The position numbers were made by a program, and so were the translations under genes. Source: an uncultured delta proteobacterium (GTDB lineage: Bacteria; Myxococcota_A; Polyangia; Polyangiales; Houyiibacteriaceae). Taken from it: a stretch of DNA of 64,000 bases. The notes under the pieces were generated by a model that saw nothing but the letters and a program-made list of their open reading frames with translations, ran no database searches and was not told where the DNA came from. The stretch lies in the NCBI GenBank assembly GCA_963699755.1, contig CAVOVB010000001.1, forward strand, positions 288,001 to 352,000, read 5' to 3'. Of this stretch, positions 1 through 64,000 are shown piece by piece. Each line of letters starts with the position of its first letter. The first letter of the stretch is position 1.

Positions 1-357
1 GCTTTGCTGAAACGCGCGCGGAATCGGGCACGCGCGAGCGGTTCGGCCGATCCGGTCATCGAAGCGCAACACCTCGACCTCGTCAACGGCCAGGCGCCGG
101 CCGAGCCCAAGCCGGCGTCCGTTCGGCCGAGCGTGAACCCCGGCCACGACGAGATTCGCAAGCGATGGAAGAGCCTCGACGCTCAGCAGCAGGAGCTCGA
201 CTCGCTCGAGAGAGCCGTCATCGAAGATGCGCTCGCCGCATGTCACGGGATCGTCGCTAGGACGGCGCGCATGCTCGATGTGCCGCGGACCGGTCTGATC
301 AGCCGCATGGGCCGGCTCGACATCGACCCATCCCGTTTCAAAGAACGGCGGGACTGA
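1..357 (+). CDS. C-terminus of a sigma54-dependent (NtrC/Fis-family) transcriptional activator, truncated by the window start
   Basis: Fis-type HTH: LERAVIEDALAACHGIVARTARMLDVPRTGLISRMGRLDI. Confidence 0.8.
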   Translation, partial: ALLKRARNRARASGSADPVIEAQHLDLVNGQAPAEPKPASVRPSVNPGHDEIRKRWKSLDAQQQELDSLERAVIEDALAACHGIVARTARMLDVPRTGLISRMGRLDIDPSRFKERRD

Positions 358-568
358 TGCGTTCGGCTGTGGGGCCGGCCTCCTTCGAGCTCGATGGCTC
401 GACGGAGCGACGGCGACCGAATGCGAACACGCCGATGACCCAAAGCATCGCGGCGACGGCGACGAGTGCGCCGTAGAGTAAGAAAACCGTCTCGAGTGAC
501 AGGTCGGTGTTCGCGACTTCCTCGAGCAGGTTCTGGTTGACGGCGCCGATTCGTTGGATGGTGATCAT
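338..568 (-). CDS. small single-pass membrane protein (76 aa)
   Basis: GAGGAG RBS before ATG 568; hydrophobic segment VFLLYGALVAVAAMLWVIGVFAF followed by GRRR; sigma54 promoter upstream. Confidence 0.65.
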   Translation of the reverse strand: MITIQRIGAVNQNLLEEVANTDLSLETVFLLYGALVAVAAMLWVIGVFAFGRRRSVEPSSSKEAGPTAERISPAVL

Positions 569-593
569 GGTATCTCCTCGTGGAGGATCGAAA

Positions 594-609
594 TGCAGAT
601 TCCGTGCCG
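594..609 (-). promoter_or_regulatory. sigma54 -24/-12 promoter
   Basis: CGGCACGGAATCTGCA (GG-N10-GC) on the minus strand just upstream of the RBS of 338..568. Confidence 0.65.
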
Positions 610-645
610 CGCCGCTTTTCCCGATCGCTCGGGCTCCCGGAGACG

Positions 646-667
646 AAAACGACGTGTGCACGTCAGG
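646..667. promoter_or_regulatory. putative enhancer (EBP binding site)
   Basis: GACG-TGTGCA-CGTCAG dyad between two divergent sigma54 promoters; near-identical dyad at 8839-8860. Confidence 0.45.
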
Positions 668-740
668 TTCTGACGTCGCAGGTCGGTCGGATTCGAGGCC
701 GAAAAGCGCGTAAGGTCAGCGAAATCAGGTGTTTTCTGGC

Positions 741-757
741 TTGGCACGCGCGCTGCA
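741..757 (+). promoter_or_regulatory. sigma54 -24/-12 promoter
   Basis: TTGGCACGCGCGCTGCA (GG-N10-GC), 13 nt before ATG 770. Confidence 0.7.
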
Positions 758-769
758 CCGAGCCGGGTC

Positions 770-1303
770 ATGCACAAGACGAATGCCACCCCGTATCGGA
801 ACCTGACTCTGGCCCTTCTTGCCCTGGGCACGCTCTGCGGATGCGGCGACAGAGGGATGTTCTCGAGGGGAGAGCTGAGGGGGTTCTCGCAGATGAAGCT
901 TGGATCGGAGATCGACAGTGCGGACGTCACCGTAGGGCATTGGTCCACGCGATGCGGCGACAATGCCGCCATGCCCTGCCCGGAAGGCATGGCGCCGGAC
1001 GTGGAAGTCTACGTCGAGCCGACGAGCTTAATCTTCGACTTCTCGAACGTTTCAGAGCAAGGGACGTTCGCCGACGTCGACTTCGAGGGTTTCGTCGTCG
1101 AGATCGCCGCGCGCGCCAACCGGCCGATTATGTTCGCGGTGGTCGACACCCGCGCGACCAACGTCGAATTCCACGCGGACGCGGTAACACACGACAGGGG
1201 GCATCTGGACGTGAACCTCGCAGGCGTTTCCTACGATGCAGACAGCTTCATCAAGATCGATTTGTTGCTTGGCCCACTCAATCTGCTCCGCAGGGGCAAG
1301 TAA
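770..1303 (+). CDS. hypothetical lipoprotein
   Basis: signal peptide with lipobox LCGC; beta-rich mature region. Confidence 0.75.
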   Translation: MHKTNATPYRNLTLALLALGTLCGCGDRGMFSRGELRGFSQMKLGSEIDSADVTVGHWSTRCGDNAAMPCPEGMAPDVEVYVEPTSLIFDFSNVSEQGTFADVDFEGFVVEIAARANRPIMFAVVDTRATNVEFHADAVTHDRGHLDVNLAGVSYDADSFIKIDLLLGPLNLLRRGK

Positions 1304-1344
1304 GCGTGGTTTGTCACCCACCCTCGCACCGAGGCGCTTGAATT

Positions 1345-3135
1345 GTGTTGGATTTCACTCGTACGATGGTCCCGGACGTCCTTCTCCCTCCCTTTGGCGT
1401 CCAGATGGAGCTCATGGCGAAACTTGATTTCGATGCGTCTTCGAGTGACTTGCTCGGGACCGAGATTGGACCCTACCGACTGGTCCGGCGCCTCGGAATG
1501 GGCGGCATGGCGGAAACCTTCGTCGCCATTCGCCGAGGGCCGAGCGGTTTTTCGCAGCGTGTTTGTCTCAAGCTGGTGTTGCCCTTCTTCCGCGAAGACG
1601 AGGAGTTCGTGAGCTTGTTCCAACGCGAAGCCAGGCTCGCCGCCAAGCTTCGACACAGCAACATCGTCGGCGTCATCGACTTTGGCGAAATCGCCGGCCG
1701 TTCATACATGGCGCTCGAGCTGGTCGACGGCGTCGACTTGCAGGTCTTGTTGGATGCGGAGAGCGGAAAGCGATTGTCTTCGGAGCTCGTCGCGCTCATC
1801 GGTCATGACTTGGCCTCGGCGCTCGACCATGCGCACAATCCACCGCGAGAAAGCGACTTCGATGGAAGCTACGGCGGCTCGATCGTTCATCGCGACATCT
1901 CGCCATCGAATGTGCTCATCAGTCGCCACGGCGAAATCATGCTGACCGACTTCGGCGTCGCCAAGGCCGTCACCGGGAGCTCGCGCAAGCACAGCGCGGT
2001 CAAAGGGAAAATCCCATACATGTCGCCCGAGCAACTTCGCTTGGAGCCGCTCGACGGACGGGCGGATCTCTTTGGCGTCGGCGTGGTTCTCTTCGAAGCT
2101 TTGTGCGGACAGCGTCCGTACGAGGGCGGCCACGACCCAGCGACGATCATGCTGATCCTCCGAGGGACCCATCAGCCCCTTGCCTCGCTGGCGCCCGGCG
2201 CCCCGCCGGAGCTCTGCAAGCTGATCGACAGCCTCATCGAGCCCGACCGGGACAAGCGCCCGGCAAGTGCGGCGGCCTTGATCGAGTTATTGGATCCATT
2301 CGTGCCATCGCCGCGCGTGCGTCGACAGCTCGGCAAACGAATTGCGGAGCTGAGGCCGGAGGAAGACTCGATCAGCGGATACCCGCCTGCTTTTGGCGAG
2401 CAGGACACCGCACAGCACGCGGAGCTCGACGCGAAGGAACGAGCAAAGCGAACGAGCGGCATCGTGGGGGCGGGCGAAAGCCAAAGGCACATGGAGCCCT
2501 GGGCCGAAGGCGCTGTGCCTGAAGCTACCGTGCCTGAAGAGAAGCCTTCGCGTGCGAGTCGAAAGACGCTGGCAGCGTCGTTGCTCGCCTTCGTCTTGCT
2601 CGTCACGGGCGGCGGCGCTTGGTGGTCTAGTCAAGACGGAGGCGAGTTCGTTCCGCGGGCGACCATCGAAACAGAAGCTGCGCCGCTCGTCACAGCGACG
2701 CCGGAGATCGAAAGCCCCGAGGGAAAACAACCAGTTGGCGACGTCGCGAAGCCCGAAAGCCCTGCGAGTGAAAGGGCAACCGCAGAGAGTCCGAAAATGG
2801 CAAGCCCCGATGGCTTAGTCGACGCGGAAACCTCGAGCGCGGACGCATTGGGTAACGAAGTCGCTGAGAAGGTCGAACGCGGGAAAGCGAAGCCCAGGCG
2901 CGCCGCCCCAGCGGTGGCAGCTCCGCCCGCCGTGCTCACCGTCATCGTCTACCCCTGGGGGGACGTCTGGATCAACGGAAAATCACGCGGTCCCGCACCC
3001 TTGAAGAACGTGTCACTCAAGCCCGGACGCTATCGAATCAGCGCCGGTCAAGGAGCACAAACGGTCACGCAAACCATTCAGCTTCGCTCTGGAGAAGAGA
3101 AGAGGGTGAAGCTGAAGCTCGACGTAGCGAAGTAA
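1345..3135 (+). CDS. membrane Ser/Thr protein kinase with C-terminal PEGA-like domain (true start probably near 1405-1414)
   Basis: LGMGGMA, HRDISPSN, DFG, YMSPE, DLF motifs; TM helix LAASLLAFVLLVTGGGAWW; C-terminal PWGDVWING...LKPGRYRI. Confidence 0.92.
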   Translation: MLDFTRTMVPDVLLPPFGVQMELMAKLDFDASSSDLLGTEIGPYRLVRRLGMGGMAETFVAIRRGPSGFSQRVCLKLVLPFFREDEEFVSLFQREARLAAKLRHSNIVGVIDFGEIAGRSYMALELVDGVDLQVLLDAESGKRLSSELVALIGHDLASALDHAHNPPRESDFDGSYGGSIVHRDISPSNVLISRHGEIMLTDFGVAKAVTGSSRKHSAVKGKIPYMSPEQLRLEPLDGRADLFGVGVVLFEALCGQRPYEGGHDPATIMLILRGTHQPLASLAPGAPPELCKLIDSLIEPDRDKRPASAAALIELLDPFVPSPRVRRQLGKRIAELRPEEDSISGYPPAFGEQDTAQHAELDAKERAKRTSGIVGAGESQRHMEPWAEGAVPEATVPEEKPSRASRKTLAASLLAFVLLVTGGGAWWSSQDGGEFVPRATIETEAAPLVTATPEIESPEGKQPVGDVAKPESPASERATAESPKMASPDGLVDAETSSADALGNEVAEKVERGKAKPRRAAPAVAAPPAVLTVIVYPWGDVWINGKSRGPAPLKNVSLKPGRYRISAGQGAQTVTQTIQLRSGEEKRVKLKLDVAK

Positions 3136-3302
3136 GCGAGAGGTCGCGTGACGCGGCTGCTCTCTGCCTAAGCAACAGAACCTAAACACAACTGACGAGG
3201 GAGAATTTTTACGTATGGACCGCGAGGCGGCCATCACGTTAGCGTCGACCCTCGCCCGACGATGGAGACTTGCGTCTTCATCGAGTCCGAAAGGAGAACC
3301 TC

Positions 3303-6300
3303 ATGAGTAGTCTGCTTGAACGATCCATCTTCGTATTGCTGACGATCACCATGGCCGCGTGCACTAGTGTTGGCGATGCTCCTGGGGCTGAGGGGAGTGG
3401 GGGAACGAGTGGAACGGGAGGATCGGCGTCCGCCCCGACGGTCACGCTCAGCGCGACGCCCATGGTGGTGGCGAACAGCGGGAAGACCCAACTCAACTGG
3501 AGCTCGACCAATGCAGAGAGTTGCACCGCGAAGAACGGCTGGGAAGACACCAGGCCACCGGAGGGCGGCCCTGAAGATCGATTCGTGTTTCGCGATACTC
3601 GCTACGAGCTTACATGTACGGGTCCAGGCGGGACAGCGTCCGATCAGGTAGACGTTTCAATCAACACGAGTCAGCTGCTCGTCTCCGTCGACATGGATCT
3701 CTACCTGGTCAAAGGAGGCGACATCTTCAACGTCAACGTGACGGTTTCCAATCCGGGCATCCGGACCGTTCAGAATGTTTTCGTCAATCTAGTCATCCCG
3801 CAGTACGTGGTCATTAATCAGGACGCCTTGCCGTCGAATGCCACCTGCAGTGTCGATTGCGGCGAAGGCGACATGCTTGCATGGGAGATTGGCTCAGTTG
3901 CTGCCGGGAAAGTGACTTTCGTCTCCGTTGAGTCCGAAGTCGCTCAGACCGTGCCCGACGGAGAAAACATCCAGTTCGAGGTGACGACGACTGCAGACGA
4001 CGAACCCAATGCAGTCGTCACGGAGAACACCACTGAGGGGGACAGCGACCTCGGTCTCGGGCTCGTCCAAGCGCCGAACCAGCCAGAAGCCGGGGACGTC
4101 GTCGTATACACCCTCAGCTATGACAACTCGGGCGCCGACCCACTCCCCCAGGTCGAGCTAACCCTCACCCTGCCCGCTCTTGTGAATTTTGAGAATGCGA
4201 GCAATGGCGGAACGGTCGACGATGACGGGGTCGTGACCTGGACTTTCACCCAGCTTGCGGCCGGGGAAAGCGGCCAGGTCGAGGCAACCGTAGAAGTGAA
4301 TCCAACCATCCCCCCTGGCGCACAACTGCGGGCCGCAGCTGGGGCCTCGGTCAATGGAACAGCCGTTCGCGCACGAGCGACTACGCTAGGGGCCGTCGGC
4401 GACGAGCCGGTCGAATGCTTGTTCGACGACGAGTGCGCCGAGGACGAGAGTTGTGACGAACAAACCAACCAGTGCATCCCGAACATGATTGCCACGATCG
4501 AGGTGAATCCGAATCCCGTGCGGCAGGACGAGCACGCGCTGGTCAACATCACGGTCACCAATCCGACAGGAGACCCGATCACCGCCGACGTGGTCTTGCT
4601 GCTCCCCGAATACATCAACACGGTCGGGGCAGTCGATCGCTCCGAGGGCGCGATCTGCGGCGCGGGCTGTGGGGCTGGGGGCAGCGTGAGCTGGACGATC
4701 GAAGAGCTCGGCGCCGGTGAGTCCGAAGTCCTCTGGGTCCGGCCCAAGGTGATCTCCACATTTTACGCGAGCGCACCGCCAAACGGGACCGAGCTGACCT
4801 TCACGGTGGATGTCGAGATCGTCGGGGGAATGACGCTTCGGAAGTCTGCAACGGCCGTCGTCAACGGTAGCCGAGCACTGGACTTGCGCGTGGACGAGAG
4901 CGTCAATCCTGTGAAGGCGGGCGACGATCTGCGTTACACGATCCACTATGCGAATCGCAGCCCAGACCCCTTGGACTCGGTCGAGCTCACCTTCCAGGTG
5001 CCGGACCGGACGACCCATTCGAGTGGCGATCGGGCCCTGCTGTTCAACCTCGGCCGACTCGCTGCCGGTGAAGGAGGCGTCCAAGAGGTGACCGTTGCCG
5101 TCGACGGAGCGGCGCCATCCGGCACACAGCTGAGAGCCGTGACCGAGGTCACCGACGCCGGCAGTGATGAGGTGAGCCGTGTCATCTCCCTGACGCCGGT
5201 GGGTGAGGCGGCGCTTATCACGACGGTCGAGGTCAATCCGGATCCCGTCCTTCGTGACGAGCACGCGCTGGTCAACATCACGGTCACCAATCCGACAGGA
5301 GACCCGATCACCGCCGACGTGGTCTTGCTGCTCCCCGAATACATCAACACGGTCGGGGCAGTCGATCGCTCCGAGGGCGCGATCTGCGGCGCGGGCTGTG
5401 GGGCTGGGGGCAGCGTGAGCTGGACGATCGAAGAGCTCGGCGCCGGTGAGTCCGAAGTCCTCTGGGTCCGGCCCAAGGTGATCTCAGCACTCTACACTTC
5501 CTCAACACCGCCTTTCGGAACCTTGCTGCCCTTCGAGGTCGACGTGCGGCCTAGCAACTCGGTGACGCTGCAGGCTGTAGCGAGCGCTCGGGTCGCTGCG
5601 CGCGTCTTGAGCTTGCGCGTGGACGAGAGCGTCAATCCTGTGAAGGCGGGCGACGATCTGCGTTACACGATCCACTATGCGAATCGCAGCCCAGACCCCT
5701 TGGACTCGGTCGAGCTCACCTTCCAGGTGCCGGACCGGACGACCCATTCGAGTGGCGATCGGGCCCTGCTGTTCAACCTCGGCCGACTCGCTGCCGGTGA
5801 AGGAGGCGTCCAAGAGGTGACCGTTGCCGTCGACGGAGCGGCGCCATCCGGCACACAGCTGAGAGCCGTGACCGAGGTCACCGACGCCGGCAGTGATGAG
5901 GTGAGCCGTGTCATCTCCCTGACGCCGGTGGGTGAGGCGGCGCTTATCACGACGGTCGAGGTCAATCCGGATCCCGTCCTTCGTGACGAGCACGCGCTGG
6001 TCAACATCACGGTCACCAATCCGACAGGAGACCCGATCACCGCCGACGTGGTCTTGCTGCTCCCCGAATACATCAACACGGTCGGGGCAGTCGATCGCTC
6101 CGAGGGCGCGATCTGCGGCGCGGGCTGTGGGGCTGGGGGCAGCGTGAGCTGGACGATCGAAGAGCTCGGCGCCGGTGAGTCCGAAGTCCTCTGGGTCCGG
6201 CCCAAGGTGATCTCAGCACTCTACACTTCCTCAACACCGCCTTTCGGAACCTTGCTGCCCTTCGAGGTCGACGTGCGGCCTAGCAACTCGGTGACGCTGC

Positions 6301-7064
6301 AGGCTGTAGCGAGCGCTCGGGTCGCTGCGCGCGTCTTGAGCTTGCGCGTGGACGAGAGCGTCAATCCTGTGAAGGCGGGCGACGATCTGCGTTACACGAT
6401 CCACTATGCGAATCGCAGCCCAGACCCCTTGGACTCGGTCGAGCTCACCTTCCAGGTGCCGGACCGGACGACCCATTCGAGTGGCGATCGGGCCCTGCTG
6501 TTCAACCTCGGCCGACTCGCTGCCGGTGAAGGAGGCGTCCAAGAGGTGACCGTTGCCGTCGACGGAGCGGCGCCATCCGGCACACAGCTGAGAGCCGTGA
6601 CCGAGGTCACCGACGCCGGCAGTGATGAGGTGAGCCGTGTCATCTCCCTGACGCCGGTGGGTGAGGCGGCGCTTATCACGACGGTCGAGGTCAATCCGGA
6701 TCCCGTCCTTCGTGACGAGCACGCGCTGGTCAACATCACGGTCACCAATCCGACAGGAGACCCGATCACCGCCGACGTGGTCTTGCTGCTCCCCGAATAC
6801 ATCAACACGGTCGGGGCAGTCGATCGCTCCGAGGGCGCGATCTGCGGCGCGGGCTGTGGGGCTGGGGGCAGCGTGAGCTGGACGATCGAAGAGCTCGGCG
6901 CCGGTGAGTCCGAAGTCCTCTGGGTCCGGCCCAAGGTGATCTCAGCACTCTACACTTCCTCAACACCGCCTTTCGGAACCTTGCTGCCCTTCGAGGTCGA
7001 CGTGCGGCCAACGAACTCGGTGACGCAGTTGGCTGCGGACACGGCGCGCGTGCACCAGCCTTGA
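3303..7064 (+). CDS. large surface lipoprotein with tandem DUF11/Ig-like repeats
   Basis: AAGGAG RBS; lipobox MAAC; Gly/Ser linker; repeated NPVKAGDDLRYTIHYAN / VTNPTG / VSWTIEELGAGES DUF11-like modules; short Cys-rich EGF-like segment. Confidence 0.85.
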   Translation: MSSLLERSIFVLLTITMAACTSVGDAPGAEGSGGTSGTGGSASAPTVTLSATPMVVANSGKTQLNWSSTNAESCTAKNGWEDTRPPEGGPEDRFVFRDTRYELTCTGPGGTASDQVDVSINTSQLLVSVDMDLYLVKGGDIFNVNVTVSNPGIRTVQNVFVNLVIPQYVVINQDALPSNATCSVDCGEGDMLAWEIGSVAAGKVTFVSVESEVAQTVPDGENIQFEVTTTADDEPNAVVTENTTEGDSDLGLGLVQAPNQPEAGDVVVYTLSYDNSGADPLPQVELTLTLPALVNFENASNGGTVDDDGVVTWTFTQLAAGESGQVEATVEVNPTIPPGAQLRAAAGASVNGTAVRARATTLGAVGDEPVECLFDDECAEDESCDEQTNQCIPNMIATIEVNPNPVRQDEHALVNITVTNPTGDPITADVVLLLPEYINTVGAVDRSEGAICGAGCGAGGSVSWTIEELGAGESEVLWVRPKVISTFYASAPPNGTELTFTVDVEIVGGMTLRKSATAVVNGSRALDLRVDESVNPVKAGDDLRYTIHYANRSPDPLDSVELTFQVPDRTTHSSGDRALLFNLGRLAAGEGGVQEVTVAVDGAAPSGTQLRAVTEVTDAGSDEVSRVISLTPVGEAALITTVEVNPDPVLRDEHALVNITVTNPTGDPITADVVLLLPEYINTVGAVDRSEGAICGAGCGAGGSVSWTIEELGAGESEVLWVRPKVISALYTSSTPPFGTLLPFEVDVRPSNSVTLQAVASARVAARVLSLRVDESVNPVKAGDDLRYTIHYANRSPDPLDSVELTFQVPDRTTHSSGDRALLFNLGRLAAGEGGVQEVTVAVDGAAPSGTQLRAVTEVTDAGSDEVSRVISLTPVGEAALITTVEVNPDPVLRDEHALVNITVTNPTGDPITADVVLLLPEYINTVGAVDRSEGAICGAGCGAGGSVSWTIEELGAGESEVLWVRPKVISALYTSSTPPFGTLLPFEVDVRPSNSVTLQAVASARVAARVLSLRVDESVNPVKAGDDLRYTIHYANRSPDPLDSVELTFQVPDRTTHSSGDRALLFNLGRLAAGEGGVQEVTVAVDGAAPSGTQLRAVTEVTDAGSDEVSRVISLTPVGEAALITTVEVNPDPVLRDEHALVNITVTNPTGDPITADVVLLLPEYINTVGAVDRSEGAICGAGCGAGGSVSWTIEELGAGESEVLWVRPKVISALYTSSTPPFGTLLPFEVDVRPTNSVTQLAADTARVHQP
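4527..7009 (+). repeat. 729-bp (243-aa) intragenic tandem repeat, about 3.4 copies
   Basis: GACGAGCACGCGCTGGTCAAC recurs at 4527, 5256, 5985 and 6714; identical ORFs recur every 729 bp in the ORF track. Confidence 0.97.
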
Positions 7065-7150
7065 CCGACAGCAGACCGCAGGTGGTGTTCATCTGAAGAC
7101 GGACCGAGGAGCCCCGTTGCCAGGAAAGGGGCCGGGCTTCGCACTCCGTG

Positions 7151-7666
7151 TCAGTAGTTGCCCGAGACTATGAGATTGTAGTTCAGGCTGCTGACGCCCG
7201 ATGTGTTGAGAGCTTGAACTTCGACGTAGAACTGCTCGCTGGCGGGCAGCTCGACGCCGGCGAACAGTTCTTCCTCCGACGGATTCGCTCCCGGCTTTCC
7301 CATACCGATGGGCCGCAGCTCGGAATCTAGGAGAACGAGGTCGAGGTCGAGCCCTTGCTCCATTTCGTCCCAGGTCAGGAGGATGTCGTGCCTGCCTCCG
7401 TCGCCGGTCATCGACCAGACATCCGAGTTGTCGTTCTCGGATGAAACGTAACCAGAGGCGACATAGAGAAGCTCAGCGGTGCAGACGACTCCGTCGTTGC
7501 TTTCGTCGACGAGTCGCTGGCCAGAATCGAGCTCCAGCCTCCTCTCCACCATGATGCCGGAGCACGAGCCACCCGTGCCTCCCGCACCCACCTCCGGCGG
7601 TGGCGGAAGCTCCGTGCAAGCGACGAGGCGAAGCGCAAGAGCGAGAGCGACGACCCATCGAAACAT
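7151..7666 (-). CDS. lipoprotein with PPC-like (pre-peptidase C-terminal) domain
   Basis: LVACTELPP lipobox; LDLDLVLLD...FYVEVQA...YNL pattern. Confidence 0.75.
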   Translation of the reverse strand: MFRWVVALALALRLVACTELPPPPEVGAGGTGGSCSGIMVERRLELDSGQRLVDESNDGVVCTAELLYVASGYVSSENDNSDVWSMTGDGGRHDILLTWDEMEQGLDLDLVLLDSELRPIGMGKPGANPSEEELFAGVELPASEQFYVEVQALNTSGVSSLNYNLIVSGNY

Positions 7667-7718
7667 GCGTCATGCTAACCCAGTCGCGGGTTTCAGTCAG
7701 CTCGGCTCCTAGCCCGGC

Positions 7719-8309
7719 CTAGTCGAGCGGCAAGACCTCGAGCCGATAGCTCTGCGTCGTTCCCTTCGTGTCGAACGCCTGGACCTCGATGACGTAGAGC
7801 TCGCCTTCTTGCAATTCTACGGAGATGTTCTCGCTGCTGGTGTCGGGCGTGGCCGACTGGGCGATTTGGGTGTCCGCGGAATCGGAGAGATAGAGGTCGA
7901 GATCGCGGGTGATCTTGTCCCAGGTGAGGTCGATGCTGTGCTTGCCGCCACAGGTCGTGACCGACCATCGGTCGAAGGGATCGGTGCCAGTGCAGGATCC
8001 CATGGCGCACGCGCCGGATACAGAGCCCATGACGACTCCGGCCTCGACGTTATCGGCCGGTTCGACGTTGTCGGCCTCTTTCGGGAATACCTCGCACGGG
8101 TCTGCTCCACCCATTCCTCCCTGGCCGCCGCCGCCACCCATGCCGCTTGCGTCTCCGTTTCCGCCTATCCCAGACGTGCCCCCACGGCCACCGCCATTGC
8201 CATCGCCCCCGGTGCCGCTGTTCCCGCCCGCCCCCGGCAAAGGCGGAAGCTCGGTGCATGCCACTAGACCCAAGAGTGCAGCAAGCGCCACGGCGACTCG
8301 GCAAGACAT
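7719..8309 (-). CDS. lipoprotein with Gly linker and PPC-like domain; paralogue of 7151..7666
   Basis: LVACTELPP lipobox; DLDLYL...YVIEVQAFD...YRL. Confidence 0.78.
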   Translation of the reverse strand: MSCRVAVALAALLGLVACTELPPLPGAGGNSGTGGDGNGGGRGGTSGIGGNGDASGMGGGGGQGGMGGADPCEVFPKEADNVEPADNVEAGVVMGSVSGACAMGSCTGTDPFDRWSVTTCGGKHSIDLTWDKITRDLDLYLSDSADTQIAQSATPDTSSENISVELQEGELYVIEVQAFDTKGTTQSYRLEVLPLD

Positions 8310-8341
8310 GCGCCCCATCCTAACGCGCTTCTGCGTTCGCG

Positions 8342-8716
8342 TCAGTGTCGGTGTCGGTATCGAACCGAGAGGATGCCGCCGAAGCCCTGGGGCTTGAAGT
8401 GGACGTAGAAGCTGCCGTTGGCGGAGCCGCGGCCGAGGCGGATGCCGTTGTTGACGACCTCGGTCGCGCTGCGGAGGAGGTCTTCGGAGACGAAGCCGCT
8501 CGCGGCCGGTTTGGAAGCAGGCTTCAGGACGGTTGCGCTGGGCGCGAGTCGGATGCTCGACGCGGCCTGGATCGCGAGCACCGCCGAGGACGCGCCGCGG
8601 ATGACCGGCGTCGAATCCGCCGACGCATGCTCTGGCGCGAAGAGGGCCGCAGCGGCGGTGAAGGCGAGGAGCGCGGGGAGAAGGTGGCGAGGGCGGCTTG
8701 TCTGCGTTCGTTGCAT
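8342..8716 (-). CDS. secreted protein with C-terminal beta-hairpin
   Basis: signal peptide ending ASA-D; C-terminus FYVHFKPQGFGGILSVRYRHRH; sigma54 promoter directly upstream. Confidence 0.7.
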   Translation of the reverse strand: MQRTQTSRPRHLLPALLAFTAAAALFAPEHASADSTPVIRGASSAVLAIQAASSIRLAPSATVLKPASKPAASGFVSEDLLRSATEVVNNGIRLGRGSANGSFYVHFKPQGFGGILSVRYRHRH

Positions 8717-8729
8717 GACGCCGCTAATG

Positions 8730-8746
8730 AGCAGCGTTCGTGCCAA
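8730..8746 (-). promoter_or_regulatory. sigma54 -24/-12 promoter
   Basis: TTGGCACGAACGCTGCT (GG-N10-GC), 14 nt before ATG 8716. Confidence 0.7.
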
Positions 8747-8838
8747 GGCGTCTGAAGAGCCCCTTGGCCTGAATTCATGGCTGTTTCTCCAGCGGCGGGC
8801 CCGCGGCTGACGTGGCTCGGTCGCTGTCGTCCAGCAGG

Positions 8839-8860
8839 AACTGACGTGTGTGCGTCAGTT
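8839..8860. promoter_or_regulatory. putative enhancer (EBP binding site)
   Basis: perfect dyad AACTGACG-TGTGTG-CGTCAGTT about 100 bp upstream of the 8730-8746 promoter. Confidence 0.5.
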
Positions 8861-8965
8861 TAACGCTTGGGGCTGATTCGGACCTTGGCCGGGAGAGAGG
8901 TGCCGGGAATTTGGTAGATCTGCGCGGGAATTCGGGTGTAGCGTCACCGCTGCAAGGAGCTCGGT

Positions 8966-9568
8966 ATGAAAACGATTCGTTGCATTCTTGTGGTGTCGCT
9001 GGCGCTCGGGATTTTTCCCCCGCGGAGAGCCGATGCGGACAGTTCCACTTACGTCGCGCCCAAGGACGAGGCTTACATCGTGTTTGTGAAAGCAGGACGG
9101 GGCTCGAAGAAGGCGCAGTTTATGATCTTCGACGCAGACCTGAAATGCGTCTCCCTGTTCGAAGACAACATGAGCGAGATCATTCCGGTGAAGCCGGGCA
9201 CGCACACTCTCTACACGATGGCCACCAACGCCCATCGCATGGAGCTCAACGTCGAGGCAGGACGCACCTATTTCATTCGCATCTCCTTGCCCAAGTACGG
9301 ATATGGAACGATTCAGCTCGTTCCGGCGAAACGCGATTCCGAGGCCTTCGCGCAGGTGAAGGAATGGGTGAAGGGCGCGAAGGCCAGCAACCCCAACGAA
9401 GACTCGTGCCGTGGTTTGCAGCTCGGTGCAGGCAAGCGCGGGAAAGACCCGTATCCGGGCAAGCGCGATGACGCCGACAACAAGTGGAAGCAAAATGCCG
9501 AGTACCGCGAGAAGCTGACCATGAAGAAGACGGACGGCTTCACCGCGGAAGAAGCCGGCAAGCTCTAG
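8966..9568 (+). CDS. hypothetical secreted protein
   Basis: AAGGAG RBS; signal peptide; VKPGTHTLY...VEAGRTYFIRI beta-sandwich pattern. Confidence 0.75.
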   Translation: MKTIRCILVVSLALGIFPPRRADADSSTYVAPKDEAYIVFVKAGRGSKKAQFMIFDADLKCVSLFEDNMSEIIPVKPGTHTLYTMATNAHRMELNVEAGRTYFIRISLPKYGYGTIQLVPAKRDSEAFAQVKEWVKGAKASNPNEDSCRGLQLGAGKRGKDPYPGKRDDADNKWKQNAEYREKLTMKKTDGFTAEEAGKL

Positions 9569-9634
9569 CGCAGAGGGGAGCCTGCCTTCGAAACCCTTGT
9601 CACTGGCTAGGGCTTGCCCCACGATCGGCGTTCC

Positions 9635-10903
9635 ATGATCGAAACGCCCCTCTCCCTCCCGAACGGCCTGACGCTCAAGAATCGAATCGCCAAGGCTGCG
9701 ATGACCGAAAATCTCGCCAACCCCGTCGATGGCGACCCGAACGAACGCCTCTTTCGTCTCTACCAACGCTGGTCGAATGGCGGTGCGGGCCTTCTCATCA
9801 CCGGCAACGTCATGATCGACCGGCGCTTTTTGGAGCAGGCGGGCAACGTGGTCTTGGACGCGAAGAGCAAATTCACGGCGTTCCAAGAGTATGCGCGCCG
9901 CGCGAAGTCCGGTGGCGCGGCCGTGTTCATGCAAGTGAACCATCCGGGGCGTCAGTCGAGCTTGTTCCTCACACGAAAACCCGTCGCTCCGTCCGCGAGC
10001 GGCGCGGTCAAGGTAATCGCGTCGTTCGCAAAGCCGCGTGCGCTCGAAGCCGACGAGGTCGAGGCCTTGATTCGCGCGTATGGCGCGATCGCTCAGCGGG
10101 CGAAGAAGGCGGGCTTCGACGGGATACAGATGCACTCGGCGCACGGCTATCTCGGGAGTCAGTTTCTCTCTCCCTTGACGAACCTTCGGACGGACCAGTG
10201 GGGCGGCTCGCTCGAGAATCGCGCTCGATTTTTGCTGGAGTCGATTCGGGCCGTGCGCGGCGCGACTTCCCCTGGTTTTGCGGTGTCGGTGAAGCTCAAC
10301 TCGTCGGACTTTCAACGAGGTGGGTTCACGCACGAGGAGTCGATCGAAGTTGCGCGCTTGCTCGACGCGGAAGGAATCGACCTGCTGGAGATCTCGGGCG
10401 GCAACTACGAGAGCCCCGCGCTCCTCGTCGGCGTCGACGACGAGCGGGCCGAGAGCACCAAGGCGCGCGAGGCCTATTTCTTCAAGTACGCCGAGGGGAT
10501 TCGAGAGGTGTTCAAGCGTCCACTGATGCTGACGGGCGGTTTGCGATCGGCCTCGGTGATGAATGAGGTCTTGCAGAGCGGCGCCGTCGATCTGATCGGC
10601 CTGGCGCGGCCGCTCGCGGTGGACCCGGATTTTCCGGCGAAGCTCCTCGGAGCGGACAAGTCGATTGTGTCGCCGGTGAAGCCGGTGCGCTTCATCAACA
10701 AGCAGATCAGCGCGATGGCCGAGGCGGGATACCACGGCGCGCAGATCGAACGGATGGGCGACGGCAAGGAACCAAACGCGGACCTATCGCCGTTTCGCGC
10801 GACGATGCACTACCTGGGCGCGCAGGTGCAGGGCTTCTTTCGCCTGATGCGGCGCCCGGCGCTGCCTAAGCAACTGGTGGCTGGGACTCAGGCGCCAGAC
10901 TAG
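9635..10903 (+). CDS. NADH:flavin oxidoreductase (old yellow enzyme family)
   Basis: NRIAKAAMTE, GFDGIQMHSAHGYLGSQFLSP, RTDQWGGSLENRAR, GLARP. Confidence 0.92.
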   Translation: MIETPLSLPNGLTLKNRIAKAAMTENLANPVDGDPNERLFRLYQRWSNGGAGLLITGNVMIDRRFLEQAGNVVLDAKSKFTAFQEYARRAKSGGAAVFMQVNHPGRQSSLFLTRKPVAPSASGAVKVIASFAKPRALEADEVEALIRAYGAIAQRAKKAGFDGIQMHSAHGYLGSQFLSPLTNLRTDQWGGSLENRARFLLESIRAVRGATSPGFAVSVKLNSSDFQRGGFTHEESIEVARLLDAEGIDLLEISGGNYESPALLVGVDDERAESTKAREAYFFKYAEGIREVFKRPLMLTGGLRSASVMNEVLQSGAVDLIGLARPLAVDPDFPAKLLGADKSIVSPVKPVRFINKQISAMAEAGYHGAQIERMGDGKEPNADLSPFRATMHYLGAQVQGFFRLMRRPALPKQLVAGTQAPD

Positions 10904-12363
10904 AAGTCGTGGGCGAGGATATTTTCGGCGCGTCGTACGATTTCGCGTCCGTAGTCGGTCCAGGTCCCCTGACCCCAGTAGCGGAAGCAGCTGGTTTGCG
11001 AACAGAGCAGATGAAAGAGCGCGTTGCGGTAGCGCGGATCCTCGGTTGGGATCCCGGGCTTCAAGACCTTCTCGCTGAAATGAGCGCTCAGCTTCTCGAT
11101 CGGGCCGAGCAGGTTCTCGTATCCGGCGACCCAGGAAATGCTGTTGGTCCAGCTCCCGCCATCCATGTGGAAGCTGCTGTCCTCGCGTTTGAGCTCGTCG
11201 ATGACCTTCTCGAGCCGCTCTGAGCCGGCACCAGCCTCGAACCGATCCCAGATCCGCTTCTGATGGATGGGCTGCAGGCCCGGCAGATCCCGCTCGGAAA
11301 TGCCCATGGCGAACAACTGTTCCAAGTACTCCGTCACGTTGACCAGCGGCACGTCGGTCGAGGAACACTCGCGCACCACCTCGAAATATTTCGACGGGAA
11401 CTCGTTCATCATGACGCCGCCGTTTTCTCCGTCGGCGATCTGCGTCACCAGGGGGGGAACGCTCTTGCCCGCTAGCTCGGTTCTCCGGAGGCCTTTGGCT
11501 TCGTAGTACGGCTGCATCTGTGCAACGAGCTTGGTGTCGCTTCCCTGGGTTTTGATCACCGCGACGATTTCCGCGGTTTCACCGGCGGCGCTTCGGCAAA
11601 CCAAGCGGTACGGGAGATGCTTCTGTGTCGGCGGAGATCCGGTTTGCGGCAACTCGACCGTGTGCTCCTGGACCAGGACCCAGTCGTAGCCGCATTCCTT
11701 GAGTGTGCGCACGAACTCATAGGCAACCTCGGGGTGGTTCGGAAGCGCCATCTCCGAGGGAGAGAAGCCACGCATCCGGCCAAGCGCCTCGATGCCGAAG
11801 ATGGAAGCGAAGTGCTGCTGAAAGGCGAGCACGTGCAGGCGATAGTCCTGCACCGGCGTCGACGGCGCCACCGCGTGGCCCCAGGGACAACCGAGCCACT
11901 CGACGGCGTGATGGTACGATGGGTTGCCCGTGATCGCCCGGAGGCCGTCGAGCACGTCGCTTCGACCCATTTGGCTGAGCCCGTGCAACAACTGGCCCGA
12001 GTACTCGAGCATCACGCGGGGTTCTTTGCCCTCTTCGATGAGCCGCGGGATGAACTCGCCCATTCGCTGGTAGCACCAGGCGAAGGGCGCGGCGTTGTGG
12101 TTGTCGCCGATGCCCGGATTCTCGAACATGAGCTGAAGGTTGCTGATCAGCTTCGCGCTCTTTAGCTCGGCGCCCCCGGCTGGGATCAGCGGCTGATGCA
12201 TGTGTAGGGCTACGGCGGCGCAGCTGCGGACCTTGGCGAAGTCCACTTGGCTTTCGTGAACAGAGGTAGCCCCATCGCGTGCCGCCTGCCGTGCTTGCGA
12301 CACGCGTCTCTCATCGCCAGAGATGCTGGGGAGTCTGTCGACGTGTTCCCGGGTCTCAGTCAT
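10900..12363 (-). CDS. glycoside hydrolase family 57
   Basis: LHMHQP, GFSPSEM (nucleophile), ADGENGG (acid/base), QTSCFRYWG. Confidence 0.85.
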   Translation of the reverse strand: MTETREHVDRLPSISGDERRVSQARQAARDGATSVHESQVDFAKVRSCAAVALHMHQPLIPAGGAELKSAKLISNLQLMFENPGIGDNHNAAPFAWCYQRMGEFIPRLIEEGKEPRVMLEYSGQLLHGLSQMGRSDVLDGLRAITGNPSYHHAVEWLGCPWGHAVAPSTPVQDYRLHVLAFQQHFASIFGIEALGRMRGFSPSEMALPNHPEVAYEFVRTLKECGYDWVLVQEHTVELPQTGSPPTQKHLPYRLVCRSAAGETAEIVAVIKTQGSDTKLVAQMQPYYEAKGLRRTELAGKSVPPLVTQIADGENGGVMMNEFPSKYFEVVRECSSTDVPLVNVTEYLEQLFAMGISERDLPGLQPIHQKRIWDRFEAGAGSERLEKVIDELKREDSSFHMDGGSWTNSISWVAGYENLLGPIEKLSAHFSEKVLKPGIPTEDPRYRNALFHLLCSQTSCFRYWGQGTWTDYGREIVRRAENILAHDF

Positions 12364-12405
12364 GGGTGGACCGGCGCAAACGCGGCGGCGAAGGGCGCCC
12401 CCTAC

Positions 12406-12942
12406 TCAACTCGGGCAGCCGTCGCCAGGGAGCCCTCGACAATTCTCGTATGATTCGAGGCATCCCCCAGCGTTCAAGCAGTCCAGGCACGAGGCGCTAC
12501 AGCTGTCGTCTTGGCAGAAGATTCGGCAAGACGAACCCTCCTCCAGGCCGCATCGCTCGAGCGCTCCGAAGCAGGCAGCGCATTCGACCGAAAGGCCGGA
12601 AACGTTCTCTTCGACACACTGGCTAATGCACTCCTCGTATTGTGCAGCATCGAATACGAAGCTCGCGCAGAAGGTCGAAACGTTTGTGAGCGAGCCACAT
12701 CGGCCCGCAACTTCGCGAATCGGAAGGCCTGCGTTCTCGATGGAGACGACGTCCGATGCATTGTCGCAAGCGCCTTTGGGCCCGCCGCCTACCCCTCCTT
12801 GGCCACCGAACCCGCCGGCGCCGCCGGCACCATCGGACGGAGCGCTGCCCCCAGGGAGAATCGGTCCGCCCCCAGCGTAAGTGGGCGGCTCCGCGTCGTT
12901 ACAGGCCCCGAGAAGCAGAGAAAAGCAGAGGATCCACTTCAT
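12406..12942 (-). CDS. Cys-rich lipoprotein
   Basis: lipobox LGAC; Gly linker; many Cys (SVECAACF, CLDCL, CRGLPG). Confidence 0.75.
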   Translation of the reverse strand: MKWILCFSLLLGACNDAEPPTYAGGGPILPGGSAPSDGAGGAGGFGGQGGVGGGPKGACDNASDVVSIENAGLPIREVAGRCGSLTNVSTFCASFVFDAAQYEECISQCVEENVSGLSVECAACFGALERCGLEEGSSCRIFCQDDSCSASCLDCLNAGGCLESYENCRGLPGDGCPS

Positions 12943-13133
12943 GGGGTGAGAGTGATCCCTTGCGTCGACTCGGTCAACCGAAGTGCGAGCGTCCCTGCCT
13001 GCGTCGGTGCAAGGGGTTTAGGAATGCGCGCTTTCGCAACGAAGCTCTGTACGCGATGGTTAAATGCAAGAACCCGCGTGCCAAAGCGCGCGGGCTCTCA
13101 CAGTGATGCTGCGATGGGCAGCTCTGGCTCTGG

Positions 13134-14039
13134 TCAGTTCACGGCGAAGTCCACGCCCGCGCCTTGAGCGTCGAAGGTGCAGACCGACTCGTCGACCGAG
13201 ACGAGCGGGTTACCGCCCAGGGTCAGGTCGAGGGTGAAGCTGCCGTCCCAGTTGACATTGACGGTCGAGCCCGTGCCACCTGTCGGGCCCGCCGCGCCCG
13301 AGCCTGCGGTGATCTCGCCCGGGGTTGCGATGACCAGGTTGTTACCGGTGATGTAGGCGCCGATGAGCTGCCCGGTTGCGGCCGCGGTCAGCCCGCTTCC
13401 AATCGAGCCCGGGATGCTGCCCCCGATAGAGGCGCCCGTCACGTCCGCAGCGATCGCCAAAGCGCCGAGCTCAGCGGCGTTGCCCAAGGTCGGCAGCAAG
13501 AAGTTCCCGGCTGCGATCGTCCATCCGGTGCTCAGGTTGTTGGCGCCGTCCGAGACGACATCGAGGGTGATATCCACCTGGAGCTGGATGTTCGTGTTGA
13601 GCGCGGTCACGAAGACCGTGCAACCGCCCGTTGCACCGGGGCCACCGCCAACCGGCGTGGTGTTCGCCTGCCAGAGGGTGCTGCCCGAACCGGCCGCGAT
13701 GACCGCGATACCGTTGCCGCCAGCGCCGCCTGCGCCGCCTGCGCCGGCCACGCCGCCGACTCCGCCTGCGCCGCCAGCTCCAGCCATGCCGCCTTCACCG
13801 CCACCGCCGCCTGTGCCGACCATGCCGCCTTCGCCGCCACCGCCACCTGTGCCGACCATGCCGCCTTCACCGCCGGAGCCACCTCCGCCGCCCATGCCGC
13901 CGCTGCCAGTCATGCCGCCGCTGCCAGTCATGCCGCCGCTGCCAGTCATGCCGCCGCTGCCCGCGGGTGTCGAATCGTCACTGCATCCGAACACCGTGAG
14001 TGTCAGTCCAAGCCCGAGTATCAATGCTGCTCTTCTCAT
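13134..14039 (-). CDS. Gly-rich lipoprotein
   Basis: GGGAGAAG RBS; lipobox VFGC; long GSGGMT/GGEGGM linker and a beta-rich C-terminal domain. Confidence 0.8.
   Translation of the reverse strand: MRRAALILGLGLTLTVFGCSDDSTPAGSGGMTGSGGMTGSGGMTGSGGMGGGGGSGGEGGMVGTGGGGGEGGMVGTGGGGGEGGMAGAGGAGGVGGVAGAGGAGGAGGNGIAVIAAGSGSTLWQANTTPVGGGPGATGGCTVFVTALNTNIQLQVDITLDVVSDGANNLSTGWTIAAGNFLLPTLGNAAELGALAIAADVTGASIGGSIPGSIGSGLTAAATGQLIGAYITGNNLVIATPGEITAGSGAAGPTGGTGSTVNVNWDGSFTLDLTLGGNPLVSVDESVCTFDAQGAGVDFAVN
13893..13961 (-). repeat. 18-bp tandem repeat (GSGGMT x about 4)
   Basis: CATGCCGCCGCTGCCAGT at 13893, 13911 and 13929; partial copy at 13947. Confidence 0.9.
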
Positions 14040-14417
14040 CGTTTCTTCTCCCCAACCAAGCCACAGGAAATAGTGACCGGAATCTCCTCACAAGTTCAGC
14101 CCCGCGTCAACCAGTCTTTTCGCGAGGTCGCCCCGGTCACCGGCGAACTTCCAAAAGCCGGCGGAAATGAGGCGAGATTTCAAACAGGGGAGTCTCCCGC
14201 GTCACCTGGTTATTCCATCGCGCTCAGTCTGCGGGGCCCGGCGCACGTTCATGAGAGTGCCCCGGTCCTCGAGGCGCAGCTCCACCGGCCGCGACACCTC
14301 GCGCTTCCTGCAGCTGGGGACTCAGCCACCGCGTGGGCAAGGGCTGTTGCTGGCATCCGCAGACGGGATCTTTCGTATTGGGAAGAGATGAAGCGAATTC
14401 GCATGTTAAGTTGAGGG

Positions 14418-15101
14418 ATGGCTCGGGTGCTCGTGTTTGATGTCAATGAAACCCTGCTCGATCTGCGGGCGCTCGATCCGACGTTCGAGCGCTTGTTTGG
14501 CGATGCGGCGATTCGGCGGCAGTGGTTCGGGCTCGTCCTTCGCAATGCGATGGCGCTCACGATCACCGGGGACTACGAGGACTTCATCGCCGTGGGTGCC
14601 GCGAGTTTGAACATGGTGGCCGAGCAATACGGGGTGACGCTCAGCGAAAGCGACCGGATCTCCATCCGGGAGACGATGGGAAATTTGCCGTCTCACACCG
14701 ACGTGCTGGTGAACCTCGAACGCTTGCATGGGGCGGAGCTTAGGATGGCAGCGCTGACCAACTCGCCGCTCGATGCGACCAGGCGACAGCTCCACAAGGC
14801 GGGGATCGCTCCGTTGCTGGACGAGATTCTCTCGGTGGAGGGGACCGGCAAGTTCAAGCCAGCGCGCGAGGTGTACGAGATGGCCGCAGCGAGGCTTGGT
14901 GTGGAGACGACCCAGCTTCGGATGGTGGCGGCGCACGACTGGGATATCGCCGGCGCGATGCGAGCTGGCTGCGCGGGGGCGTACCTCTTGCGAGCGGGGA
15001 TGGTGCTCAATCCTCTCTACCCTAAGCCGGACATCGTGGAGCCCGACTTCCATCGGCTTGCGAATCGGATCCTAGAAGTCGAGACGGGTGAGACGCGCTA
15101 G
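14418..15101 (+). CDS. haloacid dehalogenase, type II (HAD superfamily)
   Basis: FDVNETLLD, LTNS, KFKP, VAAHDWDIAGA. Confidence 0.9.
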   Translation: MARVLVFDVNETLLDLRALDPTFERLFGDAAIRRQWFGLVLRNAMALTITGDYEDFIAVGAASLNMVAEQYGVTLSESDRISIRETMGNLPSHTDVLVNLERLHGAELRMAALTNSPLDATRRQLHKAGIAPLLDEILSVEGTGKFKPAREVYEMAAARLGVETTQLRMVAAHDWDIAGAMRAGCAGAYLLRAGMVLNPLYPKPDIVEPDFHRLANRILEVETGETR

Positions 15102-15225
15102 TTTTTTGCGCTCTGCGTCTCAAGTGCTTGAAATCAAGAGAGTCGCAACGGGGAGCGTGTCCCCGAATTCGCTCGACAGAGGCGGGGGTTTCTTGCATTA
15201 GGTCGAGTCGGACAGGTTCGGATCG

Positions 15226-16434
15226 ATGGGCACTGAAGTCAGAAGCAGCGACAACCTACACGATGTTCGGTACGAAATACGCGGGCAGCTGGCGCAGCGC
15301 GCGCACGAGATGGAGCGTCGGGGGTACGAGATCATCTCGCTGAACATCGGGAACCCGGGGCTCTTCGGCTTCCGTACGCCGGAAACGATGCGCATGGCGA
15401 TGATCGAAAACCTCCCCGAGAGCGAGGCGTATTGTCATCAGAAAGGCATCTTCCCGGCGCGCGAGGCTGTGGTGCTACAGCAGCAGGAACGCGGCGTCAT
15501 GAACGTGACCGCCGAGCATGTGTTCATCGGCAACGGGGTGAGCGAGCTCATCGATTTGACGCTTCGCGCGCTGCTCAATCAGGGCGACGAAGTGCTAATC
15601 CCGAGCCCGGACTACCCCCTGTGGACCGCTTCGGTCACGTTGAACGGTGGCAGGGCGGTGCACTACCCTTGCCCGCCGGAGAAGCAGTTTCAGCCTGATC
15701 TCGATGCGCTGGCCGGCCTGATGACGGAACGAACCCGCGCGATCGTGATCATCAACCCCAACAATCCTACCGGCGCCGTATACAGTCGGGAAGTGCTCGA
15801 AGCGATGGTCGCGCTCGCCGAACGGCACAATCTCGTCGTTTTCAGCGACGAAATCTACGACAGCATGGTGTACGACGACGCGGAGTTCGTCCCGGTTGCG
15901 CCGCTGGTGAAAGACACACTCTGCGGCACTTTCAGTGGTTTGTCTAAGGTCTACCGCGCTTGCGGGTTCCGTGTCGGCTGGGTGGTCTTCAACGGCAGCA
16001 ATGAGCTCGCGAAGGACTACTTGCAGGGTCTGGACCTGCTCGCGTCGCTTCGTTTGTGCAGCAACGTGCCTGGGCAGTGGGGCGTGCAGACCGCGCTAGG
16101 TGGCTATCAGAGCCTGAAGGAGCTGGTTCGTCCGGGCGGGCGGCTCTACGAGTCCCGCCAAGCGGTGATCAGGGGCGTCGAAGCGAGCGAGTACCTGCAC
16201 CTGATTCCGCCGGGAGGAGCGATGTATGCGTTCGTCGGTGCCAACACAGACAAGCTGCCCGGCTTCGACGACCTAGACTTTGCGATGGAGCTCCTCGAGA
16301 CCCAGCACGTGCTCGTGACACCAGGCTCCAGCTTCAACGTCGACTACCACAACTACTTCCGCATCACGGTATTGCCGCAGGCGAAGGTCATCGACGACGT
16401 GTTTCGGCGGATCGAGAAGGTGTTGGGGGGGTAG
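15226..16434 (+). CDS. alaA: alanine (glutamate-pyruvate) aminotransferase AlaA/AlaT
   Basis: VRYEIRG, LNIGNP, NPNNPTGAVY, DEIYD, SGLSKVYRACGFRVGW, LRLCSNVP. Confidence 0.88.
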   Translation: MGTEVRSSDNLHDVRYEIRGQLAQRAHEMERRGYEIISLNIGNPGLFGFRTPETMRMAMIENLPESEAYCHQKGIFPAREAVVLQQQERGVMNVTAEHVFIGNGVSELIDLTLRALLNQGDEVLIPSPDYPLWTASVTLNGGRAVHYPCPPEKQFQPDLDALAGLMTERTRAIVIINPNNPTGAVYSREVLEAMVALAERHNLVVFSDEIYDSMVYDDAEFVPVAPLVKDTLCGTFSGLSKVYRACGFRVGWVVFNGSNELAKDYLQGLDLLASLRLCSNVPGQWGVQTALGGYQSLKELVRPGGRLYESRQAVIRGVEASEYLHLIPPGGAMYAFVGANTDKLPGFDDLDFAMELLETQHVLVTPGSSFNVDYHNYFRITVLPQAKVIDDVFRRIEKVLGG

Positions 16435-16541
16435 TACGAGCACGGGGCGGGACGGATTAGAACATAGCCCAAGCATTCGATTCAAAGCCCCGGCATGCCT
16501 CCGAGGAGGTCAAGAGGGACGTCACCGTCTGGGAGCTGCCC

Positions 16542-16994
16542 GTGATGGCACTTCACACCGTTTCGGATCAGTTGCGTGAGCAGGCGCCGATCGTGCCGCT
16601 GATCGAGGAGCGTCGGAAGAATCCGAAGGACGACGTGCTTTCCCAGCTCATTCACGACGAGGTAGACGGCGCGAGCATGACGCCGGAGCAGGTGAAGTCG
16701 AACGTGGCCATCATGTTCACCGCGGGTTCCTCGACGACGCAGGACTCGATCCGAAGTCTCGCCTATGGCGTTGCGACAACCGAGGACTATTGGGCGCAGG
16801 CTCGTGGTCACCCCGAGCTTCGTGCGAACGCGATCGAGGAAACGCTGCGCTGGCAGCCGGCCGTGTCCTTTCTTCCGCGCTTGAGCAAGAGGGATGGGGC
16901 AACGCCTTACACGAGCGTCTACCGAACCTCGAGCCACTGGAGCCGGAGCAATCGGCTCCGAGCGGAACGGTCTTTCGGCAACCAACGCAGTTGA
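16542..16994 (+). pseudogene. cytochrome P450 fragment
   Basis: DDVLSQL, I-helix-like TAGSSTT, EETLRW (ExxR); no N-terminus and no heme-binding FxxGxxxC. Confidence 0.65.
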
Positions 16995-17274
16995 AGTGCC
17001 GATTTCGAGGCACAGTGGAGCCGCTCGCGGCCGTGCTTCGCAGGGAGGTGACTGCAACAAGCCATTTGCCTTTGGCGACAATGACCACGGCCAGAGCAGT
17101 CGTCCGATACCTCGAGCCCGAACACACGCGCCACGCCGTGGACGCGGACGAGTCGTACAAAGCCAGTGCCCGCTGCCAAGTTAGGCGCGGCTCCATTGAT
17201 CTGTGCATTCGCGAAGCCGCAGACGTTGCGACCTTGCGAGCGCTTCATCTGAGCTGCTAGCGTCCCGGCGCAAG

Positions 17275-17667
17275 GTGAACGGTCTGCGTCCTCTAGTTGT
17301 TTCGGTTCTGCTGTCCTCAGCTGCGTGTCTGACAGCGTGCGGTGGCCAGGGAGAGGTTCGGAAGACGGGAGGCACGTATGCGGGACGGGGCCCCAACTGC
17401 GACTACCGGGTGATCCGCAATCGTATCATCGAGCCCTACGAGGAGCTCGGCGTCATCGACATCGATGCGTTTGCCGCTCCGCAGCTGCCGAACGACGAGG
17501 AACGCTTCCGTAAGATCGTGGGGCCCCAGGTCTGCGCCATGGGCGGCCATGCGGTGATTCCAGCGATCAACATCTACGGCCGTTGGGTTCAGGGAACGGT
17601 CATCCGGTTCCATCCAGCCGAATGCGATCGCTGCGAAACCGCGGCCATCATGAAAGAAGGGAGCTAG
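17275..17667 (+). CDS. hypothetical lipoprotein
   Basis: GTG start; lipobox LTAC; PYEELGVID...VCAMGGHAVI. Confidence 0.7.
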   Translation: MNGLRPLVVSVLLSSAACLTACGGQGEVRKTGGTYAGRGPNCDYRVIRNRIIEPYEELGVIDIDAFAAPQLPNDEERFRKIVGPQVCAMGGHAVIPAINIYGRWVQGTVIRFHPAECDRCETAAIMKEGS

Positions 17668-17673
17668 CGACCC

Positions 17674-18171
17674 ATGTTGATGGCCGGCTTGATTTCCCTC
17701 CTCACCGCGATGGGCGCCGCCCCGACGCCTCAAAAGCTCGAGAGCTACAAGCTCCACTACCGAGAGCGCATGCATCACGTTCACATGGACTTCTCGGGCA
17801 CGCGAGAGAAGATCGGATCTGGGCGGCGAACGAAGACCATGACGATCGGCCTCGGATACGAATACCACATCGACCGGCAGTTCAATGGCGTCTCGTTCGA
17901 AGTGCTCGGCCAGAAGCTCGGCAAGTTCTTCGGCAAAGGGCCGCAGGACTGGTGGGTCGGCGGTGGTATCGGCTGGTGGCCGATCCGACATGTCAAAGTC
18001 TTCATGCAGGCGGGGGCACTTTTCGACGACCTCGGGACCGCCACGACGGGTCGGGTGGGAGCGGGCTACAACCTGAACTTCTTCATGCTGGCCGTGATGC
18101 CGTACGTCTATGTTCAAACCACCGACGATGCTCGATTCAGTTGGAACATCGGGGCGCGGATCCAGTACTAG
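17674..18171 (+). CDS. probable outer-membrane beta-barrel protein
   Basis: signal peptide; alternating aromatic strands; terminal IGARIQY. Confidence 0.7.
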   Translation: MLMAGLISLLTAMGAAPTPQKLESYKLHYRERMHHVHMDFSGTREKIGSGRRTKTMTIGLGYEYHIDRQFNGVSFEVLGQKLGKFFGKGPQDWWVGGGIGWWPIRHVKVFMQAGALFDDLGTATTGRVGAGYNLNFFMLAVMPYVYVQTTDDARFSWNIGARIQY

Positions 18172-18177
18172 CCAGCC

Positions 18178-19842
18178 ATGCGACGCATCGAACCAGCTTT
18201 GTCGACTCTGTTCGCCCTCACGATGGCTATGCTCGGCTGCAAGCCGCCTCCGCCTACGACGCCGGCCGCGATCGCATCCGAGCCCAATCGGCTCTACTGG
18301 GGAGATACCCACGTCCACGGGAGCTACTCGCGCGAAGCCCAGGGCCGGGGATACCGCTCCGTGGACCCCGACACCGCGTACCGCTGGGCCAAAGGACTGC
18401 CCGTCGTTCATCCTCACACGAAAGCCAAGGTGCAGATCGAGACGTCGCTCGACTTCCTCATCGTCACCGATCATGCCGAGGGGCTCGAAGCTACGGACTG
18501 GAACGGCATGGTCGAAGCCGCAGAGCGACACTATGCGCCTTGCTCGTTCACCTCGTTCATCGGCTGGGAGTGGACCGCAGACTCCGATGGAAAGAATCTC
18601 CATCGCGTCGTCTTCATGAAAGACGGCCGAGAGCAAGCAGCCGAGTTCACGCCATTGAGCCCGGTCGACGGCCGCCGACCAGAAGATCTATGGGCTTGGC
18701 TCGAAGAAACGAGCGCGCGCGTGGGGACCGATTTCCTTGCGATCCCTCAGAGCTCGAACCTCAGCCGCGGCGCCATGTTCGCGGAGGTCGATAGCGAGGG
18801 GCGCCCCATGACCGCAGCGTATGCGCGCTCGCGGATGCGATGGGAGCCGGTGGTGGAGGTCACTCATATCAAGGGCGACGCCGAGACCCATCCGAGTCTC
18901 TCGCCGGATGACGAGTTTGCGGACTTCGAGAGATTTTCGCAGACGCCTAGAGACAGCTCCGAGCAGGCAAAGGCCGACCCGGGCGACTACGCGCGCAGCG
19001 GATTGCTCCGTGGTCTCGGCATCGACCAGGTCGTTGGCGCCAACCCCTTCCAGTTCGGGTTGATCGGCTCCACGAATTCACAGACGGGCCTCGCTTCGGC
19101 AGAAGAGGACAACTTCTGGAGCGCATCGGATTCGGATCCAGAGGCCGAGCGCGTGCCGGGGTTGGAATGGATCAAAGACAGCGACCTGAGCGCGCAGGGT
19201 CTGGCAGCCGTGTGGGCCGAGGAGAACACCCGCAGTTCGATCTTCGCGGCGTTCAAGCGCAAAGAAGTGTACGCGACCACGGGCCCTCGTATCCGGGTGC
19301 GCTTCTTCGGCGGCTGGAATTTCGACAAGAAGCAGGCCAAGAACGCGGGGATGGTCAAGACGGGCTACACCCTCGGATACCCGATGGGCAGCGACCTCAG
19401 CAGCGCCCCCAAGGACAAGGCGCCCGGCTTCTTGATGTACGCGGTGAAGGATCCCGAAGGGGCGAACCTCGATCGGATTCAAATCGTGAAGGGCTGGGTC
19501 GACAGCGACGGCAAGACTCACGAAAAGGTGTACGACGTCGTGTGGTCAGGCGACCGTGCGCTCGGACCAGACGGCAAAGTCCCGCCACTGGAGAACACGG
19601 TCGATCTCGCGACAACCGAGTACCAAGACACCGGTGGAGCGCCGACGCTCAGCGGCTTCTGGTCCGACCCCGCGTTCGATCGCGAGCAACCGGCCTTTTA
19701 CTATCTTCGCGTGCTCCAGATCCCGACGCCAAGGCACACCCTCTACGACGCGCTGGCCCTTGGCACGGACCCGAGCAAGACCGGTCATCCGCCGACGATT
19801 CAGGAGCGCGCGTATACCTCACCGATCTGGTACACACCCTGA
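18178..19842 (+). CDS. DUF3604 family (PHP-like) lipoprotein
   Basis: YWGDTHVH, DFLIVTDH, GWEWT, EVYATTGPRI, IQERAYTSPIWY; lipobox MLGC. Confidence 0.88.
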   Translation: MRRIEPALSTLFALTMAMLGCKPPPPTTPAAIASEPNRLYWGDTHVHGSYSREAQGRGYRSVDPDTAYRWAKGLPVVHPHTKAKVQIETSLDFLIVTDHAEGLEATDWNGMVEAAERHYAPCSFTSFIGWEWTADSDGKNLHRVVFMKDGREQAAEFTPLSPVDGRRPEDLWAWLEETSARVGTDFLAIPQSSNLSRGAMFAEVDSEGRPMTAAYARSRMRWEPVVEVTHIKGDAETHPSLSPDDEFADFERFSQTPRDSSEQAKADPGDYARSGLLRGLGIDQVVGANPFQFGLIGSTNSQTGLASAEEDNFWSASDSDPEAERVPGLEWIKDSDLSAQGLAAVWAEENTRSSIFAAFKRKEVYATTGPRIRVRFFGGWNFDKKQAKNAGMVKTGYTLGYPMGSDLSSAPKDKAPGFLMYAVKDPEGANLDRIQIVKGWVDSDGKTHEKVYDVVWSGDRALGPDGKVPPLENTVDLATTEYQDTGGAPTLSGFWSDPAFDREQPAFYYLRVLQIPTPRHTLYDALALGTDPSKTGHPPTIQERAYTSPIWYTP

Positions 19843-19910
19843 GCCGAGGCTGCGGCGACGCGACAAGCTGCGCCCTAGCGATTTCACTCGGAGCCGAGGA
19901 TACTCGTGCG

Positions 19911-21059
19911 ATGTTTTCGAAACGCGGCGCATTCGACCTGACTCCCAACGCCCTTGCGCGAATGTCGGAGAGGACGCCCCCTCGCTGGGATCTGACCTGT
20001 TCGAATCCTACGCGCGCCGGGATTGCCTTCGGGGACGAGGCTCTGTCGTCGGTGCGGAACGCCACTCGGGACTTCTACGACCCCCACCCCCGAGGGATCG
20101 TGTCTGCTCGGCGGGCTTTGGGTGCTCAGCTGTCTTGGAATCCCGATCACCTCGTGCTCACCGCAACGACCAGCGAAGCGTATTCGTGTCTCATCAAGCT
20201 CTTCTGCGACCCAGGCGACCATGTTCTGATCCCCGAGCCGAGCTACCCGCTTCTTTCCATGCTCACCCGTCTCGAAGGCGTCGTCGCTGTGCCGTACTCC
20301 TTGCGCTACGACGGCGAATGGCACGTCGATCGGTCGACTGTTCTAGAGCGCGTCGGTGCACGGGCCCAGCTGATCCTGTCGGTGAGCCCGAACAACCCGA
20401 CGGGTGCTTATCTGTCGCCCGAAGACCTGGCGTTTCTCTCGAGCCACGGCCTGCCGCTGGTCTTGGACGAGGTATTCGCGACCTACGATTTCCGCCATGA
20501 GCAAGCGCGTCCTCTGCTCCACAGCAAGGCTCGCTCCGGACTGCTCTTTGCCCTAGGCGGCCTCTCGAAGGCTGCTGCGCTGCCACAATTGAAGTTGAGC
20601 TGGATGGCCGTCTCGGGAGCCGAGACGCTGGTGGAGCGCGCGCTCGAGCAGCTCGATCTCATCACGGACACCTATTTGTCGCTCAACGATCTGACGCAGT
20701 GTGCGCTCCCTTCGATTCTGCGCGCATCGGAGGAACGCCGGCGGCTGGTCTTCGAGCGTTTGCAACAGAATCGACGAAGACTTGGCCAGCTGATTTCGGG
20801 TGCATGCGAGATCTCCGCGCTGACCACAGAGGGAGGTTGGTATCAGGTTCTGCGACTGCCCGATCTGCTGTCCGAAGAGCAATGGGTGTTGCGCTTTCTA
20901 CAGCATGGTGTCCTCGTCCAGCCGGGCTGGTTCTATGATTTTCCCGAAGAGGTCCGAGTGGTCATCAGCCTTCTCACCGAGCCGCATGCCTTTGCCGAAG
21001 GCATGCGCCGATTGGTCGAGGCCCAGCGCGAGGTATCGAGACGCGCTCACCCTGGTTGA
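19911..21059 (+). CDS. class I/II PLP-dependent aminotransferase
   Basis: SNPT, PSYP, SPNNPTG, DEVF, GGLSKAAALPQLKLSW. Confidence 0.88.
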   Translation: MFSKRGAFDLTPNALARMSERTPPRWDLTCSNPTRAGIAFGDEALSSVRNATRDFYDPHPRGIVSARRALGAQLSWNPDHLVLTATTSEAYSCLIKLFCDPGDHVLIPEPSYPLLSMLTRLEGVVAVPYSLRYDGEWHVDRSTVLERVGARAQLILSVSPNNPTGAYLSPEDLAFLSSHGLPLVLDEVFATYDFRHEQARPLLHSKARSGLLFALGGLSKAAALPQLKLSWMAVSGAETLVERALEQLDLITDTYLSLNDLTQCALPSILRASEERRRLVFERLQQNRRRLGQLISGACEISALTTEGGWYQVLRLPDLLSEEQWVLRFLQHGVLVQPGWFYDFPEEVRVVISLLTEPHAFAEGMRRLVEAQREVSRRAHPG

Positions 21060-21136
21060 GGTGTATCGCCGAGCCGCAGATCGCTCGCCAGACAGCAAAC
21101 CTCGCTTGGGGTCGTCCTGGAACTCACCCAAAGAGG

Positions 21137-21793
21137 CTACGCCTGATCCTGCAGGAGCGCCTCGCCTTTGGTCAGCCAAGACAGGCCAAAGGCCAACACC
21201 GCGATCGATTCGAGCCAAAAGACTGGATCGTATGCGCTGAGCGCGTTTTCAAAGCGTTCCGGTAGAAACGCATAGACGAGAATCAGGACGATCGAAGCGA
21301 CGATGGTGAAGCCGCAAGCTTTGTAAACTTGGTTTCTTCTGATCTTCTGGCGAGTCGGGGTTTTCGTCTTATCTGTCTTGGTAAACAAGCAGAGCGAGAA
21401 GTAAGCCAACGTGACAAAGAACAAGGCCGCGAAAATTAGGTGTGCTGCCCCGATTGTTCTCTCGAGCGTCGTTGGGTCACCGGACGGAGTCGTCGGGAAA
21501 AGGGCGACACCGATCGCGAAGACGCATGCGAGGTCGCCCGCGAGATCGTCGAGTCTTTCATATCCTTTGTAAGAGAGCAGAAATACTCCGATCGCGCAGA
21601 GCGTGCCCACCAAAACATCCCGCATCCCCGTGTAGTAGAAGTCGCTGATGGATTCTGGGATCCCGACCTCGAAGATGAGAATGGCGCCGAGAGATAAGAC
21701 GAAGGGTAGCGAAATGCCCAGGACCCCAATGGCTCTGCGAAGGGCCAGGTAGGACAGGACCAACGACCGTGAACCGTCTGCCGAGTCTTGCAT
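21137..21793 (-). CDS. DUF998-like multi-pass membrane protein
   Basis: AAGGAG RBS; SYLALRRAIG, SISDFYYT, WLTKG. Confidence 0.8.
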   Translation of the reverse strand: MQDSADGSRSLVLSYLALRRAIGVLGISLPFVLSLGAILIFEVGIPESISDFYYTGMRDVLVGTLCAIGVFLLSYKGYERLDDLAGDLACVFAIGVALFPTTPSGDPTTLERTIGAAHLIFAALFFVTLAYFSLCLFTKTDKTKTPTRQKIRRNQVYKACGFTIVASIVLILVYAFLPERFENALSAYDPVFWLESIAVLAFGLSWLTKGEALLQDQA

Positions 21794-22125
21794 CTGGATC
21801 TCCTTTCGAGGGACACTCTGCGGTCGGACAAGTGGCCGATTCCACGGCGATGCTCAACCAAAGATCGCAACGGCTTGGATCCTGAGATGCTGCGATCTGT
21901 GCCGCAGGCAGCGCATGAAATCAAGAGCTCACGAGGGCGGACAGCGTCCCCAATCTGACCTCGGTGCCGGTCGAGCTAGTTCCGAAGCCCCAAAACGGTC
22001 GGACGGCGCTCTTCCTGTCGTCGTTGCGCTGCCAAGGCACGACGGACCCAGAGGCCATCTCATGCCTCGACTCGAACGACTGCCTCCTGATTGCATCTGT
22101 GGGGTGATCGGAGGAGGATCGGGGG

Positions 22126-22950
22126 ATGGCCGAATCGATCATTGACGCCTGGATCCAGCACCCTACTGGGAAGTTCATCGCTGATGACATGTTCGCCTCG
22201 CTGAGGCGCTGGATGCGATTCGAGGTGATTCCCGATGAGATCCCCGTCGAGCTCACCTTGGCCGCGCTCGATGGCGCAGGCGTGAGCAAGGCCCTCATAT
22301 CGGCCTGGTGGGGACCGAATGGGCCCTTGCTCTCGAACGACGAGGTGGCGCAGACGGTCAGCGCGCACCCGGATCGATTCATCGGCATCGGCTCGGTCGA
22401 CCTATTTCGCCCAATGGGGGCGGTCAGGGAGCTTCGCCGCTGCGTCAAGGAGCTCGGCTTCGTCGGCGTGCGTCAGTTGCCCTGGCTCTGGGGCCTGCCC
22501 CCGAACGACCGCCGCTACTATCCGATCTACGTGGAGTGCATAGAGCTCGGCGTTCCGTTCTGCTTGCAGGTCGGCCACGCAGGGCCGCTTCGACCGAGCG
22601 ACCCCGGAAGACCCATCCCCTACCTCGACGAAGTCGCTTGCGAGTTCCCGGAGCTACGAATCGTGGGCGGGCACATCGGGTACCCGTGGACGGATGAAAT
22701 GATCTCACTCGCGACCAAGTACGACAATGTTTACATCGATACCTCCGCATACACGCCGGAGCGCTATCCGGAATCACTGGTCCGATTCATGAAGGGCCCG
22801 GGCAAACGCAAGGTCCTGTTCGGGAGCAACTATCCGATGATTCAGCCGGCGAAGTGTGTGGCCCAGCTCGATACGCTCGGCCTCTCCTTGGAAACACGGC
22901 GGCTCTTCCTTTGCGAGAACGCAGCAAGGGTGTTCCAGCTCGAAGCGTGA
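22126..22950 (+). CDS. amidohydrolase 2 family protein
   Basis: GGAGG RBS; IDAWIQHP, GGHIGYPW, NVYIDTSAY, VLFGSNYP. Confidence 0.88.
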   Translation: MAESIIDAWIQHPTGKFIADDMFASLRRWMRFEVIPDEIPVELTLAALDGAGVSKALISAWWGPNGPLLSNDEVAQTVSAHPDRFIGIGSVDLFRPMGAVRELRRCVKELGFVGVRQLPWLWGLPPNDRRYYPIYVECIELGVPFCLQVGHAGPLRPSDPGRPIPYLDEVACEFPELRIVGGHIGYPWTDEMISLATKYDNVYIDTSAYTPERYPESLVRFMKGPGKRKVLFGSNYPMIQPAKCVAQLDTLGLSLETRRLFLCENAARVFQLEA

Positions 22951-22966
22951 GAGTGAACGCCTGGGC

Positions 22967-23164
22967 TCATTTCGGGACCGCAGACTCGGGGCGTCGGCTT
23001 CGAGCGTTTGCGAGGATGGAGAGTGTGACCGTGATGATGAGGGGGAGTGTGATGGCGAGGGCCGCGTGCTCCAGGAAGGCCGCGTCGGTCGGGGCGCCGT
23101 TTAGAATTGGCACCAGTATCGTGATCGCAAGATAGCTCACGAGGGGGATGGCGAGGCGTTTCAT
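22967..23164 (-). CDS. 65-aa two-TM protein, probably the detached C-terminal part of exosortase K
   Basis: ATGA overlap with xrtK stop; PLVSYLAITILVPILNGA...FLEHA. Confidence 0.6.
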   Translation of the reverse strand: MKRLAIPLVSYLAITILVPILNGAPTDAAFLEHAALAITLPLIITVTLSILANARSRRPESAVPK

Positions 23165-23697
23165 GGTGCGGCTTTCGTGCGGGCCCGGGCGAGGAGGCAA
23201 TCGGCGACGAGGTACAAACAGCATAAAGACGTGAAGTACACCACGATGCCTTCGGCGTGATGAATCTGGCCGGACGAGAGGCCTGCAATCGATACCGGGT
23301 GCGCTTGCAAGAGCAGTGCGATGACGATTCGAGCGGCATTGACCGCGATCGTGACTACGTAGGCGAGCGCCACGCTGGTGAATAGCAAGGCTAGCTTGCT
23401 GGGGAGTGTTCGCATCTGGCCCACGAAACCCAGGGCCGCGGTACAGATCGCGATGATCATGAAGTTGACGCCGGCGCAGGAGGGCGCAATTGCGAAACGG
23501 AGCTGCTCGTTCACATAGCCCACGTGCTGCTCGAACAGGAAGGGCTCGCCAAAGACTGCCTCCACGAGCCAAGCAGTCGGAGCGAGAATCCACTGGAGCG
23601 CCTCCGGGTTGGCCGTGCTGTAGTGCCGTTTGAGCCCGTACGTGACCCCAAACATGGCCACGATCACGACCCCGCTATGGATCCCCTGGCGCGTCAT
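23161..23697 (-). CDS. xrtK: exosortase K
   Basis: LKRHYSTA..LQWILAPTAWLV..GYVN..FAIAPSCAGVNF (Cys), VNAARI (Arg), IHHAEG (His); ATGA overlap with the upstream gene. Confidence 0.85.
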   Translation of the reverse strand: MTRQGIHSGVVIVAMFGVTYGLKRHYSTANPEALQWILAPTAWLVEAVFGEPFLFEQHVGYVNEQLRFAIAPSCAGVNFMIIAICTAALGFVGQMRTLPSKLALLFTSVALAYVVTIAVNAARIVIALLLQAHPVSIAGLSSGQIHHAEGIVVYFTSLCCLYLVADCLLARARTKAAP

Positions 23698-25700
23698 GGC
23701 CCGTTCGGCAGACACGAGCGCCTCGACGTCCAGATCAGTAGCGCCCCGGCAAAGAGTAGGGCCATGAGCATCGTAAGAGGCGGTTCCGAACCTTGGGTCA
23801 GGCCCCCAACCGCCTGGTTGCTGACGCCCTTCGGTAAGGGCAAAGGTTGCTTGACCTCTTCGCCTGCACCGAGATCGTTGCGTGGCGTTTCGTCGACCGC
23901 GATGAAGGACGTGTAGTTGGTCAGAAGGCCATATCGGAGGCCGAGCGCCGTCACTTCCTCTTTGGGGCTTTCGACTCCGAGTGTTGCGCCGAAATCCGAC
24001 AGATCGGCGATCCGTTGGCGCGCCCAGAGATAAGACAGCGCGCGGTTCTGCTCGGCCGCTCCGACTTCGGCGACGTCGAAGCGCTTCGTCATCGGCCCCT
24101 TGCCTCCGACGCCTCGAAGCGTGATCGTGCCGGCCGGCTCCCCGGCAAACTTTCCGAATACCAGGACCGGCCGTTCTGCCAGGACGTCTGGGACCGAGGT
24201 CGGCACGATATCGTATGCTCGGAAACCATCGAGCTCGACGCGGATGTCGGTCAGAACAGGCGCGCTGACGTATTCGCGGAAGCGCTGCGCTGTGGTCGCA
24301 GCATCCGCGGCGTCGGTGACGACGAACTGCTCGCCGAAGCCTGCCTTCGCGATCCCCTCGACGAGGTACCGGTTCACTGAGGTCCCAATTCCGAACGAAA
24401 AGACGTTCGCTTTGCCGAGGTGGCTGCGGATGTATTGGAACGCCTCGGCCTCTCCAGCAATGTACCCGTCCGTGATCACCAGGAAGCTCCGCGATGTCCC
24501 TGGTTCGTGCGCCATCTCCATCGCCATCCGGAGCCCGCTCAAGAGCTCGGTTCCACCGCCACCCTGCTGCCCTTCCAGCACCGCGATGGCCCGCTGCACG
24601 TTCTGATGCGTAGCGGGCACCGAGCGCGGCGCTAGCTGTGTCGAGCCGCCGGAAAAGAGAATCATGTTGAACGTATCGATCGGCCGAAGGTGGCCGATGA
24701 GATCGCGCATCAATCTCTTTGCGGTGTTCAGCGGGAAACCATACATCGAGCCGGAAACGTCGATGATGAAAACGTACTCGCGCCCCGGCATGTCGCTCGG
24801 CTCGACCCGCGACGGCGGCTCGGCCATCAGAAGGAAGAAGCTCTCGTCATTTCCTTCAAAGAGCATCAAGCCGCTCTGCACAGCCCCACCGGTGAGTTGG
24901 TAGCTCAGAACGAAGTCCCGATTTCCCCCGTGCCGTTCCGACTCATCGAGTGCTACCGCGACGAGCCGCGTCCCTTTCCATTGCGCAGCTACTTTGTGCG
25001 ACGTGCAAGACAGCGCCTGCACATCGATGCCCGTCGAGAGCCTCACGTTCATGTCGAGGGCATACGTCGGTGCCCTCCCCTGCCGGAAATACGGGCTGCT
25101 CACCCAGCTGTCCTCGGGATTCGCGGCAGCGTGACGTTGACTCGCATAGCGCGGCCCGACGACCGTGGGGTAGACGAACGCGTAAATGCCGTCCGTCGGC
25201 CGGAGAAGCTCGGTATAACTCAGCTCCACTTCGATGACGTCACCAGGCAAGATGTTCGCGACTCTCATCCGAAAGACATTCGGTCGCTCCTGTTCGAGCA
25301 GCGAGGCGCTCTTTCCAGCAGCCTTGGCTTCGGCAAACTCCTCGGACGCGGCTTCTCTCTCTTTGATCTTCGCAACGATCACGCGCTTGCCAATCTTCAT
25401 GCGCATTCCGTGCACCGCAGCGTGCGTCGATCCCGGAAAGACGTACTCAGCGTGGATCGGCCGGCTGCCTTCGTTCTTGTAGGTCTGTGTAACCTTCACG
25501 TCTGCGATGACGCCCGCTATGTCTACCTTCACGTCCGTCTTCGCGAGGGGGAGATGGTCGACGGTCGGGTCACCCTCGATGAAGAAGTAGGGGGAAAGTG
25601 TCTTGTCGGCCGTCGTCGTCTCGGCCTGGCCGGGTACGGCGAGGGCGCCGAAGAGCCCGGCGAGCAACAGCGTTCGCGACCAGCGGGGCTTGAGTGGCAC
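23694..25700 (-). CDS. VIT + vWA domain protein with C-terminal GSEP-TM-RR sorting signal
   Basis: TAAGGAGG RBS and GTG start; signal peptide; VIT domain (VTQTYKN..AEYVFP); vWA MIDAS DVSGSM, GGGTE, ITDG; tail GSEPPLTMLMALLFAGALLIWTSRR. Confidence 0.88.
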   Translation of the reverse strand: MPLKPRWSRTLLLAGLFGALAVPGQAETTTADKTLSPYFFIEGDPTVDHLPLAKTDVKVDIAGVIADVKVTQTYKNEGSRPIHAEYVFPGSTHAAVHGMRMKIGKRVIVAKIKEREAASEEFAEAKAAGKSASLLEQERPNVFRMRVANILPGDVIEVELSYTELLRPTDGIYAFVYPTVVGPRYASQRHAAANPEDSWVSSPYFRQGRAPTYALDMNVRLSTGIDVQALSCTSHKVAAQWKGTRLVAVALDESERHGGNRDFVLSYQLTGGAVQSGLMLFEGNDESFFLLMAEPPSRVEPSDMPGREYVFIIDVSGSMYGFPLNTAKRLMRDLIGHLRPIDTFNMILFSGGSTQLAPRSVPATHQNVQRAIAVLEGQQGGGGTELLSGLRMAMEMAHEPGTSRSFLVITDGYIAGEAEAFQYIRSHLGKANVFSFGIGTSVNRYLVEGIAKAGFGEQFVVTDAADAATTAQRFREYVSAPVLTDIRVELDGFRAYDIVPTSVPDVLAERPVLVFGKFAGEPAGTITLRGVGGKGPMTKRFDVAEVGAAEQNRALSYLWARQRIADLSDFGATLGVESPKEEVTALGLRYGLLTNYTSFIAVDETPRNDLGAGEEVKQPLPLPKGVSNQAVGGLTQGSEPPLTMLMALLFAGALLIWTSRRSCLPNGP

Positions 25701-25729
25701 GGGGGACCTCCTTATTGGAGGCGCCTCAT

Positions 25730-25745
25730 TGCAACCGCGGTGCCA
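25730..25745 (-). promoter_or_regulatory. sigma54 -24/-12 promoter
   Basis: TGGCACCGCGGTTGCA, a near-consensus match, upstream of the VIT gene RBS. Confidence 0.8.
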
Positions 25746-26039
25746 GCGCGTTTCGCTTGGAAAATCTCGCAAGCCCGGTCTGCCGCGTGTCACCGCTGGA
25801 ACGTCACTGTGTCTTTGGAGACGCGGTTTGAACCTTCACCCGGAGGCCCCCGGTTGATTGCTTGGCAGAAGACCTACTGATCTCCAGGGCACACGCCCTC
25901 GTCGTGACCTAGAATAAAGAGCCAAGTCTTGCGCGGCCGTTCCCAAGACGCGCAGCTCTTTCGGGCACCATTCACTACGGATAGCGAAAGCGCTGCAAGA
26001 GGAGCTGGCACATCGCGTGCGGACCAGACTCTCCCGGCT

Positions 26040-26789
26040 TCGTCGTCGAGCCGCCGCTGCCGGATCCAAGCTGCGAAGGTTTGTACGGTGCCCCCAACGC
26101 GAGCACTGGCCTTGACGCCGACGCCTGCTTCGCCGCGATCGAGGGAACCACGACGTGGACGCCACGTCTCTGGGACGTGGCTTCGCTAGCGGACTTGCGT
26201 TCCTGGGTCTTGGACAATCCACCTTCGATCCCCACCGAAGATCCCTACCTGGCGCCGCCGGAATTGCTGCCCGAGCCGCTTGGGGTCTGTGCGGTCATAC
26301 CCATTGGCAAACGGACGTATCGCCTCGAGAACTTCGAGGACGCCATCGCCGTAGAGCGGGCGGGCGGCATCGTCACGCATGGCTACGCATGCGGTCGGTG
26401 CTCGTCGCTCCACGATCTCGCAGCCTATGCGGAAGCGCAGGACCAGACTGGCCCGTTCGTCAGTGCGCCTTGGAGACCCTCGGCGGTACAGTCGAGGAGC
26501 TCGCCAGCTGTATCGAGGATAGAGTGGGCTTCACGCCGCCTTGCGCGCACACCTGGGCCTAGCCGGGATGAACGACACGCGCGAGTGCTACAGCGTCTGC
26601 ATCTCGAACCTGACCTCACCCTACAACCAACTGGACGGCTCCCTCAACCCATGCCTGCAATGCGACGAAGACAAATCGGTGCCGGTGTTCAAAGTCGTGG
26701 CAGGCCGTTCGCGCCCAAGCTCCGGTCTAGCTGCGGCCATATGTCGTCCATGTGCCGAGGTTTGGCGCGTGGATCACGGGTATGGGTAG
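26040..26789 (+). pseudogene. Cys-rich secreted protein broken by two frameshifts
   Basis: continuous protein-like text across three frames: THGYACGRCSSLHDLAAY / CIEDRVGFTPPCAHTWA / LNPCLQCDEDKSVPVFKVVAGRSR. Confidence 0.65.
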
Positions 26790-26887
26790 TTGTGTTCTTC
26801 GGGAAAGCGCGGATGCCAACATGAGAACGAGCGCTTCGCTATGGACTGCTCCGAACGAGCCAGGAGGCCACCCTCCTAGCGACGACT

Positions 26888-27595
26888 TCAACGACCAAGG
26901 GCCGCACGCAAGCTGTCGGAGACGGCCTTTGTCACGAGTCGTCGGCTCTCGACGCTGCGAAGCACCCGCTGGTTGACCTCGAGCTCGATGCCCAGGTAGT
27001 GCTGCGAGCCGTGCCGCGCACGTAGGGATGTCGTGAACCCATCGGACTTGCCGAGATACGGGTAGTTGCGGCGGACTCGAACCCTCGGGGCGATCGTGCG
27101 CAGAGAGTCCTTCCATCGGCTGCAAAACACGCGTTCGGGCAGTCGCGACGGATCGTAGAGTAGCCCCACGTCGGCTGTTCGATCCCGCCCGTCGATCCTG
27201 GGGGCGAAGCTATGCACGCCGATGTGCACGACCTGCCGGCCGCGACGCGCTCGAGCTTCGATCCAGGATGCAACGGCATCTCGATGCGGAAAGTAGTACC
27301 TATCGAGCACGCGCGTGCGCTCCGATGCGTCGAGACCCCGCGAAAATTCGGAGAACAGCTCCGGATGCCCGGGCGAGCGATTTAGATCGACCAAGAGGCG
27401 GGTGACCTTGCTGGCGTGGAGCGTGACCCGGTGGCTGCGTTGGAGCGCGTGGGCTAGCGAAAGTGCACCGAGATCACTTCCCCGATGGCTAGAGAGCGCT
27501 CTGCGGGCGGCCCTGCTCTCGAACAAGCGCTGATACTCCACGGGAACCTCCGCTCCACCGTGCTCACAGCTCAGTACTAGCGCGTATTCGCTCAC
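26888..27595 (-). CDS. N-formylglutamate amidohydrolase family protein
   Basis: SCEHGG, SHRGSDLG, TRLLVDLNRS, GVHSF, RRNYPY, GIELEVNQ; GTGA overlap. Confidence 0.88.
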   Translation of the reverse strand: MSEYALVLSCEHGGAEVPVEYQRLFESRAARRALSSHRGSDLGALSLAHALQRSHRVTLHASKVTRLLVDLNRSPGHPELFSEFSRGLDASERTRVLDRYYFPHRDAVASWIEARARRGRQVVHIGVHSFAPRIDGRDRTADVGLLYDPSRLPERVFCSRWKDSLRTIAPRVRVRRNYPYLGKSDGFTTSLRARHGSQHYLGIELEVNQRVLRSVESRRLVTKAVSDSLRAALGR

Positions 27596-28836
27596 GCCTC
27601 GCTCGAAAATGTCTGCCCATGAGCCAGGCAGTCGGCCAAGCGGAGATACACTTGGCGAAGGGCCTCCTGGCTTGGCTCCGGTCCGGCGGCGCGAAGGATG
27701 CGGCGCGCCAGGCAGCCCTGGCTCGAAATGACCCGCAAAGCGGCCGCTGCTTCCGCATGTTGCGGCCGATTTTCGATCTGAGTCTCGATCAAGTGTTGCC
27801 AAAGATCCCCGGCGCGCACAGGACCGCTCCCAGCAAGACCGAATGCTTCTAGGAATCTCGGATTGTCGATGATCGCATCGTCCGCGTCCGCAATCATCGA
27901 AAGGAGGATCTCTTCGAGCTCGGTCTCGTGCCAGGACCGTTGATCGGCGAGCGAGGTCCAGGTCTCCTCAACGAGTGCCCGCGTGACGGCGATCGCGGCA
28001 TGGGCGATGGCCAGATCCATCCTTGGGCACTCTTGCACATCGATGAGACGAATCTCCAATGCCATCCGGTCGAAACGCGCGATACAGCCGCGCGCGTTGA
28101 TCCACTCGTGTTGCAGTGTTCCCTCGGGGTCGAAGGGAGCCAGATCACGGTAGATCGACTCGAGGAGCGCCTGATAGTCGCGTCTTCGAAAGACCGCTTC
28201 GGGAATCACCCGGCCGCTCACGGACGGAATGCGCTCGGCATTGTGTCGATAAACCTCGAGTCGTGTATCGAGGTAACCGCTCGCTTGGCCATCGACGAAC
28301 GGAGAGCTCGCGGCCAATGCGGGCAGGATCGGCAGGAGCAATCGAATCGCCGCATGAAGTCGCTCGAGCTCGGCGTCGTTCGCGAACGGCAAGTTGATGT
28401 GCATGCTTTGGAGGTTCGACCAGCCATGCCCGCGGCAGTCGAAGACTCGGTGGAGCGCTTCGTAGATGACGTCGTCCTCGTGAGGCCAGAGCCGAAGCTC
28501 GTCCGTAGCCATCCACGGATGCATGGCGCTTGGAAGCAACCGCGCGCCCATGGGTCGGAGCAGGGCATCAATGGCTTCGATGTCTCGTTGAAAATCCTCG
28601 TGCAGATTGAGCAAGCTCGGCACCGGTCCGTTGGTCTTTAGCTCGATGAGATGCAGCGCCAGCTCGTTCGACCAGCGAAGGGCGCCCCGATCGACTTCCA
28701 TCTCGTAGTCGCCGGCCACCGCTTTCAAAAGCTCGTCCGCGATGGGCCGCACCGAAAGCGTCTTCGCGTCGACGATCATGTATTCGATCTCGATGCCAAC
28801 CGCGTCGAAAAGGTGAAGAGTCGGCGAAACGGTCAA
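27592..28836 (-). CDS. glutamate-cysteine ligase family 2 (GCS2) carboxylate-amine ligase
   Basis: GIEIEYMIV, NELALHLIELKT, MHPWM, QSMHINLP, NARGCIARFDRMALEIR; TTGA overlap. Confidence 0.88.
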   Translation of the reverse strand: MTVSPTLHLFDAVGIEIEYMIVDAKTLSVRPIADELLKAVAGDYEMEVDRGALRWSNELALHLIELKTNGPVPSLLNLHEDFQRDIEAIDALLRPMGARLLPSAMHPWMATDELRLWPHEDDVIYEALHRVFDCRGHGWSNLQSMHINLPFANDAELERLHAAIRLLLPILPALAASSPFVDGQASGYLDTRLEVYRHNAERIPSVSGRVIPEAVFRRRDYQALLESIYRDLAPFDPEGTLQHEWINARGCIARFDRMALEIRLIDVQECPRMDLAIAHAAIAVTRALVEETWTSLADQRSWHETELEEILLSMIADADDAIIDNPRFLEAFGLAGSGPVRAGDLWQHLIETQIENRPQHAEAAAALRVISSQGCLARRILRAAGPEPSQEALRQVYLRLADCLAHGQTFSSEA

Positions 28837-30284
28837 TGGCGACCTCGACGCTCGAGCCGATCGTAGATGCTTTGCATGATTGCGAGATAGAGGTCGTCCT
28901 TGAGAATCTCGTCTTCGGTACCCGCTTCGATGCTGGGGTTGTCGTTCACTTCCATGACGAGCAGACGACCGTCGACGTCCTTGATGTCGACGCCGTAGAG
29001 ACCATCCCCGATGAGCGCCGACGCACGTACGGCCAAAGCGACGATGGCTTTCGGCGCATCTTCGATTCGGAGCGTCTCGGTCTTGCCGTAGAGGCGCTCG
29101 CTCTTGCCCAAGGCCTTCTGAATCTGCCAGTGACCGCGTGCCATGTGGTATCGGCAGGCGTAGAGGGGTTTTTGATCGATGACTCCGATTCTCCAATCGA
29201 ATTCTGACGCGACGAACTCCTGAGCGATCACCAGCTCGGACTCCTGAAGGAACTGTTTCAGATGAGCTGCCAGCTCTGCCTCGTTATTCGCCTTCACCAC
29301 GCCTGCCGAGAACGAGCTGTCCGGCTTCTTGAGCACACAAGGCAAACCGAGCTTTTCAGCCACGCCGCTCGCGCTGTCACGATCGACTACGACAGTCTTG
29401 GGACAGTCGACGCCGTTCTGTTCGAAGAGCTCGGCTTGATAGACCTTGTTCGTACATCTGAGAATCGACTCCGGATCGTCGATGACCACGAGCCCTTCGG
29501 CTTCGGCTCTCCGCGCGAAACGATACGTATAGTGGTCAACCGCGGTCGTTTCGCGCAGGAACAACGCATCGAACTCCGCGATTCGCCCGAAGTCCTCTTT
29601 CCCCACGACCCAGGCATCCAGCCCCACTTTCTTGGCCGCGCGAATGAATCGTCCAATCGCCTTCGGGTCGGACGGGGCGTCGACCTCATCGGGGTTGACG
29701 AGGATCGCGAGGTCGTAGCGCGCTCGCTTCACTCCGGAGGGGCGAGGCCGATCGAAGAACCGCTTCGCTTGCTCGATGACGAACTCGCGGTGCGTTTCGG
29801 GGATCTCGTGCGATGCGATGACGCGCAGTTTCTCGAGTCTCCACTGGTCACCGCGAACGAATTCTGCACGCAGCAAGGGCGCGGGGAAGTGATTGAAGAG
29901 CGCGCGGCAGAGGCGATCGTAGCGCTTGGCCATGTTTCGGCCGAAGTAGATGCTGAGCACGAAGCGCTCACCCTTGATCGGGGCGAGCGTCTGTTGAAGC
30001 AAGAGCTCCGTTGTCTCCGAGGCGATGCGCACCATCGATGACTGGCGCAGGTCCTGCATGGTCATCACGGAGGGCAATGGCTTGTGTCCCCTAGCTGCCG
30101 CTAGAAGCGAGACGTAGTAGCCCGCACTCTGATAGCCGTAGCTCCGACAGAGATTGAAAACCTTGGCCCGTTTCATCTCGACGAATCTAGGATTCGTCAG
30201 ATAGTCCGAGGCAGCGACGACCTCGGTGCCCGGTATCTCGAGGGGCCAGCTTTGCGGCCGTTCGACGACGATGAGAGTGGTCAT
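28833..30284 (-). CDS. RimK-like ATP-grasp ligase with N-terminal RLAN domain
   Basis: VFNLCRSYGYQSAGYYVSLLAAARGH, FDALFLRETT, CTNKVY, FDWRIG, GVDIK, EVNDNP. Confidence 0.9.
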   Translation of the reverse strand: MTTLIVVERPQSWPLEIPGTEVVAASDYLTNPRFVEMKRAKVFNLCRSYGYQSAGYYVSLLAAARGHKPLPSVMTMQDLRQSSMVRIASETTELLLQQTLAPIKGERFVLSIYFGRNMAKRYDRLCRALFNHFPAPLLRAEFVRGDQWRLEKLRVIASHEIPETHREFVIEQAKRFFDRPRPSGVKRARYDLAILVNPDEVDAPSDPKAIGRFIRAAKKVGLDAWVVGKEDFGRIAEFDALFLRETTAVDHYTYRFARRAEAEGLVVIDDPESILRCTNKVYQAELFEQNGVDCPKTVVVDRDSASGVAEKLGLPCVLKKPDSSFSAGVVKANNEAELAAHLKQFLQESELVIAQEFVASEFDWRIGVIDQKPLYACRYHMARGHWQIQKALGKSERLYGKTETLRIEDAPKAIVALAVRASALIGDGLYGVDIKDVDGRLLVMEVNDNPSIEAGTEDEILKDDLYLAIMQSIYDRLERRGRH

Positions 30285-31009
30285 GCCCGGGCGCCTACGC
30301 GATCTGGCTTCGGTGTGAGGACGAGGAGATTGGCGTCGTAGGTCATCACGCCGAGCGCAATCGCCGCGATCAAGCGGGACATCGGAACGCTGTATCGATG
30401 GCTTTGAAATCGCGGATTGTCATGCGAAGGGTCCGCCACGGTGACTTCACGCTTCTTTCGGTCATAGCCGCTCAAGACCACGAAGTGACCGACCGGCTCG
30501 CCCCTCAGATCATCGTAGTCGTCCTTGTGTTCCCTGGCGCAGCCGTAGAGATAGGTCGCGCTGAGGCCCGTGAGAATGGGAACCCCTCGGTTCAGGAAGC
30601 GTCGAATCAGGGCGGGACGTAGCTCCTCGAATCGGACGACACCTCCTAGGCTGAGGTAGTCGAGATACAAATCGGTCGAGAGTCTGAGCTTCTGGGTGCG
30701 CTTGTGCTTTCGCTGAGCCTCGAGGCGTTCGGCGAGATCGACGCCATCGGCGAACCAACTCGGATCGAACAACTGCAGATTGTAAGTGTAGATCTCGGCG
30801 TCGTACCCGCGCCGAAGCGCATGGGATGCGAGCGAGACCGCGAGCGTACCCCCCTCGGGCAAGGGCTTGACCTCGGTGACGAGCGCATCGAGTGGCACTT
30901 CGTCACGCCAATAGCGGTACACCGCGTGCAGGCAAGTCGGCCCGCAGGTCGTGTCTCCCGGTTGCGGAAGAATGTCCAGCTCGAGCTGGGCTCTATGTGG
31001 CCTTTTCAT
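30281..31009 (-). CDS. peptidase C39-like (papain-fold) protein
   Basis: QPGDTTCGPTCL (Gln, Cys), GHFVVLSGYD (His), VADP (Asp). Confidence 0.85.
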   Translation of the reverse strand: MKRPHRAQLELDILPQPGDTTCGPTCLHAVYRYWRDEVPLDALVTEVKPLPEGGTLAVSLASHALRRGYDAEIYTYNLQLFDPSWFADGVDLAERLEAQRKHKRTQKLRLSTDLYLDYLSLGGVVRFEELRPALIRRFLNRGVPILTGLSATYLYGCAREHKDDYDDLRGEPVGHFVVLSGYDRKKREVTVADPSHDNPRFQSHRYSVPMSRLIAAIALGVMTYDANLLVLTPKPDRVGARA

Positions 31010-31170
31010 ATCCGAAGGCGAAGGTATAGGACCAGGGCAAGGGGCTCGCCCCGGGTTCGTCTTTCACCAGAGGATTACTCGGATCGAGCTCGGGCTGAGC
31101 ATATTAGCACCTTGCTTGCCGATGCGCTCGGCTCCTGAGCTCGTCACCGGGCTGCGTGCGCCCTGCGCGG

Positions 31171-32589
31171 TCAGCCCTGTCCTTGGGCAAGCGAGTAACC
31201 CTGTGCGCCATCGATTTCGCGCAACCACTCGGCGCCACAAAGCCGAAACCGTTCGCCGACAGCTGCGAGTTGCGAGACGATTTCGTGCTGTGACACCCGT
31301 CCCTCCCTCTCGAACCTCGCCCGGTAGTGATTCACGCAATCGGTGTACGCCGAGCTGACTGGCGACACCTGCGTGCCGCGATTGGAGATCATCGTCAGCT
31401 CGAGCCCGCCGCCAAGCTCAGCAAGCTCCGCCTCGACTCGTTTGGGGGGCAAGCCGGATTCGAGAAACACGTCGACGCCCCGCAGCAAGGTGCTCTCGGG
31501 CGCGGGAGTCACCCGCATCATCGGCTCTGTTCGACGCCGAACTTCGAGACGAGGCAATTGCTCCTGGGGAATGTGGAGGCCCTCGAGCGCGTCGAGCATC
31601 CTCTCGGTGAACACGGATGTCCGGAAGAGCGGGATCGGCTGACCGAGATCGGGCCGCTTGTGCATCGCGCGCAGGGTCTGTTCGAGCGCTTTCTCGATGA
31701 CCGACGCGTGTGTAACCAGGCCGAGGTGCCGAAGCATCATCGTGCCGCTCAACAGGAGCGCCGTGGGATTGGCCGCGTCTGTTCCGACAATGTCGGGTGC
31801 GGTTCCGTGCACCGCTTCGAAGATGCAGATTCCGTCCCCGATGTTGGCCGACGGCGCGTACGCCAGTCCGCCGACGAGCCCCGCGGCGAGGTCTGTGATG
31901 ATGTCTCCCTGAAGATTCGGCAGGACCACCACTTCGAACTCCGACGGGTCGAGAACCAGACGCATGGCGAGTGCGTCCACGATGACATCGTCGGCTTCGA
32001 TCTCAGGGTAGTCCTTCGCGACGTCGTAGAACGTTTCGAGGAACAGACCGTCAGTCATCTTCATGATGTTGGCCTTGTGCGCACATGTGACGCGCCGAGC
32101 GCCTTTGCGCGCAGCCACCTCGAAGGTATAACGATGCACCTGATCGCTTCCTGGCCGTGTGATGAAGCGCCGGCATTGGGCTACGTCGTGGGTCTGCATG
32201 TGCTCGATGGCGCCGTACGTGTCTTCGATGTTTTCTCTCACCATCGTGAGGTCGAGCCCGCTGACACCGGTCGGCGTCGGCACGCCATGGAATGTTCGAT
32301 ACACACGCTTGTTGGCGAACGTGCCCCAGATCTTTCGGGCCGTGACATTGACGCTCTTGTAGCCACCGCCCTTCGGCGTCTCCATCGGGCCCTTGAAGAG
32401 GATTCCGGTGGATTCGACGGAATGGCGAGCGGATTCGCTAATGCCTGTCCTGTCGCCGGCAAGGACGACTTCCTTACCCATCTGAACCTGCTCGTATTCG
32501 AGTGGAACCTGTGCCTTGTCGAAGATGTTGAGCACCGCCCGCATGACCTCGGGCCCGATTCCATCGCCTTGCGCTACCGTGATTTTCAT
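31171..32589 (-). CDS. icd: isocitrate dehydrogenase (long type with C-terminal extension)
   Basis: GDGIGPEV, ETPKGGGYKSVNV, RENIED, HKANIMK, FEAVHGTAPDI, MISNRG tail. Confidence 0.85.
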   Translation of the reverse strand: MKITVAQGDGIGPEVMRAVLNIFDKAQVPLEYEQVQMGKEVVLAGDRTGISESARHSVESTGILFKGPMETPKGGGYKSVNVTARKIWGTFANKRVYRTFHGVPTPTGVSGLDLTMVRENIEDTYGAIEHMQTHDVAQCRRFITRPGSDQVHRYTFEVAARKGARRVTCAHKANIMKMTDGLFLETFYDVAKDYPEIEADDVIVDALAMRLVLDPSEFEVVVLPNLQGDIITDLAAGLVGGLAYAPSANIGDGICIFEAVHGTAPDIVGTDAANPTALLLSGTMMLRHLGLVTHASVIEKALEQTLRAMHKRPDLGQPIPLFRTSVFTERMLDALEGLHIPQEQLPRLEVRRRTEPMMRVTPAPESTLLRGVDVFLESGLPPKRVEAELAELGGGLELTMISNRGTQVSPVSSAYTDCVNHYRARFEREGRVSQHEIVSQLAAVGERFRLCGAEWLREIDGAQGYSLAQGQG

Positions 32590-32687
32590 CGTTCCTCCAA
32601 GAAGCTGTTGATTTGCTGCGCCGACGCGACTCGTTCATCGTCATCGGCGATGACGATTTGAGCGGCGGTATCGATCAGTTGGGGCAT
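32586..32687 (-). CDS. 33-aa small ORF MPQLIDTAAQIVIADDDERVASAQQINSFLEER
   Basis: fills the purK-icd gap; its TGA overlaps the icd ATG (ATGA). Confidence 0.4.
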   Translation of the reverse strand: MPQLIDTAAQIVIADDDERVASAQQINSFLEER

Positions 32688-32702
32688 GAGGTCTCGATCT
32701 CT

Positions 32703-33854
32703 TTACGCAACGAGGTATTTCGGGGGCGAGAGTGTTTCCAAAAGGGCTTCACCGTTTCGGAGGGCGCGCTGCGGGTCGTCGTCGAGCAGGAGCACATGAC
32801 CCATCTTTCGACCGGGTCGCGGCTCGGTCTTTCCGTAGAGGTGAAGGCGCGCTTCGGGCAGTGATAGGATCGGCATCCAGTCGGGGTCACCGTCGCGCCA
32901 GAGGTCGCCGAACAAGTTGAGCATGACGGCGGGGCGTGAGAGCGAAGGGTCGCCGAGCGGAAGGCCGAGCACGGCGCGGACGTGCTGCTCGAACTGCGAG
33001 GTGGCGCAGGCCCCGAAGGTGTAGTGGCCGCTATTGTGAGGACGCGGCGCGATCTCGTTCACCAGCAACTCGGAGCCGACTAGAAACATCTCGACCGCCA
33101 TCATTCCCACATGGTCGAGCTCGTTCGCGATCGACCGCGAAATCTCCATCGCATCCCGCTCGACGGACCTCGGAAGCGGCGCGGGCGCCATCGTGGCGTG
33201 GAGGACGTGGTGTCGGTGAACGTTGTGCGCGACGGGGTAGAACCGCATTTCGCCGTTCGAGGCCCGGGCCAGCAGCACCGAAATTTCCGCGTCGAATGGC
33301 ACCAGCTCTTCGAGCATGGACGAAGCACGACCCACCTTCTCCCAACTCGCTTCGAGCTGGTCGCTGCTGCGGATGACAACCTGCCCCTTCCCGTCGTAGC
33401 CGGCGTGACGGCTCTTCAACACGCAGGGGAAACCGACCGTCTCCACGGCTTCTTCGAGCTGTGCCGACGATTCCACGGCGACGCAAAGAGGCTGTGGCGC
33501 CCCGATCCGATCCAAAAAGCACCGCTGTGCAAGCCGATCCTGGATTGTGCGGAGCACGCCAGGCGATGGACGAACGGGACGAATGAGCTCGATGTAGGCG
33601 AGCAGGGATGCAGGAACGTGCTCGGAATCGACCGTCACGACGTCGACCGACTTCGCCAGCCGTTCGGCGGCATCGACGTCGTCGATGGCCCCGGGAATCC
33701 AGAGGTCGGCGAGTGGGACCGCAGGTTCGTCCGCTTGCGGTGCCAGAACGCCAACCCGATATCCCATTCTTCTGGCCTCGAGAGCCATCATACGTGCGAG
33801 CTGACCGCCTCCGATGATTCCGACCGTTGCTCCAGGTAGTTGACGCGTGCTCAT
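32703..33854 (-). CDS. purK: N5-carboxyaminoimidazole ribonucleotide synthase
   Basis: [43 protein letters not shown]. Confidence 0.95.
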
Positions 33855-34366
33855 AGCTCAGCCTCCAAAACTCTTGCCGTCTGAGCCGACCGAAACGCTT
33901 GGAGTCGGCTCCGAAGTGCGTCGTCGCTGCGTGCGAGCATCGCCGCTGCGAGCAGTGCGGCGTTCGCGGCGCCCGTATCGCCGATGGCGAGGGTCCCGAC
34001 GGGTACCCCCTTGGGCATTTGAACGATGGAAAGAAGCGAATCGATACCGTTGAGCGAGCTACTGCGAACAGGAACGCCGAGAACCGGAAGCAAGGTCTTG
34101 GACGCTGCCATGCCGGGCAGATGGGCCGCTCCGCCCGCCCCGGCTATGATCAGCTCGATCCCCCTCCCCTCGGCCTGTTCGCAGAAGCTGAACAGGAGAT
34201 CGGGGGTCCTGTGAGCCGAAACCACCTTGGCTTCGTATGGGATTCGCAGCTCCCCGAGGACCTCAGCCGCGTGCTTCATGGTCGGCCAATCGCTCGCGCT
34301 GCCCATGATCAGGGCGACCCGGGGTACATGCTGAGCTTGCTGAGCTTCTATTGCAGAGGGCTTCAT
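33851..34366 (-). CDS. purE: N5-CAIR mutase
   Basis: [36 protein letters not shown]. Confidence 0.95.
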
Positions 34367-34382
34367 CGTGCGCTGATAGATT

Positions 34383-34400
34383 CGCGAAGTATATTTCGCG
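34383..34400. promoter_or_regulatory. palindromic operator candidate
   Basis: CGCGAA-GTATAT-TTCGCG in the AT-rich divergent spacer; further CGCGAA half-site at 34411. Confidence 0.6.
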
Positions 34401-34524
34401 TTTTATATATCGCGAATACCTCCTGGCGCAAGCCCGCCGTTGCGTTTTTCTCGAAGCGGAGCCGTTAACACGCGATTTGACTCATGAAATCTCGGTCGTA
34501 TATCTTGCGCACGAGGAGCTCCGA

Positions 34525-34842
34525 GTGCCCAAAGCGAAAACCAAGGATCGGACGCCTGAGGCCTCCTGGACGTTCCTGACCAATCATTCACACGTCCTGC
34601 TGTGCCTGGTGCAGGACCCTGAGGCGCGGATGCGTGACGTCGCCGAGAAGGTGGGGATCACCGAACGCGCCGTGCAGCGCATCGTCTCCGAGCTCGAGGC
34701 AGCCGGCTACGTCTCCCGCAAACGCGAGGGACGCCGCAATACCTACGAGGTCGATGGCTCGCTACCCCTTCGCCACGCCGTCGAAGGGCACCAAACCCTC
34801 AACGCGCTCATCAAGCTGATCCTCCACGAGCGCGGGCGCTGA
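34525..34842 (+). CDS. winged-helix (MarR/AsnC-like) transcriptional regulator
   Basis: GAGGAG RBS and GTG start; WTFLTNHSHVL..MRDVAEKVGITERAVQRIV..GRRNTY..PLRH. Confidence 0.88.
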   Translation: MPKAKTKDRTPEASWTFLTNHSHVLLCLVQDPEARMRDVAEKVGITERAVQRIVSELEAAGYVSRKREGRRNTYEVDGSLPLRHAVEGHQTLNALIKLILHERGR

Positions 34843-34916
34843 CCGTTGGCAACCCGGAGCGGAGAGCCGCAAGAGACCCATTCCGGCCTGAAAACGAGAG
34901 ACGCTTTGCTCGAGCC

Positions 34917-35882
34917 TTACACTCTCACGACGACTTTTCCTCGGGCATGTCCGCCCTCGAGATAAGCGAGGGCGGCCGGCGTTTCGTCTAGAGAGTAGGT
35001 CCGATCGATAACCGGCATGAGCTTTCCAGCATCGACCAGCTGCTGCAAAAACACCAGGTCCTGGCGGTTCGGAACCGAAAGATAGCGGCGCAAGTCTTGG
35101 CTCACGAACGGTGAGAGCAAGAGCGGCTTGACCAGGCGAACCAGCATCGCGAGCCCCTGCGCCCCAGTGCCGCTATTGAGGATCAACATTCCTCGCGGTT
35201 GGAGCGCGCGGCGTAGGTCCGACAAGGACCGGTTCTCGACGTTGTCGAAAATGAGATCGTAGCGCTGCTCCCCCGCCGCAAAATCCTCTTGGGTGTAGTC
35301 GATCGTATGGTCTGCGCCGATCGAGCGAACCATCTCGAGGTTCGTCGTGCTACACACGCCAGTCACCTCAGCTCCGAAGGACTTTGCAATCTGCACGGCG
35401 AAAGTTCCGACCCCGCCCGAAGCTCCGTTGATCAGCACCTTCTGCCCTGCTCGTACCTTTCCCTCATCGCGGAGTGCATGGAGAGCCGCGAGCGCGGAAG
35501 TCGGCAGGGCCGCGGCCTCCTCGAAGCTGAGCTTGGCTGGCTTTCGCGCAAGCGTGTCTTGTTCGACACAGACGAACTCGGCGCAGGCGCCGTTGCATGC
35601 GCCGAACAGCTCATCGCCAGGCTGAAAGACTTTCACATTCTTGCCGACCGCCTCGACCTCCCCCGCGACGTCGAATCCGGGGACATGGTGCTTGGGTTTG
35701 AGAAGCCCAGTGGCGAAGCGGACCGCGAATGGCTTCCCTCTGACGCTGAAGCAGTCGCCAACGTGGAGGCCCGCGGCACGAACACGCACCAGCACCTCAT
35801 CGTCAGCGACAGCCGGCTCATCGATGTCCCTGAGCTCGAGGAGGTCCAGTGAGCCATAGTTGTCGTATACGATCGCTTTCAT
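34917..35882 (-). CDS. MDR-family NAD(P)-dependent oxidoreductase (quinone-reductase-like)
   Basis: MKAIV, PGFDVAG, NGASGGVG, GHARGKVV. Confidence 0.9.
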   Translation of the reverse strand: MKAIVYDNYGSLDLLELRDIDEPAVADDEVLVRVRAAGLHVGDCFSVRGKPFAVRFATGLLKPKHHVPGFDVAGEVEAVGKNVKVFQPGDELFGACNGACAEFVCVEQDTLARKPAKLSFEEAAALPTSALAALHALRDEGKVRAGQKVLINGASGGVGTFAVQIAKSFGAEVTGVCSTTNLEMVRSIGADHTIDYTQEDFAAGEQRYDLIFDNVENRSLSDLRRALQPRGMLILNSGTGAQGLAMLVRLVKPLLLSPFVSQDLRRYLSVPNRQDLVFLQQLVDAGKLMPVIDRTYSLDETPAALAYLEGGHARGKVVVRV

Positions 35883-35960
35883 GCTGTCCTACGCCCCGTA
35901 CTGGATGCGATATCTACTAGGCGACTCGGTGACCTCCCAAAAGGAGAAGCGTAACTTCAA

Positions 35961-36260
35961 ATGCCCTCTTTGCCGCTGAGAATTCTCCTGTCAACCGGCC
36001 CTGATTCCTGGGCTCGAGGACATGGAGGGCGTCAGGTTCCACGACCTCTACGAAGCCCATCCGGACTTCGACATCGACGTGACGACAGAACAGCAACTCT
36101 TGCTGGACCACTACGTCGTCGTGCTCCACCACCTTTTCTATTGGTACAGCGCTCCGGCGCTGATCGAGCAGTGGGAGGATCTCGTGCTGACTCATGGATG
36201 GGCCTATCGCAGTGGGGGGTGCCGCGCTCAAAGACAAGTGGGTCTCCTCACCGAACCCCG
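35961..36260 (+). pseudogene. KefF/KefG-like flavodoxin-fold NAD(P)H oxidoreductase remnant
   Basis: HDLYEAHPDFDIDV..EQQLL..FYWYSAPALI..HGWAY, then a frameshift (ALKDKW) and truncation. Confidence 0.7.
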
Positions 36261-36412
36261 AGCTTCGACGGGCGAGCGAGGATGCGGTCTCCACCATCGT
36301 GAGGGTCAAGCCATCCTGGTCCGCATTTGGATCGCTCATCGTGCGTCGGTGCGAGCAGGCGATTCCTTCCTGCTTGCGAAAGTCCCCACCTCGATGCGAC
36401 GCTCAGCCCAGA

Positions 36413-37096
36413 ATGGAAGTCGCAAAGCGCCGGGGTGAAGCTGACCGAGTCCTCTCACGCGAGGAGGCAAGAGCCTTCTACGACCGCTTCGGGCGCAAGC
36501 AGGACCTCCAACGAATCTACGAAGACCCCGCGATCGAATTGCTTCTCCAATACGCGGGCTTCGAAACTGCCTGCGCGGTCGTCGAGCTCGGGTGCGGGAC
36601 GGGCCGGCTCGCGGCGCGTCTCCTCGAGGAGCTTCTTCCAGACGACTCCAAGTACCTTGGGCTGGACATCAGCAGAACCATGATCGACCTGGCCCAGAGC
36701 CGTGTCGCGCCGTGGGCAGAGCGCGCTCGGGTGGAGCGAACGGACGGTTCGCTGACTCTCCCGGTGAGCGACGGGGCCTATGACCGTTTCCTATCCACAT
36801 ATGTCCTCGACCTCCTCAGCGAAGAAGACATCCACGCGGCTGTTCGCGAGGCGAGGAGAGTGCTCGCCCCGGGCGGGCGCCTTTGCCTGGCGAGCTTGAC
36901 CTTTGGTGAGACGTTTTCGTCGAGGCTCGCCTGCCGCGCTTGGACGGCGATTCACTCGCTCAGCCCGCGGCTCGTCGGTGGATGCAGACCTCTTCGCCTC
37001 GAGGCCTTCATCGGCAGTGACTGGCAGAGCCTTCACCGCGAGATCGTCTGCGTGCTTGGAATCTGCACCGAGGTGCTGACCGCGCGACGAGTGTAA
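36413..37096 (+). CDS. class I SAM-dependent methyltransferase
   Basis: VELGCGTG, LDIS, YDRFLSTYVLD, RVLAPGG. Confidence 0.88.
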   Translation: MEVAKRRGEADRVLSREEARAFYDRFGRKQDLQRIYEDPAIELLLQYAGFETACAVVELGCGTGRLAARLLEELLPDDSKYLGLDISRTMIDLAQSRVAPWAERARVERTDGSLTLPVSDGAYDRFLSTYVLDLLSEEDIHAAVREARRVLAPGGRLCLASLTFGETFSSRLACRAWTAIHSLSPRLVGGCRPLRLEAFIGSDWQSLHREIVCVLGICTEVLTARRV

Positions 37097-37580
37097 GCCC
37101 CAGGCCAGGGTCGTCGCGGCCCGCGGTACTGCACTGGCGACCTCAGTTTGCCCGCCGCCGCGGCGGATCTACCGAAGAAAGGGACATACTCTGGTCACTA
37201 TGATTGGACCTTCACCGGGCAAGTACAGCAGCTGGGAGAAGACCGGGTGGTCTATGCTGGCATGGTCCCTGAGGTGATGTTCAATCACCAGGGCAAGGGC
37301 TTCATGCACAAGTCCCGCGTCGGCTGCACCATTTTCAACGACGTCAACAAAGGACGTGCCAATGCGAACGGGACTTGTGTGGTCACGGACGCGGATGGAG
37401 ACGAGACCTTCGTCGAGTGGAAATGCGCGGGTGTGATGCCTGCGTGTCCGGGAACCGAACGCTTCGTGGGTGGGACTGGCAAATACAAGGGGAGAAGTGG
37501 AGACCAGAAGTCTCAGGGAAACTTCATAGGCGAAGTTGCTAGGCTGGTCCGACTGGAAAGGGGACTACAAGATCGGGTGA
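37097..37580 (+). pseudogene. degraded secreted beta-barrel-like protein
   Basis: GTCVVTDADGD..FVGGTGKYKG motif; no proper start; C-terminus GWSDWKGDYKIG lies in another frame. Confidence 0.5.
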
Positions 37581-37743
37581 AGCTCGGTTTGAGTACCAGC
37601 CTGCAGGCTCGGCCCAGGGACTGGGTCACCGCCATAGGTGACCGTGGGTGCTCGGCACCTTTCAGGCGGACCGTCCCAAGAACGAAAAGAGCCAGAACGC
37701 GGATCGGCGCTCCCAGTCAACGGAAGTCGTGCGATCGCTGAGG

Positions 37744-38316
37744 TCACGGGAAGTAGTCGACCCGATAGTCTATGTGGCAGTGCTCGACCCACCCCGGATT
37801 TGAGAACCCCGTGAACGACGTGCCGAAGCCCAACTCCCCAATCACCGAATTGCTAGTGGCATCGAGCTCGACCTCACCGTCGCCAAGAACCTGTGCGAGG
37901 CACTTGGCATCTGCGCTCGATTCGCGAATCCCATACTTTCGGTAGAAGCGATGACTCGAGGTCACGATGTCTGGCGCAGTGTCCAGCTTGCTGATTTCCG
38001 TCCACGCGTACTTCGCTTCGAGCGCGGGTTCCTCGATCACCTCCCCTGCGCTGGTGCCGCTCTGATCGCGGCCAAGCGATATCGTCTCTACCAGTTGGGA
38101 GTCGATTCCTGCAAACTGGAGGAACACATGAGCCCACTGACTGTCGAGCTGGTGCGGCAAGATGTACCGGTACCGAGTGGGAAGGGTTCTACTGGTGCCA
38201 GCAAGAGGAGCAAGCTCTTCGCGGGGTCCCTCGATGTCAATCCACACGTGAGACATGCCCACCGGCCCGATGTCGATCCGTTCGTCCAGAACCATCTTCT
38301 CACACTGCTGCACCAT
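37744..38316 (-). CDS. hypothetical protein, possibly N-terminally truncated
   Basis: 190-aa ORF with normal composition; upstream frame break. Confidence 0.45.
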   Translation of the reverse strand: MVQQCEKMVLDERIDIGPVGMSHVWIDIEGPREELAPLAGTSRTLPTRYRYILPHQLDSQWAHVFLQFAGIDSQLVETISLGRDQSGTSAGEVIEEPALEAKYAWTEISKLDTAPDIVTSSHRFYRKYGIRESSADAKCLAQVLGDGEVELDATSNSVIGELGFGTSFTGFSNPGWVEHCHIDYRVDYFP

Positions 38317-38431
38317 GACCAGTGGGAAGCGTCACCGGCCCGTCGAGTGATTGCTGAGCGCGCGGCTCTTTCCGTGGGTCGAACGAACCACCGGGAATCA
38401 ATTCCTCCGCCCCCGAGAGTTTGAAGGGGAG

Positions 38432-40957
38432 CTAAAACTTCACGGTGGCCAAGACCTGGAAGTAGATCGGCCAGCCCGGAGTGAAATGGAGGTCCTCGCA
38501 ACCAGCAAAGGTGCCGTCCGGCTCGATGACGGCGCGGGTTCCAGTCGGGCAATCTGCGGGAATGTCTTCGCCCAGAAGACGTCCCGTGGTCGCAAACTGC
38601 GCTTGGCGCCACTTGGTGTTCAGAAGATTGAGCAGCTGCGCCTGCACGCCGAAGCGCCGGTTCTCCCAGCCAAAGGAGGCGTCGACCCGCAGAAACCCTT
38701 CGGCAGTCAGAAAGCGGTCTTCGGTGGCAGGCCGGTCGGCGATGTAAAAGAAGCCAAGGCGTCCCGAAAGCCCCGTGCGCGGATCGCGAGCCGTCAAGCC
38801 CCCGCTGAGCAGGACCTCTGGGGCGAGTGCAATGGCATTGGCGTTGCCTGGATTGTTTACGAACTCCGCCCGGACCCAGGTCGCATCGAGGTCCGCGAGC
38901 AACCAAGGCACGATCTCGAGACGGAACTGGGCTTCGAGCCCGAGTCGACGAGTTTGCCCGCTTGCTTCGGTGGTGCCCTCGTCGCCCACCCAGACTACCT
39001 CGCTGTCGAGGTCCAGCCAGAAGAAGGCCGTCGAAAGCTGCAGCCGATTCCATGCGATCACCCGTGCACCCAGCTCCCAACCGAGCGCTGCGGCGACTGG
39101 GGTCGCCGGATCGGCGCCCAGAACGACCCCGCGCGCATCGTTCGAGTGAAACCCGCGCCCGAAGTTGACGAAGAGCTCTAGCGGTTCGACTGGCTGCACG
39201 ATCAGGCTGGCTTTGGGTAAAAGGATCGCTTGGACCCGTTCGCCGCTGCTTTTGGTGCCTAGCGTGCTCCGGTCCTCGAGTTGGTCCGTCACGTTGAAGA
39301 CGAAGTAGTCGAAACGAAGCCCACCGACGAGCCGCAGCCATCTCCAATCGAGCTCTTCCTCTCCGAAGACCCCTATGTTTCCCTCGCCGATGTTGGCGTC
39401 CACGCGTGTTGAAGCGATCTCGCGTGCAGGCGCATCCTGCAGTGTGTTGTCGATGGCATCGAAGCGAAAGTTGGCGCCCATCCGCGACTTCAGCGTCACC
39501 CTGTCGAATCGATGGGTGAATCCGTACTTGGCCCGTAGGCCCAGGGCAGTGCGCTTGTCGCCTTGGCGGATCATGTCGCCGCTGACCGGATCGTTCGCAA
39601 AGTAGGTGAAGTTGGAATACAGTGCGAAGCGCGAGTGGATGAGCCACCCCACGAGGCTCAGCCCTTCGCCTCCGGTCGAGCGCTGCCCATGTGTTCCCGG
39701 CTTCGCAGGTGAGTCGAGGTTGAGGTATAGGCTGTATCGCTGGCTCTGCCCGCCCTCGTTCGGGTCGATGCTGCCAAAGCGGTCGAGACTACCGGCGCGT
39801 ACTGCTCGCAGCGGAATCTGTCCCGATGCGTTCCAGTCGTTGAGGTAGGCGGTGCCGGTGAGCGCTAGCTTTGTCTTGCCACGAAGGTCGAAGGTGGTTC
39901 GGGCGAAGATATTCGTGCGCAGCAAGCCCTCGGGATTCTCGAACGGTCCATCGGTGCCGAATACCTCGATGGCAAGGAGGGGCTTCACCGCATCGAGCTT
40001 GGGACTGATGATTCCGACGCCTCGAAAGCTCCGATACATGCCACCCCCGACGCTGAGGGAGCTGGTGGGCTCTTGGTTCTCGAGGACGAGATTGATCGCG
40101 CCAGCCGTCGCGAAGTCGCCGTATTCGCCATAGTATGGGCCTTTACGGACCTCCATCCGTTGGATCAACTCGGGGATGACGAAATGAAGGTCGGTGTATC
40201 CCTGGCCGTGTCCGTGACTGACCCAGTTGATCGGAACGCCGTCGACGTAGAATGCGACGTCCGTGCCGTGATCGCCGTCGAAGCCGCGAAGGAAGTACTG
40301 GTTGGCTTTGCCACCTCCGGCGTGCTGAATGGAGAAGAAGCCGGGGGCCGCGTTGAGAAGATCACCGCTCGAAATATATGGGCGGAGACGCAACTCCTGC
40401 CCCGTGAGATCGATCGAGGACGCGGAAATGTCGGACGGAGCCACGACTGCAGTCGCGCTGAAGCCCGTCTCGGGAGCGACATCTCCGGTGGCGGTCGTCT
40501 CGGGCTCCTCCTCGCTCTGGGTTGGCGCTGCATGAGGCTCTGCGGGCTCCCCCTCACCTAGTTGGTGTGGAGGATCGAACAAGACCTCGAACCGAACGAT
40601 GGCGGGTACGGGGATCCCATCACGTTTCGCTGGCTCGAAAGCCAAGTCGAGCACATACCGTTGTGCCAACTCGGAGAACTGCGCGGCTTGCTCCCCTTCT
40701 CGATCGACCGAAAGCACGTGCACCTCTTCGACCCGCCCCTCCGGGTCGATGCTGATCTGCAACAGCACATGGGCCGGCTTGCCGTCAGCGTCGGGCGGGT
40801 AGGACGGATGCAGCTGTGCGTCCGAACGGAGCGAGGGCGCTTCGAGCAGGGGTGAATCGGAGGGTGCCTGCGCGGCTTCTTCTTCCTGGGCGAATGCTGA
40901 ACCATGCACTGCCAGGCAAGCCGCAAGGGCGACCATGAGCTTTGAGAGTTCACGCAT
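38432..40957 (-). CDS. TonB-dependent receptor with N-terminal TonB C-terminal domain
   Basis: signal peptide; YPPDA..IDPEGRV..FEPAKRDG; plug QHAGGGKANQYFLRGFDGDHG, HGHGQGY; terminal Phe (TVKF). Confidence 0.92.
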   Translation of the reverse strand: MRELSKLMVALAACLAVHGSAFAQEEEAAQAPSDSPLLEAPSLRSDAQLHPSYPPDADGKPAHVLLQISIDPEGRVEEVHVLSVDREGEQAAQFSELAQRYVLDLAFEPAKRDGIPVPAIVRFEVLFDPPHQLGEGEPAEPHAAPTQSEEEPETTATGDVAPETGFSATAVVAPSDISASSIDLTGQELRLRPYISSGDLLNAAPGFFSIQHAGGGKANQYFLRGFDGDHGTDVAFYVDGVPINWVSHGHGQGYTDLHFVIPELIQRMEVRKGPYYGEYGDFATAGAINLVLENQEPTSSLSVGGGMYRSFRGVGIISPKLDAVKPLLAIEVFGTDGPFENPEGLLRTNIFARTTFDLRGKTKLALTGTAYLNDWNASGQIPLRAVRAGSLDRFGSIDPNEGGQSQRYSLYLNLDSPAKPGTHGQRSTGGEGLSLVGWLIHSRFALYSNFTYFANDPVSGDMIRQGDKRTALGLRAKYGFTHRFDRVTLKSRMGANFRFDAIDNTLQDAPAREIASTRVDANIGEGNIGVFGEEELDWRWLRLVGGLRFDYFVFNVTDQLEDRSTLGTKSSGERVQAILLPKASLIVQPVEPLELFVNFGRGFHSNDARGVVLGADPATPVAAALGWELGARVIAWNRLQLSTAFFWLDLDSEVVWVGDEGTTEASGQTRRLGLEAQFRLEIVPWLLADLDATWVRAEFVNNPGNANAIALAPEVLLSGGLTARDPRTGLSGRLGFFYIADRPATEDRFLTAEGFLRVDASFGWENRRFGVQAQLLNLLNTKWRQAQFATTGRLLGEDIPADCPTGTRAVIEPDGTFAGCEDLHFTPGWPIYFQVLATVKF

Positions 40958-41031
40958 GACGAATCGCCGAATCCACGGGACCCCAGAGGCCCCGCGACCC
41001 AAGTGAAAGGTTCGACTTCGAGGAGAACCCT

Positions 41032-41451
41032 TTAGGTGGGCGGTGCGCGCGCTCGCGTGTTCTCGGGTTGACAGTCGGCGGGCTGCTCGTCGTGTGTCAG
41101 AGGCGGCGGATCGGTCCAGCTTAGAAGCGCCTCTTGTACATCCGGAAGAGACGGAACCGGAACGTTCGCAGCAAGCTGCCCGTGCGCGATGCTCCCTTTG
41201 CCGTGATCGGACGGCGACTCGTGCTCGTCCTCGTCACCTTCGTGATGGTGAGCGTCCGCTCGCTCGTGGTCGTGGTCCCGAGGATGCTCGTGAGCGCTAC
41301 GATTTTCGTGTGCCCCATGATGGTGCGCACCGAACGCGCCATGAAATGCGACGTGTACCGTCGGCAGCAGCACGAAGCCAGCCAGCCACAGAAGGGACGC
41401 GAGCGCGGCGCCAAAGCTCTGATGACGGTTTCCGGAATGCCGAAAGGTCAC
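41032..41451 (-). CDS. His-rich DUF2946-like leader protein ending in a RAPP motif
   Basis: N-terminal TM segment, His/Asp/Glu-rich tract, C-terminal RARAPPT*. Confidence 0.75.
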   Translation of the reverse strand: MTFRHSGNRHQSFGAALASLLWLAGFVLLPTVHVAFHGAFGAHHHGAHENRSAHEHPRDHDHERADAHHHEGDEDEHESPSDHGKGSIAHGQLAANVPVPSLPDVQEALLSWTDPPPLTHDEQPADCQPENTRARAPPT

Positions 41452-41503
41452 GACCCCGAACGCTATCGATTTCCGACGGAGTAATCAATGGGCCATTCGG
41501 CAA

Positions 41504-41818
41504 CTACCTCTTCGGGAAGCTCACCGAGTGATTGAAGAGCAGGCGGTGACTGCTCTTTCGCTGTGGCTCCGTAGTGATCACGAGTGCATCGTGGAGTACC
41601 GCCGGACGGCGAAATTTCAGGTGCATGTCGTACACGACGAAGCGGATGCCCTTCTCTTGCATCTGGCCCAGCGTGAAGCCCTGCGTGGCCAGGCTCTCCG
41701 TGCGGCCTCGTTCGCAATACTTCAGGTAGTTGGCGTGGTACACCACTCCCTGGGCATCGGTATCTTCAAGATATACCTTGGTGAACAGCACCAAGGGCGT
41801 GGGGCCTCCCGTCGTCAT
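41504..41818 (-). pseudogene. YbgC/FadM-family acyl-CoA thioesterase, C-terminally truncated
   Basis: VYLEDTDAQGVVYHANYLKYCERGR; ends after about 104 aa. Confidence 0.7.
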
Positions 41819-41906
41819 GGAGGTGCTCCTAGCGACGAGCTGACGATGCGGAACCTCCATTTGTCCCAATGGGCCGAGAGGGTCCCGGCCGTCTCTCTCA
41901 TCGGTC

Positions 41907-42431
41907 TCAAGTCATCCATTGAAGCGATGATGCAATGATGTCGCGGGCGCTCTGTCGGAAAACAGGTCCGTGCGCGAGGATCAGTTGCTCGGGGTTCCAA
42001 TCGAGGATGGTTTGGAGCGCTGCGCGAGCGGTCTTCCGATCGATGAAAGTGGCTCGCCACTCGCGCGGAGTGCTTCCATCGGAACCGAGCAACCCGTCGA
42101 GCTTCATGAGCCGTCGCTTCCAGCGGGAGAACGCGTTGGGATCGTGATTCTGGATCAGGTCACATACGAGTGCAGTTTTCGATGGGCGATGAAAGAACAC
42201 GGCTTCGTCCATTGCGAAGCTTCCGCCCACCATCACGAATTCGATCGCGCCTTGCCAACGTGGCCGGGGCTCTCCACGGAGCTCGGCAAAGAACGGCAGG
42301 TCAGGGCGCTTCTCCTTCAACCCAGGCGCTCCGCGGAGTTGGGCCGATGGATAATGCGCGACCCAGTCGCCGAAAAACGAGACCGTCGGCCCGTCCAGGA
42401 TCCAAAGCCCTTCTCCAAGGGTTTGCAGCAT
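41907..42431 (-). pseudogene. DUF4336 family protein with apparent internal deletion
   Basis: EAVFFHRPSKT..DLIQN..ILAHG present; GPTVSFFG is joined directly to DWVAHYP. Confidence 0.65.
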
Positions 42432-42706
42432 CAGCGTCCCCTTCGGAGCGCAAAAAGATGCGCGCGGTTCTCTTCCTCATCGCATCTTGGTCGGCTCATA
42501 GGCAGCCAAATACGCCAAACACAACAAAGATCCAAGGGTAGGCCGCGAACGAGGCATCGAAGCATTCGAAGCGACGAATCCTGCCATCGACGAGGCCCGT
42601 TCGGTTTTCTTGTGCCTCGGAACCATGGGAACGACGGTCGGCTCTTCTCGTGGAACGCTGCCCGCGTTGACGGACCTAGCGAAAGGCGCAATCACTACGA
42701 TCTATC

Positions 42707-45700
42707 ATGAAGGCCGCGGGTGCGATGCCGGTGTCTCGGGTCGAGCCGCTGCATGCGGTTGTTTCGGGCCGTCTGCGCGTTCGCGTTCGCGGACTCTATC
42801 GCTCCAGGCATCTCGCGTCCCGGATCGAGCAATCGTTGCGTTCGCACCCATCGATTCGGCGCGTGCGAGCGAGCGCACGCACCGGCAACGTTCTGGTGCT
42901 CTTCGACGATAGTCTGAGCTCCATCGACGTTCATCGGATGCTCGACTCCGCGCTCGACACAGCGGCGACCGAGGTGGTCTCACTGCGCAGGCGGCCTAGC
43001 CGTCTAGCCTCCGATTCCGGTTTCGCCCTCCTGTTCGCCGAGGCATGGCGGCGAGCCAGAGGTTTCCGGGACCGCGCAAACAACGACGACAACCGAGTGA
43101 TTCATGTCGCGTTCCCCCAAAACGATCTCCGTTGGTACTTGCGCACGGTCGATGAAGTCATCGAGTCATTCGAGAGCTCGAGCACGAACGGGCTTGCGGC
43201 AGAGAAATTGCCTGAGTTGCTCTCCCGCTACGGTCCCAATGCGTTGCCTCGGGCCGAGCCGCGAAGCGCGCTTTCGCTCATCGGTGCTCAGCTCAAGAGC
43301 CTCCCGGTCGCGCTGCTCGGAGTGTCCGCGGTCGTCTCGGTCCTCACGGGGGGCGTGCTCGAGGCAGGGGTCATTGGTGCCGTGGTCGTGACCAACGCCC
43401 TCATCGGATTCGCGACCGAATCTCAGATCGAGAGAAGCATTCGATCGCTATCGACGGTCACGGCGACGAAGGCTCGCGTGATTCGGGATGGGCAGGCGCT
43501 CGAAGTTGCCGCTGAAGAGATCGTTCCCGGCGACATGCTCGTGCTCGGCCGAGGTACTCGGATCGTGGCGGATGCTCGAATCGTGGAGACCTCGAGACTG
43601 GACGTGGACGAATCTGCGTTGACGGGAGAGAGCATCCCCGTGACGAAACAGTCGGCACCGCTGGAAAAAGAAACGGTGCCACTCGCCGACAGAACGAACA
43701 TCGTCTACAGAGGAACCTCAGTCACGGGCGGCAGCGGTCTCGCGGTCGTCGTTGCAACTGGTTCCGGTACGGAGCTCGGCCGCATTCAAGAGTTGGTCAG
43801 CCACGCAGGGCCACCGGAAACTCCGTCGCAACGCGAGCTCAGAGTGCTCGGCAATCAACTCGTTTGGGCGGGCGCCTCGGTCTGCGGCGCGATGTTCGGA
43901 ATCGGCATGCTTCGCGGCTACGGGTGGATGCAAATGGCACGCTCGTCGATCTCTTTGGCGGTCGCGGCTCTGCCCGAAGGTCTTCCAACGGTGGCGATGA
44001 CGGTTCTGTCTCTCGGAGTGCGCGATCTCCGCAAGCGCGACGCTCTGGTCCGTCATCTAGACGCCGTCGAGACGCTAGGGGCGCCCCAGATCATCTGCTT
44101 GGACAAGACCGGAACGATTACGCAGAACCGGATGTCCGTCGTATCGGCGCTCGCCGATGGCTGCCGGCAAGACTTCAGTGCCGATGACCTCGGCCGCGCC
44201 GAGGCTGCGCCGGCGTCGCTCGACAGCCCCGCTTTTCGCCGCATGCTCGAAGTCGCCGCGCTTTGCAACGAGGTCGCGCTCGAGAAGTCGGACAGAGGCT
44301 GGCGCCTCCATGGCTCGCCGACCGAGCGCGCGCTTATGGAGCTGACGCTCGCTCACGGCATCGACGTCGAGGTGCTGCGGGCGACGTATCCGATGGTGGA
44401 TCTGCAACTGCGTGCGGACGACCGAAACTACATGGTCTCGACCCACTCGCTCGGCGAAGGCAAGTCATTCTTCGCTGTGAAGGGCAGCCCGGATCAGGTC
44501 CTGTCACTCTGCGACCGGATCTATGATCAGGCTGTGGTGCGACCCCTCGACGAATCGGATCATGCCAAGGTCGAAGCCGAGAACGGCCAGATGGCGGGGC
44601 GGGCCTTGCGCGTTCTAGGGGTAGCGTACGGGGAGCACCCTGATTCCCTCGGAAACCCAGATCGCTACGTCTGGCTCGGCCTCCTAGGCATGACCGATCC
44701 GCCGCGCATAGGGGTGAAAGCGCTCATCGAAGAGTTTCACCACGCAGGGATCGACACTGTCATGATCACTGGAGATCAGAGCGCCACCGCCTATGCGATC
44801 GCAAAGGAGCTCAATCTCGGTCGCGACGGATTGCTCGAGATCCTCGACTCCACCCACATGGAGGAGGTCCCCCCAGAGGTGCTCAGCTCCTTGGCTCAAC
44901 GCGTCCAGGTGTTCTCGCGGGTGAGCCCAGCACACAAGTTGGAGATCGTCCAAGCGCTTCAACGGGCGGGGAAAGTCGTCGCAATGACTGGGGACGGCAT
45001 CAACGACGGCCCGGCGCTGCGAGCGGCGGATGTAGGCATTGCAATGGGCGCCACCGGGTCGGAAGTTGCGCGTGAGGTTGCCGACGTCGTGCTCGAGAGG
45101 GACGACCTAGAATCCCTGATCGAGGCGATCAGGCAGGGTCGAACGATCCACGACAACATCCGCAAGTCTGTGCACTTCTTGCTCTCGAGCAACACGAGCG
45201 AAATCCTCACGATGATGGGCTCGATCAGCGCCGGCCTTGGCGAGCCACTGACGCCGATCCAACTCCTCTGGCTCAACCTGATCACCGACATCTTCCCCGG
45301 CCTTGGGCTCGCCGTCGAACCGTCCGAACCCGATGTCATGGAGCGCCCTCCCCGGGGCTCTGACGACCCGCTCTTGCGTAGTGCCGACTTCGTCCGCATC
45401 CTCACCGAGGGCGCGCTGCTCGCGGGCGGCACTCTCGGCGGCTACGCTTGGGCGCTTCGCCGGTACGGCGCCGGACCGAAGCCAGCTTCCATCGCCTTCA
45501 TGACCCTCACGATCGCCCAGCTCCTACACGCCCTATCGTGTCGGTCCGAACACCGAAGCATTTTCGACCGGGAGCTGGGCCCGATGAACCTTCCACTCAA
45601 ATTGGGGGTCGGTGGCTCGCTCGCGCTCCAGCTGCTCGCTGGGGCGGTCCCCGGCTTGGGCCCGATCCTCGGACTCGGTCGCCTGCGCGCCCCTGACTGG

Positions 45701-45841
45701 CTGGCAATCGCCCTCGGAGCGGGCTTACCTCTGCTGACCAATGAGGCGCTCAAGAAGGGCGGATTGTGGAAACGCGAGTTTCACCCGGCATCGTTCGGAA
45801 CCGGAACCGTTGGCTCATCGCAGAGGAGCGTGCATCCATGA
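42707..45841 (+). CDS. P2A-type (Ca2+-like) cation-transporting P-type ATPase with N-terminal HMA2 domain
   Basis: HAVVSGRLRVR..TGNVLVLF; TGES; ALPEGL; DKTGT; KGSP; TGD; GDGIND; SSNTSE; LWLNLITD. Confidence 0.92.
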   Translation: MKAAGAMPVSRVEPLHAVVSGRLRVRVRGLYRSRHLASRIEQSLRSHPSIRRVRASARTGNVLVLFDDSLSSIDVHRMLDSALDTAATEVVSLRRRPSRLASDSGFALLFAEAWRRARGFRDRANNDDNRVIHVAFPQNDLRWYLRTVDEVIESFESSSTNGLAAEKLPELLSRYGPNALPRAEPRSALSLIGAQLKSLPVALLGVSAVVSVLTGGVLEAGVIGAVVVTNALIGFATESQIERSIRSLSTVTATKARVIRDGQALEVAAEEIVPGDMLVLGRGTRIVADARIVETSRLDVDESALTGESIPVTKQSAPLEKETVPLADRTNIVYRGTSVTGGSGLAVVVATGSGTELGRIQELVSHAGPPETPSQRELRVLGNQLVWAGASVCGAMFGIGMLRGYGWMQMARSSISLAVAALPEGLPTVAMTVLSLGVRDLRKRDALVRHLDAVETLGAPQIICLDKTGTITQNRMSVVSALADGCRQDFSADDLGRAEAAPASLDSPAFRRMLEVAALCNEVALEKSDRGWRLHGSPTERALMELTLAHGIDVEVLRATYPMVDLQLRADDRNYMVSTHSLGEGKSFFAVKGSPDQVLSLCDRIYDQAVVRPLDESDHAKVEAENGQMAGRALRVLGVAYGEHPDSLGNPDRYVWLGLLGMTDPPRIGVKALIEEFHHAGIDTVMITGDQSATAYAIAKELNLGRDGLLEILDSTHMEEVPPEVLSSLAQRVQVFSRVSPAHKLEIVQALQRAGKVVAMTGDGINDGPALRAADVGIAMGATGSEVAREVADVVLERDDLESLIEAIRQGRTIHDNIRKSVHFLLSSNTSEILTMMGSISAGLGEPLTPIQLLWLNLITDIFPGLGLAVEPSEPDVMERPPRGSDDPLLRSADFVRILTEGALLAGGTLGGYAWALRRYGAGPKPASIAFMTLTIAQLLHALSCRSEHRSIFDRELGPMNLPLKLGVGGSLALQLLAGAVPGLGPILGLGRLRAPDWLAIALGAGLPLLTNEALKKGGLWKREFHPASFGTGTVGSSQRSVHP

Positions 45842-47022
45842 CTCGAGACTTCCTGTTTACTTCCGAATCAGTGACCGAAGGTCACCCCGACAAGCTCTGT
45901 GATCAGATCAGCGATGCGATCGTGGACCGCTACCTTCAGCAAGATCCCTTCTCCACTCTGGTCGCCGAAACCGCGCTATCGAAAGGGATCGTGTTCATCG
46001 CATCGCACTTCTGCTCGAAAGGCACGGTCGACATCCCGGGGCTGGCGCGCGAGGTGATTCGGGACATCGGCTACGACGACGAAAGCTTCAACGCACGAAG
46101 CTGTAGCGTCATGACCAGCCTCAACGAGATGCCATCGCGCGCGGAGCCAACACCAGATGAGCGTGAGCTCGACGACGAAGCCATCGAGCGCATTGCCGTG
46201 ACCGAGCACGCAACGGTATTCGGATTCGCGTGCAAGCAGACCCCGGAGCTCATGCCGCTGCCGATCGTGGTCGCGCACGACTTGGCGAAGCGGCTTGCCG
46301 AAGCGAGACGCAAGGGTTCGACTTCGTACCTCAACCCGGATGGAAAGACCCAGGTCGGAATCGAGTACCTCGACAACCGACCACATCGAATTCACTCGAT
46401 CACGCTGGTGGCGAGTCAGAAGAAGGATGCCCCGAGCCTTTCCCGGTTGCGTGACGACCTGATGGAGCAAGTGATTAGGCCCGCATTCACGGGAAAAGAG
46501 CTTCGTCCGGATGCGGATACCACCATTTCCATCAACCCAGAGGGCGCGGTCATCTTGGGCGGTCCGACGCTTCACTCGGGCTCGACTGGTAGAAAAGTGG
46601 GGGTCGACACCTGGGGCGAGTATGCACGAAATAGCGGCTCGGCGATGTCTGGCAAAGATCCAACTCGAATCGACCGCATTGGAGTGTATGCGGCGCGACA
46701 CGCTGCGAAGAATGTCGTCGCGGCCGGTCTCGCAGATGAATGCGAGGTCCAGCTGAGCTACTCCATCGGATTGTCGCGCCCGGTCACTGTCCGGGCACGA
46801 ACGTTTGGCACTGGACGGATTTCGAATGCCGAGATCAGCAAGCGGATCGATGCCAATTTCGATCTTCGCCCAGGAGGGATTATTCGTGATTTCGAGCTGC
46901 GCTGGCTTCCGATTCAGCGCAAGCAGGACTTCTATCGGCGCTTGGCTAGTTACGGACAGGTGGGACGGCCGGAGCTCGACCTGCCCTGGGAGCGGACCAA
47001 CGCGGTGGCGCGGCTTTCCTAG
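45838..47022 (+). CDS. divergent methionine adenosyltransferase (MetK) paralogue
   Basis: FTSESVTEGHPDK, PDGK, TGRK, SGKD retained; GAGDQG and several substrate residues replaced; ATGA overlap with the ATPase. Confidence 0.88.
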   Translation: MTRDFLFTSESVTEGHPDKLCDQISDAIVDRYLQQDPFSTLVAETALSKGIVFIASHFCSKGTVDIPGLAREVIRDIGYDDESFNARSCSVMTSLNEMPSRAEPTPDERELDDEAIERIAVTEHATVFGFACKQTPELMPLPIVVAHDLAKRLAEARRKGSTSYLNPDGKTQVGIEYLDNRPHRIHSITLVASQKKDAPSLSRLRDDLMEQVIRPAFTGKELRPDADTTISINPEGAVILGGPTLHSGSTGRKVGVDTWGEYARNSGSAMSGKDPTRIDRIGVYAARHAAKNVVAAGLADECEVQLSYSIGLSRPVTVRARTFGTGRISNAEISKRIDANFDLRPGGIIRDFELRWLPIQRKQDFYRRLASYGQVGRPELDLPWERTNAVARLS

Positions 47023-47549
47023 GACTTGCCATCGCCGTCTTGTTCGTCGCCGTCTCGGTGCTGCCGGAGCAGACGCATCGCCTCTCCGAGCAAGGTGGGC
47101 CCCGACGGAAGGATCGAGCCTCGAAGGGCCTGGAGGACCGCCAACATGAACAAACCGGTGGCGGCCCGCTGAGGATTCTGGTCCATCCGGGCCCAGAGAA
47201 CTTCGGCGTCGAATCTGTCTAGCCGGTCGAGCCAATGGACGATGGTCTGCCTGGTGTCTTTCGGGGTTTCGCATCGAAACAGGCCAGCGGCTTCGGCGTG
47301 CTTCAAGAGCTCGGAGCAATCGCCGCGATGGAGGACCAGGATGCTGCCGGTGTTCGGATTCGTGGCAACCTCGAGCACCGAAACATGCTGCTCCAAAACC
47401 TGCTTCACCCCTTCGAAATAGGCCTCATCGCCGCGGCGCTCAGAACAGCGGACCCGAAAGCGACCAGTGCTTTGATGGCACAGGGCGGCCGTCGCCCTTG
47501 GTGGCGCCTCAGCTCGCTTGGCTTCGGTCTCTGGCGTCTTGCGTGGCAT
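47019..47549 (-). CDS. HMA2-domain membrane protein (FezC-like)
   Basis: HQSTGRFRVR..VATNPNTGSILVLH plus C-terminal hydrophobic LFMLAVLQALRGSILPSGPTLL. Confidence 0.75.
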   Translation of the reverse strand: MPRKTPETEAKRAEAPPRATAALCHQSTGRFRVRCSERRGDEAYFEGVKQVLEQHVSVLEVATNPNTGSILVLHRGDCSELLKHAEAAGLFRCETPKDTRQTIVHWLDRLDRFDAEVLWARMDQNPQRAATGLFMLAVLQALRGSILPSGPTLLGEAMRLLRQHRDGDEQDGDGKS

Positions 47550-47796
47550 CGCTCATCCCGGCTTCTTCAGCCATCTCGGCACTCACTTCCGCCATCAAGT
47601 CCTCCATGTCCTCGCGGAGCTCGGCGAGCTTTTCGACGCCGCCTTCGACGGCCCGCATCGTTCGCTTCAGGCTGGCTTTGACGAGGTCTCGCCGACGGCT
47701 GTCCGTCTGAGGGAGGAACATGGGAAGCAGTGAAGCCGCGGCAGCGCCAAGTGCAAATCCGATCGCCACGTCCCGAATCGAGATTGATTTTGCCAT
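47509..47796 (-). CDS. DUF5132/FezA-like small membrane protein
   Basis: AAGGAGG RBS; AIGFALGAAAA (GxxxG) TM segment; amphipathic LVKASLK..LAELREDMEDLMAEVSAE. Confidence 0.75.
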   Translation of the reverse strand: MAKSISIRDVAIGFALGAAAASLLPMFLPQTDSRRRDLVKASLKRTMRAVEGGVEKLAELREDMEDLMAEVSAEMAEEAGMSDATQDARDRSQAS

Positions 47797-47985
47797 CGAT
47801 TCCTCCTTGTAGCGGACAGTTTCAGCATGCGCCGAACTGCCTCTGTTGTCGACGCGAAATTCACTTTCCGTATCTGCAATACCGGCGGTCGGGATCGCTC
47901 GATGCGCGAAGCGCTCGAGCTCTGCCCGGAGGCGTTCCTGCGTGGTGGGCGGGTAACCAACGGGCCTTGCGGCGAAACGAACGAT

Positions 47986-50900
47986 TCAGTCCGAGCGGTC
48001 CAAGCTCGCTTCGCTTGCTGTCTGGTACCCAGGATCTCCTGGACTCTGGCGGGAAACGGCAGAGCGGGGATTTGCGGCACGATGTAGCAGGTACGGTGTG
48101 ATGGCCGCCGCCAGGAGAGACGCACCGGAAGGCGCGAGGACCTCATGGTGGCGCCCGGCAAGCCACTCGATACGGACCCCGTCTCGAACCAAGCGACCCC
48201 AGCCCAAGTCGGGTTCGTGTGGGCCTTCAAACGGATCGAGCTCCGTCCGGAAAAGCACGAGCTTCGCGGGGATCGTCTTCGGGCGATACTGCATGATCAA
48301 ATCGAGCTGGGCCTGCATGGAACTGAGATCGTCTTTCGAAAAATCCACCTGGGCGTGTCGAAAAAGCCCGCCGATGTCGTGGCGGTAGTGTCGTCCGAAC
48401 CAGCGAGCCGGAGCGCGGAGCGCGGCCTCGAGAACGCGCCCGGCCGACGCTTCGATCGAGCCTCTGTTTTCGCCAATCTCCCTCAGTCGCGCGGCCGTCG
48501 TCCGAGCCAAACGCCAAAGCCGCTTCGGACTCGTAAAGGGCGATGGAACGGGAATCGATGCAGGGGGCGTACCGTCCAATACCGCGAAGAAATCAACTTC
48601 GTGGCCGATCTCGAGGAGCTGCTCGGCGATGGCGAGAGCAACGATACCACCGGTCGAATACCCGGCAAGAGCATGAGGGCCTTCGGGCTGCGCCTTGAGA
48701 ATCAACTTGGCGTAGGTTTGCGCCATCGTATTAAGGCTGTCGCCCGCAACTTCGACATCGGTCAGACCCGGGGTCCGAAACCCATAGACTGGAATCATCG
48801 AGTCGAGGGCTTCGGCGAGATGGACGTAGTCCAGCGCAAGGCCGGTCACTCCAGGGGCGAGGAAAAGCGGCCGGACTGCTGGGTCTCCGGGCGCGAGCTG
48901 GACGATCGGCTCCTGACGCTCGACTTCGATGCCTTGACGGACCAACCGCGCAAGACCTTCCAAGGTGGGGTCGCGGAAGAACGCCTGCGCGTCGCATGAA
49001 CGGTTCAAGCGGCTCTCCACTTCGTTGAACAGCTGGACCACCAGTAGCGAATGTCCCCCAGCCTGGAAAAAGTTGATCGATGCGTCTGAGATCGGCTTCC
49101 CTAGCAGTCCAGTCCAGATCTCGGCGAGCTCCGTTTGGATCGGCTCATTCGGTGGGGCTGAGAGCTGGTCACCGAGCTGCGCGTCCTCGCTGAGGCGCGC
49201 GGCGGATAGGGCTTCGCGGTCAATCTTGCCAGCAGGAGTCTGCGGCAGCTCGTCAAGCGTCAGGATCCTCTTGGGGACCATGTGGCTTGGCAGCGCCCTC
49301 GAAAGACATTCGCGAATTCGGGGCAGGTCGACGAGATTGCGATCGCCGACGACGAAGCCGATGAGTGCTGCGTCTCCACCTCGATCTCTTCGTACCACGA
49401 CTGCGGCTTCGCTTACACCCGGGCATGACAACAGGTGTGCTTCCACTTCGCCGAGCTCTATACGAAAACCTCGCACCTTGACCTGCTGATCGACACGATC
49501 GACGTAAACATAGTTCCCGGCACTGGTCTGTCTCACGAGATCTCCGGTCGCGTACAAACGAGCGCCCTCGCGCCATGGGTGAGGGACGAAACGCTCGGCG
49601 GTCTTCTCCTTCTGCCCGAGATAACCGAGCGCGAGGGTGCAGCCCCCGATGTAGAGTTGTCCCACGACCCCTTGCGGAACCGGACGCATGTGATGGTCCA
49701 AGACGAAGTGGGAGACACCGCGGTGTGGACGTCCGATCGGCATCGCTGGATCCGGATCGCTTTGTCGATCATCATAGAAGGTGGACGTGATGGTGGTCTC
49801 AGTTGGACCATACGCGTTGATCCAGCGAATCCAATCGGTCCGAGCTTCACGAAAACGTTCATGGGCCTCGACAGAGGCCTGCTCTCCACCGACCACCAGC
49901 AAGCGAACGCACCGCGGCCAAGTCGCCTGCGCGCGGCTGTCCGTCAGCTTGTGCCAAAACGCGGTGGGCAGATTCAGGACCGTGAGCCGGTGTTGCTCCG
50001 CCGCGGCGAAGAAGCTCCGGCTCGTCTGCGCAAGCTCCCGATTTCGTAATACCAGCGTTGCGCCAGCGCAAAGCGTCGGAAAGATCTCTTCCAAGGAGAC
50101 ATCGAAGCTCAGCGCAGCAAACTGCAGAACGCGGTCCTTCGGAGTGAGTCGAAACACATCGACCGTCGTCATCGCATGATGGCTCAGAGCGCCATGGGTC
50201 AAACAGACCCCTTTTGGTATTCCCGTCGAACCTGATGTGTAGACGACGTAGGCGAGCGAGTCCGGGGCAACGGCCGGCGGGGCCGAGCTCGGGGGAGGCA
50301 CCTCCGGACTGAGCTGCTCGAGATCGACCACCGTCGCGCTGGTCCTCGGCATGCTCGAGCTCGCTCCGTTGACGAGAATGAACCTCGCTTTCGAATCATC
50401 GAGCATGAATGCGATCCGCTCGGGCGGATAGTCAGGATCGGCCAGCATGAAGGCCGCGTGCAGGTAGTGAGCTGCCAGCATGGCGACGACGGCCTCGATC
50501 GAGCGCGGGAGCAGCAAGGCCAGAAGGTCACCCTCCCTCACACCGCGCGCCTGGAGCGCGTGGGCCGTCGAGCGTATTCGCGATGCGAGCTCCGCATACG
50601 TCATCGAGCGACCATCCATCGCTTCGATCGCCGTGTGCGCTCCTCGAGCGTGCGCCTGATCGAGAATCCGCTGAAGCGCACTGATCTCCGGTGGTTCTTG
50701 CTCACGCTCGGCTTCTGCGGCGGTCAGTCTTTCATAGACCCCGCGGTCCAGCACTCGGAGGTCATGAAGCTGTGCGTCGGGATTGCATGCTACTTCAGAC
50801 AGCAAGCTCACGTAGTGCCGCAGGATTTGCTCGGCCTCGGCGGCAGAATACAGACCTGAATCGCGCTCGAGTTGCACGATGAGTGCCCCGGCCTCCATGA

Positions 50901-52074
50901 ACGTATAGAGGCAGAGCGGGTAGTTGGTGTGCGACCGTGACCAAACCTTGCGCGTCTTCCAGCGCTCGCTCAAGTCGCTGAGCCTGCCAGACAGACGCCC
51001 CGGTTCGAAGACGGTAAGGGTGCGGAACAATTCCTTCTTGCTGGATGCGCCAGTGGCAGCCTTGATCTGGTGAAGCGGGGTTTGCTGAAACGGGCGTCCC
51101 TCCAGGTGCTGTTGCCGGAGCGATCTCAGGGCTTCTTTGATCGATGGATCCCCGCTGAGATCCAATCGGATGGGAACGGTCGCGATGAAGAGTCCGACGG
51201 TTTGCTTCGCGCCTTCGATCGTCCCCGTTCGTCCCGACCAGGTGGTACCAAAGACGACGTCGTCTCGGCCCGCGTAGCGGGAAAGCAAGACGCCCCAAAC
51301 GAGCTGAGTCACCGTATTCAGACTGGCGCCGCATTCGTCTGCAAGTTTTTTCAAGCCCCGGCTCGTGGGGACATCGAGGCGTCGACGGTGTTCGACAACG
51401 TGCGAATCTCGAGATGCAATACGACTGTCGTTGCGAAGAGGGAGCTCGGTCGGCTCGGAGAATCCCTCCAAAAGGCGACGGAAGTGCTCCACGCCGGCCT
51501 GGGTATCCCGTTCGGCCGCCCATCGGATGAAATCAAAGTACGACGGCGCCGGACCGACAGGCTGAAGGTCGCCCTGATACGTCGAAAGCACGTACTCTAG
51601 CACCGAGGCGTAGGATCCACCGTCGATGAGGCAGTGGCGGACGGTCCATACGAAGCACCAGCGCGTATCGGACAACCTGAACACCGAAACTCGCATCAGC
51701 GGAGCGCGAAATAGATCGATACCTTCGCTCCGATCGCGATCAAAGAAGCTCGCAAGCATTTCGCGCTGCTCGGCTTCGGAGTGCTTTGTCCAGTCTTCGA
51801 GTCTGAATGGCAGGTCGACGCGCGGGCAAACCCTAACCAGCGGCTCATCGGGCTTGGGCCACTCGAACTCCAGGCGCAGCGCATCGAAGCGGTCGAGGGC
51901 GCTCTGCCATGCCGCTCGAAATCGCTCCGGATCGAGAGGATCCTCCAACTCGCAGACGACCTGCTCGATGTTGACCATACGCCCGCGAGCCAGGAGGCTT
52001 TCCGCCAGCATCCCCCTCTGCATCGGGGTGACCCTCAGGGCGACGGGCCGGTCGTGCTTCAATGCTCGCCCCAT
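47986..52074 (-). CDS. stand-alone monomodular NRPS (C-A-T-TE)
   Basis: C: TPMQRGML, RHCLIDG; A: YTSGSTGIPKG, NAYGPTE, LYATGD, QVKVRGFRIELGE; T: FFQAGGHSL; TE: GYSTG. Confidence 0.93.
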   Translation of the reverse strand: MGRALKHDRPVALRVTPMQRGMLAESLLARGRMVNIEQVVCELEDPLDPERFRAAWQSALDRFDALRLEFEWPKPDEPLVRVCPRVDLPFRLEDWTKHSEAEQREMLASFFDRDRSEGIDLFRAPLMRVSVFRLSDTRWCFVWTVRHCLIDGGSYASVLEYVLSTYQGDLQPVGPAPSYFDFIRWAAERDTQAGVEHFRRLLEGFSEPTELPLRNDSRIASRDSHVVEHRRRLDVPTSRGLKKLADECGASLNTVTQLVWGVLLSRYAGRDDVVFGTTWSGRTGTIEGAKQTVGLFIATVPIRLDLSGDPSIKEALRSLRQQHLEGRPFQQTPLHQIKAATGASSKKELFRTLTVFEPGRLSGRLSDLSERWKTRKVWSRSHTNYPLCLYTFMEAGALIVQLERDSGLYSAAEAEQILRHYVSLLSEVACNPDAQLHDLRVLDRGVYERLTAAEAEREQEPPEISALQRILDQAHARGAHTAIEAMDGRSMTYAELASRIRSTAHALQARGVREGDLLALLLPRSIEAVVAMLAAHYLHAAFMLADPDYPPERIAFMLDDSKARFILVNGASSSMPRTSATVVDLEQLSPEVPPPSSAPPAVAPDSLAYVVYTSGSTGIPKGVCLTHGALSHHAMTTVDVFRLTPKDRVLQFAALSFDVSLEEIFPTLCAGATLVLRNRELAQTSRSFFAAAEQHRLTVLNLPTAFWHKLTDSRAQATWPRCVRLLVVGGEQASVEAHERFREARTDWIRWINAYGPTETTITSTFYDDRQSDPDPAMPIGRPHRGVSHFVLDHHMRPVPQGVVGQLYIGGCTLALGYLGQKEKTAERFVPHPWREGARLYATGDLVRQTSAGNYVYVDRVDQQVKVRGFRIELGEVEAHLLSCPGVSEAAVVVRRDRGGDAALIGFVVGDRNLVDLPRIRECLSRALPSHMVPKRILTLDELPQTPAGKIDREALSAARLSEDAQLGDQLSAPPNEPIQTELAEIWTGLLGKPISDASINFFQAGGHSLLVVQLFNEVESRLNRSCDAQAFFRDPTLEGLARLVRQGIEVERQEPIVQLAPGDPAVRPLFLAPGVTGLALDYVHLAEALDSMIPVYGFRTPGLTDVEVAGDSLNTMAQTYAKLILKAQPEGPHALAGYSTGGIVALAIAEQLLEIGHEVDFFAVLDGTPPASIPVPSPFTSPKRLWRLARTTAARLREIGENRGSIEASAGRVLEAALRAPARWFGRHYRHDIGGLFRHAQVDFSKDDLSSMQAQLDLIMQYRPKTIPAKLVLFRTELDPFEGPHEPDLGWGRLVRDGVRIEWLAGRHHEVLAPSGASLLAAAITPYLLHRAANPRSAVSRQSPGDPGYQTASEASLDRSD

Positions 52075-52235
52075 CGCGGTCGAGTGTAGCCTCCAACGCT
52101 CAAAGGACCAGCTGAAACGGCGCCCACCGCCCTTAGTGTCATCGGGGCAAGATTGCCCGGGCACGCTCAGACGCAGGGCTAGTGTCCCTACAGTCGACGC
52201 GGGCACGGCATCTCAGATGGGTCGGGTTGTTGTGC

Positions 52236-54290
52236 TCAGATGCCATTGCCCGCGATCCCATCGCTCGCTTTGTAGTTCGTGACGGCCGCGTGCCGGAAGA
52301 AGTACTGGGTGGGAGATGGCGACCAGTTTGAGCTCCCAACCATGCCGAGGTGCGCATTGAATCTCGGAAACCCGTCGCGCCAGGTTTCAATGCCGGTTTG
52401 TTCCAGTGCCAGCACGCCATTGATGTAAACCCTCGAGAGGCCATCGGTTGCGCCTTGGCCCGATGACCGAACGTACTCGAGCTCCACTTCGACCCATTCA
52501 CCAAGAGGAACGGCGACAGTGCTGAGAACGCTGTCAGGCGTGGTGGAACCGAGCAACCGAAGCGCGGACCAATCTAAAAAGAGCTTCATCGTGCCCGCGC
52601 GATCGACCTCGAGGCTTGGCCAAAAATCCGCGAAGAGCGGGGCGCCCTCGTCCGTGGAAGGGGAAACGTCTAGGATCGACAGCCATGCCGAGCCGTCCCC
52701 GGTGAGCCTGTCCTCGAACAGGAACTCGGCGAACATGAAGATCGAGCCCTGATCCTCGAATTGCTTCTGTAGGTACGCATTGCGGTCGCGCCCGCCTCGA
52801 ATCAGTCGTCGCATGTCCGCGCTAGGTGCAACCGTTGCCTTCGAGTACCAGACCGGCTCTGTTCCCAACGGGTCGATTACCCTGTCGGTGGCCGGACCGG
52901 TCCAAATGTTGCAAGGGACGGGGGTTCCGATCGGCTGTTGGCAATAAGGGGATCCAGGGTACTGAGGCCGGCCCGACGGGGAGAAGTTGAAGCTTGGCGC
53001 GAAGAAGGCCCCGCTCTCGCTGCTCGCCCAAAAAACGAAGTCAGGCGGCGCTGCTCCAACGCCGGGGGCTAGGTCTTCCTCGTTCGCAGCGGTCCATCTC
53101 GTGTTGTCCCGAATCCAGTCTTCGAACGCCTCAACGCGCACCCAGGTTCCTTCAACACCCGGCGCACATTCACCGGAGCCCCGAGACGCAACGCCCGCAA
53201 TCCGGGGTTTGCCGTCAACGAACGCATAGAGCGGCCCGCCGGAGTCACCGCAACAAATGGATCCGCCTTCGATGAGGAAGCCACGAAATATTCTGTCTCC
53301 GAGCAGTGAGACGTATTGATTGCCTTCATACAACTCTTTGATCGGGCCAGCCCCGGCATTGTCGCCGTAACCGTGCGCGAGAAGCTCCGTGCACATCGGC
53401 GCCATCGAATCCGTATGCGGATAGGCGGCATAGGGCTCCGGCAGATCTACGCTCGTGTAAATCAGCATCAGGTCTGCGCCCGACTCTGATGTGCTTGCGG
53501 TTGGCGGATCGGCGGGTACCGGCCCCACGTCCGGGTGCAACCTGAAGCGATCGGACACGGCGATCACGGGCGCCGTGTCAAGTGGTTCCGTGTGGACATC
53601 GTGCCAATCGCTAGCCGGGTTCAGACAGTGCGCAGCGGTCAAGAGCGTGCGCGGGCTGATGATCGTTGCCGTGCACGAGCCGGAGGCGAGATTCATCCAC
53701 TCAACGCGGGCAGAGCTGATTCTATCCGATGCGATGGTGCATCCGCACATCCTGGGAACTGGACCACCTGCGGCGGGGTCCATCGCCCCCGCGCAGAAGA
53801 GGCCGGTGCCGGTCTGACCGCCGTCGCCTCCGATGCCACCTTCTCCGCCCTGGCCGCCTGTGCCGATCTGACCGCCGATTCCTCCAGTGCCACCTTCTCC
53901 GCCGTAGCCACCGGTGCCGGTCTGACCGCCGTCGCCTCCGATGCCACCTTCTCCGCCCTGGCCGCCTGTGCCGATCTGACCGCCGATTCCTCCAATGCCA
54001 CCTTCGCCGCCGTAGCCGCCGGTGCCGGTCTGACCGCCGTCGCCTCCAGTGCCACCTTCTCCGCCGTAGCCACCGGTGCCGGTCTGACCGCCGTCGCCTC
54101 CAGTGCCACCTTCTCCGCCCTGGCCGCTTATGCCACCCTCACCTCCGATGCCACCTCCGCCGCCGGTGCCGCCCTGACCGGCGATACCTCCGCTGCCGGC
54201 CGTTCCCCCGCTTCCACCGCTACCAGTGGTATCACCACACGCGACCAGGCCTAGCGCCAGCACGCACATCAATCCGCGCAAGTAACCCAT
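52236..54290 (-). CDS. lipoprotein with Gly linker, trypsin-like S1 protease and C-terminal beta-sandwich domain
   Basis: lipobox LVAC; TAAHC, ADLML, CGDSGGP; C-terminal GEWVEVEL..VYINGV (LamG/lyase-like). Confidence 0.88.
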   Translation of the reverse strand: MGYLRGLMCVLALGLVACGDTTGSGGSGGTAGSGGIAGQGGTGGGGGIGGEGGISGQGGEGGTGGDGGQTGTGGYGGEGGTGGDGGQTGTGGYGGEGGIGGIGGQIGTGGQGGEGGIGGDGGQTGTGGYGGEGGTGGIGGQIGTGGQGGEGGIGGDGGQTGTGLFCAGAMDPAAGGPVPRMCGCTIASDRISSARVEWMNLASGSCTATIISPRTLLTAAHCLNPASDWHDVHTEPLDTAPVIAVSDRFRLHPDVGPVPADPPTASTSESGADLMLIYTSVDLPEPYAAYPHTDSMAPMCTELLAHGYGDNAGAGPIKELYEGNQYVSLLGDRIFRGFLIEGGSICCGDSGGPLYAFVDGKPRIAGVASRGSGECAPGVEGTWVRVEAFEDWIRDNTRWTAANEEDLAPGVGAAPPDFVFWASSESGAFFAPSFNFSPSGRPQYPGSPYCQQPIGTPVPCNIWTGPATDRVIDPLGTEPVWYSKATVAPSADMRRLIRGGRDRNAYLQKQFEDQGSIFMFAEFLFEDRLTGDGSAWLSILDVSPSTDEGAPLFADFWPSLEVDRAGTMKLFLDWSALRLLGSTTPDSVLSTVAVPLGEWVEVELEYVRSSGQGATDGLSRVYINGVLALEQTGIETWRDGFPRFNAHLGMVGSSNWSPSPTQYFFRHAAVTNYKASDGIAGNGI
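53803..54126 (-). repeat. 54-bp tandem repeat x6 (GGEGG[T/I]GG[D/I]GGQ[T/I]GTGG[Y/Q])
   Basis: CTGACCGCCG recurs every 54 bp from 53814. Confidence 0.88.
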
Positions 54291-54580
54291 GAAGACCTTC
54301 CCGGGCGAAATCGCTCGCTCCAACCCTCGTCACATCAGTCAATTGGGGGTGCCAACGAGCGTGGGCAATACGTAATTGTTAACCAATGACTCATACGAGC
54401 TCTTTGCACCACGTGACCGCTCGAGAAAAGATCGCGCCAATCCTGCCCGCACGCGGCAGACCGCCGCCTCGAGCGCGGCTGATTCTCTATCAAAGCGTCG
54501 AGGCGATCGGCCCGAGCTCGGCGGCTAGCTGATCGAGCGGGCAGTCGGCTTGGGTGCAGGCATTCAATTTCACGGCGAGC

Positions 54581-55340
54581 TCACCCAGATGAGCGGCTGC
54601 GGCGCTCGGCAGCTCGCTTGCTTTGGAACCCTTGTTCGACGGTGTCACCGCCTCGTCCTTGGAGCAGCCGTTGCGCCCAATCGATCCCGGCCGGGCATTG
54701 TTGCTTCAAGTCCACCTGCTCGAAAGCGACGAGGCCGCCCACGGGCTCCCGGATCTGCGCTTCACTCGGCAAGATCCACTGGTACCGGCCGTAGTGCGAG
54801 ATGCTCGCGATCGCGGCGAGCATGTCGAGGTAGAGCCCGCCCATAGGCCCCACCGTGATGCCGCCTTCGCTCGTGTCGGATAGCGGGTAGCTGGCGATTA
54901 TGCTGCCATCCTGAGGTTTGATCGCGATGAGCCAGGTCTTCGGCGCGCGCGTGACCTTCCTTCCGAAAAAATTCATCGCGTAGCCGCCGAGGACCGTGGT
55001 CCAGATGAGATCCGGCGTGACGGACGCCACGCTATCGATGAAGCCAACCGGCTCGCCTTGCTCCAGCAAGCCAAGGCGCGTCCAGAGCGTGGGCAGGTGC
55101 TGCCCGACGAAGTCGTTGTAGTCGCGCTCCCGGCGTTTCTCGCCGCTCTCACCCGCTACGGCGACGAGGCGCTGGCCGCCGAGCAGATAGACCGTGTCGT
55201 CCGGACCTACAGAAGGCGAGCTTGAGGCGATTGTCGACCACGTCGATGCCGTGGAAGTGGCCTTCGCTTTCATCTTCGGCCGCGCCAATCACGTAGATTC
55301 GACCGGTGTCGGGGTGCATGGCAGGCGTGTTGGTGGTTTC
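54581..55340 (-). pseudogene. PQQ-type beta-propeller protein remnant
   Basis: NTPAMHPDTGRIYV in one frame; SSPSVGPDDTVY and SEGGITVGPMGGLY in another; no N-terminus. Confidence 0.55.
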
Positions 55341-55417
55341 GTGGAGGGAGCGAGGAGATCTGAACGGTCAGAAATCGACCGTGCAATTGAGTGGGAGCAT
55401 GCGGAGTCGGGGAACGC

Positions 55418-56191
55418 TCAGAAGCGTCCGCTCAACGAAAGGCCGCCGGCTTGGTGCGTGAAGATTGGGGTCACCTGAAGGGAGGCCTTTGTGACTTGCC
55501 CGCCCGCAGGCGGCAGCCCCGCCTCATAGCGTTCCCAAAGATCTCTTGGCGGAATGAACGATAGCCCGAAGCCGATGGCACCAATCGCCGTCAGCGTGCC
55601 CCCCACGCCGAATCCGAGCCGTCGTGCGAGGGTCGAAAGGTCGGCGGCCGATGTCAGGCCAATCAGTAAGCCCCCGCCGACGACGAGCCCGAGGCTGCCC
55701 CAACGACGCTGTCTCGTCTTCGTGTTCGCGCGAACCTTGAGAGAGTATCGAAGCTCACCTTCGAAGCGCGCTAGCTCGTCCTCGGTCATGCCTCGACCGG
55801 TCGTCTCGGTCCAACGCGCGTAGCGCTTCTCCGAAGGCGAGGGGATCGCGAGCAAGGTCACGCCCATCACGAGCGTCGCGCCACCGGCCACGGCAGCCAC
55901 GAAGCCGAACCCTTTGCTGAACTCGGTCCGCGGTGAATCGTCCAACAGGGCAACCGTTCCGAACGCAACGAGCAGACCCGAGCCGACGACCGCCAGGCTC
56001 CCGTTGAAGAAACGATTGCGCCGCCCCTCATCGTTGGTGTACAGGAGCCAACGATCGAGGTGGCCGATCTGGGCGTCGGACGCCTCAGGCGCAGCGCTCT
56101 GCGGGGCGACTCCCTGGGTCGCAAACTCCTGCGCGGAGGCCGACCCAGCAAGCAGTAGAAAGAAGCCCGCGCTGAGCGCCTTGACATGCAA
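55418..56191 (-). CDS. secreted/membrane protein with paired hydrophobic helices and C-terminal beta-hairpin
   Basis: signal peptide ASAQ; two repeats of Gly-rich hydrophobic helix pairs; ends QVTPIFTHQAGGLSLSGRF; start codon uncertain. Confidence 0.65.
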   Translation of the reverse strand: MHVKALSAGFFLLLAGSASAQEFATQGVAPQSAAPEASDAQIGHLDRWLLYTNDEGRRNRFFNGSLAVVGSGLLVAFGTVALLDDSPRTEFSKGFGFVAAVAGGATLVMGVTLLAIPSPSEKRYARWTETTGRGMTEDELARFEGELRYSLKVRANTKTRQRRWGSLGLVVGGGLLIGLTSAADLSTLARRLGFGVGGTLTAIGAIGFGLSFIPPRDLWERYEAGLPPAGGQVTKASLQVTPIFTHQAGGLSLSGRF

Positions 56192-56444
56192 GTTCCGCGT
56201 CGAGCTCCGACTATGAGCGGACACCATGAATCAACCAATGCCGAAATCTACGCATCGAGCCAAATGCTCGCAATCCATCGGTACGCACGCTCGAGGTTGA
56301 GCCGCCGAGGCCTGCGGTGTCAAGGACCCATGCGGACCGGCCAATCCTCGCAGATCGCCCACCACTGCATCCAACCTGATTCGTTATTGCGGATACCGCG
56401 AGCCTCGTCTACGGCCCAAGCGATTCATGCGCTAGGGAGCGGGG

Positions 56445-57680
56445 ATGCCAGAGGAACTCCAGAACGAGCCGGTCTTCCTGCTCATCATCAGCGGGCTCAT
56501 CGTCATCTCGATGTTGATCAAGTCGGGAGCACATAGTTTCCTACGCATCCCTCCCGTCGTTGGTTATATCGTCGTCGGAGCATTCCTTCATGTCGCGGAG
56601 GACTACTGGGGCTTCCTTCCGCCTGGAGCGGTCACGACGCTCGACTTCTTGGCCGCGCTCGGAGTGGCGGCATTGTTGTTTCACGTCGGTCTCAAGAGCA
56701 ACATCGAGACCCTGACCGAGCAGCTTCCGCGCGCCTCTCGCGTCTGGGCTTCGGATGTCGTCGTCTCCGTCGGGCTGGCCTTCGTCGTCGCCAGGCTGGT
56801 GGGGCTCGAGCTTTTGCCAGCCATGTTCGTAGCGGCTGCCTTGTCGGCGACTAGCGTGGGTATTTCCATCGTCGTCTGGGAGGACACCAAGCGCCTCAAG
56901 TCGCGCTTGGGGCAATTGCTGATCGACGTCGCGGAGTTGGACGATCTATCCGCGATCATGCTGATGCTCATCGTGGTGGCCATCGCTCCAATCCTCCAAC
57001 AGGGCGGAGAGCCCCGAGCTGTTCTGAGCGCGGCCTCCGGTGCATCCCTTCAGATGCTGCTCAAGTTGGCTGCCTTCGCCGGGTTGTGCTGGGTCCTCGC
57101 CAGATATGCGGAGGAACGATTCACGAGGTGGATGGACAGGGCCCTGCGTCCTCCAGATCGAATCCTGTCGATCGTGGGGGTGGGGTTTGGAATCGCAGCC
57201 CTGGCGGGCATCCTCGGCTTCTCGGTTGCAGTCGGCGCCTTGTTTGCCGGCGTGCTCTTCAGTCGTGACCCGAGGAGCGTTCGAGAGGAGGCGAGCTTCG
57301 AGCCCATTTACGCGCTCCTCACTCCGTTTTTCTTCATCGACGTGGGCTATGCCCTCGAAACGAGCTCGATGACACAGTCCTTGGTCTTGGGTCTATTCCT
57401 GTTCGTGCCAGCGGTCGTCGGAAAAGTCCTTGGAGTGGGGGTGCCGGTCGCTCGAGCATTCGGCGCTCGAGCTGGCGTGTTGCTGGGCGCCAGCATGATA
57501 CCTCGCGCAGAGATTGCTCTACTGGTCGCACGAACGGGCAATCGACTTGGCCCATGGGCTGTTCCCGATGCCCTGTATGGCGGCCTCGTCTGCGCGGTTG
57601 GGCTCGCTTCGATCGTTTCTCCGCTCATCGTGCAGCGCCTGCTGGAACGATGGGACGACGCATCCCTCGGTGAACCATGA
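56445..57680 (+). CDS. cation:proton antiporter (CPA2, Kef/NapA-like)
   Basis: LLFHVGL, SATSVGI, AELDDL, PFFF, MIPRAE; about 12 TM segments. Confidence 0.9.
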   Translation: MPEELQNEPVFLLIISGLIVISMLIKSGAHSFLRIPPVVGYIVVGAFLHVAEDYWGFLPPGAVTTLDFLAALGVAALLFHVGLKSNIETLTEQLPRASRVWASDVVVSVGLAFVVARLVGLELLPAMFVAAALSATSVGISIVVWEDTKRLKSRLGQLLIDVAELDDLSAIMLMLIVVAIAPILQQGGEPRAVLSAASGASLQMLLKLAAFAGLCWVLARYAEERFTRWMDRALRPPDRILSIVGVGFGIAALAGILGFSVAVGALFAGVLFSRDPRSVREEASFEPIYALLTPFFFIDVGYALETSSMTQSLVLGLFLFVPAVVGKVLGVGVPVARAFGARAGVLLGASMIPRAEIALLVARTGNRLGPWAVPDALYGGLVCAVGLASIVSPLIVQRLLERWDDASLGEP

Positions 57681-59377
57681 GCGACGAGTCGCAGTTGGAG
57701 CTTGGCGCCGGCGCCAAAGAAGCGATTCGCCAAGAGGTTGCGGAGAAGATCACAGGGCTACCGTCTCGCAGACTCTATGGGACGTTCGCGGGAGTCTTTA
57801 CACCTACGCTGCTGACCATCCTGGGCGTCATCATGTACCTGCGGGAAGGCTGGGTTGTCGGGAACGCGGGACTGCTCGGCGCCTGTGCGATCATCCTCTT
57901 CTCCTATCTCATCACCATATCGACCGGCCTGCCCCTCGCGTCGATCACCACGAACATTCGAATTGGCGCGGGTGAAGCTTTCTCGGTGATTTCCCAATCA
58001 TCCGGCGCTTGTCGTCGATCTAACCATCTTCGCGGTGCTCGTAAGCATTGCCCTCGTCAGTGCCGGTCTCGCGCTCAAGGTGCAGTACGTAATCCTGGTC
58101 ATCGTCATTGGTTCGCTGGTTTCCGTAGCCGCCGATGGCGGCGTGGCTCCACCCGACCATCCAATCGAGTGGTGGGGCGACCTTCCCCTCCGCCCTCGCC
58201 TCCTTGGTGGGCGCCCCGCGAATCCTCCAGGCCTTGGCCGACCACGAGATCCTACCCGCGAGCAAATGGCTCTCGCGCCGTTCCCTCTCGGGTGAGCCAC
58301 GGAACGCGATGCTCATGACCGTCGGCATTGTCTTCGTTGCCCTCATGCTGCGCCGGCTCAACATCATAGCGCAACTCATCACGATGTTCTTCCTGATCAC
58401 CTATGCGATGATCAACGTCGTTTTGCTGATCGAGCAGAGCCTCGGCCTCGTGAGCTTTCGACCACTCCTACGGATCCCGCGCGTCGTATCGCTGATCGGT
58501 GCTGCTGGATGCATTCTCGCGATGTTCGTCGTGAACCCGACGTTCGCGCTGGTCGCGGTGGTTGCCGTCTTTGCGGTACACGCATATCTCGTTCGCAAAC
58601 GTCTTCGGACAGCGCACGGCGATGTGCGAAGCGCCCTCTTCGTCGCTTCCGCAGAGTGGGCAGCGAGAAAGGTCGCAGCGATGACCGGTTCCGAGCGAGC
58701 CTGGAAGGCCAACCTTCTCGTCCCAATCGAAGAGCCTCAGGAAATCGAACGCGTCTACGATTTGCTTCGCGACTTGGACGGCTCTGCAGCTTTCGAGCTA
58801 CGCAGATAACCTGGTTACGGGCATGGAAGCCTTGCGTGGGGCGTTCTTACACTCCAGCCTCGTTTTTCTGCGCATGGCTCTCATCGACACCGGTCGCGAG
58901 GCACAGCTCGCGCGGATCATTTCCGATGCGGAGCGGCAGGGGCTCGGCATTTGGCTCTACACTCCTGGGCCGGTTGGCGTCCCGCAACTCGGGCCGATCC
59001 ATCTGCTGCTCGATCGGCCCGAGGACGGCTGGGAAATCGGCCTCGATCTGGGCGACGCGGACCTCGCGCTACTGGTCGCTTACAAGCTGACACAGAACAG
59101 AAACCAGGAGCTGGTGCTGATTGCAAGACTCGACGAGGATACGGAGCGCGCCCAGGCTCTCGCGTAACTCAAGTCCGTCGCAGAATTGGCGCGGATCCCC
59201 GAGGCCAAGCTTCGTACGGAGACGCCGAACGATGAGCCGCCGGAGCTCGCACCATCGATCACGGTCTTCGTCCTCCGTCTACCGCCGAACCTGTCGGATC
59301 TCAGAGAGCGGGCAACACGAGCAGCGTCGCCGTGTCTTTTCGCGCTCGATTCGGGCCGGGAGAACGCCCTCGCGTGA
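57677..59377 (+). pseudogene. cation-chloride cotransporter-like (SLC12/APC) permease, fragmented
   Basis: YGTFAGVFTPTLLTILGVIMYLR, SLVGAPRILQAL, MFFLITY, WKANLLVP spread over several frames; stops at 58809 and 59167. Confidence 0.8.
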
Positions 59378-59521
59378 CGCGAATCTCACTCTCGGCCCGC
59401 GAGCAATTCGACATGCCTCTTCGAAGCGCGCGATTGGCCCATAGGACCCAGGCTAGAATGCCCTGCTTCGCCGAGGCCTAGTTGTCCGGTCGGGAGTTGA
59501 ATCCAACGCTTGGTATCGATC

Positions 59522-60904
59522 TCAACCTGCGATGAGCGGAAGCAAGGCAGTTGCGAAGCTGAGCACCAAGAAGAAACCGCACATGTCGGTCACCGTCGTC
59601 AGGATCGGACCCGATGCGAGCGCGGGGTCGAACTGCATGCTGCGTAGGAACAGGGGAACCAGGCCTCCGAGCGAGACGGAGACGATGGTATTGACCGCCA
59701 ACGCGAGGCCGATGACGAGGCTCAAGTAGATATTGCCTTTCCAGAAGTATGCAGCCAGACCGAGGAGCGTACCCAATACGAGCGAGTTGATGAGACCGAC
59801 CGTAAGCTCTTTGCGCCAAACGCGGAACGCATCGGACGGACGAATGAGCCCCAGCGTGATCTCGCGCATACTGACGGCGATCGCCTGATTCCCCGAGCAG
59901 CCGCTCATGTCGGAGATGATCGGAAGGAACACGGCGAGCACGATCACCGCCGCGAGCGTCTCTTGATAGAGTGCAATGACGCTTGCGGCCACGATGTTGA
60001 GCACGATGTTGATGCTGAGCCAGGACAAGCGGTGCCAGGCGCGGGTGAGAGTCGGCATCGTGCGAAGCTCTTCCCCGCCAACGATGCCCTGCGCCTTGAG
60101 GTGATCGCTCGCCTCGCGCTCGCCCACCGCTTCCGCGACGTCCGCGTGACGCACGACGCCGACGAGCCGACCCGCGCGATCGGTCACGGGAACGCCACGG
60201 TAGGCGCGCGTGGCGAAGAAATCGCGAAGAGTGGCGAGCGGGGCTTGCACCGGGACGACTTCCATGGCCGTGATCATGATCTGCTCGACCGGGGTCCGCT
60301 CCGAGGTCAGCACCAGGTCTCGCAACCTCAGCACGCCTTTCAGGATGCCGGTCGTGTCGGTGACGTAAATGTACTGCACGTCGTGGCGCTGATAACGCTC
60401 CGTGTTCCGGCGAAGATCTTCGAGCACCTCTCCCACCGTGACCTCGTGAGGGAAACTGAGATACTCCGTAATCATGATCGCGCCGGCGGTACCCTCCGGG
60501 TACTGCGCAAGACGCTCCGCGTCCGCTGCCTCGGCGGGAGGCATCTGCTCCAAGATCGCTTGGGCTTCATCGTCCGGAAGGTTCGATATGAGGTCGGCCT
60601 GCTCGTTGCTCGGTAGCTGCGCGACAATTTCCGCCGCCTTGTCCGAATCGAGCTCACCCAACACGTCCGTGGCCTGAGCCTCCGGGATGCTCTCCATCAG
60701 GGCGCCGCTGGTCGCGGGCTCCAGCATCTCGAGGAGGCGCGCGCTCTCTTCGTTGCCGAGCAAGCTCATGACACGTGGCAGATCTTCCGAAGGGACCGTG
60801 TCCACGAAGGCTTGTGCGGCAGGGCGATCTTGCGCGTTGATGAGGCTTCGCAACATCTCCCATGGTGGCGGCGGATCCTCGGTTGAATCGTCGGTCTGGG
60901 TCAT
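59522..60904 (-). CDS. mgtE: magnesium transporter MgtE
   Basis: N-terminal helical repeat, CBS pair, MSGCSGNQ, DPALASGPILTTVTD. Confidence 0.93.
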   Translation of the reverse strand: MTQTDDSTEDPPPPWEMLRSLINAQDRPAAQAFVDTVPSEDLPRVMSLLGNEESARLLEMLEPATSGALMESIPEAQATDVLGELDSDKAAEIVAQLPSNEQADLISNLPDDEAQAILEQMPPAEAADAERLAQYPEGTAGAIMITEYLSFPHEVTVGEVLEDLRRNTERYQRHDVQYIYVTDTTGILKGVLRLRDLVLTSERTPVEQIMITAMEVVPVQAPLATLRDFFATRAYRGVPVTDRAGRLVGVVRHADVAEAVGEREASDHLKAQGIVGGEELRTMPTLTRAWHRLSWLSINIVLNIVAASVIALYQETLAAVIVLAVFLPIISDMSGCSGNQAIAVSMREITLGLIRPSDAFRVWRKELTVGLINSLVLGTLLGLAAYFWKGNIYLSLVIGLALAVNTIVSVSLGGLVPLFLRSMQFDPALASGPILTTVTDMCGFFLVLSFATALLPLIAG

Positions 60905-60935
60905 CGCCGGCAGCTATCACCAAGCGGTGGGGAAG

Positions 60936-61805
60936 TCACGGCTCCGAACGAGTCGCTACCCGCGCAAGCTTCTCGGTGGCCCTCCAGGCCTCGGGGGATT
61001 CGATCAGGATGGAGCCCGGCCGCTGTTGCTTGGCCCGATACATGAGGGCGTCTGCTTCTCTCAGCAGGTCATCCGAGCTCGCGGTTCCTCCGGAAAAGAC
61101 GACGGCGCCAATGCTGGCCGTGACTCCGACTTCCGCAGCGCTGCGAAGGCTACCTAGCGTAGCCGAGAGTGCCGTCTGAATACGCTCCAGAGCCAGTGTC
61201 GCTTGCGCTTCATCGGTCTCGCTGAGAACGATCGCGAACTCATCTCCGCCGAGCCTTCCGGTGGCGTCGTTGGACCTCAACGTAGTGGCGAGCTTCAGGC
61301 CGACCTCTCGCAAGACTAGGTCGCCGGTGGCATGGCCAAAGCGATCGTTGATCGTCTTGAAGCGGTCGAGGTCCAAGTACGCCAGCGTGAACGCGCGACC
61401 CGTACGCTGAGACCTCGAACGCTCGCGCTCGAGTAGCTCCGCGAATGCCCGTAGATTGTAGAGACCCGTCTGAGCGTCGGTCCTAGCAAGCGCGCGCTCT
61501 CGGTCGAGCAGAGCTCGAACGCGTTGGAGCACAAGCGCCGCAAAGATGAAGATGATCAGTCGGGCGATAGCATTCCAAACGCCAATAGCCGGATGGCTGT
61601 ACACATGGCTCGATACGTCGGCGGAATACCAGAGGACGGCCGAAAGCAGGGCAGCGACCAACGAAGCGCTCAGGCTCGCCCGCCAAGCCAGAAGCCCCAC
61701 GGGCAAGAGATAGAAGACGGAGAAGGAGATCTCGTGACCGGTCCAGTAGTCGAGCGCCGCGATCACCGCGATGCCGGCGAACGCGAGTGTCAAGATTGTC
61801 TTCAT
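60936..61805 (-). CDS. membrane-bound diguanylate cyclase
   Basis: N-terminal TM segments; DLDRFKTIND, RSND I-site, GGDEF. Confidence 0.92.
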   Translation of the reverse strand: MKTILTLAFAGIAVIAALDYWTGHEISFSVFYLLPVGLLAWRASLSASLVAALLSAVLWYSADVSSHVYSHPAIGVWNAIARLIIFIFAALVLQRVRALLDRERALARTDAQTGLYNLRAFAELLERERSRSQRTGRAFTLAYLDLDRFKTINDRFGHATGDLVLREVGLKLATTLRSNDATGRLGGDEFAIVLSETDEAQATLALERIQTALSATLGSLRSAAEVGVTASIGAVVFSGGTASSDDLLREADALMYRAKQQRPGSILIESPEAWRATEKLARVATRSEP

Positions 61806-62004
61806 GCCCCTCCCCGGGCCTGGATTCTACGTTGGTTGCGCGAGGGGTTGCGACCTTTTGACCCAGGGGGGGTCAGACGCGACAGGCCTGCTGCCACAGC
61901 GAAGTCACTGGCGTCGTGGCGCAGTCATTTCGCCACCCTTTCACCAAGATGCAATGCCTGCGCCCCCCCGCCCGAGAAACCCCAGAAAAAATGACGCCCG
62001 CACT

Positions 62005-62020
62005 CGGCATGGTCCTTGCT
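62005..62020 (+). promoter_or_regulatory. sigma54 -24/-12 promoter
   Basis: CGGCATGGTCCTTGCT (GG-N10-GC) before the AAGGAG RBS. Confidence 0.6.
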
Positions 62021-62047
62021 TTCTCTTCAAAAAGGAGCTGTGCTGTC

Positions 62048-64000
62048 ATGCGTTACGTGAGTGGGTGTGTTTATGTGCTTGCACTAGGCGTCGTGACCAT
62101 CATCGGCTGCACGACTGATAGCCCGCTGGCCCCTCCACCAGAGTGTACGGGCTTCGAGGCCCGGCGTGAGGCTTTCTTCGATGCAACCATCGAGGCCGAC
62201 ACGCAGAACACGTACTCCGAGATCATGCGCCTTGCGAAGGGAGTCGCACCGGACGAGTCCAAGATCCAGTTCGACCTCGATCGATTGGTCAGCCGCGAAG
62301 ACACCTCGGATTTCAAGCTCCCGGCCCTGCTCTGGATGATGTACGAGTACTCCGACTCGGAGCTGTTGAGCGCCGAGATTCTGGCGAACGCAAGGAGCAC
62401 GCTCCTTCAGCACAAGTTCTGGCCGGATGAGCGGCTCAACGAGCCGGACCCGGAAAAGACCGACAGCATGGTCTACGTCACGGAGAACCATTTCATCTTG
62501 TACGCCAGTAGCGGATACTTGGCGGGGCAGCTCTATCCGGACGAGGTGTTTGCCGCGAGCGGCGAAACGGGCGCCAAGAAGATGGAAACGTTCCGGCCTC
62601 GAGTCATGCGCTGGCTCGAGCTCCGCTACAAGTCCGGCTTTAGCGAATGGCTTTCGAACGTTTACTACGACGAGGACATCCCGGGCCTCGTCGCCTTGGT
62701 CGAGCTTGCTGAGGACGAGGAGATCAGCACGCTGGCGAAGATGGTGCTGGACTTGATCGCTGCGGACATGGCCCTGAACCAGTACGCGGGGGCGTTCGGG
62801 AGCACCCACGGACGAACCTACGAGCAGAAGATGGGTGGCTCTCGCGACAGCACCCGCTCGACGTTCAAGCTGCTGTTCGATCTCAACGAGTTCAGCCCGG
62901 GGAACATGAGCTCGTCGGCGCTCGCGCTGAGCACGAAGTACCAGCCGCCGTGCGTGGTCTACGATATCGCGCGTGATGTGGATAGAGAAGAGATGGAAAA
63001 CCGCCAGCGGATGGGCATCAAACTCGGAGAAGCCGAAAGCTGGGGCCTCGATACCGGACGATTCGAGGATGGCATGACGTTCATGACGCTCGAGGCTTAC
63101 ACGCACCCGCTCACGATTGGCCTCTGGGTCGACATGCTCAATGCCTACGGGTGGTGGGCGCACGATGACTATAGGCTGTTCGAGCCCTTCCGCACCGTGC
63201 TCGAGGACGAGGAGACACGGCTGGCGCTCGCCGAGGCCACCGAGAAGGACATCACCCGGAACATGCGTCCTGAGGTGAACATCTACACCTACCGGACCCC
63301 GAGCTACATGCTCAGCACCGCACAGGACTGGCGCAAAGGCTACGGCGGAGATCAGCAATCGATCTGGCAAGCCACCTTGGGGATGGATGCGGTGGCCTTC
63401 ACGACACATCCGGCGAAGGAGGACTGGGGTGGTGATACGCCGCGCTATTGGACTGGGTACGGAACGATGCCGCGCGCGATTCAGGTGAAGAACGTCGTCC
63501 TCTCGCTCTACGACGTCGACATCACAGCCGTGATTTACGTCCCCGATCAGCCGCTCTATAGCCATGCGTTTCTCGACAAGAGCCAGTTCGACGAAGCCTA
63601 CAAAGAGGGAGGCTGGTTCTTCGCGCGCCACGGGGATGGATACCTCGCGCTCTGGACCTCTGATCCGGACGCGGATTGGGAAACAAACGACGACCCGGAA
63701 CACCAGGATCTCGGAGACCACGAGATCATCGCGCAGGGCGGGAAGACGGTTTGGATTTGCGAGCTCGGGAGCGCCTCCGAATACGCTGACTTCGCAGCCT
63801 TCAAGGGTGCGATCCTAGCTGCTAAGCTGAACGTCGACGCCGAAGCCCTGACCGTCGACTACGAGTCCCCGTCGCAGCGGCGCCTCGTCATGGCCTGGGA
63901 TGGGCCGCTGACGCAGGACGGCATACCGGTCGAAGTGAGCGACTATCCCCGCTACGCAAACCCATACAGCGCGTCTCCTTTCCGCGATGACGTCATCTCG
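62048..64000 (+). CDS. large lipoprotein of an uncharacterised family (possibly heparinase/lyase-like fold), truncated at the window end
   Basis: absent from the ORF track because it runs off the end; MRYVSGCVYVLALGVVTIIGC lipobox; TENHFIL, GFSEWLSNVYYDED, GSTHGRTY, YRTPSYMLS, QQSIWQATL. Confidence 0.8.
   Translation, partial: MRYVSGCVYVLALGVVTIIGCTTDSPLAPPPECTGFEARREAFFDATIEADTQNTYSEIMRLAKGVAPDESKIQFDLDRLVSREDTSDFKLPALLWMMYEYSDSELLSAEILANARSTLLQHKFWPDERLNEPDPEKTDSMVYVTENHFILYASSGYLAGQLYPDEVFAASGETGAKKMETFRPRVMRWLELRYKSGFSEWLSNVYYDEDIPGLVALVELAEDEEISTLAKMVLDLIAADMALNQYAGAFGSTHGRTYEQKMGGSRDSTRSTFKLLFDLNEFSPGNMSSSALALSTKYQPPCVVYDIARDVDREEMENRQRMGIKLGEAESWGLDTGRFEDGMTFMTLEAYTHPLTIGLWVDMLNAYGWWAHDDYRLFEPFRTVLEDEETRLALAEATEKDITRNMRPEVNIYTYRTPSYMLSTAQDWRKGYGGDQQSIWQATLGMDAVAFTTHPAKEDWGGDTPRYWTGYGTMPRAIQVKNVVLSLYDVDITAVIYVPDQPLYSHAFLDKSQFDEAYKEGGWFFARHGDGYLALWTSDPDADWETNDDPEHQDLGDHEIIAQGGKTVWICELGSASEYADFAAFKGAILAAKLNVDAEALTVDYESPSQRRLVMAWDGPLTQDGIPVEVSDYPRYANPYSASPFRDDVIS

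Follow-up and report, generated by a model that had tools for sequence, protein, structure and literature searches.

Four closely spaced genes occupy positions 42707-47796 of the window, the whole 64,000-nucleotide stretch of DNA that was analyzed (Table 1). An ORF check of the window recovered all four where an earlier note on this DNA had placed them. The ATPase and MetK-like genes share an ATGA overlap (45838-45841), and the stops of the MetK-like gene and the gene for the 176-aa protein, which lie on opposite strands, overlap in CTAG at 47019-47022. This converging layout is the minority form: among 21 long loci, 16 are co-directional, two convergent and one divergent, and two lack the DUF5132 gene. 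Because the same convergent layout is found in loci L001, L002, L033 and L034, it is not an assembly artifact. Contigs from DNA sequencing runs cover the locus piecewise, and none of the listed pieces crosses the convergent junction.

Table 1. Genes and features of the locus, numbered by position in the window.
Feature	Position	Strand	Description
P2A-type (SERCA/SPCA-like) P-type ATPase with N-terminal CoBaHMA (HMA_2) domain	42707..45841	+	1044 aa; Pfam, NCBIfam, SERCA site residues, own clade
CoBaHMA head of pump	42752..42913	+	H16, GR22xR24xR, without CxxC; HMA_2 19.4 bits, under cut-off
MetK-fold paralogue	45838..47022	+	394 aa; MAT fold, residue comparison with E. coli MetK
CoBaHMA domain plus C-terminal hydrophobic helical hairpin (FezC-like architecture)	47019..47549	-	176 aa; HMA_2 orthologues, AlphaFold model, hydropathy
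DUF5132-like small membrane protein	47509..47796	-	95 aa; GxxxG TM segment plus amphipathic Glu/Ala-rich helix; related to FezA/DUF6110

The pump contains DKTGT, TGE and the M4-M6 ion-site residues of P2A ATPases. Its best model matches are P2A, and its scores against the PMR1- and SERCA-type equivalog models are under cut-off. The SERCA-like membrane motifs described previously (PEGL, SSNTSE and NLITD) held up as Ca/Mn-type transport residues against SERCA1a and SPCA1: N768, E771, N796, T799 and D800 of SERCA1a are retained, and the M4 PEGL aligns with that of SPCA1. At the sequence level, these P2A residues do not separate Ca from Mn. The Gln reported at the M8 Glu position is indeed there, with Q938 aligning with E908, but we rejected it as a marker of special ion selectivity, since Gln is also found in 7 of the 12 ordinary bacterial P2A pumps compared. 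The P1B-6 signature (D[Y/F]SCA plus HNxxT) is absent from the pump, and the two P1B pumps of the host genome are CPC-type. In the P-type subfamily phylogeny that the earlier note had called for, 20 cluster pumps form a P2A clade apart from 12 ordinary P2A pumps, with support of 100. A plasmid search placed one pump of this clade on a Microvirga plasmid, without MetK, and a scan of viral contigs with the pump N-terminus gave no relatives.

The HMA2 domain seen fused to the pump is an arginine-rich CoBaHMA head, as on FezB. It combines the HMA fold with the extra beta0 His and the basic patch, without CxxC, that define CoBaHMA (PF19991; PMC8890360), and its HMA_2 match is under threshold against a Pfam cut-off of 30. 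R22 and R24 are invariant in 31 pumps; RxR occurs in 31/31 heads and CxxC in 0/31. The motif count in alignment A5 is circular because its members were chosen with the H..GRxR pattern, while the invariants of alignment A7 and the Pfam matches are less so. CoBaHMA profiles also match the N-termini of four fezB-type pumps. The domain has been proposed to bind anionic lipids.

The MetK-like protein has the three-domain MAT fold (TM about 0.9) and reaches 375 bits against the TIGR01034 cut-off of 309. Its methionine-binding residues, whose roles are described in PMC3853416, are replaced: E55 by His, Q98 by Met, D238 by His (codon 46573-46575) and K269 by Arg (E. coli numbering). All four are present in 14/14 canonical MetK copies, whereas among 24 paralogues E55, D238 and K269 occur in none and Q98 in one. 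All 120 homologues compared have His at position D238. The catalytic His and the triphosphate/Mg/K residues, in contrast, are present in 24/24 paralogues at nine positions, with K165 in 23/24; H14, D163 and the triphosphate residues are invariant in the MetK-like paralogues. Here we take D16, K17, E42, K165, R244, K245, K265 and D271 to be the triphosphate/Mg/K-site residues of MetK.

These proteins form a clade of their own, apart from canonical MetK. A canonical metK is present elsewhere in the host genome, and 14 of 15 carrier genomes have a normal MetK alongside the paralogue. Source records name clade members methionine adenosyltransferase, but their residues suggest that the clade probably does something else. 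Close homologues exist in cultured Nostoc and Chlorogloeopsis; an ESM Atlas search with a MetK-like homologue returned MetK clusters only, and the plasmid search found no MetK-like paralogue (best identity 47%). The case for the MetK-like loop as an acidic docking patch for CoBaHMA is weak (mean net acidic 4.8 versus 3.9 in canonical copies). Pump and MetK distances correlate (rho 0.81, 31 loci), which we do not count as co-evolution because shared ancestry predicts such a correlation. Two features had escaped the first reading: the methionine pocket of the paralogue is, as judged from sequence, remodelled, and no other gene accompanies the pump as constantly.

The HMM searches proposed in the earlier note (DUF5132, HMA2) gave matches below threshold for the window's own small proteins and succeeded for their orthologues. 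The 95-aa protein matches DUF5132 at 20.3 bits (Pfam cut-off 25) and the 176-aa protein matches HMA_2 at 18.2 bits (cut-off 30). Because both matches are under threshold, family membership rests on orthologues, of which 35/36 match DUF5132 and 26/26 match HMA_2 at E<=0.01. Over 251 genomes of the host's own phylum, the Pfam DUF5132 model, which is too insensitive here, gave no match above cut-off.

GxxxG occurs in 33 of 36 members of the 95-aa family, and its assignment as FezA-type was borne out by comparison of the DUF5132 profile with four FezA-position genes (hhalign probability 94.5, E 7.9e-8), which were picked by their place beside fezB-type pumps, D. magneticus FezA itself not being the comparator. 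One FezA-position gene matches both DUF6110 and the DUF5132 profile built here. Since DUF1490 is related to DUF6110 (10.1101/2021.10.01.462712), the three families are linked; among the 36 members themselves there is no DUF1490 match. A natural DUF5132-hairpin fusion exists in the cyanobacteria-like loci L079 and L089.

For the 176-aa protein, AlphaFold predicts an HMA fold that superposes on the CzcP N-terminus (Z 8.5, rmsd 2.2, 63 aligned), and hydropathy peaks at 1.54 at residue 129. The FezC-type description given to this protein finds support in its HMA domain: against the CoBaHMA-plus-tail proteins of fez loci, a template of two sequences assigned by position, 64 HMA columns align and the membrane parts do not. 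A plasmid search for the HMA-hairpin protein gave no match.

A survey of gene neighborhoods, also suggested beforehand, found the four genes co-conserved across phyla. A CoBaHMA(HMA_2)-headed P2A pump lies directly upstream of a His-type MetK paralogue in 63 of 64 assessable metagenome loci. Both small genes are present in 17 of 21 long loci, the DUF5132 gene in 19 and an amphipathic, 22-mer-like repeat protein in 12. A separate search of 201 genomes with the DUF5132 profile found this P2A pump in 16/21 strong-match regions; the weak-match regions are true fez loci in 4/4 cases, with the match directly upstream of a DYSC/HNxxT pump. Loci L045 and L205 have no MetK-like gene nearby. Presence is patchy (3/55 genomes of the genus), and the free CoBaHMA and repeat proteins that larger copies include are absent from the host genome. 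By these comparisons, the four genes are one copy of a widespread conserved bacterial gene set that is apparently unstudied. Literature searches found no published description of the cluster in the texts they covered; 10.1002/prot.26668 (Gaschignard 2024), 10.1038/s41586-022-04741-x and the ferrosome-preprint supplements may list CoBaHMA-P2A pumps.

Pst genes occur in 8 of 96 cluster loci versus 0 of 26 ordinary-P2A loci, the loci being few and partly related. In the host genome, the pst genes lie about 600 kb from this copy. Calcium antiporter genes adjoin the copies L033 (GDT1) and L204 (two Ca/Na antiporters), and lipid genes lie beside others, mostly under cut-off: an ornithine-lipid acyltransferase-like gene in L072, and a diglucosyl-DAG synthase-like gene and a lipid kinase in L099. 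A loose two-half-site test for Pho boxes gave 9/43 (7.3 expected) upstream of DUF5132 genes and 8/41 (3.8 expected) upstream of pumps. Over the copies the signal is weak, with 12/65 regions at period 11 yet 10/65 at period 13. In the window, we found neither a Pho-like box nor a sigma-70-like promoter at this copy. Since other copies adjoin phosphate-starvation genes, phosphate handling appears to be indicated as much as cation storage; this phosphate neighborhood had gone unnoticed in the earlier note.

We tentatively read the four-gene core module as encoding a ferrosome-like body that might store calcium (or manganese) with phosphate, and we place this just short of even confidence. The GxxxG protein would form membrane oligomers that, together with the CoBaHMA-hairpin protein, cluster the pump and curve the membrane inward, while the basic patches of CoBaHMA would bind anionic lipid or partner proteins. 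The pump would transfer Ca2+/Mn2+ from cytoplasm to lumen. The MetK-like protein would no longer make SAM from methionine and would use its intact triphosphate site instead, either converting ATP or triphosphate to PPi and Pi or adenosylating an anionic acceptor, and so might supply or sense the phosphate counter-ion. In many carriers, the genes might be induced by phosphate starvation and the store formed at resupply, as ferrosomes are for iron. For storage we counted the 63/64 adjacency, the small genes in 17/21 loci, the 201-genome search, the DUF5132-hairpin fusion, the ccyA flanks, the MetK site, the Pst counts and the Ca antiporters. Counted against it were the plasma-membrane efflux role of the PacL1/CtpC small protein, the distant pst genes and missing Pho-like box here, the lack of free CoBaHMA/repeat proteins here, the weak Pho-box signal, the few and partly related Pst loci, L045/L205, the Ca/Mn ambiguity and the active archaeal MATs with swapped residues.

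The main rival, which we consider rather unlikely, is an efflux platform of the PacL/CtpC type. To our knowledge, the bacterial P2A pumps characterized so far are exporters. A PacL-like GxxxG scaffold or chaperone would stabilize and cluster the pump in plasma-membrane microdomains for Ca2+/Mn2+ export, with no organelle and with the MetK-like protein as a regulator or nucleotide sensor. PacL1, a TM segment plus a Glu/Ala-rich region, is required for CtpC efflux and co-clusters with CtpC in membrane microdomains (10.1101/2021.10.01.462712), and the FezA-position gene links DUF1490, DUF6110 and DUF5132. PacL/DUF1490 proteins scaffold mycobacterial plasma-membrane efflux clusters, with no vesicle reported (10.1101/2021.10.01.462712; PMC13043812), and for that reason the gene content here is not proof of a vesicle. 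However, export alone leaves unexplained the near-fixed MetK-like partner, the 22-mer-like repeat protein and the phosphate-gene neighborhood, and the pairing of a DUF1490 protein with a P1B6-like pump that marks an effluxosome is missing, the pump being P2A.

It is improbable that the locus serves membrane remodelling under phosphate starvation, with the MetK-like protein an active, divergent synthetase of SAM (or a SAM analogue) feeding phosphorus-free lipid synthesis and the pump and CoBaHMA proteins handling cations at the altered membrane. The TIGR01034 score, the invariant H14, D163 and triphosphate residues, the lipid genes beside L072 and L099 and the proposed lipid binding of CoBaHMA all favor it, as do archaeal MATs, which carry changes at E55, Q98 and K269 yet are still active. 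Those enzymes nevertheless keep D238 (PMC3853416), which is His throughout the homologues here; two acidic pocket residues have become basic, and canonical MetK coexists in nearly all carriers. That an ordinary Ca pump and a spare metK merely adjoin two unrelated small genes is scarcely credible. The converging layout and patchy presence would fit chance neighbors, but the adjacency and co-directional counts, the separate clades of pump and MetK-like protein and the gene fusion refute them.

What the module builds may be a body that stores calcium phosphate or a membrane platform on which pumps cluster. If the storage reading is true, bacterial calcium-phosphate inclusions gain a set of genes and the ferrosome concept reaches beyond iron. 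Compartment aside, a conserved MetK clade labelled methionine adenosyltransferase has a rebuilt substrate pocket and probably another function; what is new here, by residue comparison, is a paralogue that keeps the triphosphate-site residues while those that bind methionine are replaced. It is possible, with less assurance than for the storage body itself, that the locus encodes an undescribed organelle that stores calcium-(poly)phosphate within a membrane, with a FezA/CoBaHMA chassis round a P2A pump and a repurposed MetK-fold enzyme whose chemistry would be new (triphosphatase activity or transfer of adenosyl to an anion). Such an organelle would occur in Myxococcota, deltaproteobacterial lineages, Nitrospirota and Cyanobacteria. 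One modular chassis with exchangeable pumps would then be common to ferrosomes, effluxosomes and calcyanin loci.

Compared with E. coli MetK (1RG9/1P7L), the paralogue shares the fold, H14, D16, K17, E42, D163, K165, R244, K245, K265 and D271; E55, Q98, I102, D238, K269 and R229 are replaced, and both the gating loop and the GAGDQG motif have been rebuilt. The pump shares the site II residues, N768, E771 and T799 with the SERCA/SPCA1/LMCA1 P2A Ca2+-ATPases, and differs in having Gln for E908, the N-terminal CoBaHMA domain and dedicated accessory genes. Like PacL/CtpC effluxosomes, the locus encodes a small TM plus Glu/Ala-helix protein beside a P-type ATPase, related via DUF6110. Unlike them, it has a MetK-like partner, its small protein lacks a His-rich metal-binding tail, and its pump is not a P1B pump for zinc resistance, as CtpC is.

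The ferrosome-like locus around a P2A pump that the earlier note proposed survives in its conserved gene set, FezA relative and CoBaHMA head; a fez operon proper is ruled out for want of a P1B-6 pump, and the FezC membrane part is unmatched. Fez clusters (FezA, FezB P1B-6 ATPase, FezC, FezD; Grant and Komeili, 10.1101/2020.01.10.902569) likewise have a GxxxG small membrane protein, homologous at the FezA position, an R-rich (CoBaHMA) pump head and separate CoBaHMA proteins with and without membrane tails. Their pump is P1B-6 (DYSCA/HNxxT), whereas ours is P2A (PEGL/NxxE/NxxTD) with a nearly fixed MetK-like gene and a hairpin that does not align to the fez-locus membrane part. Neighbors of the P2A-pump clusters are phosphate and Ca/Mg genes, and fez loci L220 and L221, as read from sequence, have FeoA-like genes. 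The calcyanin locus for intracellular amorphous CaCO3 (10.1101/2024.07.07.602159; PMC8890360) differs in its transporter, a Ca/H exchanger, and its marker, the (GlyZip)3 calcyanin, which none of the four genes here encodes. In Microcystis forming Ca-carbonate, DUF5132 and CoBaHMA genes flank the calcyanin gene ccyA (10.1101/2024.07.07.602159), and the likeness to our locus lies in two DUF5132 and two CoBaHMA genes set beside a calcium transporter.

All four ORFs stand in the window as the earlier note gave them, with the ATGA overlap of pump and MetK-like genes and the CTAG overlap of the convergent stops. The assignment of the pump to the P2A type also holds: its top model matches are P2A, its structure matches are SPCA1 and LMCA1, and, relative to SERCA1a, residues N768, E771, N796, T799 and D800 of the ion site are kept, with Gln at the E908 position, as had been claimed. 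In a tree, the pumps of the cluster form a single clade apart from 12 ordinary P2A pumps (support 100). The family assignments of the small proteins hold for the orthologues, of which 26 of 26 match HMA_2 and 35 of 36 match DUF5132 (E≤0.01), but the window's own proteins score below the Pfam cut-offs. HMA_2 is PF19991, the CoBaHMA domain according to 10.1101/2024.07.07.602159. The same genome also carries a canonical metK and, among further P-type pumps, two of the ordinary P2A and two of the CPC-type P1B kind; none of the fezB type was found in it. The nearest named relatives come from Polyangiales and Myxococcales MAGs.

The module is accessory, since the 176-aa protein is present in 6 of 61 relatives and, of 55 genomes from the genus, 3 match the DUF5132 profile. 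Its convergent layout recurs at L001, L002, L033 and L034. Searching metagenomes with a DNA pattern based on the motif of His-type MetK (D238 replaced by His) gave at least 80 loci. Among the matches listed, the P2A pump lies immediately upstream at 63 of the 64 loci with at least 400 nt upstream, L094 being the sole exception; the 21 long loci hold DUF5132 in 19, both small genes in 17, a free CoBaHMA protein in 13 and an amphipathic repeat protein in 12, with the genes co-directional in 16. The gene-neighbourhood survey thus bears out the proposed co-occurrence. In a reverse search, the DUF5132 profile was matched in 21 of 201 genomes in the phylum of genome G301 (record labelled Deltaproteobacteria). 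The clade P2A pump is found in 16 of 21 regions around strong matches, and 14 of these 16 also have the MetK-like gene; the other two are L205, where it is absent, and L214, where the region is cut off. Two of the five regions lacking the pump stop at contig ends. Named sources of MetK-like homologues include Nostocales, Hydrococcus, Nitrospirota, Rhodospirillales and Myxococcota. The four-gene system is real and widespread, and the window's copy is a minimal, rearranged version without the accessory genes of larger copies. No account of the system was found in the literature searched, whose coverage of relevant papers is incomplete.

The MetK-like protein has a MAT fold (model pLDDT 88.8, TM about 0.9) and passes the TIGR01034 cut-off. 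E. coli residue numbers were transferred via the canonical MetK of the same genome. All of its best 120 homologues have His in place of D238, and 117 have Arg in place of K269; at the E55 position Arg or His predominates, and the Q98 position is hydrophobic. Canonical and paralogous MetK copies of the same genomes were also tested as pairs, with nine named homologues added (L228 and L249 left out). In this set, E55, Q98, I102, R229, D238 and K269 occur in 14 of 14 canonical copies, and His238 with Arg269 in 24 of 24 paralogues. Both sets invariably keep H14, D16, K17, E42, D163, R244, K245, K265 and D271, conserved residues that include the phosphate and metal ligands. The paralogues form a single clade in a quick tree (SH-aLRT 100), and canonical MetK is present in 14 of 15 carriers as well. 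According to PMC3853416, the methionine amino group is bound by D238 and E55 and the carboxyl group by Q98 and K269; archaeal MATs keep the D238 equivalent and swap the others. From these sequences we infer a live triphosphate site and a pocket shifted from zwitterion to anion binding, so the protein is probably not a methionine adenosyltransferase.

Two cyanobacteria-like loci, L079 and L089, encode MetK-like proteins with 81-85% identity to those of cyanobacteria. In both, DUF5132 and the HMA protein's C-terminal hairpin form a single fused protein within a three-gene operon, which suggests that the two small proteins work together. L045 (Microvirga sp. VF16 plasmid) and L205, the deepest branch of the pump clade, have DUF5132, CoBaHMA genes and a clade pump with no MetK-like gene nearby. 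The ~230-aa amphipathic repeat protein, a representative of which has no confident Pfam match, is a candidate coat or curvature protein. ParA-family ATPases adjoining the cluster could position an organelle. In a subgroup (L046, L066, L107, L111, L123 and others), genes near the MetK-like one encode a hydrophobic protein of 75 aa, an EcsC-family member and a protein rich in Lys and Ala. In the window, the TonB receptor and His-rich ORF, about 1.3-1.7 kb upstream of the pump, look like a Zn/Ni/Co uptake pair. The NRPS flank is occupied by other genes in relatives L001 and L002.

Coordinates of the cluster-associated and neighbouring features
Feature	Location	Strand	Remark
P2A pump	window 42707..45841	+	
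MetK-like	window 45838..47022	+	
176-aa HMA/CoBaHMA-hairpin protein	window 47019..47549	-	
95-aa DUF5132-like GxxxG protein	window 47509..47796	-	
TonB_C-fused TonB-dependent receptor	window 38432-41451	-	small His-rich ORF before it
DUF4336-like ORF	window 41907-42431	-	weak match; possibly truncated/frameshifted at 5' end
Stand-alone NRPS	window 47986-52206	-	directly upstream of DUF5132 gene; condensation, adenylation, carrier, thioesterase
Lipoprotein-like	window 52236-54323	-	long Gly-rich repeats, trypsin-like domain; C-terminus weakly polysaccharide-lyase-like
DUF5132-hairpin fusion	L079:11989-12504; L089:5617-6159		cyanobacteria-like copies
~230-aa Gly/Ala/Val amphipathic repeat protein	L072:3464-4141		16 similar ORFs; between HMA-hairpin gene and pump
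ParA-family ATPase	L204:6286-6912; L206:2439-3086		
CoBaHMA-headed P1B pump, CPC motif	L200:12890-14998; L208:7521-9776		second pump beside P2A cluster
CopA-like pair, near-identical	G000 C1:1862144-1864384; C7:135271-137511		L038, L039; separate contigs; listed assembly contamination 9%

PstS/PstB genes occur at 8 of 96 cluster loci (910 kb) versus none of 26 ordinary-P2A loci (344 kb), the loci not being independent. At 27 loci, 134 of the 148 neighbour ORFs, each at least 170 aa long, were scanned against NCBIfam; the best match was to Pst, PhnD, PhoB-like or PhoH in 9 of 27 loci, to Ca/Na antiporters at L204 and to an MgtE-like protein at L109. No Feo or Fur match reached E≤1e-45 among these 134 ORFs, whose length limit makes FeoA and Fur missable. 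L033 is flanked by two phosphoesterases and, at the opposite end, by a GDT1 antiporter. Of 65 upstream regions, 12 contain triple Pho-like half-sites spaced by 11 bp, and other spacings give 3 to 10; the signal is weak. The window's copy has no Pho-like box upstream and no pho genes nearby.

Each of the four weakest DUF5132-profile matches (24-28 bits) is followed directly by a pump carrying DYSC and HNxxT, which the ferrosome preprint (10.1101/2020.01.10.902569) gives as the P1B-6 signature. One of the four also matches DUF6110. Since these proteins align with the window's DUF5132-like family over 66 columns (profile-profile probability 94.5), the 95-aa protein is a genuine FezA relative, as the earlier note proposed. 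The 176-aa protein aligns with CoBaHMA-plus-tail proteins of these fez loci through its HMA domain but not beyond it. Judged by gene content, the cluster is not a ferrosome operon, because the defining FezB is missing, yet it is similarly built. The second, CPC-type P1B pump at L200 and L208 resembles FezH of large fez clusters.

The likeliest reading, which we hold tentatively, is that scaffold and adaptor would gather the pump into an inward-budding body, which the pump would fill with Ca2+ or Mn2+ while the MetK-like enzyme would serve the phosphate side. The comparisons establish co-conservation, homology and altered residues; compartment, ion, activity, binding and regulation are inferred. 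A lipid-remodelling module, with the MetK-like protein a divergent but still active synthetase, is improbable, and a chance grouping of the four genes, set beside their co-occurrence, is hardly credible. An efflux platform is a stronger rival, though the less probable reading. PacL1, related to the window's small protein via DUF6110, organises zinc-efflux microdomains with CtpC according to 10.1101/2021.10.01.462712 and PMC13043812, and the calcyanin locus of Microcystis has the same chassis parts (10.1101/2024.07.07.602159); the chassis alone therefore cannot separate storage from efflux. With its altered MetK-fold partner, the system is a new form of the chassis known from ferrosomes and effluxosomes.

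Follow-up and report, generated by a model that had tools for sequence, protein, structure and literature searches.

A MetK paralogue with a rebuilt methionine site accompanies a P2A cation pump in at least six phyla

We describe a paralogue of methionine adenosyltransferase (MAT, MetK) that is a widespread and real variant of this fold, apparently undescribed so far, and tied to a P-type cation pump (Table 1). Its triphosphate and metal ligands are kept and its methionine ligands are replaced throughout a conserved family. In our best reading, to which we give a probability of roughly 0.45, the protein would be a triphosphate, short-polyphosphate or nucleoside triphosphate (NTP) hydrolase that keeps the second half-reaction of MAT and is partnered with the pump; this figure covers the hydrolase activity, the substrate, the ion, the direction of transport and the physical contact with the pump alike. 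An earlier note on this DNA had offered three functions, namely a hydrolase supplying phosphate for cation mineralisation, adenosyl transfer to another acceptor and a nucleotide-sensing pump subunit, and these are in the right field.

Table 1. Features of the pump module, in positions of the window (the whole stretch of 64,000 nucleotides analysed); residue names in the first column give the paralogue residue and then the E. coli MetK residue
Feature	Position	Strand	Basis
P2A (SERCA/PMR1-like) cation ATPase, 1044 aa, N-terminal cysteine-free HMA_2/CoBaHMA domain	42707..45841	+	profile matches, motifs
MetK paralogue	45838..47022	+	394 aa and TAG; MAT fold
His57 at E. coli E55	46006..46008	+	family: Arg 176, His 36 of 218
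His246 at E. coli D238, family signature	46573..46575	+	His in 178/178 homologues chosen by identity; 223/224 in total
Arg277 at E. coli K269	46666..46668	+	family: Arg 221, His 3 of 224
HMA_2/CoBaHMA protein, 176 aa, weak C-terminal hydrophobic segment (FezC-like build)	47019..47549	-	homologues match HMA_2
DUF5132-like protein, 95 aa, N-terminal membrane helix with GxxxG, E/A-rich helix (FezA/PacL-like)	47509..47796	-	Pfam DUF5132, below cut-off

The frame of the paralogue is open from end to end with no internal stops, which bears out the earlier claim that it is intact and full-length. We prefer ATG 45838 to GTG 45766 as the start because homologues begin M-K/T-x-D-F. All three MAT Pfam domains are present (PF00438, PF02772 and PF02773, the MetK/MAT set), and the protein passes the metK equivalog model TIGR01034 with 375.3 bits against a cut-off of 309.4; the canonical copy of the same genome family (G093) reaches about 590 bits. 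Family members are named methionine adenosyltransferase in databases because this curated cut-off is passed. The AF2 model has the MAT fold (pLDDT 88.8), matches MAT structures over its whole length in Foldseek (TM 0.85-0.90) and superposes on 5h9u with Z 48.2 and an rmsd of 2.2 over 379 residues, at 39-45% sequence identity to canonical MetK enzymes; the ESM Atlas names MAT clusters alone. A destabilised site at model residues 251-272, where confidence is low, was considered and rejected, since a canonical MetK model is equally low there, which marks it as a monomer artefact.

H14, D16, E42, K165, R244, K245, K265 and D271 are triphosphate, Mg and K ligands of MAT. Aligned with the E. coli MetK from NC_000913.3 (E. 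coli numbers, paralogue numbers in brackets), the paralogue keeps H14 (H16), D16 (D18), E42 (E44), D163 (D168), K165 (K170), R244 (R252), K245 (K253), K265 (K273) and D271 (D279). Replaced are E55 (H57), Q98 (M98), F230 (V238), D238 (H246) and K269 (R277), together with the motifs GAGDQG (AVTEHA) and HGGGAF (NSGSAM). Every retained and every replaced residue listed in the earlier note holds in this alignment. The same note spoke of lost methionine-binding residues: the methionine ligands are indeed replaced, but the adenosine site is rebuilt too, with D163 alone kept among its contacts and P99, A102 and V238 standing at S99, I102 and F230, and the pocket is reversed in charge rather than emptied. 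In the MAT structures described in the cited papers, the amine of methionine is contacted by D238 and E55, its carboxylate by Q98 and K269 and its side chain by I102, D238 and D163 contact the ribose (PMC3853416), and F230, R229 and S99 contact the adenine (PMC3853416, PMC1282579). As D163 is thus a ribose ligand and F230, S99 and R229 are adenine contacts, the change spans both the adenosine and the methionine sites; as both acids that hold the amine are now basic, the pocket is charge-reversed and not merely lost.

This pattern is a property of the family. Residues were counted over an alignment of up to 224 members, leaving out gapped rows; the 178 homologues chosen by identity give an unbiased count for His238, a residue that was part of the search pattern behind the other 46 rows, which come from metagenomes. 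The phosphate and metal ligands D16 (217/218), E42 (217/218), R244 (224/224), K245 (223/224), K265 (224/224) and D271 (223/224), with E8 (214/219), are near-invariant. K165 (193/221) and H14 (213/218) are less fixed than R244, K245, K265 and D271, a relaxation that would suit a binder as well as an enzyme, and the ribose ligand D163 is kept (215/220), so that a nucleoside may still bind; both observations count against a hydrolase. Q98, S99, I102, G115-D118, G120, I246, G258, G260 and F262 are all changed (D118 mostly to Asn, 142/216). The loss of F230, true for the protein in the window, is not family-wide, with Phe in 114/224. In the 54-56 canonical MetK rows, all the positions counted here are fixed to 95-100%. 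For those listed in the earlier note the figure is 98-100%, so that the division into kept and replaced residues goes beyond chance. Loop 98-118, which takes the place of the gating loop, has 25.8 residues and a net charge of -4.3 in the family versus 20.8 and -2.9 in canonical enzymes. MAT phosphate ligands are contributed by both subunits, and their near-invariance here implies that the dimer is retained.

Biochemical work on MAT suggests what such a pattern may do. In mutagenesis by Taylor and Markham, D118N and D238N reportedly impaired SAM synthesis much more strongly than the hydrolysis of PPPi, a point to which our reading gives no weight. The positions altered in the paralogue presumably include those of D258G, K289N, S114A and the gating-loop changes made in the human enzyme. 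According to the human study, SAM synthesis is reduced or lost with these changes while phosphatase activity stays as it was, the two activities depend on different elements, and S114A alone nearly abolishes adenosyl transfer (PMC6850014). In the two-step mechanism of MAT, PPPi is cut at the beta-gamma bond (PMC8638259). Judged by its methionine-site residues, the paralogue would not belong with the SAM synthetases, though it has the same fold and site, and we infer with strong confidence that SAM synthesis has been lost.

The genome holds a separate canonical metK at C2:645355-646476, with the GAGDQG, MGD-type and HGGGAF motifs intact. Canonical-type metK is likewise found in 48 of the 50 carrier genomes searched (50 of the 60 loci given), at 56-65% identity to the C2 copy; for G006 and G025, both draft assemblies, the paralogue alone was found. 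Alignment and phylogeny against canonical MetK place the paralogues in a clade of their own with substitutions shared family-wide. A single branch with SH-aLRT 100 splits 67 family rows from 22 canonical rows in a quick IQ-TREE analysis, and with cyanobacterial and same-genome canonical copies added, 31 family rows split again from 53 canonical rows in FastTree (support 100). Both trees are midpoint-rooted, without an archaeal-type outgroup, and in neither does the paralogue branch among canonical MetK proteins. This one clade spans six phyla or more, with carriers in Cyanobacteriota, Nitrospirota, Thermodesulfobacteriota, Myxococcota, Pseudomonadota, Ca. Binatota and one Actinomycetota bin. 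Carriers make up 2 of 61 genomes in the host genome's own family and 10 of 121 cyanobacterial genomes, and the paralogue is therefore accessory. No match to it was found at E 1e-100 among 72,556 plasmid records.

The paralogue is under purifying selection: dN/dS is 0.067 relative to the copy in the same genus, five further pairs lie at 0.03-0.12 and one more is saturated. Mean column identity over 79 family members is 70%, and single broken copies occur (L148, L149). The earlier preference for a new function over decay is upheld by this selection, the conserved substitutions, the separate canonical metK and the fixed linkage to the pump. An assembly artefact or contamination (the genome is 9% contaminated) is rejected, as all four genes recur, likewise arranged and 63-82% identical, in another genome of this genus.

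The link to the pump is close. The stop of the ATPase gene overlaps the paralogue start as ATGA (gap -4), in agreement with the translational coupling claimed earlier, and the stop of the 176-aa HMA_2 protein overlaps the paralogue stop on CTAG. Across 61 loci the gap between ATPase and paralogue has a median of -1 and is at most 30 nt in 47. A P2A ATPase lies directly upstream at 61/61 family loci (60 besides this one) versus 0/22 canonical loci. In an independent metagenome set, 7 family loci had too little upstream sequence to judge; of the 39 with 300 bases or more, 36 have the pump directly upstream, versus 0/34 canonical loci. The exceptions have a dehydrogenase gene in between (L120), a shortened pump gene downstream instead (L135) or are a fragment (L148). 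The 121 cyanobacterial genomes contain 13 pumps of this type, with the paralogue behind 11 of them; conversely, none of the 11 paralogue copies lacks such a pump in front. At L186 and L198 the pump occurs without the paralogue.

The pump motifs DKTGT, PEGL, TM5 N..E and TM6 N...D are present in 53-54 of 54 pumps, TM8 has Q..H, and a family-specific motif, LEILDST, lies in the P domain. The best NCBIfam models are P2A calcium types, with scores below their cut-offs. The head of the pump matches HMA_2 at E 2.8e-5, with H, G, R and R invariant in 20/20 (HxxxGRxR) and no CxxC in the consensus. CoBaHMA domains are defined as HMA_2-like, with an invariant His in strand beta0, basic residues and no CxxC (PMC8890360), a definition that the sequence of the pump head fits. 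The 176-aa protein has no Pfam match of its own and scores 0.92 for HMA_2 in the ESM Atlas. The 95-aa protein matches DUF5132 at E 6e-4, below the cut-off (a homologue reaches 2e-13), has GFALG as its GxxxG motif and has 30 matches in the first locus set, this copy included. The HMA_2 and DUF5132 genes lie downstream on the opposite strand here; in most relatives they precede the pump and paralogue within one operon. The module often includes a 230-aa protein without a Pfam family (25/61 loci), which was not found in this genome when that protein served as query. CorA, MgtE, a Na/Ca exchanger, PhoH and phosphatases occur as single neighbours. No recurrent biosynthetic or SAM-using neighbour was found among 47 hand-picked neighbour proteins or the neighbour clusters. 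In RNA runs of a cyanobacterial carrier, contigs span the module at a depth like that of the flanks, which DNA in the libraries could also give.

In relatives, the module is associated with the phosphate-starvation (Pho) response, and this association is statistical. Genes of pst/phoU are found at 6/60 genome and 5/46 metagenome family loci, that is 11/106 versus 0/54 canonical loci (Fisher p 0.016, which overstates the significance, as do all such values here, the loci being related and not independent). Pho-type 11-bp dyads are present in 18/84 module upstream regions versus 6/149 upstream regions in canonical loci, and shuffled module regions have a mean of 3.2 and a maximum of 8. The tandem pattern recovers the E. 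coli pstS, phoA and phoB boxes and the pstS and phoB boxes of this genome. Other genes in family loci have a dyad in 37/232, as in a Pho-rich neighbourhood; that set holds pst promoters and is not neutral as a control, and the canonical-locus regions were used instead. The strict dyad is absent in 66/84 upstream regions and pst genes are absent from 95/106 loci. The two module upstream regions of the window have no Pho-type dyad, even at one mismatch, and there is no pst gene near its module. Phosphate supply for cation mineralisation, as proposed earlier, is not favoured, since in relatives the module occurs alongside genes and boxes of phosphate starvation, a context that would suit the salvage of phosphate together with an export of cations at least as well.

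We therefore propose, tentatively, the following mechanism. A neofunctionalised MAT-fold enzyme without SAM synthesis would retain only the second half-reaction, the Mg2+/K+-dependent cleavage of a terminal phosphoanhydride, with tripolyphosphate, short polyphosphate or the gamma-phosphate of an NTP as likely substrates. The old methionine pocket, lined by Arg/His55, His238 and Arg269 (E. coli numbers), would extend the anion site. The paralogue would serve as a dedicated soluble partner of the CoBaHMA-headed P2A pump, the DUF5132 and HMA_2 proteins may organise the pump in the membrane, and in many hosts the module would belong to the phosphate-starvation response. Most simply, phosphate would be freed from cation-polyphosphate and the pump would move the released Ca2+, Mn2+ or Mg2+. 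It is conceivable, though rather unlikely, that in cyanobacteria, Nitrospirota, Desulfobacterota, Myxococcota and Pseudomonadota the module builds a hitherto undescribed structure, either a membrane platform or a calcium/manganese-polyphosphate compartment, that would parallel the ferrosome with a P2A pump and use the MAT-fold protein as its polyphosphate-processing subunit; the phosphate chain might then be threaded through the former methionine pocket and its turnover coupled to cation pumping.

The same data bear on other readings. The protein might be a regulatory subunit that binds ATP, PPi, polyphosphate or Pi with little turnover and switches the pump by phosphate or energy state; it could, for example, free the basic CoBaHMA head, to which the acidic loop in the place of the gating loop may bind. 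The 1:1 translational coupling and the short gaps point this way, as do K165 and H14 relaxed beside fixed R244, K245 and K265, the longer and more acidic loop 98-118, and motifs peculiar to these pumps, LEILDST for one. A catalyst, nevertheless, would be expected to keep both Mg ligands and the K ligand near-invariant, as they are here, and pumps without the paralogue exist (L186), which leaves regulation a possible but doubtful account. Distinctly unlikely is the transfer of an adenosyl (nucleosidyl) group to another acceptor, making a signal or cofactor for the pump; the acceptor, no more probable, might be an anion that Arg55, His238 and Arg269 hold in place, for instance a thioether acid lacking an amine. 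D163 and the catalytic H14 are largely kept, and three basic residues lie where the methionine carboxylate and amine bind. S99, I102 and F230, which contact the adenine or the methionine side chain, vary in the family, however, as does the gating loop, and this makes transfer the weakest of the three earlier options; the effect of S114A in the human enzyme and the lack of a recurrent biosynthetic or SAM-using neighbour also speak against it.

A second SAM synthetase, rewired like the archaeal MATs, is very unlikely. The equivalog cut-off is passed and the paralogue stands alone in G006 and G025; as described for archaeal MATs, His and Asn serve the methionine carboxylate in the E55/Q98 region and SAM is made (PMC8727953, PMC3853416), so a rebuilt pocket need not mean that SAM synthesis is lost. 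However, those enzymes keep the Asp equivalent to D238 (Asp283 in TkMAT; PMC3853416), which is His here, and no acidic residue remains for the methionine amine. Canonical metK also accompanies the paralogue in nearly all carriers searched, the two exceptions being drafts of no given completeness, and a SAM synthetase would have no reason for a tie to one pump. That the gene is a decaying metK duplicate is barely credible: its patchy presence in the host's family and the broken copies would agree, but the dN/dS values and the family-wide conserved substitutions refute it, and the column identity and the new invariant residues stand against it as well.

MAT ranks among the best conserved of all enzymes, and its fold is treated as having a single function. 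If the hydrolase reading is true, the paralogue would be a natural split of the two half-reactions of MAT and a clear case of neofunctionalisation in a multi-phylum clade; the compartment, if real, would bring the first non-SAM chemistry for this fold. As the paralogue scores above the curated metK cut-off, metabolic models count a second SAM synthetase, probably wrongly. The module joins calcium-type pumping, ferrosome-like scaffold proteins and phosphate starvation, and since there are cultured carriers (Chlorogloeopsis fritschii, Nostoc spp. and Nitrosospira) it is directly testable. In the largely open-access literature searched we found no description of the family or module, nor any bacterial P2A pump with a dedicated soluble partner.

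Canonical MetK/MAT (EC 2.5.1.6; E. coli 1RG9, 1XRA) shares with the paralogue its fold and all triphosphate, Mg and K ligands. It differs at D238 (His here), E55 (Arg or His) and K269 (Arg), and in Q98, S99, I102, GAGD and HGGGxF, all replaced; the paralogue is in addition a separate clade and an accessory gene beside canonical metK, tied to a pump. Archaeal MATs, in the accounts given for T. kodakarensis and P. furiosus, also have a His in the E55 region and a rebuilt methionine pocket on the MAT fold (PMC3853416, PMC8727953). They are the cell's SAM source and keep the Asp, whereas the paralogue is bacterial-type in sequence with His at D238.

The fez cluster is described as encoding a P-type ATPase with an R-rich/HMA-like head, a GxxxG protein, FezA, and FezC, with an HMA domain and a membrane segment, and ferrosomes as containing iron, phosphorus and oxygen; the word methionine is absent from the main text of that source, which thus describes no MetK-like fez member there (bioRxiv 10.1101/2020.01.10.902569). 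The module resembles it in build, judged from the genes, with a GxxxG membrane protein and HxxxGRxR HMA heads. Unlike the P1B-6 pump FezB, the module pump is P2A (PEGL, N..E, N...D), and no iron genes recur near it. The neighbourhood of calcyanin (ccyA) also has CoBaHMA and DUF5132 proteins, beside a calcium transporter (PMC8890360; bioRxiv 10.1101/2024.07.07.602159; 2025.12.07.689555); as portrayed there, that system has a Ca/H exchanger and calcyanin where the module has a P2A pump. The terms MetK, adenosylmethionine and P-type are absent from the main text of the paper on the Microcystis calcyanin neighbourhood (bioRxiv 10.1101/2024.07.07.602159). The PacL/CtpC efflux platforms, as outlined in PMC9374683, likewise encode a small membrane protein with an E/A-rich helix together with a P-ATPase; there DUF1490/DUF6110 proteins go with P1B pumps, whereas here a DUF5132 protein goes with a P2A pump and a MAT-fold partner.

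Deep-branching members of the paralogue family differ at single phosphate/metal-site positions (E. coli MetK numbering): L138 and L139 carry Gln in place of K165 and have a shorter loop, and L152 carries Glu in place of D271. All three loci alike retain the family signature His238 and the linkage to the pump, the CoBaHMA-headed P2A cation ATPase.

This pump-paralogue link loosens in one cyanobacterial sub-branch (L135:8001-11503 and L197:4635-9542). At L135, the upstream pump is absent and a 657-aa pump-like gene lacking the P-type ATPase motif DKTGT is instead found downstream. The pump preceding the second paralogue copy of genome G020 is split over two frames. A separate case is L186:1-3153, from a cyanobacterial genome, where no paralogue follows the CoBaHMA-headed P2A pump.

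In the window, the paralogue and the HMA_2 gene meet head to head at positions 47019-47022, where the palindrome CTAG holds both TAG stops. The same convergent layout is found in L200 (from the same-genus G093), L022, L054, L062 and L076. In 25 of the 61 loci, the HMA_2 gene and the pump have between them a gene for a protein of about 230 aa that matches no Pfam family (L007:4168-4860 and homologues); searching the window's genome with that one query returned no match. Just 3' of the paralogue, eight of the 61 loci, mostly from Nitrospirota, encode a small DUF3562 protein (L040:2001-2282 and homologues).

Other genes around the module in the window
Feature	Position	Strand	Composition
Stand-alone one-module NRPS, 1406 aa	47986-52206	-	condensation, adenylation, carrier, thioesterase
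TonB-dependent receptor and preceding 139-aa His-rich protein	38432-41451	-	N-terminal TonB_C domain (receptor)
Lipoprotein-like trypsin-family protein	52236-54323	-	long Gly-rich repeats, extra C-terminal domain

The NRPS gene is the immediate upstream neighbour of the DUF5132 gene, and no NRPS was seen adjoining the module in other loci. Neither the His-rich protein nor the extra C-terminal domain of the trypsin-family protein has a Pfam match. The His-rich protein and the TonB-dependent receptor possibly form a metal uptake pair. Elsewhere in this genome, clear Pho-type boxes precede pstS-like and phoB genes (G000:C1:936681 and 945061).
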